Source of the DNA: Tricharina praecox
Lineage: Eukaryota
Direction of reading: 5' to 3'
DNA length: 64,000 nucleotides
Assembly (NCBI RefSeq): GCF_024521635.1
Contig: NW_026250414.1
Location: 744,001 to 808,000, forward strand
A program made the translations under genes and the position numbers. Below the pieces are notes generated by a model. That model searched no databases, was not told where the DNA came from, and saw only the letters and a list, made by a program, of their open reading frames with translations. Shown here piece by piece: positions 1-64,000 of the stretch; position 1 is the stretch's first letter; each line of letters starts with the position of its first letter.

Positions 1-1
1 A

Positions 2-220
2 AAGGTCATCATTGCAAATCTGGAGGCTGCCAGGTCGTGGAAAGTCCCCGGAGCAGTACTCGAGCCGACTCAGATCGTGGCGCCGACACCAGAGCCCGTC
101 CCGGCAGCGAAGGAGTACGTGGCCCTAGAGATCAAGAACGGAGACGGTAAGGAAGCAGGCGGAGGTGAGAAGAGCGCATATGGCTCCGAGGACGATGAGT
201 TCTATGGGCTAGTACCTTAG
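2..220 (+). CDS. 3' end of an unidentified protein-coding gene running in from upstream of the window
   Basis: Open frame from base 2 (KVIIANLEAARSWKVPGAVLEPTQIVAPTPEP...SAYGSEDDEFYGLVP) ending TAG at 218-220, followed by T-rich 3'UTR-like sequence converging on RAD10. Confidence 0.6.
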   Translation, partial: KVIIANLEAARSWKVPGAVLEPTQIVAPTPEPVPAAKEYVALEIKNGDGKEAGGGEKSAYGSEDDEFYGLVP

Positions 221-818
221 GAGGAGTTAGCTTAAATTTTGGGGAGGGGGGGGCTTTTTTTTTGCGCACTGGGATTGTCATTGTTGTGGCTTCCGTTGGA
301 TTTTCACAGTGCGCTTTTTTTTTACTCTTCCACCCATCATCTTTTTTTTTTCGTTGTTTTGTTTGCTCGCGATCTGTGGTTTTTTTGTGCGTGATGTGAT
401 GTGCGTGCACGTTTGTGGCTTGAGTTGGTATTCGTGAGATGATGATTGTGGCTTGACTGGTATTCGTGAGATGATGATTGTGGGGGATTGATGCTTCATG
501 ATTCATGATGCTGGGTTGCGGAAGATGGTTAATGGACGCGGAGAAAAGTACTTGTTTTTGCACGAAATACTACATTATTACTAGTAGTTCTCTTATAATT
601 TCTTCTACGCAATTAGCACATAGCACGCTTGAGCGAATGAATCTCTATGGATTGAGCCCTTTTTTACGATGGGAGAAGCTTCATTGCCTCATGGAACGGT
701 TTCTCACGAGGGACGTGTACCTTGCCTGTCAGGAGTATGAATCTCCATCAGACATCTACTTAGCTAGCAAATCTACCACTAGAATGGCGGACCGACCTCT
801 CAATTCAGCTCAATTGGT

Positions 819-2144
819 TTAAATGTTCTTCTCCCTCATCTTTGCCAGCGCCTCCATGATTCCCACGCCAACACCATCCTCCTCCAGCACATCTACATCT
901 ACATCTACATCCTCCTTCTCCTTCTCCTTCCCCTTCTCCGGCCGACTCGACGCTCCCCTGACGACACTCACACTCACCCTCACCCTCGACCTCGCCGCCT
1001 CCTCCGCAGCCTCAAACTCCGCCACCGCCGCCAGCGCATCCGCGTCGTCCTCAATGACCCACGCCTCGGGCACCTGCGCCCTCACGGCCGTCGCAGCGGC
1101 CGACGCAATCCCCAACCTCGCCGCGACACCATCCGCCTCCGAGGCGGGCATCACCACCCTCTTCCCCGCCTTTTCCCCCCCTTGCAGCTTCCTCTTCCCG
1201 ACCACGAACCCCTCCCCGACCGCCCTCTCGAGCCTGGCAACCTTCTGCTGCCCCCAGCCAGAGATCATAATGACCTCTTCGGGTCTTGCATTAACCGCTC
1301 TTCTCACACTCCCAAACGTCGACACCAGCGTAACCGCGTCGGTCTTATTAACCCCCCGCACCTTTGTAAACATCTCCACCAGCCGCGTGCCATAATCCGC
1401 CGCGACCTTCTCGCGGATCGCGGTCGGCGCAGTGTGCTCCTGCGTCTTGAATAGCTCCAGGTAGCGCGCGGACTCGGAGGCGCTCCAGGATAACAGAAGG
1501 GACGCGCCCGAGAGGAGGCAGGTCTTGGTTAGGACGCGGAGAGAGTCGGCGTGGGTGGGGATGTCGACGAGCACGAGGAGGATGCGGAGGCTGTGGTTCA
1601 CGCCGAGGGAGGACAGACGCGTGTGGATGTAGTCTGGGTGCAGCTTGTGGTACTTTAGTGATAGGAATAGTGCTGCCGTGGACGCGCCTAGGAGGTAGTC
1701 GGCGGATAGGGTCGACGGGCCGTATTCCCAGGAGCAGGCGCGGATGTGGGATAGCAGCGGGTTGCCTTTCTGGGGAGCAGGTGGGGTTAGTACGGCGGCG
1801 ACGGCGGCGGCGAGGGGGGAGGGGGAGGGGAGCGCTACCTGCCGCGGTGACACGATTATCGCGGAGCCTTTGCCGCTGCCGCCGACTTTGCGCGGGACTG
1901 GTTGCACTGGTGCGGCGGGTTTTGCTGGTGGTTGTTGCGCAGGCTGTGGAGCTGCTGCTGGTGGAGCTGCTGCTGCTGCTGGTGCAGGTGCAGGTGCTGG
2001 TGCTGGTGCTGGTGGGGCGGCGGCGGCTTTTGCGGGTGGTGGGGGTGGGGGTGGAGGTGCGGCGCGATGCGTGCGCTCGGCGGCTTCGAGTGCGGCCGTG
2101 AACGCTTCGTCCGGGAAGGCGCCGTATTCGTCGTCGGAGCCCAT
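819..2144 (-). CDS. RAD10: Nucleotide excision repair endonuclease subunit Rad10/ERCC1/Swi10; exons 2144-1839 and 1769-819
   Basis: After removing a 69-nt intron (1770-1838; GTAGCG..CTAAC..CAG) the protein reads IIVSPRQKGNPLL..ADYLLG..ALFLSLKYHKLHPDYI..RILLVLVD..LLLSWSASESARYLE, then an HhH region (KVRGVNKTDAVTLVSTFGSVRRAVNA..ISGWGQQK), all typical of ERCC1/Rad10. Confidence 0.95.
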   Translation of the reverse strand: MGSDDEYGAFPDEAFTAALEAAERTHRAAPPPPPPPPAKAAAAPPAPAPAPAPAPAAAAAPPAAAPQPAQQPPAKPAAPVQPVPRKVGGSGKGSAIIVSPRQVALPSPSPLAAAVAAVLTPPAPQKGNPLLSHIRACSWEYGPSTLSADYLLGASTAALFLSLKYHKLHPDYIHTRLSSLGVNHSLRILLVLVDIPTHADSLRVLTKTCLLSGASLLLSWSASESARYLELFKTQEHTAPTAIREKVAADYGTRLVEMFTKVRGVNKTDAVTLVSTFGSVRRAVNARPEEVIMISGWGQQKVARLERAVGEGFVVGKRKLQGGEKAGKRVVMPASEADGVAARLGIASAAATAVRAQVPEAWVIEDDADALAAVAEFEAAEEAARSRVRVSVSVVRGASSRPEKGKEKEKEDVDVDVDVLEEDGVGVGIMEALAKMREKNI

Positions 2145-5100
2145 TGTTGTTTGCGTTGCGGTGGTGGTGGTGGCGATGGTGGTGGTGAACTACTGGGTAG
2201 TAGGTATGGTGTTGCGCGAAGCTCGGTGGGAGCTGCGATATGGCAGGCTGGGACGAGCTATGCTGGGAGACGTGACGCAGCTAGGTTCCGTACCTGGTCA
2301 TAACTACTGGTCACGGTGGTTAGACGCGCCAAGGCCGCCGGATCGTGGAACGGTGAACTGGAGAATCGAGATGGAGGAGGCGGACTATTAATAGTACCTA
2401 GCTGAGCAGCTGGGGCGGCAGTGGGGCCTGGGGATTCAGTGGGGAGTCAGGGATGGGAATTTGAAGGATGCTTCTCCGCACTTTCTCTTGGTGCCAGGTG
2501 GGAGACTGGGAGTCACTTTTTCGAAACCTGAGGAAGCACTCTATGACTCGTAGTTACAATAGGCACATACTTCCGTGCTATTGAGGTCGAATAGGTAACC
2601 ACAGGACCCATCCACAGTGTACACTCAATTCTTTCTTCAAAACATATTTTCTATGTAGATTGTCTACTTTGCGGATTCGGCTGCTCCAAGCCGGCGACTT
2701 TTTCCCAGCAATTCATACCTAATACTGGAGTGTTGACGCTCGAAGGACACCTTCCAAGGCTCCGACACGATCCTACCCTGATCATAATGCATCACTCTTC
2801 TTTCCTCCTTCCCTCTCCTGACTCCGATTCATCTTGGCAGTGCTTCCAAGTTTGAAGTTCCAAGTTCCAAGTTCCCAGGATGAGGGGCAGCACGTGAATG
2901 ACGAGGAACCATGTACCAAACAAGAACCGCCCTTTTTCTTCTTCTTCTTCTGCACGGCAGACAGGCAGTGCATCTCGCCAGAGTCAGGCATCAGGTAGGT
3001 ACTCTACCTACCGTACTCTACCCTGCTCTATTCCAGAGTACTCTAGGCTGTATGCGAGTTCACGAAGCAACAAAACCCCCCCAAAACCCCTTCTTCTGTG
3101 TAAAATCCAACTTCTACCGTCCCGCTTCAACGTCCCGTCAACGTTAACGTTGCAAGTGCACTTACTTCACTATGTAGAGTACTTACTTTCCGACACGCGC
3201 ACACCATACTCAAGGTACCTAACGTGAACTCTGGGGAAAGTGCGGTTTCCGGTATGGTCTAGTAACACTACTAATCTCGGATGCCGGGTACTGCCGACCT
3301 CCACCTCGACCGAGCCCCGGGATTCGGGATTCGGGCTGAGACGGAGGACGGGGGCGGGATGGGCTGATGATGGTTTGCGAAGTAGAGTACTGGTCTACTC
3401 TACATACCCCACTCTACATACTCTACTCTCTGTACATACCGTGCTCTGCATAGATACTGAAGATATCCGCTGGCATACGGTAGGTAGAGTAGAGAGCATC
3501 CGCATGCAGAGCTGGAGCTAGAGTAGAGGTCGCGCATCGCGTAGGTGGTGGTGGCAGTGGTGGTGGTGGTCCAGGTGGTGGCCCTGTGGGAAACGTCAAG
3601 TTGCAGGCTGCAGTGGCCTGCTTGAGTGGAAAGTGAGCAGTTGGATCGATGCTTGAGTAAGAAGGAACTGCAACCTCGAGAAAAACCTGCAAGTATCGGC
3701 CATTCCAAGTGCAAATTCTTTTCTGCTGTCGAAAAAAACTTTTCTTTCTGCTGCGGATCGTTTGTTTGCCCGCCTGCTTTCTCTACCTTTAGTATCTTAC
3801 CATCTCGGTCGCTCCGTGCATTTGTAGAGTACCCAGACTACCTACGCATGATGCAGCAGTAGCAGCAGCAGCAGCAGTACCACGCGTAGAGTGGTTTCCT
3901 CAGCATACATACCGCAGAGTACCGCAGAGCATGTACGTACCGCAGAGCATGTACGTACCGCAGAGTGGGTACATGCCATGCCATGCCGTTGCGAAGAAGA
4001 AGAGAAAGAGAGAGAGAAAAAAAAAGTCACCATTATAGTTACGCAGGCAGAGTATCTAACCTCATCCAACCGCCATTGGTCGAGGTCGGGTCGCATGTCT
4101 CCCTCCCTCCAACTCCTCCTGCCCCTCCCTCCATAGAGGGATGGATGGGCCGCATGTGTGGTTCGATAACTTTTTCTTTCTTGCGTGCGACGAGTGATGG
4201 AGAAAGAGGGGAAGAGAAGAGCCTGTCTTAGACTGCCTGTCTGCCTGCTTGTCTGTCTGGTTGTCTGGCTGGTTGTCTGGCTGTCAATTGAAAGGGGAAA
4301 AAATTTCTGCATTTCTTTGCATTTCTCTGCATTTTCGTTCGTCACCCTGCGTCTGTGTTGGAGTGTGTGTGCGTCTGTCGATCTGCCTGTGTGTGCGTCT
4401 GTCGGTCTGCCTGTGTGTGTGGTGGTGGATGTAGTAGTGGCTGTGGGTACATGAAGATTTAATTGCTTGTTTTTTTTGGGTGGAGGTGGTGGTGGTGCTG
4501 GTGGGTGTGGTGGTGGTGGGTGCTGACGGTTACAACTTGAAGGTGGATGGAGAACGAAGGCTGGAGGAGCTGGAGGAGGAGGAGGAAAGGAGGGTGAATA
4601 GCAAAGAAAAGAAGAGTGGGTGACGATGGTTATGGGACGAGGCGGGGATCGTGAACGGGTGGGTGAGCATAGGAGGAAAGGACGGTAGAGTAGATTCATA
4701 TTAGAAAGGACCAACAGAGGCAGTGGGAGAGGATGAGAATGAGAAGGAGGGCACAAGAAAGAGGAAGATGTCTCTTGACAAGGTGTGAGGCGCTGTTCGA
4801 GCACCGCCACACTCTTCCCCTCCAACTTCTCCAGGACCAACACCAGCCAGCCAGGCACAGGTCGGAGAGAGAAGAGACAGCAGGCTAGGCCTCCATAGAC
4901 GGCGGTAGGAGTGTGGTAGGTAGGAGTGTCTGTCTGTCTCTTCCACACGCTCCGTAGGTGGTGGTTGCCCACCTCCACCTCCACCACCCTACCACACACC
5001 CTAGAAGGTGATACCGCCAACTCCCCGGACACAACCCAGCGCCCACGCCCGCCCACCTCCCACCTCCACCCACCACACGCACACACATTCACATTCGCAT

Positions 5101-5653
5101 CCCCCATTCTCCTTCACCTGCACATTCCCCATTCACCACCCTCAGGAGCCGCCTACGAACAATACCTACCAGCTACCCCCCGTCTCCCGTCCATCGACCG
5201 CCGCACGACGAACGAACGACGAGCGCCACCCGATAGTTACCTCCATCCCCCATCCATCCATCCATCGCACTCTTTAGCCGTCGGCCGTCGACTTCACGCC
5301 CCGTCCGGCTTTTTGCGTTCGCGCTAAGACGCCCAACCCCCGGATCACGACCAACCCTACTCTGTTCCTCTGCTTCCCTTACATACCTAACCGACACATC
5401 ACTCACCACCACCACCGCACACCCTTCTTCCCCCCCGGAGAAAGCAGAGAGGAACACGGAGAGAAAGATCTAACGAGCTTCAACGACCACCGATCGCAAT
5501 ATCTATATATCTCCAACCACTACCACTGCTCGATTAGCGGCAATCTGGGAAAGTGGGAATAGGGACGGACATTGCCGCGCGCAGAACAAAAGTGGGGACG
5601 ATCGGTTCGGTCGGTCGGTCGGTCGCAAAAAGAGCCTCAACGAGCAAGGAGAA

Positions 5654-5685
<32 letters not shown>

Positions 5686-6747
5686 CGGTGATCGCCAGCA
5701 GAAACTACCCATCGCATCAGGTATCAACGACAGACGGGAGCAGGAAATAGAAGACTCTTTCGGCACGATACACTCCGTCGGTCGGCCGGTCAGGGTCGTC
5801 GGGTTGCGAGAGAGCTACATCGTAGTGTTTGATTCGATCGCGTAGCGACGAGGCGACACCGCGTTTTATTCCTTGGGTCGGAAAAGCCGCTTCATCTCCA
5901 GGTTTTCTCTTTGAAAGTCGGCGAGCGAGAAAGAGAGAAAGAATAGGGCGGGTGAGGTGTGTGAGTGAGTGTGAGTGTGAGTGTGAGTGTGAGTGTGAGA
6001 GCGTGAGTGTGTGTGCTGTGTTGTGTTGTGTGGTGTGTCGTGCGTCTGTCTCCGTGTCGTGCGTTCATCTTCATCATCATCATCGCCATCGGCATCACTT
6101 GGCCTTGCTTTGCTTCGCAGGAATCGCCTCGCTCGTTGACGACACTTTCTCCCTACACTCACTTAGACTTCTTCTTCTTCTACTACTTCTTCTTCTCCTG
6201 CACTCCGCCGCGCCGCTCCTCTGACGAACTGCATCAACAATAACAACGACAACATCATCAGCATCAGCATCATCATCATTGTCTGCAGCAGAAGCAGCAG
6301 CAGCAGCACCGACAAACGACAGCGGCTCAACGTTATAGTACATCCCAAACTCGGAATACCCACCCGCTACCTCCTCCACTTACCGCACACCCACGACTAC
6401 AACCCCCCAAGCCAACCAACCAACCAAGCCACTACTGCTTTCCCCGATATCCACCCCGGCTTGAGTTCCGTCCCCCGACCTCAACCTTACGTCCTCTTCA
6501 TCTTGACCTCCGACACACAACACACGAACTTCAACCCGATCCACCACCACTACCACCACCACCCCCGTAAGCGAACTCCTCCACCCCCGTCGGCTTTTAT
6601 CCTGCTTGCGGCTCGCCTTCCTCGCACCCCAACACACTCCGCAAGCTTGACGCTGGAAAGTCTCGCACTTTCCGCCGTCCCCGTACCGTCGCCAAAATCG
6701 GTCCTACATCCGCCTCCCAGACGCCTCCCCCGACTCCGTCGTCGCGT

Positions 6748-8405
6748 ATGACAACCTTCACTCCCTACTCGCAGAACAAAAACGCGATCCCCGCTCCTCC
6801 GGATCAACCCACGCCTCAATCCCCCCCGTCGTCCTTCATGTCCTCCGGCCATGCTCCGACAAACGCGATGACGACCGACAAGTTCAACAATAACAACAAC
6901 AGCAACAACAACCATTACCACACCAGCCAGTCGTTTTCGAACGTATCGACACCGCCATCCTCCATCGGCCGTCCTGTAATACAGACCACGTCCACTGCCA
7001 GCTCGCTCCTCACGCCGTCTAGTACCAGCGCGAACTCGACCCACGAGGACATGGAGATCGATTCTTTTATCGACGACGGTTTCGGGGATAGCAACCCCAA
7101 CAAGCGACGGAGAACATACGGCTCGTTCGAAGCCGAGCGACGATCGCCTCCCGCGAATCTTCGGCACGCTGGCAGTTCGACCGACGACATGATGGCCGCA
7201 TCGCCCTCGATGCAGCAGATCCAAGAGCTGATTACTAACCCTGATTGCTCCCCATATCATCTTGTCTGCCAGAAAAGTTTGTTCCCCCAACACCCTTCAC
7301 TTCACATGTCAATTCAAAGGTAAAGGGAAAAGGCAAAAAGAAAAGCGACGGTTAACATTCCCCCAGTGTATGAGAAATCGTATCCCGATCCGACCGAGAA
7401 TCTCATTCAACTGTATGGCCTCCAAACGATCGCGGACAAAGTGGCGCGCTTCGACGCCACGGGGAAGAAGAATAAGCTCCGGAAGAGTTACAAGGGGCAC
7501 ATCGCTACATTATCGGGCAAGAACGAGGTGGTCGCGAAGCCAACACAGTTGGGCCAATACTACGATCAATCTTCGCTCGATCCTGCGGAAAATAAGCTGC
7601 AGATGCTCGCGTTCTACCCCGATGAGGAATGGAGGCTGCAACACGTGATGGGCAAGGAGATGAGCCGCGGTTTCGACATGGCGAAAGTGAGGAGGGGATT
7701 GGCGAATATCACGAAAGGTGATATACCAAGGGTAAGCTTTGCTTCCCCTCATATATCTCCCGCTGTGACGCCGGAATGAAATACCCCCTCCCCCTGAGAA
7801 GAGAATGGATGGATTGCACCGGGTCGACCAACCAGTCATGTATGCTGACTGGTCGGCGTTGTTTCCACAGTTCGATGCCACAGTTCTTGGGCTCGACGAG
7901 GAGATGCCCCGCAAGCGGATTGAGAGCGCGCGCTCGCCACAAATGTCGGTTGGAACTCCACAACACAATGGCTCCACCACTCCCGGCAATGCCTCCACGG
8001 CTTCCGGAGGACCGGGCCCGAGTGAGCTCATTCGGCCCGAACGCAAGAACAAGAAACGGAGTTATCACGACGGATCCTACGAGGGATACGAAGAGGAAGA
8101 CGAATCCGGAGGTACCGCCGGCAATGGTCCGGGCGGTGGGAATGGTAGTGGTGCATCCGTCGGCGGTGGAAACTGGCCCGGCGACCCAAACAAACAGAAG
8201 AAGAAGAAGCGGAAGAAGGTATGAGCCTCCGGCTTTCCCGAGATCGAATCCTTCCCGGTTATTACACCCCATTCGGGATGCAATTGTTCTCATCGGCAAA
8301 TATATTTCTTAGGAGTAAAGTAATAACATACGGCAGAATCCTGATGTTGATTCCCCCGGCGGTATGGACCTCGGCCGACACAGTGTTCCGATATATGGAC
8401 GATGA
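6748..8405 (+). CDS. MED19: Mediator subunit Med19/Rox3; exons 6748-7276, 7367-7731, 7871-8218, 8337-8405
   Basis: Spliced product contains PDPTENLIQLYGLQTIADKVARFDATGKKNKLRKSYKGHIATLSGKNEV (Rox3/Med19 core) and a basic KQKKKKRKK tail; introns GTTTGT..TTAAC..CAG, GTAAGC..CTGAC..CAG, GTATGA..CAG. The last exon is less certain. Confidence 0.88.
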
Positions 8406-10620
8406 CCTCGCTGAAATCCTCAAAAGTGGGCTGTGATGATGAAGACGTTGTGGGAGGAGTTGGGTGGGGGTGCTGGCTGGCTGGAGAGGATGGAAGTGTT
8501 GTGTTGTTGTGGTTGTGTTGCGTTGTGTTGTTGTGTCTGTACGGAAGCGCCCACCTTAATACGTTCGTTTTTTCTGCTGCATATCTCTGGGGGGGGAATT
8601 CGAATCGATTTCGAAATATACCGTCTCTCTCGGAGGTGGGGATTGATTGATTGATTGCTGCAGTGTTTCTTGTGTTTTTTATTCCCCGGACCTTCGTTGT
8701 TTTTTGCGGTTTTTTTTCTCTCGCTCTTGCTGGTCTGGTCTGGTCTGATCTGGCCTGGTCTGGTTGGGAGTTTTTATAGATGAGGGGGAAACGTGGGTTC
8801 CCTTGGGTTTAGTTTGGTTGTGGATGTGGAGGGGGATGTGGATGGGATGTGGGATGTGGTTGTGGATGTGGAGGGGTGATACGGTACGGAGTTGCAATTG
8901 TTGGTTGCATATGCATGACATTTTAGGTGGTGGGAGTGGGAGTGGGAGTGGGAGTGGCAGTGGCAGTGGGGAGGTGTCGTCGTCGGCTAAACCGAGTCAG
9001 CCTTGCTTGCTTGCTCTTTGTTGGACACTTGGATTGGTTGCATGCTGCTATACATACTCGGCTTGGCTTGTGCAATGGCTTGTGCGATATCTACGAGGCA
9101 TACTCTTCTACCTACTGTATATCATAGTCACTTGGGACACTTGGGACTGGGGATACTGGGGATACTGGGACACTGGGGACACTGGGGGCTACGGGGGGCA
9201 CTGGTTGGGGGACACGGGGGACACTGCGGATACTGGCTGGGGGTGCTAGTCACTCGACGTCGATCGATTTACATACGTTACCACTCTTAGAGACCGACTG
9301 TTCCGGCCCGTTACGATCTGTCCTGTCCTATCCTGTCCGGGATACCGAAGAGGCCGAACGAAGAGGCCGACTGACAATTCATACCAGGGGAGCGGGCGAG
9401 GGGGGAGGCACGAGCCGGCAAACCTGCCTATCCTATTGTGCGAGCCGAGTGTCGAGAGAGAGAGAGAGAGGGGGGGGGGGGGGGGGGAGGGAGAGAGAGA
9501 GAGAGCGAGAGAGGGTCATTTTCTTTTCTTTAAGCGAGCTGCGGGAACCGGGGGGAGGGTATTTGTTGTCATTGTTTTGCACTTTTCCGTTCTCGTTCAA
9601 CATCATCGGCGTTGTATGATTTTGATTTCAAGTTCTGAGTGTTTATGTTTTGATGTGTTTTTTGGCTCGGTTCGATAATTGGCTTACACCCGCTGGGTGT
9701 TGTTTTTGTTTGTCTGTTACTATTATACTCATGTGTTGCTACTGTTTTTCGTTTTCTGGTTGTATGATTGTACTTGGGTGCTGGATGGGCGGGAGTGTGA
9801 CGATAGTATGGGAGAGGATGCTGAGGGATGCTGAGGATGGAGAGGATGATTGTAGGTTGGGACTAGATACTCGGTAATGAAAGCGCTACATACCGATGAT
9901 ATGATCGGTACGGTACTGGTCCAGAAGACGCGGAGAAGATGGAGAGAATGTGTGAAGTTATGAAGGACCGGGAAGCTGGCGGATTGTACGAGTAGATATA
10001 CCTAGCAGATTCCGAAGCACATTCTGCTCGTCTTCGATGCCCATCGTCCCATCGTCCATCGTCTACCGTACCTACCCTAGAGTACGGTAAGTATCTCCGA
10101 GTGTCTATGGTCTATGGTCTATGGTCTGTGCTCCCAGTTCCCGGCGCCCAGCACCCGCAATCGCTCGGTCGGTCGCTCGCACGCTTTCCGTCGGCTACTT
10201 TGGCCATGCCATGCCATGTCGTATTAGGGCTGGCATCGCAGTGGTGGTGGTTGTGGGCGCCGACGGTGGGTTGTATTTTAGCATGCATAAACTCAAGTTT
10301 TTAGCGGCAGCAGCAGCAAGCACTGCAGCAGCACTGTACGAGTACTAGTACCAGCACTGCAACAGGCACATCGGGGCCAATCACCACCCCTCGTTATCGC
10401 CCCCCCATCCATCCTTCCTTCCATCCATCGAAGCAAGCAACGCAGGCAAAGCAAAGCAACACTTCACTTCGGGCACTGACTGAGTTGCATTCTTCTTTGC
10501 TTTCCCCCCTCCCTCCGCCCCACCACCATCACCACCACCACCACCACCACCACCGCCACCGCACCGAACTCACCAACCACGAATAGGACCACGAACAGGA
10601 ACACGAACAGGAACACGAGA

Positions 10621-12420
10621 ATGACTCGGTCCAAGTCGCGAAAGGAGAAATTGGCCAAGATGGCGGAAGCGCAGGCGGAGCGGAGCGGCAGCGAGACTGC
10701 GGCGTCTGGGGCGGCGGCGGCGGGGGAAAAGAACACGCCCGCGGCGGCGGCAAAGGACGGCGGCGGCGGCAAAGAGAAAGAGAAAGAAGCGGTCAGCGCG
10801 CTTATCATATGCCGCAACAAGTAGCCTCCTCCTGTTGTTCCTGTTGTTGTTTCTCCAGCTCCGTCGGGACAATCTGTTCTTTGGGGGGAGGGGCTCGTAG
10901 ATACTGACGCGACGTGCGCGCGCAGGCATTGGCGGTACATCAGTTCGTTCCACGGGCCGTGGCTGCAGCTGCCGCCGGAAGTCCTCGAGTCGCTCGCGTA
11001 CAGCAACTTCGCCGCGCCGCGGCCGCGGCCCATCGATCCCGCCGTGTTCTTCGATCTCGTCAAGATCCGCCGCCACGTCGACGAGGCGACGACGCTGGCC
11101 GTGCGCGCCGCAAGCGGCGTCGCTAGCTCCCTATCCCCCAAGGATCATCATCTGCTACTGGGCATTGGCGGAGCCCCCGCACCAAGGCTGAGTAGGGAGC
11201 GGAAGTATCGCATGCGGGAGCTCGCCACGCAGAAACTCGCGAAGGCGTACAAGCTCGATGAGATTGCGGCGAGCGTGGCGACGATGCAGAGCGCGAGCTC
11301 GCTGGAGGACGTGGCGAGTCTGGTGCTGGCTAGGGAGCCGGGGAATGCTGATGCGAAGTATGTGCATTTCTTCCACGAGAAGATCCCGAGTCGCATGCTG
11401 GCCAAGTGCACGAGTCTGGCACCGCTGGACCATGTCATCTCCGAGCGGCCGGCGGAGGGCGCGCCCATGCGCACGCGCGCGGTGACGCGGGTCTTTAAGG
11501 ATGACTTTTTGGGCGCCGCGGCGGACCTGACGAAAGCGCTGGCGCTGGGGGAGCGGCGGCACGATGTCGTCCCCGTCGTCGAGCGCGGCGGGAGGATGGC
11601 TGATGAGGAAATGCCTAGTTCGCTCGAGGGCCAGCTACTGTTCCACCGCGCGGGGACATGGCTGAGCGTTGCGTGCCAGAGCGTGGAAACGGTGCTCGCC
11701 ACCACCACCGAGGCGGAGCCGCGGAAACTCGTGCGCACCTACGCAAAGCGCGCCTTACGCGACTACTCGCGCTTCCTCTCGGGCTTCGAGTACACCCCCG
11801 GGGCGCCGACGTCCACCGCACTGATCCCGATCTCGAACGCTTCCTCGTCGTCGATCTCGTCGTCGTCCTCCACCACCTCCTCCTCCTCCAAAGCCGGCAC
11901 CGACGTCCCCATCCACGCCATCGCGGCGCTCTTCCAGTCCCCGCCGTTCACGCTCCCCCCGCCCTCGGACGCCGAAGCACTAACGTACCACCCTTTGCTG
12001 ACCGACGCGCTCTACAGCACGCTGATCTGCCACCTGTTACTCGCCACGCCTCACAAGGAGCTGGGCCGCTACGTCGGCATGGTCACGCGGCTGACACGGA
12101 TCGCGGACGGATACCCGGTGTTCCTGGCTGCGCGCTCCCCCGCCCGCGCGGACTGGGGCGAGGTCGTGAAGCGCTGCACCCTTGAGTTCGAGGAGACCGC
12201 GGGGAATCCGCCGGAGTCGGGCGGTATGGGGCATGGCGAATATCCTGTCTCGACGGAGCGCGCGGGGTTGGTTACGAGGTGGGTTGCTGAGGGATTGGGG
12301 GGTGTTGTGCCTGGCGCAAATGGCAATGGCAGGAGGAGGAGGAAGCAGAAGGGGGAGGGGGAGAGTGAGATTGAGGCGGGGACGGGGGCAGGGTCGGGGG
12401 CGGGGGTAGTGGGGGAATAG
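10621..12420 (+). CDS. Conserved fungal protein of unknown function (helical/TPR-like middle; I recall homologs being labelled 'histidine kinase group protein'); exons 10621-10820, 10926-12420
   Basis: Intron 10821-10925 (GTAGCC..CTGAC..CAG) joins ALIICRNK to HWRYISSFHGPWLQLPPEVLESLAYSN..IDPAVFFDLVKIRR, running into the 458-aa ORF (LDEIAASVATMQSASSLE, YVHFFHEKIPSR, GYPVFLAARSPARADW); strong GC3 bias. Confidence 0.88.
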
Positions 12421-12461
12421 CGGGGTAGGGGGTAGCGAGGTAGGGGCGAGCACGGGGGGGG

Positions 12462-12549
12462 GTGGACAGGTGCGTGGACGGGTGCGTGGACGGGTGCGTG
12501 GACGGGTGCGTGGACGGGTGCGTGGACGGGTGCGTGGACGGGTGCGTGG
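12462..12549. repeat. 12-bp tandem repeat (GGTGCGTGGACG) x~7
   Basis: Directly visible tandem array in the 3' flank of the preceding gene. Confidence 0.9.
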
Positions 12550-12667
12550 GTAGATGGACGAGTTTACATGACCTCTGCTCTACGTGCAAATGTTACATAA
12601 CGGGGCTGTGGGTCTGTGGATCATCGTGAGTGAGGCTTCCTGGTAGATTTCTGTGTGAGTGGGTGAG

Positions 12668-12732
12668 TGGATTGGACTCGTGGATTGGACTCGTGGATTG
12701 GACTCGTGGATTGGACTCGTGGATTGGACTCG
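12668..12732. repeat. 13-bp tandem repeat (TGGATTGGACTCG) x5
   Basis: Directly visible. Confidence 0.9.
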
Positions 12733-15054
12733 GGGGTGAGGGGAGGAGGGAGGGAGGCGGGAGGGGGAGGTCGTCTTTACTCTACCTAGTAGCTAGTAAT
12801 GAGCTTGCGATTGAGTAGGGCAACTCGGCGACACGAAAGCCCGTATGTAGCCACCAGTCGGTGCAGATTCCAACTTCCCTTCAAGGGCTGGGTACATAGG
12901 CCTTCACAACGAACATTCACTCTAGAGTCTACACCCACCCATGTGGTCAGGTGATAACCATCACTCGGGTAAAATAAAAACGTCTGCCGAGCTAAAAGAA
13001 GATATTGGAGCTATCCCCACACGCGGAGGTTATATATGCTAGAAACCCCGCAGCCTTAACTAAGGTTGAGAGTCTTACGCTCTATGTACGCTCTATGTAC
13101 GCTCTATGCCTGTATCGCTTGAGCTTGAGCTATAGTAGGTAGCGCGGCGAATAGAGACTCAAGACTCGGGAGTCAATTGTCAATTGTTACTTGGATAAAA
13201 ACCTGTGAGCGAGTGGTGGTGGTAGATCTATGTACTAGATAGTAGAGATATGGGAGACGGACAGAGATACCGTAATCAATCCGATACAGCAACATCAGCA
13301 ATACCAGAAACAGCAGTAACGCAGCGAGGTCTCTCTTTATATAGGTAGATACAGACTTCTCGGTCCGAAGTTTGCTCGCCCCAGGCGGCACTCGCTCCGA
13401 AGGGTACTCGCCCCGGAGCCCACCACCCGCCGTTCGCCGCGGAACTTTATTCGCGCTGACGTCTGGGGGCTGACATCTCCAGGCTAACATCTCTGGGCGT
13501 CTAAAGTTTGGCATGTATGTAGAGAAGGAGTATGGAGTATGTAGTAGCAGGCGATGAGGTTTAAGTGACAAGAATAGTAGGCTGCCGGTTACAGGTTCTC
13601 GATTCTCCGGGCTCATAGAGGCGGCGGACTTGGAAACTACACATACACATACCATTGCATACCATTGCATACCATTGCAATTACCTGCATCTGCTTGACT
13701 CAATTGGATAACGATTGAGTGCGCAGTCGCGGTTTGAACTTTGAACTTTGTGCAGCGGTAGGTACTTGGGTAGAGTATCGGCGGCGCGTCATGGGGGAGC
13801 ACTCGTGGTAGGAATATTCAATCAACTTTTGGCGCTAAGTAATAGTAGTAAGTGGCGCTGAGGTATTCGAGTACCGGTATCTGAGTGGCTGATACATTCA
13901 AGTAGGTACTCGAGTAAGAGCTTAAGCACCAATCTCCCCAGCCGGAAGGTACATGGCACAACTCCCTATGATCACAAAGATCGTAGGTTTATGGTCGGTC
14001 CTGTGGCGATCTGCCCAGTGCAGAGCGATAGTATGTACAATCAGGGTACATGCTGTGCGTGCGTGCGCCTCGCCACCGCCGCTCACCAACGTTTGACATC
14101 CAATCTCCCGCCAGATCTCGACGGCGGTCAAATCACAGCCAGTCTCTACCTGACTACCCTACTTTTACAGCCAGCCAAGCTTTTGCAGTTGCCTCTCACG
14201 CGTTGCAGTCGCTATCTACTCAAGGGCCAATCCCCGTATTACCATCCCGGTGAACGAAATTCCCATACATACTAGGTATATCCAATTGGCAGTATGTAGT
14301 ATGTACTATAACGCTCTAATCAGTAATACTAATCGTGGCTGCCACGCATTCGAACGGTGAACCACGCGATAATCGGCCTGCATAATGTGTAGCTGTGCCG
14401 CTCACTACCTACATAGCTATTCTTCCCGCATCCCGCCTGCCGTCTTGCCTTGCCGGGACCAGGGGTGCGTGCGGTACGTTTTGTGCGCACTTGATACGGT
14501 ACATAAAGCCTACAGGCACCCCCCTTCCCTCCCAAATGTGAACCAAAACGAACCGAAAATAAAAAAAGGCAAATCAATCATGGCACTGACAAATTTAAAT
14601 ACGAATTCGACAAGTGAGGTAGGTGAGTGAGTTCCAGACCGAAATGCTCACCAACGAAACGTGGGGAATGGATGGCAATACACGAAGTACCTAACTAGAT
14701 TCGCTGGAATACGAAGGAATATCTAAGCTCCAACCCAGCAGTGCTGGATGGATAGCATGGGGAAGTCAAGAGATTGAATAGAGATATCTCGCCTTCCGTT
14801 TCCATTGATACCTGTAGTTAGTCTCCACTTCACACCCATCCGAGGAGGTGCGAACCGGCCTTGGAATTATATTCATAGACAGTCACTCGGAGCACTCAAC
14901 GCTTGGAAAAGAAGCAGCTGATAATTTATTAGCATTGTACTGGACCCACACATCACACATTCAACCCAGCCACGGCACCAAAGTTACATAGTTCTCACCA
15001 CTACTAACCACATTCATCTGCTCCCGCCAACATGAGTCCTCCATCGCTCCGTCA

Positions 15055-15470
15055 CAATGTCTCTCACACATGGTCAGGAGGAAAGCCGATGTCATCCTCT
15101 CGCACAGCGGCCAGAACAACAACATTTTGGCCAAAGGCCATGCATGCCTCCCATGCATGGCAGGAGGAAAAACCTTTAAAAGGAAGAAAACCTCCGCGTA
15201 TAACGTGGGGGTAGTAAACCACGTTACACGCGTATAACTTGGGGGGGACAGTAGCCCAGTTATACTTCTTTGGTTTTTTTGTTTGCTCGTCCAAAACCGT
15301 GACCCGTATTTCCCCCGATTTCGGAGAGGTGGGGCCTTGGCCATGCATGTCTCTCACACACACGCATGGCCAGGAGGAGAGACCTTTGCTGTCACAGGCT
15401 CATACAGCAAAGGAAGAAAACCTCCGCATATAACTTGGGGGGGGGGGGGGTAGTAACCAAGTTATACTTC
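15055..15470. repeat. Degenerate repeat units built from several hairpins
   Basis: Recurrent CCATGCATG..CATGG(C)CAGGAGG and AAAGGAAGAAAACCTCCGC(G/A)TATAAC..GTTA blocks at ~15135-15270 and ~15338-15470, partial unit at ~15057. Confidence 0.75.
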
Positions 15471-16014
15471 TTATTTTTTCCTTCCCCGTCAGGAGGCCAT
15501 CCAACGGGAGCAAATCGGCAAGTCGAGTGGATGCTTGAGGTTGACAGCATATTGGAGACAACGTTCTGGACTTGCGGGGGCCCTGCAGGAGGGGGGTTAG
15601 TTCTAGTAGTCATCGTGAGAACTTGATTCTCAGGAACTTCGTCTCCTGGAGTCGGTAGTCCTCCGTTGCGGAAGTTCGATGTAGACGCCGTTGTGTCTGT
15701 ATCGGTGGTGGTTTCGGATGAATCGTCAGGTTCTTCCGTGGAAGATATTGCGTCAGGTCTGGCAAGCAATTGATGTCTCCGTCGGAGGATCTGGGCTGCG
15801 GCCTCGTAGTTTCGTAGGTTTCGTAGTTGCTGGTCGTAATAAGGCTCACCGCAGGGTGGATTACCTAGCCCTAGCCTGGTTTCCAACCAATTCCTACCTT
15901 GCGTACCTTCCGTCGTGTTGCTCGTTGGTGCCCGTTGTGCACACTTCAAGTCACGTGATAGTCAGTAGAACACGAGGTTAGATCTTGACAAACCAATTCA
16001 GACGTCGATGACAT
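15392..16014 (-). CDS. Possible orphan gene (MSSTSEL|CAQRAPTSN...); exons 16014-15994 and 15943-15392
   Basis: ATG exon followed by a canonical 50-nt intron (GTTTGT..CTGAC..AAG, 15993-15944) that splices in frame into the 185-aa ORF; TATTTAA upstream near 16355; no recognisable domain, and the 3' end runs into the hairpin repeats. Confidence 0.3.
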
Positions 16015-16796
16015 AATTCGCGAGTTATTGGATCAGACTGAAGTTGACGAGGCTTGAGAACGAGCTTCCGGGTTTGGCGCACCAGATGAGGGGGGCCAGG
16101 GCCAGAGGGGCCTCAGCCGACCTGTACGTGGCGGGGTTGTGGTCACGGGTACGCAAGGCAGGTTACAGAGGAAAAGAGAGGGGCGAGTTTAGGGTAATAA
16201 AGAGAGAGTCTAATAAGACACTTAGAGTAGTGGCACACTCAAGGAATCACTAGGAGGAATCACAGGGCAGGACTAGTCCTTAGAAAGTAAACGGTCAGAA
16301 AAGAGAACCAATAAGCGGCAGCCTAAGAAAAGTGAGGGGGGCACACCCCCGATTAAATACATCGGTGCGGCGAATATTGGCCGACAGACTAAGCCATTTC
16401 GAGACCCCCATTGACGCTAGCGCCCCAGGTTACCGCGCCGGCACCGCCAGGCCATCGTCAAAGGTAACAAGTCAGAGTCAAAACAAAGCAAAGGTGTTGT
16501 GCAAAAAAGGAGCCCATCCCGGCAACACCCCGTCAGTCCACAAGTCGAGCGTCTTGGCGTTAGTACCCTCCTCTGGTCCACGTCCAGAGGTCGAATACCG
16601 TCGCCAAGACGTCTTCCCAAAAGACGTCCCACAATTCCAAGGTGTCGACATATGTTTAACATCAAACGGTGTCACTCGGCGTACGAGTGAGCAACTATGA
16701 ACACATTTCCACAGCGCGGAATAGCTACAAACGTGAGATGGTGGCCAGCACGTTTGCTTGTTTTTCATGATGAACTCTCTACGAGCAGGCATGTGT

Positions 16797-16985
16797 AGAT
16801 GAGGCTTGTATCTTTTCTGTACACTTGTGGAATCACACGCTGCCGTGGGTGTTGGCGCGGATTATGTAGGATTGTAACTTTCCAAGGGTTCCATCTACGC
16901 AATGACAACCCGCACCAACACGGAACCAACACTACCTACCATTATGACAACTAGCTCAGCTCTGCACTTGGTAGCATTTGAATTA
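16797..16985 (-). pseudogene. Probable NB-ARC (NLR) fragment, inverted paralog of 32526-32724
   Basis: Clear nucleotide match to 32526-32724; with frameshifts it translates to ELVVIMV..WFR..VVI..VDGTLGKLQSYIIRANTHGSV, resembling Walker B and the following GS[IV]L[IL]T[TS] motif. Confidence 0.45.
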
Positions 16986-19900
16986 GTGGGAATGGAGGAT
17001 TGCAATGACTTGACAATAGTTCGCCTCGGCCCAAAGGAACTTGCGTGTAAGACAATAGCAGTATCACTATGTCAGCCTTAAATCGGCCTTCTCACTTTGT
17101 AAGCCTCAAGACTTTCCTCAGGCCTATGTAGTCATTATTGGCATGCATAGCCCCGGCATACAATAATACCTGTGAAACTGGCAGGTTTTGTGAGGCATTA
17201 TGTGATAGGTACATATGTCAGCCTGAGACAGAAAATTATTAGAGCGCCACATGCCCGACTTCCTTACAAGCATGATATAAGCGTCGGATAAGCCTTATTC
17301 AAAACTACGGGTTCTATCACCCTTATGAATTCATAACGCATATGCGAAAATATGTAATCCAGATGCCGCAGGGGACAATGAGCATACTAGGACAACGGTA
17401 CAACTTCAGTTGCAAGCTCAACCACTGCGCAATGATCGATCGGAGACGGACATCCGCGCCCGCCCGCCCGCTCGATGCGCTTTCCGCCCGCCATCAGCCA
17501 TCAGCCCTCGCTCGGTCAACACGCGATCACTCGACGGTGGCTGCACCACGGAGCACACATTGCGGCGGAAAAACGCAGTTGATCACACTACGTGAAAATG
17601 GCCGGGAACCTTATTTTTCATACCGGTATCACTCGCTTTTGTTTTTGGTCCCGTAGCTCCTCTGGCGGGTGTTGGTATGATCCGTTAACCGAGAGGCTGC
17701 TGCCGCCGCGTGTATTTTCCCAGCGTATGTATGTACGTACCCAAGCGACGTTACTATGCCTACTGTCCGCCCCTCCCCCCCCGAGTCCCTGCCTTCCGGT
17801 GGCCACAATGTCAAATGCTCTCTTCCGCGCTGGGATATCCGGTGAGGTCTGGTGATGTGCTGCTGGAGCCTAGGTTTTGAACGTGCCTACTAGGTGCCTA
17901 CTAGGTAGTAGGTAAGTGGCACGCCAACTCGGCACCTATCATATATGCATCCGAGTCGGTGGGTTGTACATATATGGCATATGGTACATACAGCGGCCTT
18001 CCCCCGCTCGATACCTATCTATATCATTCATACATACACACATACGACCCGACTCGCCGGACCGGCCGGCAGGCAGACAGGTAGGCACTTCCTCTTGCTA
18101 CACACGCTACATACGCCACAAACACTTTGCTTTGCTTTTGCTGAAGACGGCAGCAGTACTCCGGATCGGGATCACGTTCTATGGGGGATGCATCACGCCA
18201 TCCTTCCATCTAGTATTCCCAGGCGCCGTCAGACACGTGAAGAATTTGTGTACATAGGTACATATGTGAGGGGGATGGCGAATCTCAGTCAGTCGGAAGC
18301 GTGGACCGCGGATACGATTACCCAGAAAGGGAGGAACCGCGTCTCGGCGAGAGGGAAGGGTTCTCGTCTCGCCTCGCTCAACGGTCGGCGGACGATTGCT
18401 GGATGATTGCTGGACCGTGATCACTCACTCCCTCCCTCCCTTCCTCCGATTGCACATTACACATTACATTGCATCGCATCGAACCACTTCCTGTCATCGT
18501 TACATAGATACTAGTTGGTACATACATAGCTCCGTGGTCGTACTGCTTAGTATGGAGTACACGGATATCGTGGGTGGATCTGCAGCATCAGCCATCCTCG
18601 GTTTGTGATTTTGCCCTGCGTCGTGCGTGTGCGAGCCTCGTTTATCAGCGAGATCCATCGTAAAGCTTGTGCATCACCACGGATGGGTTTTCGTCTCGGA
18701 TTAGTATATTACAATTGTGAAGCGTGACAGCCCCCCCTTCCCCCTTGCCGCGGGTTCGGAGCCGGTCGGGAACACAAGGGTGGGTACTTATGTACATAGA
18801 ATGTACATAAAATGAATTTGGATGCAGTGGCAACTGGTCGGCTGAGTTGGTTTGGTGAGTTAGTCGGTGAAGATGGCCAGAATAGGTAGATTGCCATGCT
18901 ATGCCATGTGTGTGTAGTATTCACGAATATGGTTCTTCCCATGTTCTCTCCATATTCTCTCCCCATCGTTTCTCCGTTGCTTGAGCTCGAGGTGTTCCAA
19001 TCCGATTCAATCCCACAGAGACAAACAAGAAGATGCCGGAGCTTGGAACTTGAAAAGGCCCAAGGGGGGATTTTCATGTACCTAATTGTAGACTTGTAGC
19101 TGTGGGAGATCCAGAACATCATATCTCACTCGGCCCTGGCCTTCACCCGGTCCCGGTGAAATATCGTCGTCGTACAGATGAGGGGAGGGGGGGAAGCAGA
19201 TTCGAGGCAGTCTTCAGCTTTATAAGGCGAACATACTCTAGAATCTAGATGTCACTCCACCGATCTAGATAGCCGCTGAGCCGCTGGGCTCTTCTACTTC
19301 TGCTTCTGCTTCTTTGGCCGATCGTCACAGCCTCTTTGGCCGATTGTCGAGCATGAGCACTAGCATCGTCACTAGCATCATTACTCGGTAGTTCGCGAAA
19401 GGGACGATCGCCCACTTAATCTTCCTCTCGATCGTCCACTTGATCGACCGGATGATATCATCCGAAGAATCAAGATCTTTCGAAGCTGCACGAGATTCAT
19501 TTTCCGTTTACTATGTTCTCCAGGCGCAGTACGCTAGTGCTTCAGTGCTCCAGTTCTCCAGTTCTCCAGTGCTCAATCAGTCACCGGGGAAAATCAGGCG
19601 TACCTGGGTAAGTAGTTATCAGTGAGCAACGTAGTGTGGCTGTTGTTCTTTCAGTTCCACGACTCCGATTCAAATGACTGATATGTACATACTACGTACG
19701 CCATCCCAGCAAAACCCAGCTCAGCAAAGCCTAGCGCAGCCACTCTCTGCTGGGCTTACGATTTCACATCCGTATCACTACCGATCCTAAAAGCCCATGT
19801 ATGTACAGAGTACAAACGAAACACGCCTCCAGGAGTCCAGTAGTCCAGTAGTCCAGGAGTCCAGGAGTCCATGGGGGCACAGATCCCCGTGTACCCATCT

Positions 19901-22900
19901 GTTGCGCAGAGCAATCTACAATTACATACCTAGCTAAACTTCTAGATCATAGTAGATTCACGTGTGCAGCCAGCAGGGTGGTTTCTTTTGGGTGGAAGGG
20001 TGCGTCCGATCCCTTACACCTGACGTCTCACAGCTTAGAGCTCACAGCTCGCACTCGCACCGGATTGCCACTTCCCCGGAGTATTTTTCTTTTATGTACT
20101 TTTTCGTTTTGCTGGTGGGCGGGGGATTGCACGGTGCGGCGTGGGAAAGGAAACAATGGGGCTACATGCTACCTAATTACATACGTCTGCTTCCTGTTTC
20201 TGCCTGATGCCGTTTGATGCCACCAGCACCCAGCACCAGCACCAGCACAACCGACGACGACGACGACCAATACCACCACCAATACCATCACCACCACGAC
20301 CACCACCAGCAGCACCGCCGCCGGCGCCACCATCAGGCAAGTCCTTACCCAGTCCGTCCCGTGGTGCGTCCGTACTGCTGCATACTATACTAATCTACCG
20401 ACAGGATGGCTGCTTTACCCCAGAATAGCGCATGTTGCCTTCCGATGATGCCTCCGCTCTACCATTCCACAGGGTGTGTGCTCGCCCGCCCGCCCGCTCG
20501 CTGCGGGAACGGAAACTCACAAGTAGGTAGTTTTCGGTTTTCATGTCCGACTAATTGTCGTTGTTGTGTATCGCTCGATACTCCGCCCGTGACATTCTGC
20601 CGTTGTTGGGGCCGGGACCACCACCGCGGGGCTCATGGCTGGTGCACTGGGCCGGCCGGCTGGCCTGCAATCTACCGCAAGCCGCTGTCTTTCGGCCCCA
20701 CGACAGCGGCGACAACGGAAGACGACGACGACGGTGGTTCGTTATCATTCGCTTATCCCTCCGTTCATCTTGATCGCCCATCCATCAATCCATCCATCTA
20801 TCCATCCATCCAGCTAATCGTCAATGCATGTCCCGTGACCACGCGTAACCGATGGTGACTGCGCGGGGATGGGAGACACCCGATGTGACATACAGACATC
20901 CGATGACGGTAGTTTTCCACTGGGGGGATCTTATCTGGTGCGATGGATGGATGTGCATGGCGAAAAGCTGTGGACCTGTGGTGGCCGGCGGCAGTGGCGC
21001 GTGGAGTAACGTTGTCCCGCGTACGCCGCAATCTTAGGGGCGGATGGGTGGTGGGTGGGCGGATGTGTGTGTGTATGTATGTATGTAGGTGAGAAGTAGG
21101 TATGTACGTACATAATGTATGCACCTACCGTACTCGACCAACGACTCGATGCACCACAAAGTCCGTACAAGTACCGTACTATGCATACGTTGCAAGCTTG
21201 ACTGCATATGTATCCGCCTAGCTACTTGGCCACTGTCCGTCCGTCGTCCCGAAGAGTGAGTGGTACGGTGGCGCGAATTGAAGGGAGTATCAATCGTATT
21301 CCGGCAGCGAAGACTCTGGCGAAAGCGGGATTGAAAGCGATTCGAAGAGAGCGGAAGCTGTGGAAGGCGAAAATGATTTTTGCCCCCACGTGGGCACTTC
21401 GGAAATTTGATCGGTAGCCAGGTATGGTTCGTGGAGGAGGGGGGAGGGGGCGGAAGTGTGACTGGGTGAGCGGGGTTTTGCTGCTGCAGTCGACTTGTTT
21501 GGTGGACCGGCGAGTGAATGTGGAGTGAGGTGGGATTAAAGCCCGGGAAAGTTGGAGGTTAGGGTAACTCCTATGGATGTGCACCGTAGCCTTGCGTTGG
21601 GCCGCAACGCAACAGATCCCAGCTCATTGGCGGGCTGGACATTCGCATTATCGTTCGTTTGTGGCGGGTAGTTCTCGGCCTGGATCATTCTCTTGTCGGT
21701 GGTGACGCTGAGCTCCCCGGGTGGCTCTGGAGTGCGACTGACTTTCTGGTATTGGCCAGGACGCGATTAGAGTCAGCTGGGCCATTCCATACCGAAATAA
21801 GCATACGCTAACATGGAGTCATGGCCGGCGGCATCGATCGTTCGTCCACGCTGCTGCGCGTTGGATCGCTGCGAGGGGAAAAGACCGGATTGACCGACCA
21901 GGTGCTCACACTTTTCTTTTCATCCCGTAAGCCAGTATATCGAATGTGAGATCATATGTTGGACTCACTCGTCTCGCCGTACGATGAGCCAAAGATATGG
22001 GAAACGGTACAGGTAAATACGTACAAGTGCCGTCACGTGTGGTGATATGTGCCATCCGGAGGAGGGAGAGGGCAGAGGATCTGAGCTGGTTGGTAGCCAC
22101 CGCCTACGTCTCCCTCCCGTCACGATCGACGGACGACTCTGTCTCGACATGGCTCCACTGGTAGCGAGAAGTCGAGCAAGACCCGGAGGCCACCTGCTTC
22201 AGCGAGCAAACTCTATCGTTCTGCCGGGGAGAAGCCGGTTCCGGCCAGTCAATCATGTGCGTATATCTGCATCTTCGTTTCCTCCCTTCTCCTTCTCATC
22301 TGTGATACATACAATACCTACATGTCCAGAACCTGGCGTATCCATTTACCGGATGAAACAGAAGAGAAAACAAAAGGCTTGTCGAAAGTCAAAAAGTGAG
22401 ATGTAGACGGGCAGCTGGCGAGCCCGCCCAGCCCTACCTACTCGTTCCGAAGGATACTAATCCTCTCAATAAACAGGTAATATAAAAAGGTTTGACGGCG
22501 ATTGGCATCCGGGGATGTTATCATCCGTCTGCCGCTCCCGCAAACCTCTCCCCCCAGGCTTTCACCGGACCATCGTGGCCGGTTCCACTGGAAGATGGGG
22601 GGCAGAGATGAGTTAGGCACGCTGCGCGCGCGGGTGCAAAAATCAGAGATTTGCAGGCGTGAGCGTGAGGATCGAACACAAAGAACCAACTTGACCTAGC
22701 ATCCAATGCTGCAGCCGCAGTCCCAAGAATAGCCGCCTCTGCAGGCGTCGTGATGTTTGTTCCGCCCCGCCTACTCCAGTAGTTAGCGGCGATCACTGGC
22801 TGCGTATATGCGTGAGCTCACGCTTGAAGCTTTTTCGTTTCGATGCAATTCTGGTGATATCCAGACCATGGATGTCTCCGGCCCCGGGTCTAGAGTATCC

Positions 22901-24075
22901 GAATGGTAGGTGTGTTGCGTAACCATTGTGTTTGACTCTCTCGTACGTGGTTTACACGCAATGTATCCTCCCTCCCTCCCTCCCATCCTTACTTCTGCAA
23001 CTGTCCTCTTGCTGTGTTGTGGTGGTGATGGTGGTGGTAGGTACCCGGTTCTTGTTCTATCCATGTGCCAGAGCAAGCAGTCAAACGTCTAACGGTTATT
23101 CCCAACGGTTGGACTGCGTGCGTACACGGCGGCACAATGATTGTCGACAGTGACGGGCTTATGGCCTCATACCTTTTGTTTCTCTCCGCCAAGGTACGAA
23201 GTTGCAAACATCACTTCCCCCCTCCCTCCTTCGTTCCCTCCCCCGTTCCCTCCTTCACATAAAAAACATCTCCGAAGCTGAAAACAGCCATTTGCAGAAA
23301 AGAGTATGAAAGACAGCAGCAACAGGGTGTGTATGTTTGCTCGCTCGCCCCCGGCCATGTGGTTCATCTTGAAGGTGCGGTCACCAGTGCGGATGGGACG
23401 TGTTGGGCGGCGGCGGCTGCCGGCAATCCGGCGATTCACACCGCACCGCACCACGTCTTCCGCTTGGACAAACTCCAACTTTGGGGTTCCGGCTCATCTG
23501 GTTGGGGATGAAATGTGACTGGATGCATCATGTTGGCTATCAGTGGGCCATGCAGACCGAAGGCCCAATTGCAAAGCCGAACGCCGCAGCGCCGCCCAGC
23601 GCCCTAGCTTTGACTCAGCCGACTGCAAGTGACTTGTTCCGGATCCAGCGCCAGTTTTCCCAAATTATCTGTCTTTTTTTCCTTTCCTTTCCTTTTCTTT
23701 TCTTTCCTTCTTAGTGTGGGGTGTGTTTGTGTGTCCCGCCGTGTCTCTGTGGCCTGTCATTGCACTGGGCTATCAGGTTAGGCGTGATGGGATTACGGGG
23801 CTTCATGCTCATGGACACAACAGTGCATATTCCCCCCGGCCACCACCAGCCTCCCTCCTCGTCTCTACGATGATGGGTGGGTGTGTATGGAGGGGGGATG
23901 GGGAGTAAAGGCGTCATGCAGTGCAGGTCTGTCCCAGAGATCAACTCTTATCGATCGTATTCCCTTCCCTCTGTCATTGTTGTTGTTCGCGCTCGGAAGT
24001 CTTTTTACGTCCAGAGACCACCGGTCAGTGGCCACCTCCATTCGTGCCCTATATCAAGCTCAGAACTGAACGGGG

Positions 24076-24083
24076 TATTTAAA
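24076..24083 (+). promoter_or_regulatory. TATA-like box of the microprotein gene
   Basis: TATTTAAA followed by a CT-rich initiation-like tract and an ATG-free leader up to 24744. Confidence 0.45.
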
Positions 24084-24743
24084 TCATCCAGTCCCCTCCT
24101 CTTCCTCCTCCTCCAGTCGGTCCGTTATATCGATCCCCCCTCAACCGTTGCAATCCTCAACATCTCCAGTCGATCTTCATCCACAGGATAATTAACGTTG
24201 TTGTTCTTCTCCCTTTCCCGGAAACAATCTCAGCGGTTTCTCTTTTCCACCGTCACCCTCTCCTCCTCCTCATTGTGGGCCCAATCTTCGAGACCCCCTC
24301 CTTCCTCCGGTTCAAGTTCGAGTTAGCTACCGTTGTCTGTTCAGGGGTTGCTTGAGCGTTAAACCCCAGAAACGGCATTTGATCTCGCCTCTCGCCTCTT
24401 TTTCTTCGGCCCGTTCCGTCGAGCCGTTTTTTCTTCCCGTCTCGCTGCACGTCTCACCACCCCAGCAAGAAAAAAAAACCTCCGAACCAACGGGCTTTCA
24501 CCAAAATCCGGGGGGTACATATCCAACACACCCAACGAAAAACACCTGGCGATCCCCTCTACACACACATAAAAAAAAGAGCGAAAAACATAGCTTGGAG
24601 AGCTCCTCCTTTCGGACGGACGAGAGAAGAAAAAAAGAAAAAAAAAACCTTGTTCGCTCCCATACGAACCGGACGAAAACCTCGGAATAAAAAGAAGAGG
24701 AGAGGAAACTAGCATACGCCGCCGCACGAGAAAAAAAACAGTA

Positions 24744-24917
24744 ATGTGCAACTTCGAAAAGATCACATACACCGCTTGTGGGCACGCAGTTCGCCGGTTG
24801 ATCGGTTACTGCCATTTCGCGAGAAATGACCCGTTTCACCAGTGCTTCGGCGTCCAGACCACCAAGCGCGAGCGGATCGTCCAAGGCCAGAAGTGCCCCC
24901 ACTGTGGCGATCTCTAG
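24744..24917 (+). CDS. 57-aa Cys/His-rich microprotein MCNFEKITYTACGHAVRRLIGYCHFARNDPFHQCFGVQTTKRERIVQGQKCPHCGDL
   Basis: Complete ATG..TAG ORF with coding-like codon use (C/G-ending), 6 Cys and 4 His in an MC-x9-CGH..CH..HQC..CPHC pattern; probable 5'UTR intron 24515-24741 (GTACAT..CAG) ends 2 nt before the ATG; T-rich 3' flank. Confidence 0.8.
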   Translation: MCNFEKITYTACGHAVRRLIGYCHFARNDPFHQCFGVQTTKRERIVQGQKCPHCGDL

Positions 24918-26549
24918 TATCTTCAAGTTCCCGCGGGGAGGGGGAGGGAGAGGAGGGGGTTGACGGGGTGAAATCATCTGCTGGGAGGTGTCGGTTGTTT
25001 TTTGATTCTCTTTCATCTTCTCTTCCTGCGGGGTCACTGCTAAAGGTGTTGACATCATGATCTTGGGTGTGGGGGGGGGGGCTTTTTGTCTGTATTTACC
25101 GGTAGCGTTTTCTGTCCGCGTATTTCATGTTCTTGAATCTTCTTTTCCTGTATTCAATTTTTTGATATCTTCTTTTCTCGTCTTTCACGTGTGAGGGGCA
25201 GGTCCGCCGCTTTCATTCCTGAAAGTTGGTCTGTCAGCCTACTACCATCCGCCGCTTATGCAGCCGGCCTTATCAGCCAGAGCCAGAAGTTTGAATACCC
25301 ATTCTTTCCCTTCCCCTCTCCCGCCCCTCCCCACCCTTGCCGACCGGAATCGAAACCGCATTTACTGTGCTTCCGTGCATGCTGCGTTCTGCCTATCTGT
25401 AGGCATCCCATCCTATCCTGGCATCCTTTTTTTCTGGGGTTGGTCGAAGGCTTTTGATTTCTGTCAGAGGGTTCTTGTTGTGTATGGTTGGTAATCTGTT
25501 GATGGCCTATGAAGGGGAGCACGAGGAGGGGGGGCAGGAGGAGGAAGAGGGGGAGGAGGAAGAGGGGGAGGAGGAGAAGGAGGAGGAATAGGCGTACCAG
25601 GTTGCTTAGTCTGCGATATTGCTTTAGGTTTTTTTGTTGTTATTGTTGTACGCTCATTTTTTTCCGCGTAATTTTTTCAGCGAATAACCAAGCACTTTGA
25701 TAACTATCATAGTCATAACATGTATTTACCGGTTAATGGGTCAGCACTTTCCTGCCACCAACAGTGTCCGCCACTTCGGCCCCCTTTGAAATTTCAAAAC
25801 TCATGGATTTTTCTGCCTCATCGGTCTCACTGCATACGTAGATACAGTACATCGCATCGCTCACCCATCGGAGTGCACGTGTCACAACATGCCCATGGCC
25901 ACTTGCACGTATGTATGGTATGTGATGTATGTACAAATGTATGTAATGTATGTACGAATGTATGTACGGTCCGCACTGCGCTGCCGTGACTCGTCCGCCG
26001 CGCGAATCGAATCGTCCTCGAGCTGGTGCCGGGAGAGGAGTGAAGGCGTAGAGGCACATGCATGGCTGCGGTGGGTGAGTATGTGTCGGGAGGAGGGGGG
26101 AGAGACAGGCGGCGCAGGACCGGTTCGGCTAGTTGCATGTATACCGAAAATCCAGACGGATCACGCCGTTGGCTAAATTTTTCCGTCGATGTTGCTGTTG
26201 ATGTTGCTGTTGATGTTGCTGTTGATGTTGCTGTTGATACTGTTATTGTGATGGGCTTCCATGATTCGCGGCTCATTGATGGGGAGGAGGGGGGAAGTGG
26301 CTTTGGTTAGATACCGGCGGCGGTGGTTTCGTAAATTGTTTTTTCCCTCTGGCGGGGAGACGAATAGCGCTGCAGGTGCGAACCCAGCCTGGCCGGCTGA
26401 CGACCGATGTGAGGTTGAATTAGGTTCTCGACGGGGCAGAATTCCGAAGACGTGGTTGCTTGCTTTTTCGATAGTGCTTTTGCTTTCGTCCCAGCTTAGA
26501 TACCGGCGACGACTCGACTTTTTGAGAATCCGTCAGATCAGCTGTGCGT

Positions 26550-26870
26550 ACCGTTTTTGCAGACGGCTCTTTTGCCAACACCTCTCCAGGCCGGAGGCGA
26601 ATCGAGAGGAGAGTACACAGAAGAAAGAGGAGATAGGGGTTGATCGTCTACAGTATAGAGGATTATCGAGAGAGAAGAAGAAGGAGAAGAAGAAGAAGAT
26701 CGGAAGACCAAGAAGAGGAAGAAACCCCCGCCATGGCCGCCAACGTTGGAGCCCACCAATGTGGATGCCCACTACTAACCACATTCGATTTCTCCCGCCG
26801 ACAGGAGTCTCCTTCACTCTCTCCTCTGGCCAACAACTTCTCCTCCACTTCCTCCTCTCGCCGACAGCTC
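26550..26870 (+). repeat. Dispersed repeat copy 1 (5' end of a multicopy gene: ATG micro-exon, intron, exon 2)
   Basis: Matches 48490-48760 in direct orientation (TTTTGCAGACGGCTCTTTTGCCAACAC..CCCGCCATG..CAACGTTG..CTACTAACCACATTCG..CCCGCCGACAG); partial third copy at ~14998-15050. Confidence 0.85.
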
Positions 26871-29398
26871 CCCCTCTTCCCAACAACTCTTCCATCGTTC
26901 CGCCACACCGTATTTTTGTTGGTTTAAAGATTATTGATTGCTCACTTACGACCGACCAATCTTGTTCGTGGCAATATATAGTACGCACTCCGTTTCCCAT
27001 CCACTGACTGTCCAACCCGACTCTCGTCCAGCGGCCCGACGTGCGCTTCCCCTGCCCTCTGGCCTCTGGCCTTTCCCTGAAGATGTGTGCAGAGCGCACT
27101 AAGGAAACAAAGCTACCTATGATAAAAGGAAAGTTCGCTCCGCTCCTCACTCCGCCCGTCTCTCACAGCTATTCCAGGATAGCCGACCACGGGTTACGAT
27201 CTCCTCGACCGCACCATTGTCTGTGAAGATTCGATATCACATATCCCCCATCGCCACCCGACCAAAAAGCGCATCATCTCGTCTCCAGATCTGTAGCTGA
27301 GTAGATAGTACTTGGCGCACAACTGGCAAGTACTCTACACTTCTCCAGCTTCGGAGAAGCACAGCGTACAGCGCACAGCTTACTCCGATTCCGGGTTATC
27401 ACCACCCCCCGCAACCAGTGTACTGCACAGTAAAAACGTTGAACCTAGCCATCGGGCCCCCCGCCCCAGAAATCTGCTGGATTCCGCACGTCCCCCTGCC
27501 ATCGGGCTACATAGTTAAGTCTCGAGATAACGACTCGTTCCTCGTTCCTTGCCGGCCCGGTTCGAAATTTCTCATGTGCGTCCCGCGCGTGGTCGTGGCC
27601 ATCCGAAGACGGAGGCGAAAGGCGTGTGGTAGCGCCGTGGAACGCCGGTCGACGTTTGAGTCGCCGGTAGGCGCGATTAGGCTGCCGGTGGAACCGGCGA
27701 GGGTGTGTGCTAGGGTAAGTGCTGGGGTGCGGGGGTGGGGTGGGTGCATGCATGTGTGTGTGTGTAATATTTGTGTATGTGTGTGCGAGGCGGACGACGG
27801 CAGATGACTGGATGGGGGTTTTCTCTCTCTGTTGAGTGGAGGCGGGCGCACGGGTGCGGTTGGTACGGAGTAGGTACTCTACTTGATTACCTACTACTGG
27901 CCGCTGGCGGCGACGAGCGGTGGATTGCAGATATATGGAGTCGAGTACTCCGGTGGACTACCAACTACGCACTACTTGGATACTTGGGTACATAAGGCGG
28001 GAATTGGATGGATGGTACATTGGTACATGCTCCGAGTCTCTGAGTGACGAATCTCTGACTGCAGCTCGCTCAGCCCTCAGTGTGTGAAGTATGAAGTTTC
28101 CGACCTGCAGTACGTAGCGGTAGCGGGTGGAGTACTCTACCAGGTCTATCTATATAGGCTACCTAACATTTCGGCCGTACCCCGATTCTGACCTGTGTAT
28201 ATGTGTGTGTATGTATTTGTGGGGAGCGGAGTTATTTGCCGTGTATGTAGTATTGAGAGGTACCGCAAGGCATCTGCGGCGTGCAGTGCGCTCTTCAGAT
28301 TTCTGCCTGATCGATACGCACATCTCTTGCCACGGGTACAACACGTACAACAACACGGAACTAACCAAATATCGCAACGCATCTCATCCGCAATCCACAT
28401 GGAGGCTGGAGCGCCAAGGTTGTTGCAATTTGTATTCCACCACCCAACGACCAGCTGTATAATTGTCTAAACGCCACATTGCATTGCAGATGGACGGTGG
28501 CGGCGGACTTTTGCTTCCGGAGGGGGAGTCACTGTCCGCCAATTACTTAGGTAATTCGGTAGGTACTGTCCAACGCAAATTTATGCCCGCGTGCGGGTGA
28601 TAATCGAGTATCCAGGTAAGTAGCTGTGCTGTCGGAACTGTGGCTGGTTGGATTCGTTCCTGGTGCAGTATGGGAACCCCATGGACCATCGAGTCTCGAC
28701 AAGTACCGGTAGTACCAGAGCATTCGCCTGGTGGAGAAAAGCTCTGAGTAGTACGGAGCCGAATGGCTGGATCCTGATCTACTAATAAGATCTCCCTCCC
28801 TCCCTCCCTTCCTTTCCGACTCGTGATACGGTATGCTCGAGAACGAATGGGGTTCTACCCGCATCGGGGATGGAACCAGTGTCGAGTGAGGGGAGCGGTT
28901 AGATATGTACATCATACGGGGTTGTGCAGATATGTACTTCTTACTTACTTATATGCAGTCTGCGCCCGCCTGCGCCCGCCTGTGCTGTATGTTGAATAAC
29001 CTGGGGATTCTGTGGTTTGTGGTTTGTACGAGCTCGGAGTACTACTACCTAGGAGACTACTATCTACCGTTTACCGTTTTGCTTTTGATGTTGTGGGTGG
29101 AGGTGGTGGTGGTGGTGGTGGTGGGCTGTAACACGCGCGTTCGCTGGAGGGGTCTCACGCAATATACATCAGACATGAGGATGAGGAGAGGGTTGAACAA
29201 AGGCATCGTGCTCGATCCGTGGCAGTCCAATCAAGCACCCAGGTGTGTAGGAAGGTATAGTTATTTCCATTCAAGTCTCTGTCCCGCGTCCCACTACTAC
29301 CTGGGCTACGACTAGATATCCTCATGACCCATCTCAGTGTTTGCGCCAGTGCAATCGCCACTCTCCGCTCGCTTTCTGTTCCGACCATCCACTACCGA

Positions 29399-30142
29399 CT
29401 ACAGGTTGGCGTACTGAGGAACCTTCCCCAAGACGTTGTAGCGCTTGCTGAAGAAAGTGAACCTGTTGCGTTGCGAAACCCGTCAGCTCCGTGCCGGCCA
29501 AGTCAAGTCAAGTCGGTCGGCGGGATAGTAGTTACCAATCTTCCAAAACCTGCTTCTCTTTGGGTCCGAGGTCGTTCCACTGGGGCACGGCATCCTCCTG
29601 CTTCACCGAGGACTTCGCCAGGCCGCGGGATGCATCTTTACCGGCAAACACTAATCGGGCGTGAGCTTTGTGATCTCTCTCGCAGACGAGGGCAGGGCTG
29701 CGTTGCGCTTTTCCGTACCGTTGTAAGATCCTCCGGGGAGATAGCTCTTGTTGCCCGAGACGTCGAAAACTACGCCCTATTCCAAAACACTCCAGTCAGC
29801 CTGAGAGTCGTCGAGAAATGTGCGGCTGAATGACTGCTTGACTCACCTTGATGGCTACCCAGACCTTATTGGGGTCGGATCCTGTATATGTTTCCCCGGT
29901 CAGTCACCTGTCAACGCAGCAGCAGTGGACAAGCTTTAGATAGCGACTGGCCGGCGCGCCAGCCGGCCGATGGTAAGTCTGGAAGGAACGAAGCGATGAT
30001 GGGCTACGACAAGCCGGTGGAGAGAGAATGGGAGTTTACCGTCTGCGGTCGCAAGCTCCTCAAGAGAGATTGGGTCGTCCTTGGGCGGGTTGAGGCTAAC
30101 CGGCGTCTTGGGATCAAAGTTCTTGGGTTCGGGGGCAGACAT
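29399..30142 (-). CDS. Cytochrome b5-like heme/steroid-binding protein (MAPR/Dap1-related), 124 aa; exons 30142-30040, 29881-29847, 29776-29719, 29650-29536, 29462-29399
   Basis: Spliced product MSAPEPKNFDPKTPVSLNPPKDDPISLEELATADGSDPNKVWVAIKGVVFDVSGNKSYLPGGSYNVFAGKDASRGLAKSSVKQEDAVPQWNDLGPKEKQVLEDWFTFFSKRYNVLGKVPQYANL; four GT-AG introns, total 375 nt in frame. Confidence 0.93.
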
Positions 30143-32149
30143 GGCGTTCTGTATTTTTCTTCTTTTTCTTGCTCTTTTTTTTTTTGCTGTGCTGTGGTGC
30201 GGTTGAGTGATCGAGAGTTGCTGGCTGTCGTTGTCGCGTAGGTAGCTGGAAGACGAGAATGGCTTTCGGGAATGGAATGGAGGCCCGGGTGGTCATGGTG
30301 GGTGGTGCGGGGGAGGCAGCAGCTAGTGGTGGGTAAGCGCCAAGACGAGAATTAGCGAGGCTCATGACAGCCCCCGCTGCCCTCAAGCCTCGGGACCGTT
30401 ATTGGCCGGGATTATACTCTAATTAACCTTCAATTCAATTTATCGCATTTGTATTGACACATCTCGAATTCCATCACTGGCGAACAGTGGAAATTATTTG
30501 TAAAAACACCTTATCGTCGCATGTTCAATTCATGGGGCTGACTTTCACCATCGACTTTTTTTTTGCCGTTTTATGTACCTACGCCATCCAGCCATGCAAT
30601 GCAGCACATGGCACGGGCTGGGCTGGCCATCTGTCTGTCTGTTGTTGGAGTTCGAAGATCTTCTACTCTGGGCAAAAGCAAGTAAGCAAGCCAGAGTCCA
30701 GACAGGCGGGCAGATGGTCCACGTACGCTCCTTTTGTCCGTCCTGCCGAGCCAGTTGTGCTCAAGTGGGAAATTTACAGATTTGGCAGCCTATCGTGGAG
30801 GAAAAAAGGCCCGAACAATAACTCACCACTAACTAGAGTATATAACTGTTCGAGGTGGTGGCAGTCGCTCCCCACGGACGCCACGGCTGCAGAACCCGGC
30901 ATCGAGGAAGATCTCGATCCCCCGTCATGTACGTTGCGTTGCGTTGCAGCCATGAAAAATAAATTCTCCGGCCACTCAGGGCCGAGTGCATTTTTGCCCC
31001 CCCTTCCGCCCGTGCCGACGTGGATGCACTCATGGCGTTTGTTTGGACGCCCGTCGATATATGTCCACATCCCTCCTCACCGAGGAAGGAGATATCACAT
31101 TTATATATCCAGTCCGCATCGCATAAGGATTCACTTACATACATACTTCCTTAGCTTGCTTGCGCGCTGCTAGATCATACCTCCCTAAGTACCTATAATA
31201 GTACTTACAGTCGGACTCCGAGACATGACACGGCAAGGGTGAGGAGGAGGAGCCGTTCTGGACCGCAGCACACTCAGCCGCACAGTACACACCACTAGTT
31301 ACTGACCGCTATCCGATCACCGATGAACCAATCCACCGTAGATTCACAGGTCGCCGATGTCGCAAGGCCCAGCTATCTACAAAGGCGGATGCGACACCCC
31401 AAAGTTCCTATTCTAGTGCTAGCAATGCCGAGACGGAAGGCAGTATACAACTACAGCCACAGCCTCTTCCTGTGCTGCTGCAGGGCCGCGACTATGCACG
31501 GAGAACAAACGAACAGTGAACACAACTTCCACTTCACACCTTGCGGTCAACCGAAACAGAACGGAACGGAACTTAAAGATATTGGCATACCTATTGCTAT
31601 CCGTCGGTCAAGACAAGCGATGTACCTACCGGCAGTGAGACAAGCTTGCTCGACTCGGCTCGGCTCTGAGTCATGAGTGAGTCCCCTGGTTTTTTTGTTC
31701 TGTTTGACGGTATGTACTCGCCTGTCAGCCCATCTGCTATAGACTACCGGTGTTGCGGCGTAATTTTTTGCCCGTTTTCTGTCTACGGTCCAGATCACTG
31801 GCTCGATGTTGAAACCCCGTCTTCCACGCCTTCCATTTGGTACTATATACTATATAGTGAGCTCCCAGACTTGGTGTCGACGGTGTGGTGTTCCCGTCGT
31901 CGGGTGATAACTGGTGAAGGGCCTCCGAACGCTCGAGCTCCGGTTCATCTTTCGCAGAGGAGTAGATGATCGCAGCTAGCTTAGACAGAGAAGAGCACTT
32001 ATCCGTAAGAAGCGCTCTATGGTACACGGGCGGAAATGCGGTCTTCACAGAGAGTACTAAGAGACCGAGCCGAGAAAATTTCTGGAAATAGAGACCGCCG
32101 CACCGATTACATCATCGAACCGGACGTCCAACTCCGAGCAAGGCTTGAC

Positions 32150-32730
32150 TCTCCCCGGATGATCACTGGAAGTGGAACGGAACGTCGGGAACAAGAATCC
32201 TGCCTGGATATGAAAAGAAGGGGTTGATAGTTCTTCGGCAACTCATCCGTGGACTCGGGGGCATCGGGAAAGGCCGAGTTGCAGTGGACGGGCAACCATC
32301 AGAAAACACTGCGCTTTTTACACAATAGGATCTTGGATTCCACCTTTGAGAACCCCCAGTGCGTACATACGGCGACGAGGCACACGAAGAGCTACTGCGG
32401 CTATGTACTAGTACAAGGCGATTGTTTGTTCGTAGTGGATGATTCGAGAGGCTGCCGGGCCAAGGTATTATACAGAGCGCACAGTGAGCATAGGTACAAC
32501 ATTCTTTCATTGGGGGGTGATTGAGTAATTCAAATGCTACCAAGGGCGGAGCTGAGCTAGTTGTCATTATGATAGATTGATAGTGTTGGTTCTGTGTCGG
32601 TGCGGGTTGTCATGCCTCATTGCGTGGATGGAACCTTGGAAAGTTACAATCCTACATAATCCGCACCGGTACCCCCGGCAGCGTCTTGCTCGACAAGTGT
32701 GCAGAGGATATACAAGTCTCATCTGATACT
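32150..32730 (+). pseudogene. Degenerate NB-ARC domain (fungal NLR-type) pseudogene
   Basis: LIRGLGGIGK at ~32242-32271 (Walker A of the GLGGIGKT type), frameshifted E-L-A-V, later YTIGSWI, ELVVIM..WF, VDGT, KLQSYIIRTGTPGSVLL; motif order and spacing fit NB-ARC; many indels and stops. Confidence 0.5.
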
Positions 32731-35700
32731 GTAGAGTACAGTGCTAATAAATCATCCGCTGCTTCTTTTCCAAGCGTTTTCAGTTACGAATTATGTTTCC
32801 CGAGTGACTGTCTATAAATATAATTCCACGGCAATGCTCGCACCACCCCGCGGCTGGAAGCGAAGTGGAGACTGAGCAACTACAGGTATTAATGAAAACA
32901 GAAGGCTAGCAATCTCTATTAAATCTCTTCGACTTCCCATGCTATCGTCAGTACATATGTACATATATAGGTTCAGTTTCTTGTTTTTGTTTTTGTTTAA
33001 GCATTGATTGCATGAAACCTGTAGATACTATACTATTATAGCAATACACACACTGTGACATTCCGTTTCAACTTTTCACGCCGGTATCCTAGGTAGGTAG
33101 TCCAACACGCCTTTCAACACGCGGCCCGATGTGCCGTCCGCCACCCTCCGCTTCGGCTCGGTACTACTATTTAGGAGAGCACCAAGAAACTTGGTAGGGA
33201 TTGGGAAGATTCAGTAGCCCAAGGCTATCTTGATTCTCGACCTCGCAAAATGCCGAGTGATATGTCGCGCATGCAGATTGAACCTCACGAGTCACAAACT
33301 ATCACTCCCCACGCGGCATCCGTTCGCCGCGAGTGATGCTAAGCCCCCTGGGCAGCTTATGTAGCTGTATCGGTCTCTACTAGTAGTAGTTGAGTGGCTA
33401 GTGGACTCGCGATGCGTGGGTACATTCGTGGTCAAGCATATTCCCAGTGATCGGCCATGAACTTGGAGTGGAACGGCTTGGAATAGGTACAGCCGGTGCG
33501 CACGACTCCGTACTGGTTCTGGTTCGTAGCGGTCTCGGCCGGTACCGTGCTATGCTGTAATATAGTTAGTTCGAGAGGGGTAGGGCAGGCGCTGTTCTCG
33601 CCCGACGGATATTGCTGTCGTATTGGGTTACATTATCATACCAGAAACACGGATTTTTTCACCGTGGCGATGCGATGTAGTTACTCCTACTAGTAGTTGC
33701 CATTCTTTTTTAGACTCCCGAGGGGTCTTGGGCTCCGCAGTACCTACTCGAGCTTTCTTGACGCTCCCACGCACAAACTACTTGAGCTTCGGCGGGTGCG
33801 ATGAGAGAGAGAGAGAGATCTTCAATTTATTTCGCATGCAGCCTTTCTAACAGCGGGTGCGATGCGTGCAGTGAGCTCGTGACCGGTGGTTCGGTGTGAG
33901 TGATCGAAAGAGACCACCTACGTGCCTACCGTATCGTGAGTATCTTCCGGCGAGTCGCTTTCGTTATTTCTTCAGTCACTAGTTACAGTATCTTGCCGGC
34001 GGGGAGAAGAGGATTTAGAGGTGGTATTATTGAGCACCTACTACCTAGGACTCGAAGACGGGAGCCCATAGTCCAATACTTACCTACCGGTGCCTGCAAA
34101 ATAACAAACTATGGTACAACTTCCAAGATGGGCGAATGCCGAGCGCGCACATAGCAACATCGAATCACACATGAAAACTCGGTTCGATTCTTTGGCCACT
34201 AACTGTGTACCACCAGATATTGAATAACCACCTAGCCCCGCCTCGCAACGATCGGAAGACGGAAGAGCAGTCTCACCATGCACCCACCCCTCAAAAACAA
34301 GATAACTAACGTCTCGTAGGTATGTGTATCGCCACTCAAGCGCAGCTCCCGCACCACCACCAAGACGACGATCCACTGCACAGCCGGACTCCGGACCAAG
34401 TGCACATCGATCATAGAGCACCGATGCCCAGGGGTGGTTGGAGAGACTCTCGATCTCCAGAGTACCAGTAACTAGTCTGCCCATTGGGTGCGTTTCGCTC
34501 GCATCGCTCGCATCGCATCAGCGCATCGCGGTTCATCGCCGAGAGACCGCCACGAGACCGCGCGGTGCGCGCTACCCACCGGTGAATTTCCGTGGCGGCT
34601 GGCGCAAAATACCTGACGCGACCTGAACTCAAGTTTCGGATCCACAATTGATACTACAGCATCTGTGTAGGCAGGTAGGCAGATGGTTCAAGCTCTGCGA
34701 GCAGCTCCGTCGGACGCATCTCAAGCTCACGTCCAGCCACCACCACCACCACCACATTCTAGATACTCCCAGCTCGCCGCCAAGCGACAGTGCGTATGCC
34801 CATGATACTCGTGCCTTCGGCGCCCCCAAAAGTTCCACCCAACCGCGAGAGTCTCGCTGCGATGCATCGGCGCCCCTAGAGTATGTAGAGTACTATAAAT
34901 TAAACTCTTGACTCGAGAGTGCTCCATCACGCGGACCTCTCTCCAGTAGATATCTTCATGCTCTAGGAATTTCTTCAGATACTAGCTGGTAGTTACCAAC
35001 CGCCATTCAGTGCCTTACTAGCAGTCCACTTCGTTTCCCAGACTCCACCGGGTGTCCGTCCAGGCTTCGTCATGCATCCACACCAGCAGTTCACGTTTGG
35101 GGGGCAATATTATAGGTATGCACAGGAAGGTATCTAGCCTATGTAGGCACCGTATGTGTGTAGCGAGGTGGATACCGTATCGCGATCGGGCGCTTTCACA
35201 AGATCTTGTCTGGATTCTGGAACTCTCACGACCTTTAGTCAGTCAGTCAGCAGTCAGCAGCTAGGTATCTACCTAGAGAACCCAAGTATCCACCCCTCCC
35301 CCTCCGACCCGACCGACCGGTCTCGCCGGTCTCGCCGGGGGGCCCGTTTCGCGACCACACATCCGATACCTTCCACCGGTCGAGTGCCACAGAACGCCAA
35401 TTACTAGTACCTAGCTATCTACCCAATCAGCAGCGCCGAGGGGAAACCAAACTGAAACAATTCGACACAGCCAGGCCAGCCCCAGCAAGCCAGCCCCAGC
35501 AAGCCAACCAACACGAGCTGTGGGCACTGGGTGGTGGCGAGACATGCAAATGTGGACTCTGGAGAGCCGAACTTCCACAGAGCCAACCACAGCAGCACGC
35601 AGAAACGATGCGGATGAGTTTCCCCCCGCAGTCGGAATCGCAGTCGCAATCGCGGCGCTGGATGGATGGATGGAGGAGTGGCTGCAGCTTGCGGGTCTGC

Positions 35701-37189
35701 GGGTCTGCGGTGTGCGCTGCAGATCATCCCGCGGTAATTGCCGATTCGTGTAGTAACAATGGCATGGGAAAGTGAAGCGCAAATAAAGTAAAGTGAAGTG
35801 AAGTGAAGTTTGGCGACGTGAAGTGAACTGAACTGAAGTGCAAATAAAACCGTGCTACATAGAGTAGAGTACCTACTATTAGTAGCAAAAGCCAGGTCGG
35901 GAAGCCAGCGGGAGAAGTTGGAATGAATGCGAATTGCCAATTGCCAACCCGCTCCCATCGGATTCTCCATTGCACTCGAATTTAAACTTGAATTTGCACT
36001 CGAATTTAATGAGATCCAACTACCTGCTAGTTATCGTACTACTACTACTAGCCATTAGATATCCGCGCGCCAGCCTGACCTGCTATCCACCTCTACTAGA
36101 GTAGAGTACCTATACATACTACCTATACTACCTATACTGCTCTACTACTACATAGTACTCCACTATTCTATAGAATACCTCCATAGGTCGTGGGGAGGAA
36201 ATTTAGGCTTCTTATTTACGGCACAACCGATCGCGGTCTACGCACCGTAGCTGGCACCCGCTGGGCCGCTTCGACGTGGCCGAGGCTCGAGCTATCACGC
36301 CTAGCACCTTTTAGTAGCCAGAGCAACATCGCGATTTCGAAAATCGGGCATCTGCGCACCTGCTCCCCAACGCCAACGCCATTGGCTTCCGCAGTTCTCG
36401 CCGCACATCTCCCCTTCCCATCCCGTTCCCCCCAAGCGCCAACACCAACGCCAACGGCTTCCGCAGTTCTGGCCGCCCTTCAATCAAATTAAACACTGAC
36501 TGACAGCCCGTGCCGCTATCAGCCTCGTCTCGTTTCGCGACGCAGTGGCTCGGCACACTTGTCATATAATGTAGAGTAGGTACCTATTATGTTTGCTTAT
36601 TATGTTTGCTTGTCTGTCTGTGTATGATAGGAAGCAACCCGGGACAGTGGGAATGTAATTTGCGCTTGTTGGTAGTTAGTTGGCAGTTAGTTGCAATTAG
36701 TTAGTTGGAAGTAGTTACCGGGTTAGTTGGCAGGAAACGAAACGCTTATTCTCCCCTTTCCTCCGAAGCAGAAGCCGAAGCAGAAGCGGAGGCAGAAGAA
36801 GCGGAGGCAGAAGCAAAAGCAGAAGCGGGAGGAGGAGGAGATGGAAAGTACCGGCATACCGGCATTGAGTATAGCATTACACACGCTATTGCTACTCTAT
36901 CGTTCCGGAGACTACGTATAAAAGTAGTAATATAGCTACCTCGGCCGGAGAAGTTAGAACTGATTGGAACATAAAGTTGGTTCCAGAAAAGAAAATAAAA
37001 CAACAAATCCCCTTTTCCTTTTCCCTTTCCATTCCCTTCCCTTCCCCCATCCCCTCCCAGCCTCTTCGCTGGCCGTAACTGCTAGTAAGTAACTGCTAGT
37101 ACTAGCACTCCATAGGCGAGAGCGAGAACGCCGCGCAGCGGTGCACGGTCCTAGACCTCTGGCCAGTCAGCCCGCCAAGCATTTCCCAT

Positions 37190-37815
37190 TAGGGGTAATC
37201 AAAGTGCGGTGGTTTGCTAGCTCAGTGGCTTTTTAGCGTGCTGATTTTGGCCAATGAGGACGAAGACACTTTGATTCCCCCAGTTGGGTTTGTCGGTGGG
37301 TTTGTCGCGATCACTAGTCTGCGACGACATGCAAAAAAAAAAATCTCCTCCGAATCGTCACTACCACCAAGTCGCTGTTCGATTCTCAAATGTAATGTGC
37401 TTAGGCGTTGCAATACCCGTGCTCTCTTCTATGTACAAGGCATTGAGGCAGTACTACGGAGTATTTTGTACTGAGGGTTGGACAAAAGAAGAAGTCGTGA
37501 CCATCTACGGCACCAAGAATGCCAGCTGTGGTGGTAACGACTTTTGGTGTGTGGCGCCGTACGATTACACCCCGCCCTGTGGCGTTGTTTCGTTCCCCCT
37601 CAGTACAAACTTCAAAGGACAGAGCAGAGTTTCTTTTATACACACCGCCGCCGAGCCGACACCAAAAATTCTAACCATCTTTTATCTAGTGAGGCTTCCT
37701 TAGCTCGGTGGTGGGTTCGGTGGGATCGGTGGCTTTGCAAAGGCCAATAAAAATCCTTCCTTTCTAGCGGGCGAAACCACCGAGCTAGCAAACCACCGCA
37801 CTTTGATTACCCCTA
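37190..37815. mobile_element. Non-autonomous TIR DNA transposon (MITE-like, possibly hAT), 626 bp
   Basis: 39-bp terminal inverted repeats with 1 mismatch: TAGGGGTAATCAAAGTGCGGTGGTTTGCTAGCTC(A/G)GTGG at 37190-37228 and 37777-37815; subterminal CGGTGG repeats near 37700-37735; no clean TSD. Confidence 0.88.
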
Positions 37816-38541
37816 TTCTTTTTTTCTTCTTTTTTCCATCCCCCACACCAACAAGGGCTGAGCAGCAGGGAGAGCCAGGAGACGAAACAGGGCTCGGGCC
37901 GCTTCTTGACATGCCAAGGCCCCGGTGTGTCTCGACGCGGGAACGAACGAATTAACGATGCCAAACTAATGGACTAATGGCCGCCCGCGTTGGGATACCT
38001 TATTTTGACCTGAAGTCTGGCTACAACTAGGGGGCGGCAGCGGGCGGCACTGCAATGCGATGGACACTACAATACGATGCTTGTATGGTGAGGCGAATAA
38101 CCACACACACACATTTTTCTCACGAATACACTCACACATGAATACAGACACGTATGATACGCACACGCACACACGCCGCAATGCACACACATATCTACAG
38201 TTAGATACTAGTACTATACACACCCACACACTCTCTTTATTTTCAACTTACATAGAGTAAGTAAGGATAAATTGAAAGATTTGGAGGAAGAAAAAAACTT
38301 GAAACCCCCCCTGAAGACCGGAGCAACTTAAACCATGGAGTGAAGGATAGTGGCAAAGAGAAAACCGTCGAGGTCGAACAAAAAAAAATAAAGGGAAAAG
38401 AAAAGGAAAAGAAACCCGGAAGATGTATGTAAAAGAATGCACAGAAATAAAATAATTTTTATAAAGGGAAAGAAGAAAAAAAGAAGTGGAGGCAATGCAA
38501 TAGAAATGATTGAATGAATGAACGAATGAACGAAAGAAAGT

Positions 38542-40413
38542 TTAAACCGCAACGTTCCGCTTCGTCAGCCTGGCCTCGATGCCGGTCTGCTTGACGAACC
38601 AGGTGTTGTGCTCGACCCACTCCTTCTCGGGGTTTGTGAGCTGAATATCGAACTGTCTAAAGAACTGTGGGATGAAGCGGTGGATCTCAGCCATAGCGAT
38701 GTTCCTTCCGATGCAAGTCCTGGCACCGGATCCAAACTGAAACATGTAGCGGTCCATATTGGCGGCCTCGTCGCGGAACCAGCGGTCAGGGTTGAAGTCC
38801 TCCGCGTCCTTGCCGAATATGCTCGCGTCGTAGTGCAGCACGTACGGGTTCACACCCACTCGGCAGCCCTCGGTAAAGAAGTGTCCGCAGATCTCGCGGC
38901 CGCCGGTAGGTACGTGTCGGGGAAAGGTCAGTGCGATCGAGGGGTGCACGCGCATCGACTCCTTGATGACGGCGACGAGGTAGGGGAGCTTGAGGGCCTC
39001 GGCGTAGGTGATGTTGGCGCTGAGCCGGCCTTCCGCCTGGGCGGCGTCGATTTCGGCTTGCAGCTTGGACTTGGCCGAGGGGTTCTTGGAGAGGTGGTAC
39101 AGGGCGGTGCGCATGGCGATGGCTGTGGTGTCGCCGCCGGCGAAGATGGCGGTGTAGGACTCGGTGTACACGTCGGTGATGTCGAAATCGGGCGCCTTCT
39201 CGTCGGCAACCTTGAGCAGCTTTGCCAGCATGTCCGTCCGGGTGGACTTGTTGCCCTTGCGCTCATCTACGAGACGCTTGCTCTCGGCGGCAAGAGAGTT
39301 GAAAACCTTGAGTCCGTGACGGAGAGAAGCAGAGAAGGGCAGCAGGAGAACCTGGAAGGGACGCATCCAGTTGTAGAGAACACCCATGCGGATGGCGTGG
39401 GGAAGGATGATGTCGACGGCTCCGATGTAGCCGCCGACGTCGCGGCGCTCGTTGATGAAACCGAACATGCGGCCGAAGAAGAGCTCGCCGATGACGTCCA
39501 TAGCATACCTATCGCACATTCCGCGTTAGTAAGGAGATTGGTCGGCAGTGAAGATTGCTACGTACCACTGCAGGTATTCGCCCATGTCGATGGACTTTCC
39601 GTTCTCGGCGAACTCATCCAGAACGGTGAAGAAAGCATTGGTGGCGTTGTCGATGTACTGCTCCGACTCCAAGATTGAGGACATGGAAAAGATGTTTTGG
39701 ATCATGCGGCGCCGGAAGCTGTGCTTCTTCTCGTCGAGCTGGGTGAAGGAATCGCCATGGGGGGCTGCAAGCGGCCAGAACCGTCAGCGGACTGCAACCA
39801 AATCCAGAGATCACTTTCGGGGGGAACATACAGAGGTTGGGAGCTTGTGTGGGGTAAAAGTCGGTCTGTGAGCGGTGTCAGTGGGTAAGTCATATCGAAA
39901 CACGCCCTCCTCCCCCTGGAGACTGCAGTCATTCGCTTCTCCATGCCCTCGGCACTGACTCCGCATGGTGGGGGTTCCAGCGGCCAGTACCGACAGCTTG
40001 GATTCTCGCCCCGACATTACGCAGTGAGAAAGGTACGAACCTTGGTGTAACCTGCGTTGATGGCATAGATTGCCTTCATGGCGGCGGGGTCGGAGACGGA
40101 GACCTCATTGGGGGCAATCCTGACGAGGGGACCTGAGCGGAGTGTCAGCTTTGGATACGGAGTGATCGATCATTCCCACATGCGGAGGGCATCATGACAT
40201 ACCGTATTTCTTGTGCAGCGCCTTCGTGTACCGGTGCATGTCCTCGGCATTGATCCGTTGGAGATACCAGAACCGGGTGATGGACGCCCAAAACGGGCCG
40301 GGAATGCCAGCATACGGTGAGTACACGCGCTGATACACCACCCAGGAAACTGCAGAGACCACCAGGGCTACCGGATAGAACAGAGGATTCGAAAGAAGGC
40401 CTGAGAGAAGCAT
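38542..40413 (-). CDS. Cytochrome P450 monooxygenase (pisatin-demethylase-like type); exons 40413-40203, 40132-40041, 39865-39832, 39764-39566, 39508-38542
   Basis: N-terminal TM helix, IPGPFWAS, HKKYGPLVRIAPNEVS, I-helix AGGDTT, K-helix KESMR, FNPDRW, heme motif FGSGARTCIG; four GT-AG introns in frame. Confidence 0.96.
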
Positions 40414-41350
40414 GGTTGCGCGGCTTCACTCACTCACGGTGCTGTGACGGAAACAGAAAACAGAAAACAGAAAACAGAAAAGGTAGGCAAAAGACACGTG
40501 GGAGTGAAGGTTTCCTTGGTGGGAAGTGAAGACCGAGTGTAAAAACGTGGGAGGAGGGATGAAATATTAATATGCGAAGTTGGAGAGGAGGAGCCCGAGC
40601 TTTTTTTGCTTTGGAGGGGGGTTGCTGACATGGCAGCGGAAGAGATTGGATGGCGCTTGAGCTCTTCGTAGTCATTTAACAACAAAAGGAAGGTGGGAGC
40701 ACTGTTCGAGAGCGTCGGTACTCCACTTGCTGCGGCTGCTGCAAGCTGATAGGCGTGCAGTATCCAATGGCTCCCAGCACCGGTATGCTTCTATGCCGTG
40801 TAGCAGACAACACCTGAGGTGGAGGGGGGACACTTAGCCGAAGGGACGGAGTTGTACGCAGCCACCGTGTGGGTTTCCGGGTGTCTCCCAGGACCATGAA
40901 CTTGCAAGCACTGTCCCTACTCGGCTCACGAGAGGATCCGTGCGTCCGCTCCACATGCAGTGCCTACTCCACACGTGCAAGACGAGCAACCGTCGTGCTG
41001 GAAGTCACGCAAACCTATGGTAGGTACTGTACCTACCTAGCCCATACGGCCGGCGTGATTGCGGGCACTGGCGGGTGACCCCCCGGAGCTCCGCGAAGTC
41101 TGGCCCAGGGGAGTGGGCGAGGGTTTCAAAGGGAAGAAACGGACACTTCCCCCGCGTCGATGTAGGCAGTTAACTTGATCCTAGGTACTCTGCACGCGGC
41201 ACTCAACCGCACAAACCCAACGGTGGCGGAATTGAAATATGCACGTATGATTATTACAGACGCAACTGGCCTAGGACACCTTGTTGCTCCCCAATCGGTA
41301 ATCGCTGTCTGGCCCTTTCCCACCGGGTATGGGGGCTGCGGTGTTAGTGG

Positions 41351-41443
41351 TGGCGATGGTGATGGTGGTGGTGGTGGTGGTGGTGGTGGTGGTGGTGGTG
41401 GTGGTGGTGATGGTGATGGTGGTGGTGGTGGTGGTGGTGGTAG
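41351..41443. repeat. (GGT)n microsatellite
   Basis: About 30 trinucleotide units with occasional GAT interruptions. Confidence 0.95.
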
Positions 41444-43882
41444 CGGTGAGCAGGGGCCAAGACTGGAGTCCGCGTCTCTTACTATGCGATCCCCCACACT
41501 ACTCATTCGAAGACTGACGCCGAAAGTCGTCAGCTGGCGCTAGCTCTGTACAGTCGGCGGTACTCTCTCTACTCTAGGCGTGTGGTGAAGAAGTCGGTTG
41601 GAAACGGAAGGACGGACGGACGGCTGGCAGCAGTTGCAAGGGTACCGTATCATATCTACCTAGTCTACCGTATATTCTTGCTCTGGGTTGCTCGACCGGA
41701 CACGTTCGGTATAGCCGCAGACCACTATGCGACGTGCGTTCTACTCTGGGTATGCTTCCTACCGTACTCCATCACCTTTGGGCCTGCGGAAAGGGAAAGC
41801 CCCCCACCTCGTTACTGCAACTGGAATTGGCTCTCCTTTCCGGCCTGCACTAGCTAATCAACTCCCGGCAGCAAGCAAGCCTTCTGCCACCGAGACGGAA
41901 CAGCGGTAGTTGCCGTTTATTTCTCCCTCCCTTGATGTCCTTCTCGAGTGTCTCCCTCTCTCTTCGCTACCGGAATAGGGGGTCGTTGGTATAGGTAGGC
42001 AAGTATTACTATAGATACCTATGTAATAGTAGTTAGTAGTTAGTAGTTAGAAGTAGTTGGTGGTCAGAAGTAGTAGTTAGTTGGCGTGGTTATCAGGAAC
42101 AGAAACAGGAACACAAACAAGAACAGAAACAGCCCCCCTCCCTCCCCAGTTGCAGTGTTCCACAGCTGTTAGGCGAGATATGTCGTGTCCATTGCAAGTT
42201 GCACATTCCCATCTCACGCCCCCAATCCAACAATCCTATTGGCGACGTTGTGTTATGTTGTATTGTTATTCGGGCGGAACCCATGCTAATGACTTGGTTT
42301 TCTGCCTCGGGGAGGAGCCGGGGGAGCTGTTGGTTGGTTGGTTGGATGGTTGGATGCCCCCCCTTCTTCCTGGGCTCCAGAAGAAGGTGCAAATTGTGCG
42401 ACGGTTGGCAGCTTCCCGATGGAGAATAAGCGCGGCCTGCGGCGGGCGGGTCGTCAGTGATCTGCGTCACTGCGTGGGATGAAACATGCACCTGGCACCT
42501 GCAAATCGTTTCCGAGAAGGAAACGCCGAAGCGTCTGTAGGATGAGTACTACCTATGATGGTAAAGAGTAGAGTACCGCCCCAGTGGTGCGCTGCGCGGG
42601 ATCGTTGCGGATAGATGTCAACAACCACGCCACCACAGCACATTCTGCGATCTCGCGGGCTTCCGGAAGTGCCAATCTTTACGCGATACTGTAGTAAGTA
42701 GTAGTACCGGTAATAGTAGCAGTAGTGGTAGCAGTAGTAGTAGTAGCAGTAGAGTACTAATAGTAGTACTATACGGTAGTAATAGTAGTAGTAGCAATAG
42801 TAATAGTAATAGTAATAATAGCAGTAGTAGCAGTAGCAGCAGTAGCAGCAGTAGCAGCAGTAGCAGCAGCAGTACCTGCGCCGCGTTTATCTGATCCATC
42901 ATCCATCTGATCCGTATGATCCATCTGATCCATCTGATCGGCTCCGAGAAGAATGTTGCAGCCATTTCTTTCAACACGGCCTGACGCAGCCATGCAACTA
43001 TGTACATATCTACCGGAAACGAGTCAGCCTCTCTCGGGATCCCCTCGCGTGATTCTCTTATCCCCTCTCTCTCCACCCCGCGGCAAGTGGAATTGGAGTT
43101 GCAACTGCAACTGCAACTGCAATTGTAGCTCGGGTGATAGGTACGAAGCTGCTTGCGTGTCGATACTCCACCGTACCTTCCCCCCTCCTCCTCCCAGCAG
43201 TAAGGACACCAACTATTACCGGGTAGATGCCTACCGGTATGTACCTAGGCATAGCTCTGACAGTTGGCCAGGTACAGCTCTACATCTACACATCCAACCA
43301 TCCCGAAGCGGCCGTGTCATCATCACGACCACAAGTCACGGAACCGGAGGGGCAAGTTGATAATTGGCCGCCCAAAAAAACAAAACAAACACAGATCTGC
43401 ACCGCACGGACACAAGCTTTACCGGCAATTGAGGGGGAAGGGGGGGATGTTCCTGCCTGTCGGGTCCTGGTTCTTGCGCTGCCGAAACAATGACATGCCT
43501 GGATACCTACCGCATCCATACGCTGACTCCGTTGCTCCTCCGCCTGCTCCTCCGCCTGCTCCTGCTCCTCCTCGGGCCAAAGCCCAGCCCAGCCCAGCCG
43601 AGTTGCATCGGTTATGTACCTACTCGTCGTATCGGCAGGCAGGTGAACAACCTCCGTATTCATCGCGATGGATTATACATAAGTCGGTTGAGGTATATCC
43701 CCACCTAAGGGGTTGGTCGGTGGGGGGGGACTCAGGGGTGCACAAAAGAAGTGGGTCGCGGGAGGATTTTCATTGGTACATACATACGGTACCTACATAC
43801 AGCCTTTGGAGGGAGGAGGGAGGCGGCCTGCCAGGCCTGGAACCAACTGCTTTTCAGTCACGACGACAAATTAAGGCTCGGG

Positions 43883-43914
<32 letters not shown>

Positions 43915-45240
43915 TGGCCGCGGAATACTCGACCGCTAGAGTTGTATTTAGGGTGTGTTTGTGTGTGTGAAGAATTGGAGACGCCAGTTGGAGGAAAGTG
44001 TTGGACATTCTGATTGGCTTACTCTTTCATACACACGCATGTGCGCAAAAGCCACAGCCAACTAGAGCATCTCTATAACTAGATGATTCCGCTCGAAAGG
44101 GAATAGCCCCACGCCCGCTGCAACTCGTCACTTGTCGAACGAATCCTTTTTTTCTCTTCAGGCCCCAACCTTCATTCAGTTGCCTATAGCACTCTAGTAG
44201 TTATCTTTGATCCCCTTTCGTTTCCATTCCTTGTGTTGGAAAGGGAATGCCGAAAGCTACGCGAAAAAAAGAGTAGAGCACGGCTCCGAGTTGGTAGTTA
44301 CAAAGGTACCATAGCGAGCTCGGCCTTGCCGTGGAAGATGGAACAACTCTTGTCGAGTTCTTGCTCTGGGGGCCGGTGGGGTCAATCGGCCGATCGTCCG
44401 TCTAAGCTCCCGCCATTTTGTTCCAGCCATCGTGATGAGAATCTACTCTTTCCTACTCTACTACTACCAACCGGTAACTAGTAGCTGTGCTCAGTGTGAG
44501 TGCCCCAACTGCATCGTGTTTCTGGCGAGTCGGCGAGTCGGCGAACGGGCCTCCTCCTCGTCCCCCCTCCATCGCATTGGTCCGAGACGAAAACCTGAAT
44601 CTCTGCTGCTGCTGCATGGGGCTGGCCTCAACCGCTGGGGAGCCTCTCTCTCCCGAAGGCTTGAGTGGCGAGCTGGTTGGTTGGAACCGGGTTGCGGACG
44701 GTGGAGGTGGTGATGATGCTGGCTGGCTGGCGGGCTGGCATTTCGTTCGGGCGCGGCATCTATGATACAGCTAATGCAAGAGCCCGTTTTGACATCTGCG
44801 GGCGACGGCGGTGTTCTGCCGGGGCTGTTGCTGGGTGGTAGAGTCGAGTAGGGACGCATTGGAAACCAAGCTGCCAAGTCTGTCACAAAGTTCCGCGAAA
44901 CTTGGGGCTACATTCCTAGGACATGGGGTCCTCCCGCCCGCGGACGATGACAGCGGTCTGAACGTCCTAGTAACTACTAGGTAGTAGCTGCTCGGCACGC
45001 TGTGGGCCACTCATGGGCCTACCCAAACAAATAAATACCTACTCATGGTAGGGTGCTGCCCGTGGGGATTCCGTCAAGAGAGATCCAGGACCGATACATA
45101 CACTCGACATATCCGAGATTTGAATCTGACGTCGTCGGTAGCCTCAAGCACCGGTATCCCCTCTCTTCATAGATATACGGACCTCCGCCCCACCCCCCGA
45201 CCCCGAATTACGAACACAATCCGAACTCGAGTCTGTAACC

Positions 45241-46552
45241 ATGGTCAACGCACCAGGGCTAGTTCCGACCGAGGAGGACTATGCAAGAACTGCGGGACTG
45301 GAGGCTGGTTGCTACGTGTCGTTCGCAATCGCGATACTTTTTGTGGCCGCACGGTAGATACATCCCCCTCCGCGTCATCGTCGAGGAATCACGCAACTGA
45401 CGAGTGTGATGAAACCAAAAGACTCTATGCCCGAATCATGATCGTAAAGACGTTTGGGTTGGATGACTTCTTCCTCGTCATAGCAACGGTAAGCTTACAC
45501 TTTACGTCGACCGATCGACCGACGAACATCTCGCAGCAACGAATTTGTCTAATTCCATTATTCCACAGCTATGGTCGCTCGCCATCATCGTGTGCGTTCC
45601 GATCATGTTCCGGCTGGGCATCGGCAAGCACCTGATCAACCTGACGATGGACGAATTCCTGGTGGCGCGGAAATGGGCGTGGCTCTCTCAGATCTTCTAC
45701 TACGGGGCATTAGGATGCGTCAAGTGCGCGATCGTAGCACTATACCACCGGCTGGCCTCGCAGCCCAAACACAAGTCGGCGCTGAAGTGGATCGGCGGCG
45801 CGGTGCTGGCGCACACGATCGCGGCCGTCATCACGACCGCGCACATGTGCGATCCCGTCGCCATCATCTGGCAGCCCACGTTCCCCGTCGGTTGCATCGA
45901 CATTCTGAGCTTCAACTACTTCAACGCCGCGTTCCACATCTTTACCGATCTGCTGCTCGCCGTCCTGCCGATTCCGATCCTGAAGGGATTGCAGATCAAC
46001 CACAAGAAGAAGATTGCCCTGGTCGTTGTGTTTGCCGTCGGCGCGCTCACCATCTTCTGCACCATCGCTCGCCAGGTCACTAATGCCATCGCGCTGAACA
46101 ATATGGACTTTAGCTGGTACGTCGTCTGATGCGTCTCATCTATACACCCCCGCCGTACCTCCAGAAAGCTAACAAGTTTTTTCAGGTACTGGGCCTCGGC
46201 CGAGCTCTGCACCTGTGTCGAAGTGAACATGGGGTTGATCTGCACCTCGCTGCCAGCTTTGCGACCACTGTTGAAGAACGTCGTAACGAACCTGGGCTCA
46301 TCAGGAGACGGCTACGAGATGAAGAAGTCCGGGCGCAGTCCGTTCAGCTCGAAGCTGGGCGGCGTGTCCAAGAACGGCGAGGACAGCGGCTACTCCACCC
46401 GCATATTCGCCAGCAAGAAGGGCAGCCAGCTCGAGTCCGGCAACGACAGCGAGGAGCACATCGTCCCCCCCTCGGCGCCCGGCCACGTCGTCAAGAACGT
46501 CGAGTATACCGTCGAGTACAGCAATAGGACCGGCGGAGGGCCGGCGGTCTGA
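45241..46552 (+). CDS. PTH11-like integral membrane protein (fungal rhodopsin domain, no CFEM); exons 45241-45353, 45422-45488, 45569-46116, 46186-46552
   Basis: FVAARLYARIMIVKTFGLDDFFLVIA, GIGKH, KCAIVALYHRL, CDPVAIIW..C, HIFTDLLLAVLPIPILKGLQ..KKKIALVVVFAVG, EVNMGLICTSLPALRPL: the standard 7-TM PTH11-like motif series; canonical introns. Confidence 0.93.
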
Positions 46553-48489
46553 ATATCTCGAAGCTCGAAGCGAGCGCGGAACGGAACGGTGTCTGGTTGG
46601 TTGGTTTGCTTGTTCGGTTCGGTTGATTTTTTCGGGTGCCCCGGGGTTTATTTCTTTTGTCTAACCTTCAAAACTTTTTTACGGATTCAATTTTTTATTT
46701 TCGGATGGGCCGGGCGCGGGGGGTATAGAAAGATTTATGTTTTTTCTTTTTATGATTCTACTATATTCACTCGCATTTTGTGTGCTTGCTTGCTTGGTCG
46801 CTCGGGAGGAACTCTGGATTAGGTAGTTTTTTTTTGGTTTTATGGGGGCATATTTTACTATGCCATGTGTCCAGTATGTATCCAACACAGACTGGATGTC
46901 CTACACATTTTTGTACAGAATAACCGGAGGGATACGGGTATCTTTTTTTTACTATATACTGTGGCTGGATTTTGGAAATACCATGCCACTTTTCCTTTCC
47001 GCTTCGGAAGGAAGGAACTCTCTTCGAAAATCGAATGGTATTTTTTCACGAATACGGGGTGGTGGTGGCGGTGGTGGTTCGGTCCGGGTCTGGGTCGGAG
47101 ATTTCCTTTCCGTTGTGCAGCGAGTCCAGACGAGCTTAGATATCAGAGTGGATCGTCCTGCTCGAGAACGTACCGGGGACGGGGGGTGTGCTACAGTTGT
47201 AGTAAGTGTAAGTATCCTCGCGACTGCCGTCATTGCCGATATGTAGGAATATACCGATACCTATGCGTATTCCAGGGCCAGGGGGCGAGGGGGTTGGTGC
47301 CGGGGGCCGACGACGGAACCGACGACGACGACCGGCAAGAGCCAGAGTCCCCTCGGTAGATGGGAAAGGGGAGGTGGTCCCAGCAGAGCGAACCGAGATA
47401 GTCAACGGCGAGGCGAGGCGAGTTTTTTTCCTGACGTAAACCGGTTGAATGACTGGGGAAGGGCTGGTACCTACATACCTCGCCGGATTAGTAAAGTGCT
47501 GCACCGGGTATCACTCGCCAAGTATGTTCCTTGCACCCGGCAGATGGCGGTATGAATAGTAACAAGTACATACGAGGGTTCTCCCGTACCTCAGATTTCG
47601 GACAGACCGCCACATCGAGGAGTGGCTGCACACTGCCGACCGGATGATTGGATCGCCAAGTAGAGTAGTTTCGACTTGTCTCCACAGTACTATACGGTAT
47701 AGGAGAGCATACGTTTCCAGTGTTCGCCGCCCCGCCCCGCCATTCGCTTCGCCCGAGTTCAGGACTCGTCATCTCGAACCATGCCGCGATGTACCTATCA
47801 TCTCCGAGTATCCGACCTATGACCCCTTAACAAGCAGGAAACTTCCGTCTTTGCGTCAGGCCATAGCGGGGCAACTCGGCATCCATCTCCTGCACCGACC
47901 GCATATGTTAATCCACCACAGCTTGCAACATCCAGGGGCGCAAGTAAACGAGAGGTTGAAATTCAACTGGTGATCCCCCTTTACCCATCCATCTATCATC
48001 TATGTGCTTCCACATCCATCCCCCTCCATCCCCCAAGCATCCCCAGTGTTTGAAATAGTCCGGTCCGGACTGCCAAGATACATTCCAGTCCAGTCCGAGT
48101 CTCAGGACGAACGGACTGGACCATCTCGAATACTGAGCTGCTGCATCTCTCCAGCCATCCATCCACACCCTTCACTCGTCGAGCGCTCCCTCCATCCACG
48201 GTCCACCCCTACTGCCGGCCACGCTTCAACTACCACCACGGTGGGTCGGTGGCATCCACACGACGACCGTCCAGAGCGTGTATTCGCGGCGGGCGGCGGA
48301 CATATTGCTGGCAGAACGACGGGCATTCCCGAGGTGCTAAGGGACAAGTCGCAAAACCGAGCCATTGACAATTGTGGTAGTGGAAAGAGGATACTGTAGC
48401 GAGAGGCTTTCGAGGAGCAGAGCGGGATGGCTAATGGGAAGGCGAGGTATGAAATCGTCGGAGACGGGGGCTCTGCTGCTGTTGCTGCT

Positions 48490-48760
48490 GTGGTTTTGCA
48501 GACGGCTCTTTTGCCAACACCCCTCCAGGCTGGAGGCGGAATCGAGAGGAGAGCACACACAGAAGAAAGGGGAGATAGGGGTTGATCGTCTATTCTGTAG
48601 AGGATGATCGAGAAAGGAGGAGAAGAAGAAGAAGACCCCGCCATGCCCGCCAACGTTGAGGCCCACCAACGTTGATGCCCACCACTAACCACATTCGCTT
48701 CTTCCCGCCGACAGGTCCTCCTTCACTTCCTCCTCTCGCCGAAAGCTCCTCCTTTCGCTC
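48490..48760 (+). repeat. Dispersed repeat copy 2 (paralog of 26550-26870)
   Basis: Direct nucleotide similarity; ORF-track translations also match (FCRRLFCQH.SR.EA..RE..TQKK.EIGVDRL). Confidence 0.85.
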
Positions 48761-49106
48761 CACCACAGTAGGCTGCGGTGGCAGTGAAAGTTTCGTCTTC
48801 GGCTCTACTACTTCGTCACGGAAATATGCATCCCTCAAATACGGCGGGCCCAGGAAGTCTCGTTTACGATCACTCGGCGATTCAGAACTTGGGATCATCG
48901 TGGCCTATAAACGACCATGTGTGCGCAAGCTACGCCGGTGGTGGACGATACCTAGACTGCATCACCGATCCACCTTCCGTACCATACGTCTGCCGGACGG
49001 CACGAGCCACGGGCGCTCTAGAGAATAGGAATCACATGCCTGGGTTTCTCTCCCACTCGCCAGTCGACCCCCACAAGGTGCTTGGTAGTTGGTGGGGCTT
49101 ATTGGG

Positions 49107-49297
49107 GAGTTGATAGTGAATGGCTGCTGGGTAAGGGAATGAGAAGTCGATAGTGAATGGCCGCTACTTAGGGAGATGAGGAGTCGAGAGTGAATGGCCG
49201 CTGGGTAAGTACTAAAGGGTTGAGGAGTCAATAATCAATGGCCGCAGCGTGAGGGGATGAGGAGTCGAGAGTGAGAGTGAGAGTGAATGGCCGCTGG
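49107..49297. repeat. Degenerate minisatellite, ~5 units with core (GAG)GAGTCGA(G/T)AGTGAATGGCCGC
   Basis: Core recurs every ~36-48 bp with variable linkers. Confidence 0.8.
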
Positions 49298-49826
49298 AGC
49301 CTGGGACCTGTGTAAGGGGTTCAGCGAATGTCACTCGGAATTTGCATTATCTATCCAAGCTTCATGCTCGGTTCAAACTTCAGTCACATATCGCCACTTG
49401 ATTGAGAAAGTGGCTCGACCGAGCGGGCTTTACCTGTAGCCTAGGCTGACAGCCCATAAGCCCGCCAGACTGAACCGACGATAATTCGGGGCGAGTGATG
49501 GATATCGGAAACCATACACACCACCCCTATCGCTGCCACTAAACCACCCTCTCGACAACAATAACAGTAAAAACCATCACTAAATCGTCCTCCCCTGGAA
49601 GAGCCCGGTTCTGAAAACATTTCGGGTAATAGTGCAGAATCCTCGCATCTCTTCAGACTTCCTTCCCGTATGTATAGAATATCCTCTTCCGCTGCGATAA
49701 ATGATTCTTGCCCTGCCCCGACTTGCCATCACCATAGGAATCAGCATAAACAGCCCGGCCAAACGTCTGGACTTAGGCTGCAGCGCAAGCAGCCCATCCA
49801 ATTGTGCAACTAGCCCTTACAATCAC

Positions 49827-52155
49827 TGTGGAGGGAGCGTAGGCACTAGGATACGTCTAGGACACGTAGAACTTGAGTTTACATAATCGGTCGAGGGGTT
49901 TGATTGTGAAGCGAGATCAGCGACTGACCGTCGAATTGAGAAGAAGCTTGATTCTCAAGGTAAAGGTAGTCCGCATGACCATAACACATCTCTTAGAAAC
50001 AGAGATCCGAAGAAGAAAAAAAACACATCAACAAATAGTACAGAAACACATCTTTTGGAGGAAAAAAAAGTGATCCTCCGTAGCACCCTCAAATCTTTCC
50101 ATCCTTATCCACCGCTGAGCCTTTCTCATCATCATCATTATCCTTCTCTCCACTGTCTATCGGTCATCCTTCCTCCTCTTCCACGGTGCATGCGTCCCCC
50201 ACCCCTCTCGCGGTATCTTCCATAGGCTCGCTGACGTGCCTGCGCTGCTCTATTTTCTTCATCCCTTGCTGCGGAGGCCATCCCCTCGTCGAATCACATG
50301 CATTCGTCCGTCAAGCGATCGAGGCTTTTATATTCTCTGCAGTATTGACTGGCTGATGGGTCCAGGCCGGCCCTGATTTTTAGCACCTTATTATCCTCGT
50401 TGAAACCTAGGTATGCTCCCTCGATGAGATGCAGTTTTTCGTATGCGTAGACTGTATAGGATTCGTCTACCCTCTTGAGCCTTCGGTCGCATTCGTCCTG
50501 GAATAGTCCTAACGAGATGCCCCACCTTGCGGTCATTCTTCTCTTCATGAACTCCCAACAACCAGGCCGAGAGATCATGTACTCGATATCGGTGTCGCCG
50601 AGGTAGAGAAACCAGTAGTATACTGCGTAGCCTTCAACCAGGCAGTACGGGAAGACCGATGAGCACACTCGCTGCTCTCCATAAATGTTGACCATGATTT
50701 TCATTGCCTTGATCCAATGAAAGATGTTTTTGCCGTACTCGAGTTTCGGCAGTATGTTTGGATCGAACTCGTAGGCGTGCGAGGCAGGTGCATCACTGGT
50801 GTCGGGCAACGTTGGTAGGATGCTGACCACGATATGAGGTTCGTTCAAGTCCATTTCCGGGGCCACCCAGGTACCGGTTTTAATCTTGTTCCGTTCCGCG
50901 ACCATGGACTTGAGACGGTCTCTAGCGACGTTCAACGCTGCGGCAAGTTGCGCATCTCGCTCTCTAGCAAGATCGACTGCATTTGCGTCAGGTCCTCTAG
51001 ATTGTTGGGAGGCCTGTCCATCGCGTCGAGTCTGCATTGCTGCTTCCGACTGGGCAGTCGCGATTTCTTTGAACATCTGACGTAGTTCCTCCGACGGTTT
51101 TATTTCTGCGAGTCTGTCCATATCTGGTGTTTCGGGACGTGGGAAGTTTCTCGTCAGAAGACTGGAGAACGACTCGATGACGTCGTCGATGTCAGCCTGT
51201 TGACGTTTCCGGTTGTGCCGTGCCCCGGATGGTGTATCGAAAGGGTTTATGTATTCTCTAGGGGGTGCGGCTTCGGTTCGGCCTCCGGAACTGCGAAAAC
51301 TTCGGGGTGGCAGGACGTCGGACGATCTGTGTGTACAGAACCGTTTCGACTGTTGCTCGGTGTGTTGGCGTTCGCGGGCCTGGCCGAGGGACGTCAGGTG
51401 GAGCTTCTGTGATTTTACTATGGGTGCGACGAGAGCTTCTGTTGCTCGCCGTACAATCGAGTCGAAATCAGATGAAAGTCTGGAGAATATGTCACCGTCT
51501 GACGGACCTGCGAGTGAGACAGTCAGTAAACATTGTCAATTCTAGTGTCACGCTTGGTGTCGTGAAGATTGCCGGGATAAGTGACAGAGATTGGATTCGT
51601 ACAGGAAGTGCAGTCTTGGGCGTGGTACTAACCCTGAGTTCTTCTCGGTCCTCCGGGAGGGAATGCAATCGGAGAGGTGGTTGACGGGCTGGTCAATGGT
51701 AAGGCTGGTGAGAACCCGAGTGAATCGGGAAGATTGTCGAGATGGGCTTCCAGTGGCAAGCTCGACGGGGCGATGAAAGCCTGCAATAATACTGGCCTTC
51801 TCGGTGGTTTGAAGTTGGGAATGGCCCTCGGTTTTGGCAGAGGTCACCGAGGAGGGTCGTCCCAGTTATTGTGTCTGGGGGGGTTCGTTGATAGTAGGAG
51901 TAGATGGACGGCGTCCTCGGGGAACAGTGGTGACTATCTAAGAAATTAGAATGGACTGTGAGAGTGCTTCGGGACTCCTTCAGCAAGAAACTGTGACGAA
52001 GGGGCAGAGGACGGACCGTCGGTGGCTCTACTTGTAGAGGGAGCGTAGCTCCAGCCTCCGGGACAAGTAGAACCTGAGACTAATCAGTCGAGAGGATTAA
52101 TCGTGTGAAGAGAGGTCAGCGACTGACCGTCGAATGCAGAAGAAAAAGCTTGATA
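49827..52155 (-). mobile_element. Degenerate gag-only LTR-type retroelement
   Basis: Diverged direct repeats ~49827-49955 and ~52033-52155 (TGT(G/A)GAGGGAGCGTAG..GTAGAAC.TGAG..TCAGCGACTGACCGTCGAAT..AAGCTTGAT), both ending CA on the minus strand, flank a gag-like ORF; no pol seen. Confidence 0.6.
50294..51121 (-). pseudogene. Retrotransposon Gag/capsid-like ORF
   Basis: Coiled coil followed by LPKL..NIFHWIKAM..AVYYWF..CWEFMKRRMTARW..RLKRVDESYTVYAYEK..KIRAGLDP, which resembles the Ty3/gypsy capsid W..W..QxxxES..Y..GL pattern; the frame continues past the TGA into an RG-rich tail. Confidence 0.6.
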
Positions 52156-52228
52156 GAACGGATATGAGAGAAAAAACGTGATCAATTGGAAAGGTTTATG
52201 ATGATGATGTCTGTTGTGATGAACAAGA

Positions 52229-52306
52229 GACGGACAGAGAAGACGGACAGAGAAGACGGACAGAGAAGACGGACAGAGAAGACGGACAGAGAAGACGGAC
52301 AGAGAA
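52229..52306. repeat. 13-bp tandem repeat (GACGGACAGAGAA) x6
   Basis: Directly visible. Confidence 0.95.
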
Positions 52307-53578
52307 GCAACAAGAGAAAACAATTCAACGTTTTAACGACTGCATCGGGCCTGCCCTCCATAGCACATAGGTCCCACCAGGTCCCAAAGGTCCCAACAAG
52401 GTCTCTCCTCCCAAATGCAAGGTCTCAACAAGGTCTCAACAAGGTCTCCTCTCCCCTGTGTTCACCTATGACGCCAAGCCGCCTCTTCCTTCGCGCCCCT
52501 CAATGCTCAAGGTGAAAGGTGATTTTCCTCTCGCGAGTGAGAGCTCTTGTCCCGTGGCACTCACGTGATATTCCCATGACTGTCCCATTGGAAGCCACCT
52601 CGGTTGATTAGGCTTTGGAAACATTGGGGAGGCCGCATGATCTTCTCTCTACTCTGTCGATCGGATGATTGCTGTCGGACCTTTTATTTTCTCTTTTGGT
52701 TCATCATATTTCACTCGACCGTGTCCAAAAAATTGCAAGTCTACACCCGTTCCCGTCTCCTCCGAATCCTACACGGTGCTTTTATCACGTGATCGGCCGG
52801 CTTGAGCCTTCTCACCCCCGCCCCCCCCATCTCCGCCAGCGTAGCATCAAAAGCGAAGCTCCAACGAGCTCCGCACATGCCACTCTTCCTCCTAGGTAGT
52901 CTTCCGTACCCGACGGTTCACTCGCGCTGCCCTCACCATTCTCTGGACATCTTTGCCCGCGGCAGTGACTAGAGTAGTACTCCGACTTCGTCGCCCCGCA
53001 GTTCCAGTATTCTACATACAGTGGTAAACAACTAGGGCTGATCGGTATGGAGGCAGTACCAGAGCCAGGCGGCAGTAGAATGATTGGAGGCAATCCAAAA
53101 ACAGCGGAATATTTACGGCCAAAAAATGATTATACTGAGAAAAGTAATGCGCATTGCCACGTCGGTACCGATAGATGTGAATCATCCTGTTATTTGATTT
53201 TGGTCGCGCTATGGCAGCATGCTGGTATTCAAATGAATGCGTCTTCACACAAAGCTCATAAACTTTCCAGATCGGTATAGCAGTATGCTGGTATTCAAAT
53301 GAATGCTGGCTTTCAAATGAATGCGTCTTTGCACAACTCTTATAGTAGTACCGGGGTGAATGCTGATTTTATATCACTACGGACCGGTTTGTATGCAGTA
53401 ATCCAGTGTGTCTCGCATTGAACTTCTATCTAGTATTCTCTCTACTTCCTTCACTATTTAATATTCTTTCTAGCCTGTGCCAAGTGGATGTATTGCGCCG
53501 AGGGGAATGGAGAATAGAGTTGCTGCTAGAAAAGCTATGAGAGAGAAGCTACCAGCGAGGGTAGAGTGCTGGGAAGGG

Positions 53579-53650
53579 TAGAGTTGCGACCAGAATATCT
53601 AGAGTTGCGACCAGAATATCTAGAGTTGCGACCAGAATATCTAGAGTTGC
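53579..53650. repeat. 21-bp tandem repeat (TAGAGTTGCGACCAGAATATC) x3.5
   Basis: Directly visible. Confidence 0.92.
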
Positions 53651-54279
53651 GCCGAGAGTAGCAGTTGCGGCGGGAGTGGGAACTACTCACACGGCCAGAA
53701 ATTTAGACCTCCCCCCCCCCCCCCCACCTCCACCCCTCTGCAGGTTATTATCTGAGATTGGATCTGTGGCTGAGGATGAGCAGTTACCCTATGCGACGAC
53801 ACTGAGGAATCCTCGTTCATCAGCAACTATTTAAAGGGCGTGGATGTGGGGGGGAGCGGGGGGTATTCACAGACGGGCCAGCAGGCAAGCACCAGTAGGA
53901 AGGAGATGGTATCTGCGGTGTCCAGGTGGACTAGAAGCACGTAATTAGCAGGGCGGGGAGTAGGACTGGAAGCGGGGCAATTAGCGGGATCAGAAGCAAT
54001 AGGGAGGGGAATATCCACAGCGCAGCCAGTACTGCTCCACAGCAGCGAGAGGGGGCTATCTCTATGGCAGCGAGGGAATCCATCTCCATGGCAGCGAGAG
54101 GGTCCATCTCCAGGGCCAATCCAGTGCTGTATCCAGGTTAGGAAGAGGGCAATTCTTAGGCGAATTCAGTGCTGTATCAGCTGCAGATCTAGCAGAGCGA
54201 ATAGTAGCAGTAGGGATGGGGGGAAGGGGAGGGCGATATTCACAGCCCAGCCTGTGCTGCGTTCGCGGCGGGTTGTGGT

Positions 54280-54770
54280 GGAACTGTCAGCGTGAGGAAG
54301 TGGAGGAGCTGTCTGTGAGAAGAGGAGCTGTCAGCAAGATGGGGGAGTTGTCAGCGAGGGGAGGTGATGAAGGAGCTATCAGCTAGGAGGAGTAGCTGTC
54401 AACAAGATGGAAGAGTTGTCAGCGTGAGGAGGTGATGGAGAAGTTGCCAGCGGGGAGGACTTGTCAGTGTGAGGAAATGATGGAGTAGCTGTCTGTGAAC
54501 TTCGCAGCGGACACAGGGGGGTGAGGAGCATTTGTAATAGCAAGAGATGCTAAGTGCGATGGGTCGAACAGGGTGAGTAGCAATGGCGAGGGGGGAGAGG
54601 GAGGGAAGAGGGAGGGGTGGTATTCACAGGGCAGCTAGAGCTGCATCTGGGGAGGGTTGTGGCGGTACTGTTGGTGAGAAAAAAGTTATGGAAGAAGTGA
54701 TGGAGGAGCTGTCTGTGACATTCGCAGCGGATGCAGGAGGGCGAGGAGCAGTTGTAGTAAGTAGCAAGAA
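54280..54770. repeat. Degenerate GAGCTGTCAGC-type repeat region including a ~65-bp duplication (~54480-54545 and ~54700-54770)
   Basis: Recurrent GAG(C/T)TGTC(A/T)G motif; TGGAG.AGCTGTCTGTGA..TTCGCAGCGGA..GAGGAGCA.TTGTA occurs twice. Confidence 0.7.
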
Positions 54771-55460
54771 ACGCTATCCGCGACGGGTCCCGGTTCACCT
54801 ATCTTTCTCCAATCTTATCAGATCCGTGTGATCGGCGGTGACTCCTGCATGTAGCAGTAGGGGGAGACGGTATCCTAATTCTATGCAGCAGTCGTCATAT
54901 CCGAGCATTTGCCTTTATGTTGGTAATCGTCCAGAATGCTGTAACCATTCGTACAGTGCCGTACCTAATACCTAGTATGTCGTGAAAACGGCATTCAAAA
55001 GAATTCCGCACGTGGTTTCGCTACCTAGTATTATGATAGCCATAGCACTACGAAGGGTACATGATTACGTACTGAAGGCATCGGGCATCCTGTCTGTAAA
55101 TGCAGCATTTAGACCGGATCCCGCAGTCATAAAATCAGGCATTGTTCACCAGCATTTCATACAAATGTGCATTATAAAACCGGTACAGAGTGTTACAACT
55201 ACGGTAGCGCGACAGGATTTCGGACATGACGCATTCATATGAATCTGCATTACATTGGGTGCTAAATTCTATCACGGTACTGAAACAACATGGAAATTGC
55301 ACCATTCAAGTTGCACTCTGGTCCCGAGCAGCCCATATTTTTTACTACTGTACACAGACCATGCATGTCGGTAGATCGATCTGAGTCGGTCTGCCAAGGT
55401 GCAGTCCCGACCAACGGTTGGTCGGTCGGCCCGAATTAAGCCGACCCCGGAATAACGAAA

Positions 55461-56010
55461 GATCTTGCCCATATGGCTTTGACGTAGGTATCTCACTCTC
55501 CCTGCGATGAGTGCTGAGCCACTGGAACGTATGTTCAGCGCTGCATGGATCACACACTCTCTCTATGATCGCCGTCGCCGCATGGGAGCTGACGTGCTTG
55601 AGGCTGTTGAGTGCTGAAAAAGCTGGCAGAGGGATGGCATGATTGTAGCTATGTACGAAGGGGGATGTTGAGAGTTGAAACAATTGAGCAGATTTTGCCG
55701 TTGGCAGCCCTTTGCGAGGAGGATCTGATGACAGGTGTGATAGCGATAGGTAGTCTACCGGTATACCAAAGAATTGCTACTACTTCACTCCCGGCGGCGT
55801 ACTGAACTTTTTTGCCAAATCTCGAACGTTTCTTGTCCAGACTTATCCCGACCTCATACATATGTCTGGTCGGTCCGGATAGGTATATTCCGACCAGTCC
55901 GAACCTAAAAGAACATATCCCGACCATTCCGGACTGAATTTTTTTTAGTCCGGATATATCCCGACCAGTCCCGATCATGCCCAAAATTGGTCGGGACTGG
56001 ACATCCCGTC
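55461..56010 (+). mobile_element. hAT transposon remnant: C-terminal dimerization domain plus 3' subterminal repeats
   Basis: With frameshifts 55461-55730 reads DLAHMA..YLTLPAMSAEPLERMFSAAWIT..DRRRRMGADVLEAVEC/KSWQRDG, matching the hAT consensus LA.MA..LSIPA.SA..ER.FS......DRR.RL....EALECLKSW; arrays of ATCCCGACCAGTCC at 55845-56000. Confidence 0.85.
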
Positions 56011-56633
56011 AGTAGCCCCGCCAACCGGCTCGACACGCAGCAATCCCCTTACCCCGCCTGGCGGCCTGGGCACCAAGCCGATACTAGAGCGCGCCGGGAA
56101 AACACACGGTATATAGTGGTGATGATACCCCATGTCCGCGCGGGAGGGGCACCATCGATTGATATTCGCATACAGCCTTCCCATCATTCCATGTAGATGT
56201 GTACCGGGTGATTTCCTATCTATACCCGCTCCGCAAAGAGCGGCGTGGAGACCCCGCTGCCAAGTGCCCACACGGTCCGGTCCGTTGCGGCGCCGACAGC
56301 GCGCCGGACCCTATGTATGCCGGTATCTTATGCCGGTATCCGGGGCGTATGATACGCGAGGCTGGATTTCGCAGCGCCGGCCTGCAAAGTCCAAAGTCCA
56401 AAGCTCAACCGACCAATACATGTTCCAATTCCAATTCCGATTCCGATTCCGAAAAGCAAAAAAACATACCCTAGGTAAGATGTACACACAGATTGTCCAA
56501 TGTGATAATAATAAGCGTACCAAGCGTGCCAAGCGTACCAAGCGTACCAAACCAAGTAAAGCAAAGTAAAAGCAAGATTTGTGCTGCAGTGTAGTTGCAG
56601 TCCGTCCGTCCGTCTACCTCCCCTCCCCCTCCC

Positions 56634-58742
56634 CTAGCACCCATGCACAAACAAATCCCCCTCCCCCGTGCGCCTCTTCTTGACCTGACAATGAACCCTC
56701 GTAACATAGCCCTGGACCTCCTTATCTGCCTCATCATACAGTCTCTTAAGCGGGAGCTTCTGCGTCGGCGCCATATCCTGCCTCCACACCTCGACATGGT
56801 AGGCCTTTGCAGGCCAAAAGCCGGCATGGGACTCCTCCGAGACCGCGAGCGGCGGCTGGAACACGCACGTTTCGACGGTACCGTCGCCGCCGAACGGCGT
56901 GCGGATTATCGACAACAGGTGCAGCGCGAGCGCGTCCAGGTCGATCGGCTGCGAGGCCGGTGGCGCGTGTGGGAATGCCGCCGCAAGGTTCGGGTCCGAC
57001 AGTGGGAATAACCGTGCGTATGGCTGCACCACGTCAAGGAACTTTTTGGCTAGTGGGTCCCGGTCGGAACAGGTTAGGAGCACTTTCACCAACAGCGTGG
57101 CCGATGCGAGGTCGGCTGCGTAGTCGGCCGCTGGCCGGTGGTGCCGCTGCTTTTGCACGATTTGGAAGAGGAGGAGGGTTAAAGAGTTGAAGGATTGGCC
57201 GCTGGGGATGGGTTAGTGGGTGAGTGATGAGGGAGGAGGGAGGGAGGAACGGGGGACAAACATTACGAGCCAACACCGTTTGAAGAGGATTTGCTCGTTG
57301 TCGATGATTCCGACGACGGTGGCAACGTTGTGTGCGGCTTCGAGACACAGGTCCATATATCGCCGGGCTTCCTCTTTTGTGCCGTCATAGAGCCATGGGT
57401 CACCAGCATGACGGCTGACAAGGAGAATGAGCGATGGCCGCGTCAGCAGCAACATTGAGCCGAGATACGTCAAGTGCACCAGCAGGATCGAGCGGCGGGT
57501 AGAGCTGTCGCAGGCGTCACTGAGAAGGGTGTCGAGGCGCATGAACCTACATTGGGTCAGTGGGGAGAACATCAGGTTCTTGTAGGTGGACGAATTCCTA
57601 CTTTGGCAGCTCTTGCAACCAGCACTCCAGTTTCTTCATGTACGCATTTGTCACATTGATGCCGCAGCGGCCCGTTCCATAGACGTTCTTCATGATTTCC
57701 TCCATGAGGAAAGCGATCCTGCCCAGTTCCGTCTGCACCACTTCGACGTCCACCACAACCATTTCCGCGGTAGGGGTGGTGGGGGAATCTTCCCCGTCCT
57801 CTATCGGGGTGATATCGATGGTATCCGATGGGCTCAAGTGCTGTGCAACTCGGCCGAGTGTACCTACCATCCAGCTGTTTTTTTGACGTCAATATCTAGT
57901 GAGTAGCGACCGCAGGAGGGCCGAGCAGGTAAAAAAAAAAGCTAGAAGGCGTACCTCTCCAGGAATTTCAGTGACCGCCAGCACTTCCTGTACGGGATCC
58001 TATCCCTCCCTTTGAACAGCCCAGCCTCGTCGTTCTTTTTATGCAGTCCATATCTCACGGCAATCTTCATCGCAGCCGCTGCCATCCGCAAAAGCATTCC
58101 CCGCGCCGATCAGCAATCTCCCCTCCCCGAACCTGCCCAGGCCTAGGAGAGAGCAAACATACAGATGTACGACATAGCGACGAACCTCTTCTCGATGATG
58201 GAAAACAGGGCGCACAGCGTGTATACCCTGATGACCCTGACCTCGTCGCCCTTCCTGACATCCTCGGTGTAGGCCTTTGCGGTTTCCCACAGGGCAATCC
58301 TTTGGGCCTCTGTCACACCCTCGTAGTCGTACTGGGCGCCCACCGCGGCGATGGCACACAGTTCGCCCAGCACCGCCCGCGTCCGCCGTGCGCCGCCCCA
58401 GTAGATGCTCCGGAATAGGTCGAATGAGTTCTCGCGGCTGATGATGTAGAACAGTGTCCCGGAGCAGGCATAGAAGGCATCGAGGATGGTCGAGATCAGC
58501 TCGGGCGGCGGCAGGCAGGCGAGCGTGTAGCGGTGCGGCGGCGTCGACGTGATGGACGGGAAGTCGGTGATGGAGGGCAGCCGGCTCTGCGCGCGGATCG
58601 GCCGGAGGAACTTTATGGCGAACGTGGGCAGGCGGATCTCGGCCTGGGGAGACGCCGAGGGCGTGGGGGTTGGAGAGGGAGAGGGAGAGGGCGTCGACAT
58701 GAGCGAGAGCTGGTATTGAGCGTGGCCGTCGTATTGTGCCAT
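56634..58742 (-). CDS. Fungal-specific transcription factor domain (middle homology region) protein without a Zn2Cys6 cluster; exons 58742-58163, 58078-57955, 57874-57602, 57546-57262, 57201-56634
   Basis: LPPPELISTILDAFY..LCAIAAVGAQY..SAAMKIAVRYGLHK..YRKCWRSLKFLESWMVGTLGR..LECWLQELPKFMRL..HLTYLGSMLLLTRP..CLEAAHNV; four GT-AG introns join in frame. Confidence 0.85.
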
Positions 58743-61700
58743 AGCTAGAGGAGGAACTGGAACTTTGCGCTTTTTCGTTATGGGATCGATCGATCGTCTG
58801 CGAGATACCCTGGAGAGATCACGAAATATCCGTGATCCTCGACTCCTTAAGCTTAAATATATACCCACCCATCTTCCGTTCTTCCTGTTCCCCCCCATCC
58901 CCTTCCTCCACCCTTCCCTTCCTCCCCCGCTACCGCCGCTCGAGGACCGCCCAATTCTCTGGTCCAGGTCTCGGAGTCCCATGGCCAGGCCAGTTGTGTG
59001 GGCCACTTCCAGGGTGGCGAGCGGCCCGATGCGGCATAGCGCACTATTTCTAATCCCCCCCAGACCGCATCGACACCGCCAAGTTCCAGCCTCCCAATCA
59101 GCCGAGGAAATCCTTACCGAGAGAAAAAGGAAAGAAAAAAAACAAAGGAAAAGAAGCACCGAAAAACAAAGGTGCACGTGGGATCAGCAAGAAGATATCT
59201 CCACAAAAATAGGGGAGGGGGTCCCGGAAACAAAGACATGTCAAATCTGGACCCGTCGATCGCGATTGCAGACGTAAGGAGAGAGACAGAGAGGCCAGCT
59301 CGGCGCTGATGAGCGCCAAGCGGGCTGCTTCCGCCAACCACCACCACCACCACCACGCCAACCGACCCAGCCAGCCAGCCAGCCAGCCTCATCTCGCCGC
59401 CGCCAGGACAGAACGCAACCAAGACGGATCTACATACTGCATGCTATCCAGCTATATATCCAGTTATCCAGTTATCCAGTAATAAATAATACACTGATGC
59501 GCAACAATGTCCAGTTTCGGAGCGCGGGTTTTTGCTTATTCCATTCCACCGACCTCTGGAGGAGTCTGGTTGGTTAGGGCTCGCTAGAGCAGAGCAGCAG
59601 TCCGCTGCGCAAAGCAGCGAAGAAGCCCAGACACAGACACAGACACAGACGGTGTCAGCAAACCAAACGCGCCCGAGCGCCTCGCGGCCTCGCCTCGCCC
59701 AACTATTTGTGGGGCGAGCGGTGCGGTGAAAGTGAAGAGAAAGTGAAGGTGAAAGTGAATTTGTTGCAACTTGTACCGGTATCATAGATAACTTGTTGCG
59801 CTGTTCTGTGCTGTGCTGTGCTTGGAGAGTTCGCACATAGCATATCATATCACATATCGAGAGTTCATATCTATCGAGAGACATACATAGAGCACATAGA
59901 GCACATAGAGCACCGGTGCCTATAACTACCGGTATCCAGTAGATACCGACGATGAGCTGAGCGCTTCCATGCATCCGATTCCAAAATTCCCATTCCTCCT
60001 TCAAATTTAAGCCTGTTGATCGTCGACGACGGACTCGCAAGTTCGCAACTAGATATCACATCAAGGATTCACGGATTCGAGGTTTGGTTAGATAGATGCT
60101 TGCATATCATAGTACTCCGCATACCCATAGCATATGACGCGTGTTTGCGCGAGCGCTAGGCTCCGCAGGCACCACGCAGGGTACATAAATACCGTAGCCG
60201 TGCACTCCAGATATCGGTACAAAGATTCTCCATATCAACGGCATCGGGATGTCTAGTTGCCTCCATATCTACTCTAGATACCGCACTCCATACATACATA
60301 CCTGGGATGGTTTATGGCTTGATGGCTCTCGGGATGTAGACAGACAGACAGTAGGGCAGGGACGTCCTCCGTTACTCATTTCGGAATGGCCAAGCACGTG
60401 TTGGTTTGTTACGGATGCGTGGTCACTCTGATCGCTGAGTCTTGAGGATTCCACGGTCGTCGGTGGGTATGTAGAGTATTTACACCGGTCTGCATGTGAT
60501 ATGATGGATCATATTGAGCTGTGGAATCTGGAATCTAGATGTAGCTCGATGCTGTGGATACCAACAGAGCGCGATGCCGGTAGGTACTGTGCTCGAAATC
60601 CCCCCAATCGCATGGGCCAATCATCCAATCACCCAATCATCCACCCTCGGTACATATCCACTCTATACATACATATAGAGTACTCTAGATACCCACGATT
60701 CCAGCCAGTCCCAAAAACCCCGATTCCCGTCGCCCGCAGGGCCGCAGGCTGCATAGATGGTACCCCGATCGGCGGTGAGCGAGCGAGTTTTTTTGTTTAC
60801 TCATCACATGAAGGTATTGCTTCCGACCTGGGACAATGGCGGTTACGTAACTTCATAACCGGCCTGACGGCGTCTGCTGCTGCGCTGCCGAACGGATGCC
60901 CCTACATACGCCCGCCAGCTGGGCGGTGGGTGGGTGCATGCTGGTTCTAACTTCCCGGCGGGTTCTCAGTGGGTTTGCCGTATTCGAGCTATGCACTTCT
61001 GTGCAAGACCAGGACTCAGCGGGACTCAGCACGGGACTCAGGAGAGAGCGCCGTTAGCCGAGATGGCTGCCAACAACGCCGCGCGCGCCGCGTGGATTCC
61101 TCACTACACATCGGCGCAACCTAGAGTAAGAGTGAGAGTAAGAGAAGAGCACCTATCGGCCGGACATACGGTAGATGTGTAAGTACCTTTTGTTTTGTTC
61201 GTCATAGGCACTTTTAACGCCCTGACCTATCCAGAGTAGAGTAGAGTGCCAGGTATCGACATCATTAGCATTAGCAGCGGCATCGGCTAACGGGGTACGA
61301 GGTCGGGGTTAATTAGCAGCTGTGGCTATCGCCGGTGTCGGTAACTAGCGGTAGAGAACTACCGCCGTCGTGAATGTGATATTCCCTCCTTCCCTTGGTT
61401 TTCTTTCCTCTTCTGTATGTATGGGTTCTCTGGCGAGTAGCGACGCCAGGCCTTGGAAATTGGAATTCCAAATCTCAAATTTCAAATGCGTACTCTACTC
61501 ACATGGCCGGAAATGTGGCTGAGGATGTTCAATTACTACGGTGAGCCAATCACAGCCACAGCTCTAACAGGGGGGGGATAAGTCTTTCCGGCCGTGTGAG
61601 TACTCTACATACCGGTATTGCTCGTCCACAATACCCGATGAGGTCACCGTACTGGTTCAATACTGGTTCACCGTTCGAGTGGCGTTCCCCGGAAACAACC

Positions 61701-62275
61701 TAGAGAGGTGGGATGGCTGTCGAACTGGCCTACCTGTCGAACCCGCCCAGTCGCCAGGAGAGGAGTTTATGGATGATTGGTTGGCGTCTGAGCGGGTTCG
61801 ACAGGTAGGCCAGTTCGACAGCCATCCCACCTCTCTAGGTTGTTTCCGGGGAACGCCACCCACCCCTCTACAGCCGTCGCCGGTGGCCGGTGGCCGAACC
61901 CGACATTTGAAGTTCAAGGCGCTGGTACCGTACTACCTACACAACACCCTGCCTGTGTCTAGCAGCTGCAGGAGTGCCCACCGCCTCGCTGTAAGCCTGT
62001 AACTACTCTAGCATCCGTCCTTCCGTCCACAAACAGTTTCGAGATGGGGAGGTGGGGAGGTGGGTACGCGGGTGGGTAGGTAGGTGGGTGGGTAGGCGGG
62101 AAACCGGTTTCTGGAATCTGCTGCCTACTTCACCTCCCACAAAGTACTAGTCGTTGCTGTCGCTGTCCCGACTCCCGACTGCTGTCTGCTGCCTTCTTGG
62201 GGCGCTCCTGCCTTCCTTCCTTCTTCATTCTCCATGGCGGGGGCGGGGCGGGATGGGGGGTGGGGGGTGGAAGGG

Positions 62276-62360
62276 GGGGCACTGGAGGGGGTGGACACTG
62301 GACACTGGAGGGGGTGGACACTGGACACTGGAGGGGGTGGACACTGGACACTGGAGGGGG
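62276..62360. repeat. 23-bp tandem repeat (GGGGGTGGACACTGGACACTGGA), ~3 copies
   Basis: Directly visible; a (CAC)n tract follows at ~62468-62520. Confidence 0.9.
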
Positions 62361-62990
62361 GGCACTTCTTGCAGCGATGACCGCAGGCCGCAGGCGGCAG
62401 GTCTGTGGCGTATGCATACATACCGTATTCGGGCGCTCACAGTGCACAGTCCACACTACCAGCAGCAGCACCACCACCACCACCACCACCACCACCACCA
62501 CCACCACCACCACCAACACCAGCTGCAAGCACGCTGGGCGCCTTTTTTGTTCTTGCACCCCAACGGTCGTATTCGATTGGATTCGCTTTTCTCGTCCGCG
62601 CGAGGTCTGGATTGGCCTGACGCCGCCCTTCGATCATTTCTCCTCACTTCTCCGCACTCCCCACTCCGCACTCCCCTCCAACCGTGGTTCTCCATCGAAC
62701 CACCACCATCATCACCAACCCGTAGTCCCATAACATTGCACATTGCACAAAGATAGGCGGTAACTAACAAACTGTGTGGTCATTTTTTCCCCAGGTTTGG
62801 ACGGTGGACGGTGGACGGTGGACGATGGAGGATGAGACTCGTTTAACTTGGGATGATAGAGTAGAAGGCGGTATAGTAGAGTATCATACTTAGCGCAGAA
62901 ACCAACGTGCCCAGTTTACGGCCAAAAACCGGAACCTGGGGCTGTATGGCGAGTGATATTCTATGATAACTGGGTGCATCATACCATTGC

Positions 62991-63620
62991 GACCTGCGCT
63001 GCGGATTCCAGTCTCGCGTACCTATCATACGCCCTCGGATACCGGCATAAGATATTGGCATACATAGGGTTTGGCGCCGCAACGGACCGTGTGGACACAT
63101 GACAGCGGGATCTCCACGCCCTTTGCTTTGCGGAGCGGGTATAGATAGGAAAGGAGTTTCTACATAGTTCTTCGGTACGTTCGCCACGGTCTACTAGTAC
63201 GTACATATCTACATACATATGTAGAAAGGCCGTATGCGAAAAGCAATCGATGTTGCCTCTGCCGCGCGGACACGAAGTAGGTATGATACCTATCCCGATT
63301 CATCACTAGCACCGTGTGTGTGTTTTCGCTGGTGCGCTCTTGGTACATACATCGGCTTGGTGCCCAGGCCGTCAGGCCGCCAGGCGGGGGAAGGGGATTG
63401 CCGCGCGTCGAGCCAGTTGTCCGGCCTGCTAACGGGATGTCCTGTCCAGTCCCGACTAATTTTAGGTATGGTCGGGACTGGTCGGGATATATCCGGACTA
63501 AAAAATTTCACGTCCGAACTCCGGACTGGTCGGGATATATCCGGACCGAAACTTTTCTGGTCGGTACTGGCCGGGATACTCTACTCTATACCCGTCCAGA
63601 TCAAAATCTTTTAGTCGGGG
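62991..63620 (-). mobile_element. Inverted diverged copy of 55845-56380 (hAT subterminal end plus adjoining sequence)
   Basis: Reverse complement shares TTTAGTCCGGATATATCCCGACCAGTCCCGA, GGCCTGGGCACCAAGCCGAT, TTTCCTATCTATACCCGCTCCGCAAAG and ATCTTATGCCGGTATCCG with 55845-56380. Confidence 0.88.
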
Positions 63621-64000
63621 ACTGGTTTCGGTCAGAGGTCACATGGTTACGGTTGCGGTTGCGTGGTTGCTTGTGATATCACTCGCGACATAATTGATAT
63701 GGTTTGGTCGGGTTGGAAATGAGCCGTGCACAGTACATAATGGAAAGAACCGCCTCGATACCCGGTGCGGATGGTGCCGCTCTATAAGAGTCAAAACCTA
63801 GACGCGGGAGCATCTCGACAAGTGCTGCCCCGAAGTTCGAACGGAAGAGCTAGCAGACGATCCTGCGGGCAGAGGTTCGGACGGAGACGGGGAGGGGCAA
63901 CGGCGTGTGTACACTACGGTATATTGTCATGTGCCTGGAAAGGTCACGAGCGATCAGCGATTAAACAAACAAAAAAGCGTGCACGGTAATCGATGTACCT

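Follow-up and report, generated by a model that had tools for sequence, protein, structure and literature searches.

The window, the whole 64-kb stretch of DNA that was analysed, contains a genuine, conserved and transcribed gene under purifying selection, which encodes a Cys/His-rich microprotein (P0001) of 57 amino acids. The gene has previously not been studied, and all organism-specific names are 'hypothetical' or 'uncharacterized'. As judged by similarity searches, the microprotein is a member of a family without a name, which occurs widely across Pezizomycotina, the filamentous ascomycetes. A conserved convergent pairing with a dapB-type gene, missed in the original prediction, is newly described here and is the only functional lead. 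In our best reading, to which we give roughly even chances, the microprotein would reside inside the cell, possess two metal sites, with zinc as the most likely metal, and might take part in the DapB heme/P450 pathway, a link that we infer.

Gene structure, conservation and transcription

The microprotein open reading frame (ORF) opens with ATG TGC at position 24744, runs over 57 codons and ends with TAG at 24915-24917; its translation is letter for letter the one originally predicted, and the absence of a signal peptide holds on direct reading of the non-hydrophobic N-terminus, MCNFEKITYTACGH. The dN/dS ratio amounts to 0.059 between the window and the related locus L002 and to 0.218 between the window and L003, with 0.119 between L002 and L003 and 0.083-0.113 among L007, L008 and L011, values which range from 0.06 to 0.22 and are not near 1; in the more distant pairs, synonymous sites have reached saturation. 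In a tblastx comparison with relatives, which covered 22.0-29.2 kb, the ORF was the sole stop-free conserved frame against L004 and L008, and no paralogue was found within the 64-kb window. The suggestion that no other confident gene lies between 12.4 and 29.4 kb is right in so far as no protein-like long ORF is present in 12.4-30.5 kb and no other frame is conserved in 22.0-29.2 kb, but it has to be qualified by RNA contigs which also lie over 20075-21499 and 26477-27579.

Contigs of two sequencing runs, X1 and X2, span the entire ORF (24744-24917). Record 9 of X2 covers 24043-24938 with 0 differences to the genome, and record 3 of X1 covers 24130-25504 with the substitutions 24665 C>T and 24857 G>A, the latter of which leaves Q38 unchanged, and lacks 1 nt at 25071; the transcript measures at least 1.4 kb. 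Both runs were labelled 'RNA?' by guess and are not recorded as RNA, but were treated as such because the dapB-type gene has four canonical splice joints on the minus strand in them and because long stretches remain without coverage; strand, transcript ends and translation do not follow from their contigs. Nothing usable came from X3 and X4, two soil metatranscriptomes. An intron in the 5' untranslated region at 24515-24741 had also been proposed and, although the GT..AG ends are present, this proposal finds no support in X1 record 3 and X2 record 9, which run unbroken across the region without a joint, in the same runs that resolve the four spliced (CT..AC) joints of the neighbouring dapB-type gene at depths of 1528 and 3051. 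As contigs drop rare variants, a minor isoform in which 24515-24741 is spliced may exist.

Table 1. Position of the microprotein gene, its non-coding features and the convergent neighbour in the window
Feature	Position	Strand	Basis or remark
ATG-free upstream stretch, 828 nt	23916..24743	+	transcribed portion: 5' leader, about 600-700 nt, free of upstream ATG
TATA-like box GGTATTTAAAT	about 24075..24085	+	inside promoter-proximal block 23910-24133, conserved with L001 and L002
Minimum transcribed span, two RNA-assembly contigs joined	24043..25504	+ (inferred from the ORF)	colinear with the genome
Conserved non-coding element of the leader	24330..24470	+	sequence comparison with relatives
CDS of the 57-aa Cys/His-rich microprotein (P0001)	24744..24917 (including stop)	+	intronless; ORF, homologues, dN/dS, RNA contigs
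Conserved 3' block of the transcript	25256..25411	+	about 70% identity to L002; without conserved ORF
DapB-type cytochrome b5-like heme/steroid-binding gene, 5 exons, 124 aa	29399..30142	-	splice joints, translation, orthologues
Approximate exons of the dapB-type gene	30142-30039, 29880-29846, 29776-29719, 29651-29534, 29461-29399	-	

Leader, promoter and conserved non-coding blocks

Upstream of the start codon the plus strand is, as had been noted, devoid of ATG, the gap of 828 nt from 23916 to 24744 being the second-longest on this strand of the window, and when the 824-nt leader was shuffled 5000 times, every shuffle contained ATG (mean 9.6 ATGs). The corresponding stretch comprises 812 nt in L002, at least 833 nt in L001, 492 nt in L003 and 364 nt in L004-6. 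It reaches at least 200 nt in 15 of 30 non-redundant lineages, in each of which it ranks in the top 5% of the ATG-to-ATG gaps of the respective locus; since it stays below 200 nt in the other 15, a long leader is no family-wide rule.

The predicted TATA-like box GGTATTTAAAT is present, and its core GGGTATTTAA is invariant in all three sequences compared, the window and its closest relatives L001 and L002, with the surrounding promoter-proximal block at 69% identity. Within the leader element, the core 24381-24469 shows 88.8% identity to L002, compared with 85% for the ORF; a consensus structure gave a covariation term of -0.66 kcal/mol, which with only three sequences is weak and uninformative. 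An Rfam match to mir-297 on 23500-26000, with 24 bits against a gathering score of 90 bits, is ascribed to chance, and a scan for bacterial promoters and terminators, the models of which are irrelevant to a fungus, found nothing. The unspliced ATG-free leader, in combination with the conserved element of about 130 nt, suggests control at the transcript or translation level.

Family and conserved residues

Relatives of the microprotein form 117 representative clusters at E<=1e-3, 15 of them at E<=1e-10, and a profile search with the family gave 241 matches; four close homologues are similar over the full length with 65-79% identity (E 1e-19 to 1e-25). Named members occur in Pezizomycetes, Orbiliomycetes, Geoglossomycetes, lichen-forming groups, Sordariomycetes and Dothideomycetes, and the family is found in saprotrophs, lichens, mycorrhizal fungi and pathogens. 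These homologues with conserved Cys and His residues bear out the pattern which had been noted for small ascomycete proteins. The top three clusters in the ESM Atlas, with scores of 0.87-0.88, are likewise unnamed ascomycete 'hypothetical protein' clusters and are taken as a lead only. Among the matches listed there was no member from Aspergillus or Penicillium; in the fungi in which DapB has been studied, the family may thus be missing or lack annotation. Searches with locus tags including GLRG_04280, the motif CHFARNDP and keywords found no literature on the family, within a search that did not extend to some 1.7 million articles in PMC or to supplementary tables, in which such a gene might figure as a 'hypothetical protein'.

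Counted over 220 members, which omit P0105 and the cluster members P0123-P0133, the cysteine columns are kept at C2 (211), C12 (215), C23 (219), C34 (217), C51 (211) and C54 (211) and the histidine columns at H14 (181), H24 (219) and H32 (209); M1 is kept in 212 and R27 in 219. A further 32 members carry Cys at column 14, an exchange which is the behaviour expected of a metal ligand. P0001 possesses all nine columns (C2, C12, H/C14, C23, H24, H32, C34, C51 and C54). The domain begins with Met-Cys in the window microprotein as in its relatives, 151 of which start directly with MC; in 56 others additional N-terminal residues of the ORF as called precede the aligned MC. P0105, a protein of 540 aa with 'six stretches' considered as a fused form, is a low-complexity repeat protein instead. 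Next to Wilcoxina mikolae K440DRAFT_625392, Sphaerosporella brunnea FN846DRAFT_787803, Colletotrichum graminicola GLRG_04280 and Candelaria pacifica M1812_001805, the window microprotein is an ordinary member, which shares with the family the core Y-C-H-F-A-R-N-D-P-x-H-Q-C-F-G besides the Met-Cys start and the nine columns; its C-terminal tail is among the shortest.

Predicted fold and candidate metal sites

AlphaFold predicts a confident beta-beta-alpha-beta fold for the window microprotein (pLDDT 89.8), with strands at residues 2-9 and 15-21, a helix at 24-28 and a strand at 38-46, and a Candelaria member with 57% identity, modelled with pLDDT >90 over the core, has the same order of elements. 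In the PDB no solved structure convincingly resembling the models was found; the best sequence-profile match, MANF/ARMET at E=0.34, is taken as chance. No Pfam model, zinc-finger models included, reaches its cut-off, with DUF7575 at 15.3 bits versus 28.5, and DUF7575, Zn_ribbon_LapB, Zn_ribbon_IS1595 and HVO_2753_ZBP each match at most two of 53 members weakly and below the gathering threshold. Metallothioneins have a very high Cys content in C-x-C and C-x-x-C clusters, are poor in aromatic residues and form stable secondary structure only when metal is bound; the microprotein, with six Cys in 57 residues (10.5%), six Phe/Tyr and the confident core of beta-sheet and helix, does not match this description.

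Two metal sites are plausible and would probably hold zinc as the most likely metal, to go by the conserved residues and the models. Thus far the original prediction of a real, intracellular-looking Cys/His microprotein with ascomycete homologues and possibly two metal sites stands, with the exception of the 5' intron. The microprotein would be a small, cytosolic, translated protein with a Met-Cys start, the compact beta-beta-alpha-beta module of which may be held together by two tetrahedral metal sites. Site one would be formed by the C12-x-H14 knuckle of the first hairpin and the C-terminal knuckle C51-x-x-C54, and site two by C2, C23 and the H32-x-C34 knuckle, with H24 as a ninth conserved candidate, either ligand or functional residue; this putative pairing of ligands follows only the order of predicted secondary-structure elements. 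The near-invariant loop F-A-R-N-D-P-x-H-Q-C-F-G could be a binding surface, which would argue for a small adaptor or regulator rather than an enzyme.

A conserved convergent dapB-type neighbour

The product of the neighbouring gene on the opposite strand has a hydrophilic N-terminus and lacks a hydrophobic segment. Its exon 4 is 62% identical to the 127-aa Aspergillus fumigatus protein P0364, to which a Morchella orthologue shows 66% identity over 120 aa; the orthologues carry PF00173 and conform to the DapB type. A dapB-type gene lies near the microprotein gene in 53 of 80 related loci, 51 times downstream on the opposite strand. Among the 42 loci whose downstream sequence extends to 1.5 kb or more, 35 show the pairing, as do 22 of 33 sequence clusters; L018 and L073 have other arrangements. 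As in the window, where the microprotein gene on the plus and the dapB-type gene on the minus strand stand tail-to-tail, adjacent locus tags, on contigs whose lengths match, denote the pair in two annotated genomes, those of Candelaria pacifica (M1812_001805/M1812_001806) and Hortaea werneckii (D0863_01836/D0863_01835).

From the microprotein stop to the DapB-like match the gap spans 210-1500 nt in most loci and 2.5 kb in L004-6, and the distance of about 4.5 kb between the stop codons in the window is the largest seen. Seven of the 42 loci (L001, L002, L007, L008, L010, L011 and L015) have no dapB within about 3 kb downstream; six of these are the closest relatives of the window, in which the spacing may extend up to the 4.5 kb of the window. 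L002, L008, L010, L011 and L015 are metagenome loci.

DapB of A. fumigatus is a soluble heme-binding protein of 127 residues without transmembrane domain. It works against DapA and reduces the activity of two P450 enzymes, Erg5 and Erg11, and its overexpression disturbs heme and iron-dependent growth (PMC4791848). This role together with the tail-to-tail pairing suggests, as the most likely case, a microprotein with a function in a circuit of heme, P450 enzymes and sterol-iron metabolism or with regulation in common with it. The likeness to the Dap family of A. fumigatus (DapA, DapB and DapC) concerns the neighbouring gene, not the microprotein, and a small Cys/His partner is not mentioned in the accessible part of the Dap paper (PMC4791848).

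A convergent pair can, on the other hand, persist for reasons in cis without interaction of the products. The microprotein would then be real, but its link to dapB purely positional, due to constraints such as close or overlapping 3' ends or a shared chromatin or terminator region, and the protein would have its role in another process, perhaps as a small basic zinc module with nucleic acid or another protein as its binding partner. The spacer of 210-1500 nt, a small target for rearrangement breakpoints, and the basic character of P0001, with eight Lys/Arg versus four Asp/Glu by direct count, fit such a scenario, which we regard as somewhat doubtful; it is at odds with a pair that persists despite growth of the spacer to about 4.5 kb in the lineage of the window and 2.5 kb in L004-6, and with the lower retention of the upstream neighbour, an RRM protein gene that recurs in only 15 loci compared with 53 for dapB. 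A complex prediction for the Candelaria DapB-type protein P0235 with residues 1-56 of the microprotein P0123 gave scores of 0.01 and 0.02, the mark being 0.34, and, run without alignments or controls, counts neither way.

The pairing with dapB yields a concrete hypothesis of a functional link. Dap proteins tune the heme supply to sterol P450 enzymes. In the most specific form of this hypothesis, which is unlikely but would be far-reaching, the microprotein would be a dedicated metal-dependent partner or switch of DapB that binds DapB, or senses zinc, iron or the redox state, and in this way sets the amount of heme which DapB withholds from Erg11/Cyp51 and Erg5. If true, a hidden Pezizomycotina-wide part of the sterol, heme and azole-response circuit would have stood beside dapB for several hundred million years.

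Iron instead of zinc, be it in an Fe-S cluster, a rubredoxin-like Fe site or as heme, is a choice of metal that we consider improbable; the microprotein would in this case be a redox partner or an iron/heme sensor in the heme economy governed by Dap proteins. The C-x-H and C-x-x-C knuckles and the nine conserved Cys/His are compatible with Fe or Fe-S ligation, and the neighbour is of a heme-binding type whose overexpression in A. fumigatus disturbs heme and iron-dependent growth (PMC4791848). Yet no Fe-S or rubredoxin model matches at threshold, the Zn_ribbon_LapB model ('rubredoxin metal binding domain') yielding 7.3 bits versus a cut-off of 25.7 (E=5). Rieske-type [2Fe-2S] proteins follow the ligand pattern C-x-H ... 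C-x-x-H; C12-x-H14 would provide the first knuckle, but the pattern is not that of the microprotein because its second knuckle is C51-x-x-C54, and the alignment shows no general conservation of the Cys-Pro that the window microprotein has at residues 51-52.

That the six conserved Cys in 57 aa form three disulfides of a secreted or extracellular peptide, such as an effector, a toxin or an antimicrobial, is very unlikely, despite weak matches to the cathelicidin/cathelin-like model PF00666 in 13 of 53 members (best E=0.0021). The window microprotein scores 14.5 bits against the cut-off of 21 for this model and has no signal peptide; a Met-Cys start in 211-212 of 220 members, the conserved His and the His-to-Cys exchange at position 14 suggest metal ligation over disulfides, and the family occurs in fungi of all four lifestyles alike. 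A chance ORF in a non-coding transcript conserved as an RNA element, to which the mere 174 nt of ORF in at least 1.4 kb of transcript and the higher DNA-level conservation of the leader block might point, is for practical purposes refuted by the dN/dS of 0.06-0.22 and the conserved stop-free frame, with a protein family that spans several classes and flanks that retain no similarity.

Significance and known systems

Small ORFs of this kind escape gene-calling cut-offs and family databases; the microprotein family combines strong purifying selection with a confident predicted fold that has neither a convincing PDB match nor a Pfam model. If, according to the preferred reading of a two-metal-site protein in the DapB pathway, the microprotein belongs to the Dap circuit, it would be of interest to fungal physiology and to work on antifungal responses. 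If the pairing is only positional, it is still a clean conserved eukaryotic microprotein, the unusually long ATG-free leader of which suits studies of translation control.

Archaeal and bacterial zinc-finger micro-proteins, such as the C(P)XCG proteins HVO_2753 and HVO_0758 of Haloferax, are reportedly likewise shorter than 70 aa and stand-alone with cysteine knuckles (PMC11241148, PMC10716476), and they would presumably share with the window microprotein a metal-stabilised mini-fold used for binding rather than catalysis. A sequence relationship does not exist, with HVO_2753_ZBP matching one of 53 members at E=0.54, and the window microprotein differs by its eukaryotic host, its predicted topology and the ligand pattern C, CxH, CH, HxC, CxxC, which offers nine candidate ligands for what seem to be two sites. 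The C-terminal domain of the Fur/PerR/Zur regulators, with its structural Zn(Cys)4 site, is listed beside the microprotein as a further system for comparison.

Family, selection and coding status

The 57-codon open reading frame (ORF) of the microprotein, complete and exactly at 24744-24917(+) as originally predicted, is a real, strongly constrained protein-coding gene. Database search retrieved four close proteins with 65-79% identity, including hypothetical proteins of Wilcoxina mikolae and Sphaerosporella brunnea, an exhaustive HMMER search returned 117 representative clusters at E<=1e-3, 15 of these at E<=1e-10, and a profile search gave 241 matches. Among the matches listed, which for the profile search are 120 of the 241, are named members from Pezizomycetes, Orbilia and Geoglossum, lichen-forming Candelaria, Gallowayella and Caloplaca, many Sordariomycetes (Colletotrichum, Podospora, Fusarium oxysporum, Verticillium dahliae, Trichoderma, Xylaria, Diaporthe and Ophiocordyceps) and Dothideomycetes (Zymoseptoria, Aureobasidium, Hortaea, Macroventuria and Glonium), and no Aspergillus or Penicillium member. 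The family is wide but uncharacterised: organism-specific names are all 'hypothetical' or 'uncharacterized' and named members carry no precomputed Pfam domain. The UniRef cluster of one Monosporascus member (P0185) bears the name 'Cyanovirin-N domain-containing', a label which probably stems from another cluster member or a fused gene model.

A scan of metagenome contigs confirmed 118 relatives out of 141 pattern matches, the best 80 of which are the loci L001-L080. By codon comparison, dN/dS was 0.059 between window and L002, 0.218 between window and L003 and 0.119 between L002 and L003; these closest comparisons are not near the value of 1 that would speak against the original prediction, and L007, L008 and L011 gave 0.083-0.113 among each other. 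More distant pairs show saturation at synonymous sites, with dN still 0.15-0.46. When window 22.0-29.2 kb was compared with L004 and L008 by tblastx, the microprotein ORF was the only conserved stop-free frame, and DNA similarity to L004 in the same part is restricted to this ORF, besides the neighbouring gene at 29.4-29.8 kb. An antisense ORF of 186 codons with ATG, 24498-25058(-), was rejected, as its tblastx alignments with relatives contain stop codons; running across the microprotein ORF, it is a shadow of the real frame.

Transcription and the ATG-free leader

The RNA status of two public sequencing runs, X1 and X2, is a database guess, accepted here because their contigs are patchy over the region and carry four CT..AC joints, that is, GT..AG introns on the minus strand (29460/29534, 29650/29719, 29775/29846 and 29880/30039; depths 1528 and 3051). 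Depth is zero at 22208-23811 in both runs; at 27822-29024 it is zero in X1 and does not exceed about 1 in X2. The microprotein gene is transcribed, with the expected transcript over 24744-24917 covered by contigs of both runs; of the X1 substitutions, 24857 G>A leaves Gln38 unchanged. The proposed 5'UTR intron 24515-24741 did not hold up, as neither contig has a joint there: the segment is unspliced in the assembled transcript, a minor spliced isoform being possible since contigs drop rare variants. Because the contigs run through 24043-25504 without a joint, the mRNA has a length of at least about 1.4 kb, with at least 590 nt beyond the stop codon and an unspliced, ATG-free leader of ~600-700 nt; on strand, transcript ends and expression level the contigs are silent.

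The nearest plus-strand ATG before the start codon lies at 23916, which leaves 828 nt free of ATG, much as the original prediction had described, and this gap ranks second among plus-strand ATG gaps in the 64-kb window. When the 824-nt leader was shuffled 5000 times, every shuffle contained ATG, 9.6 times on average. The longest ATG gap, at 4768-6748(+), spans 1980 nt, more than twice the length of the microprotein leader, and is rich in C (696 C of 1981). Non-coding sequence was compared with L001 and L002, each of which encodes a protein 89% identical to that of the window; the TATA-like box of the original prediction was recovered, GGGTATTTAA being invariant against both, and the leader block widens to about 24330-24470 in alignment with L003. 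Its consensus fold relies on three sequences with almost no covariation.

Features of the microprotein region (window positions)
Feature	Position	Strand	Remarks
TATA-like GGTATTTAAAT	~24075-24085	+	read from sequence
Conserved non-coding block	23910-24133		69% identity to L001/L002; contains GGGTATTTAA
Conserved leader block	24381-24469		88.8% identity, above the ORF's 85%
Microprotein ORF, 57 codons	24744-24917	+	ATG at 24744, TAG ends at 24917
Conserved non-coding block	25256-25411		~70% identity
X2 contig, 896 nt	24043-24938		no difference from window
X1 contig, 1397 nt	24130-25504		two substitutions and a 1-nt deletion
dapB-type gene	29399-30142	-	124-aa product, four joints spliced by coordinates

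The ATG-free leader measures 812 nt in L002, at least 833 nt in L001, 492 nt in L003 and 364 nt in L004-6. It reaches at least 200 nt in 15 of 30 non-redundant lineages, each time within the top 5% of ATG-to-ATG gaps of its own locus; in the other 15 the ATG-free stretch is 6-131 nt, one being clipped by the contig end. In the window's lineage the leader is long, free of upstream ATGs and equipped with a conserved element, and the gene may be controlled through it.

A conserved pair with a dapB-type gene

The convergent neighbour encodes a protein with hydrophilic N-terminus. The cytochrome b5-like heme/steroid-binding domain (PF00173) is present in its orthologues, those of Aspergillus being named 'putative progesterone binding protein'. 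Exon 4 of the neighbour shares 62% identity with the 127-aa Aspergillus fumigatus Af293 protein P0364, to which the Morchella orthologue shows 66% identity over 120 residues. The equation of P0364 with published DapB rests on equal length, species, absence of a transmembrane segment and accession numbering that we take to match. [quoted passage not shown]

With the window protein as tblastn query, a DapB-type match was found in 53 of the 80 loci. In 51 of them it lies downstream and in opposite orientation to the microprotein gene, 210-2512 nt past the stop of the small ORF; the arrangement differs in L018 and L073. Of the 42 loci whose sequence extends at least 1.5 kb downstream, 35 have the pair, and in seven (L001, L002, L007, L008, L010, L011 and L015) it was not found within 3-kb flanks. 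Six of these seven are the loci most closely related to the window, where ~4.5 kb separate the two stop codons, beyond the flanks examined in the loci. With each sequence cluster (90% core identity) counted once, the pair occurs in 22 of 33, and in 8 of the 11 others the sequence breaks off less than 1.2 kb downstream. Annotated genomes agree, microprotein and DapB-type genes having adjacent locus tags: M1812_001805 and M1812_001806 in Candelaria pacifica (each on a contig of 552,167 bp) and D0863_01836 and D0863_01835 in Hortaea werneckii (each on a contig of 114,020 bp). An upstream RRM protein recurs in 15 loci only. Pairing with dapB is conserved, and the microprotein may be linked in function to the heme/P450 circuit of DapB; alternatively, the pairing would be purely positional and the microprotein would have an unrelated function.

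Different family members occur in L015 and L021, two contigs with a common name prefix; L021 has the DapB-type neighbour 1.46 kb downstream and L015 lacks one in the 3 kb to each side, which could make L015 a paralogue departed from the pair.

Conserved residues, predicted fold and metal sites

Homologues conserving Cys and His exist, as foreseen, with nine such columns kept. In an alignment of 220 members, leaving out repeat protein P0105 and cluster members P0123-P0133, conservation extends to M1 (212), C2 (211), C12 (215), H14 (181, with Cys in 32 more), C23, H24 and R27 (219 each), H32 (209), C34 (217), and C51 and C54 (211 each). MC stands at the very start in 151 members and is aligned behind an N-terminal extension in 56 more; as the extensions resemble ORFs called from stop to stop across the leader, the domain always begins with the initiator Met, and fused forms were not seen. 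In 21 of the 80 metagenome loci (L014, L030, L035-L039, L041, L042, L046, L049-L051, L053-L057, L059, L060 and L063) the tblastn match begins at residue 2-6 without an in-frame ATG directly ahead, which may reflect an intron after the first codons, a different start or sequence differences. The annotated proteins of this subtype from Hortaea and Zymoseptoria read M-C-Q-[YF]-E.

AlphaFold with the family alignment predicts strands 2-9 and 15-21, helix 24-28 and strand 38-46 (pLDDT 89.8, pTM 0.63), and the model of the Candelaria member has the identical element order with core pLDDT >90 and an extra short helix starting just past C-x-x-C. The predicted fold is confident and without convincing known match: Pfam had no model at cut-off, the best PDB sequence profile reached E=0.34 and the best Foldseek hit E about 1, with C-terminal zinc domains of Fur/PerR/Zur recurring among weak structural-search rows at noise level.

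The nine conserved Cys/His, the His-to-Cys exchange, the missing signal peptide and the confident small alpha/beta core suggest two structural metal sites, most simply for Zn(II), and the order of predicted elements would pair C12/H14 with C51/C54 and C2/C23 with H32/C34. Iron or an Fe-S cluster might be bound instead of zinc. The role is probably binding rather than catalysis, and the protein would rank among small Cys/His metal-binding microproteins. A secreted disulfide-rich peptide or a chance ORF is poorly supported or refuted; the N-terminus MCNFEKITYTACGH is, by direct reading, not hydrophobic, in agreement with the lack of a signal peptide noticed at first.

No literature on the family was found by motif, locus tags and keywords (supplementary tables and ~1.7 million PMC articles were outside the scope), nor a Pfam family or solved relative of the microprotein. 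The window gene is an ordinary member, many genomes already annotating members as hypothetical proteins; new are the family definition, the ligand pattern, the predicted fold and the pairing with dapB.

Surroundings of the gene

The gene desert of the original prediction stands insofar as no stop-to-stop ORF of at least 120 aa in 12.4-30.5 kb looks like protein, but is put in question at 20075-21499, where RNA contigs of both runs (X1 records 1-2, X2 records 7-8) cover ~1.4 kb without any difference from the window. No convincing ORF was found in this transcribed stretch, the longest ATG ORF being a Cys-rich, low-complexity one of 150 aa; the stretch could be a non-coding RNA or a further small-ORF gene. 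Cover at 25817-27579 is patchy and partly of high depth, and since contigs are many, only 90-95% alike and loose-ended, a repeated or low-complexity element is suggested. A 49-nt skip common to X1 and X2 (27126 to 27176) ends in AG..CC, noncanonical as splice sites on both strands. Just upstream of the desert, a 531-codon open frame with a Gly/Ser/Ala-rich tail at its end, 10825-12420(+), is probably the gene that formed the 12.4-kb boundary originally drawn.
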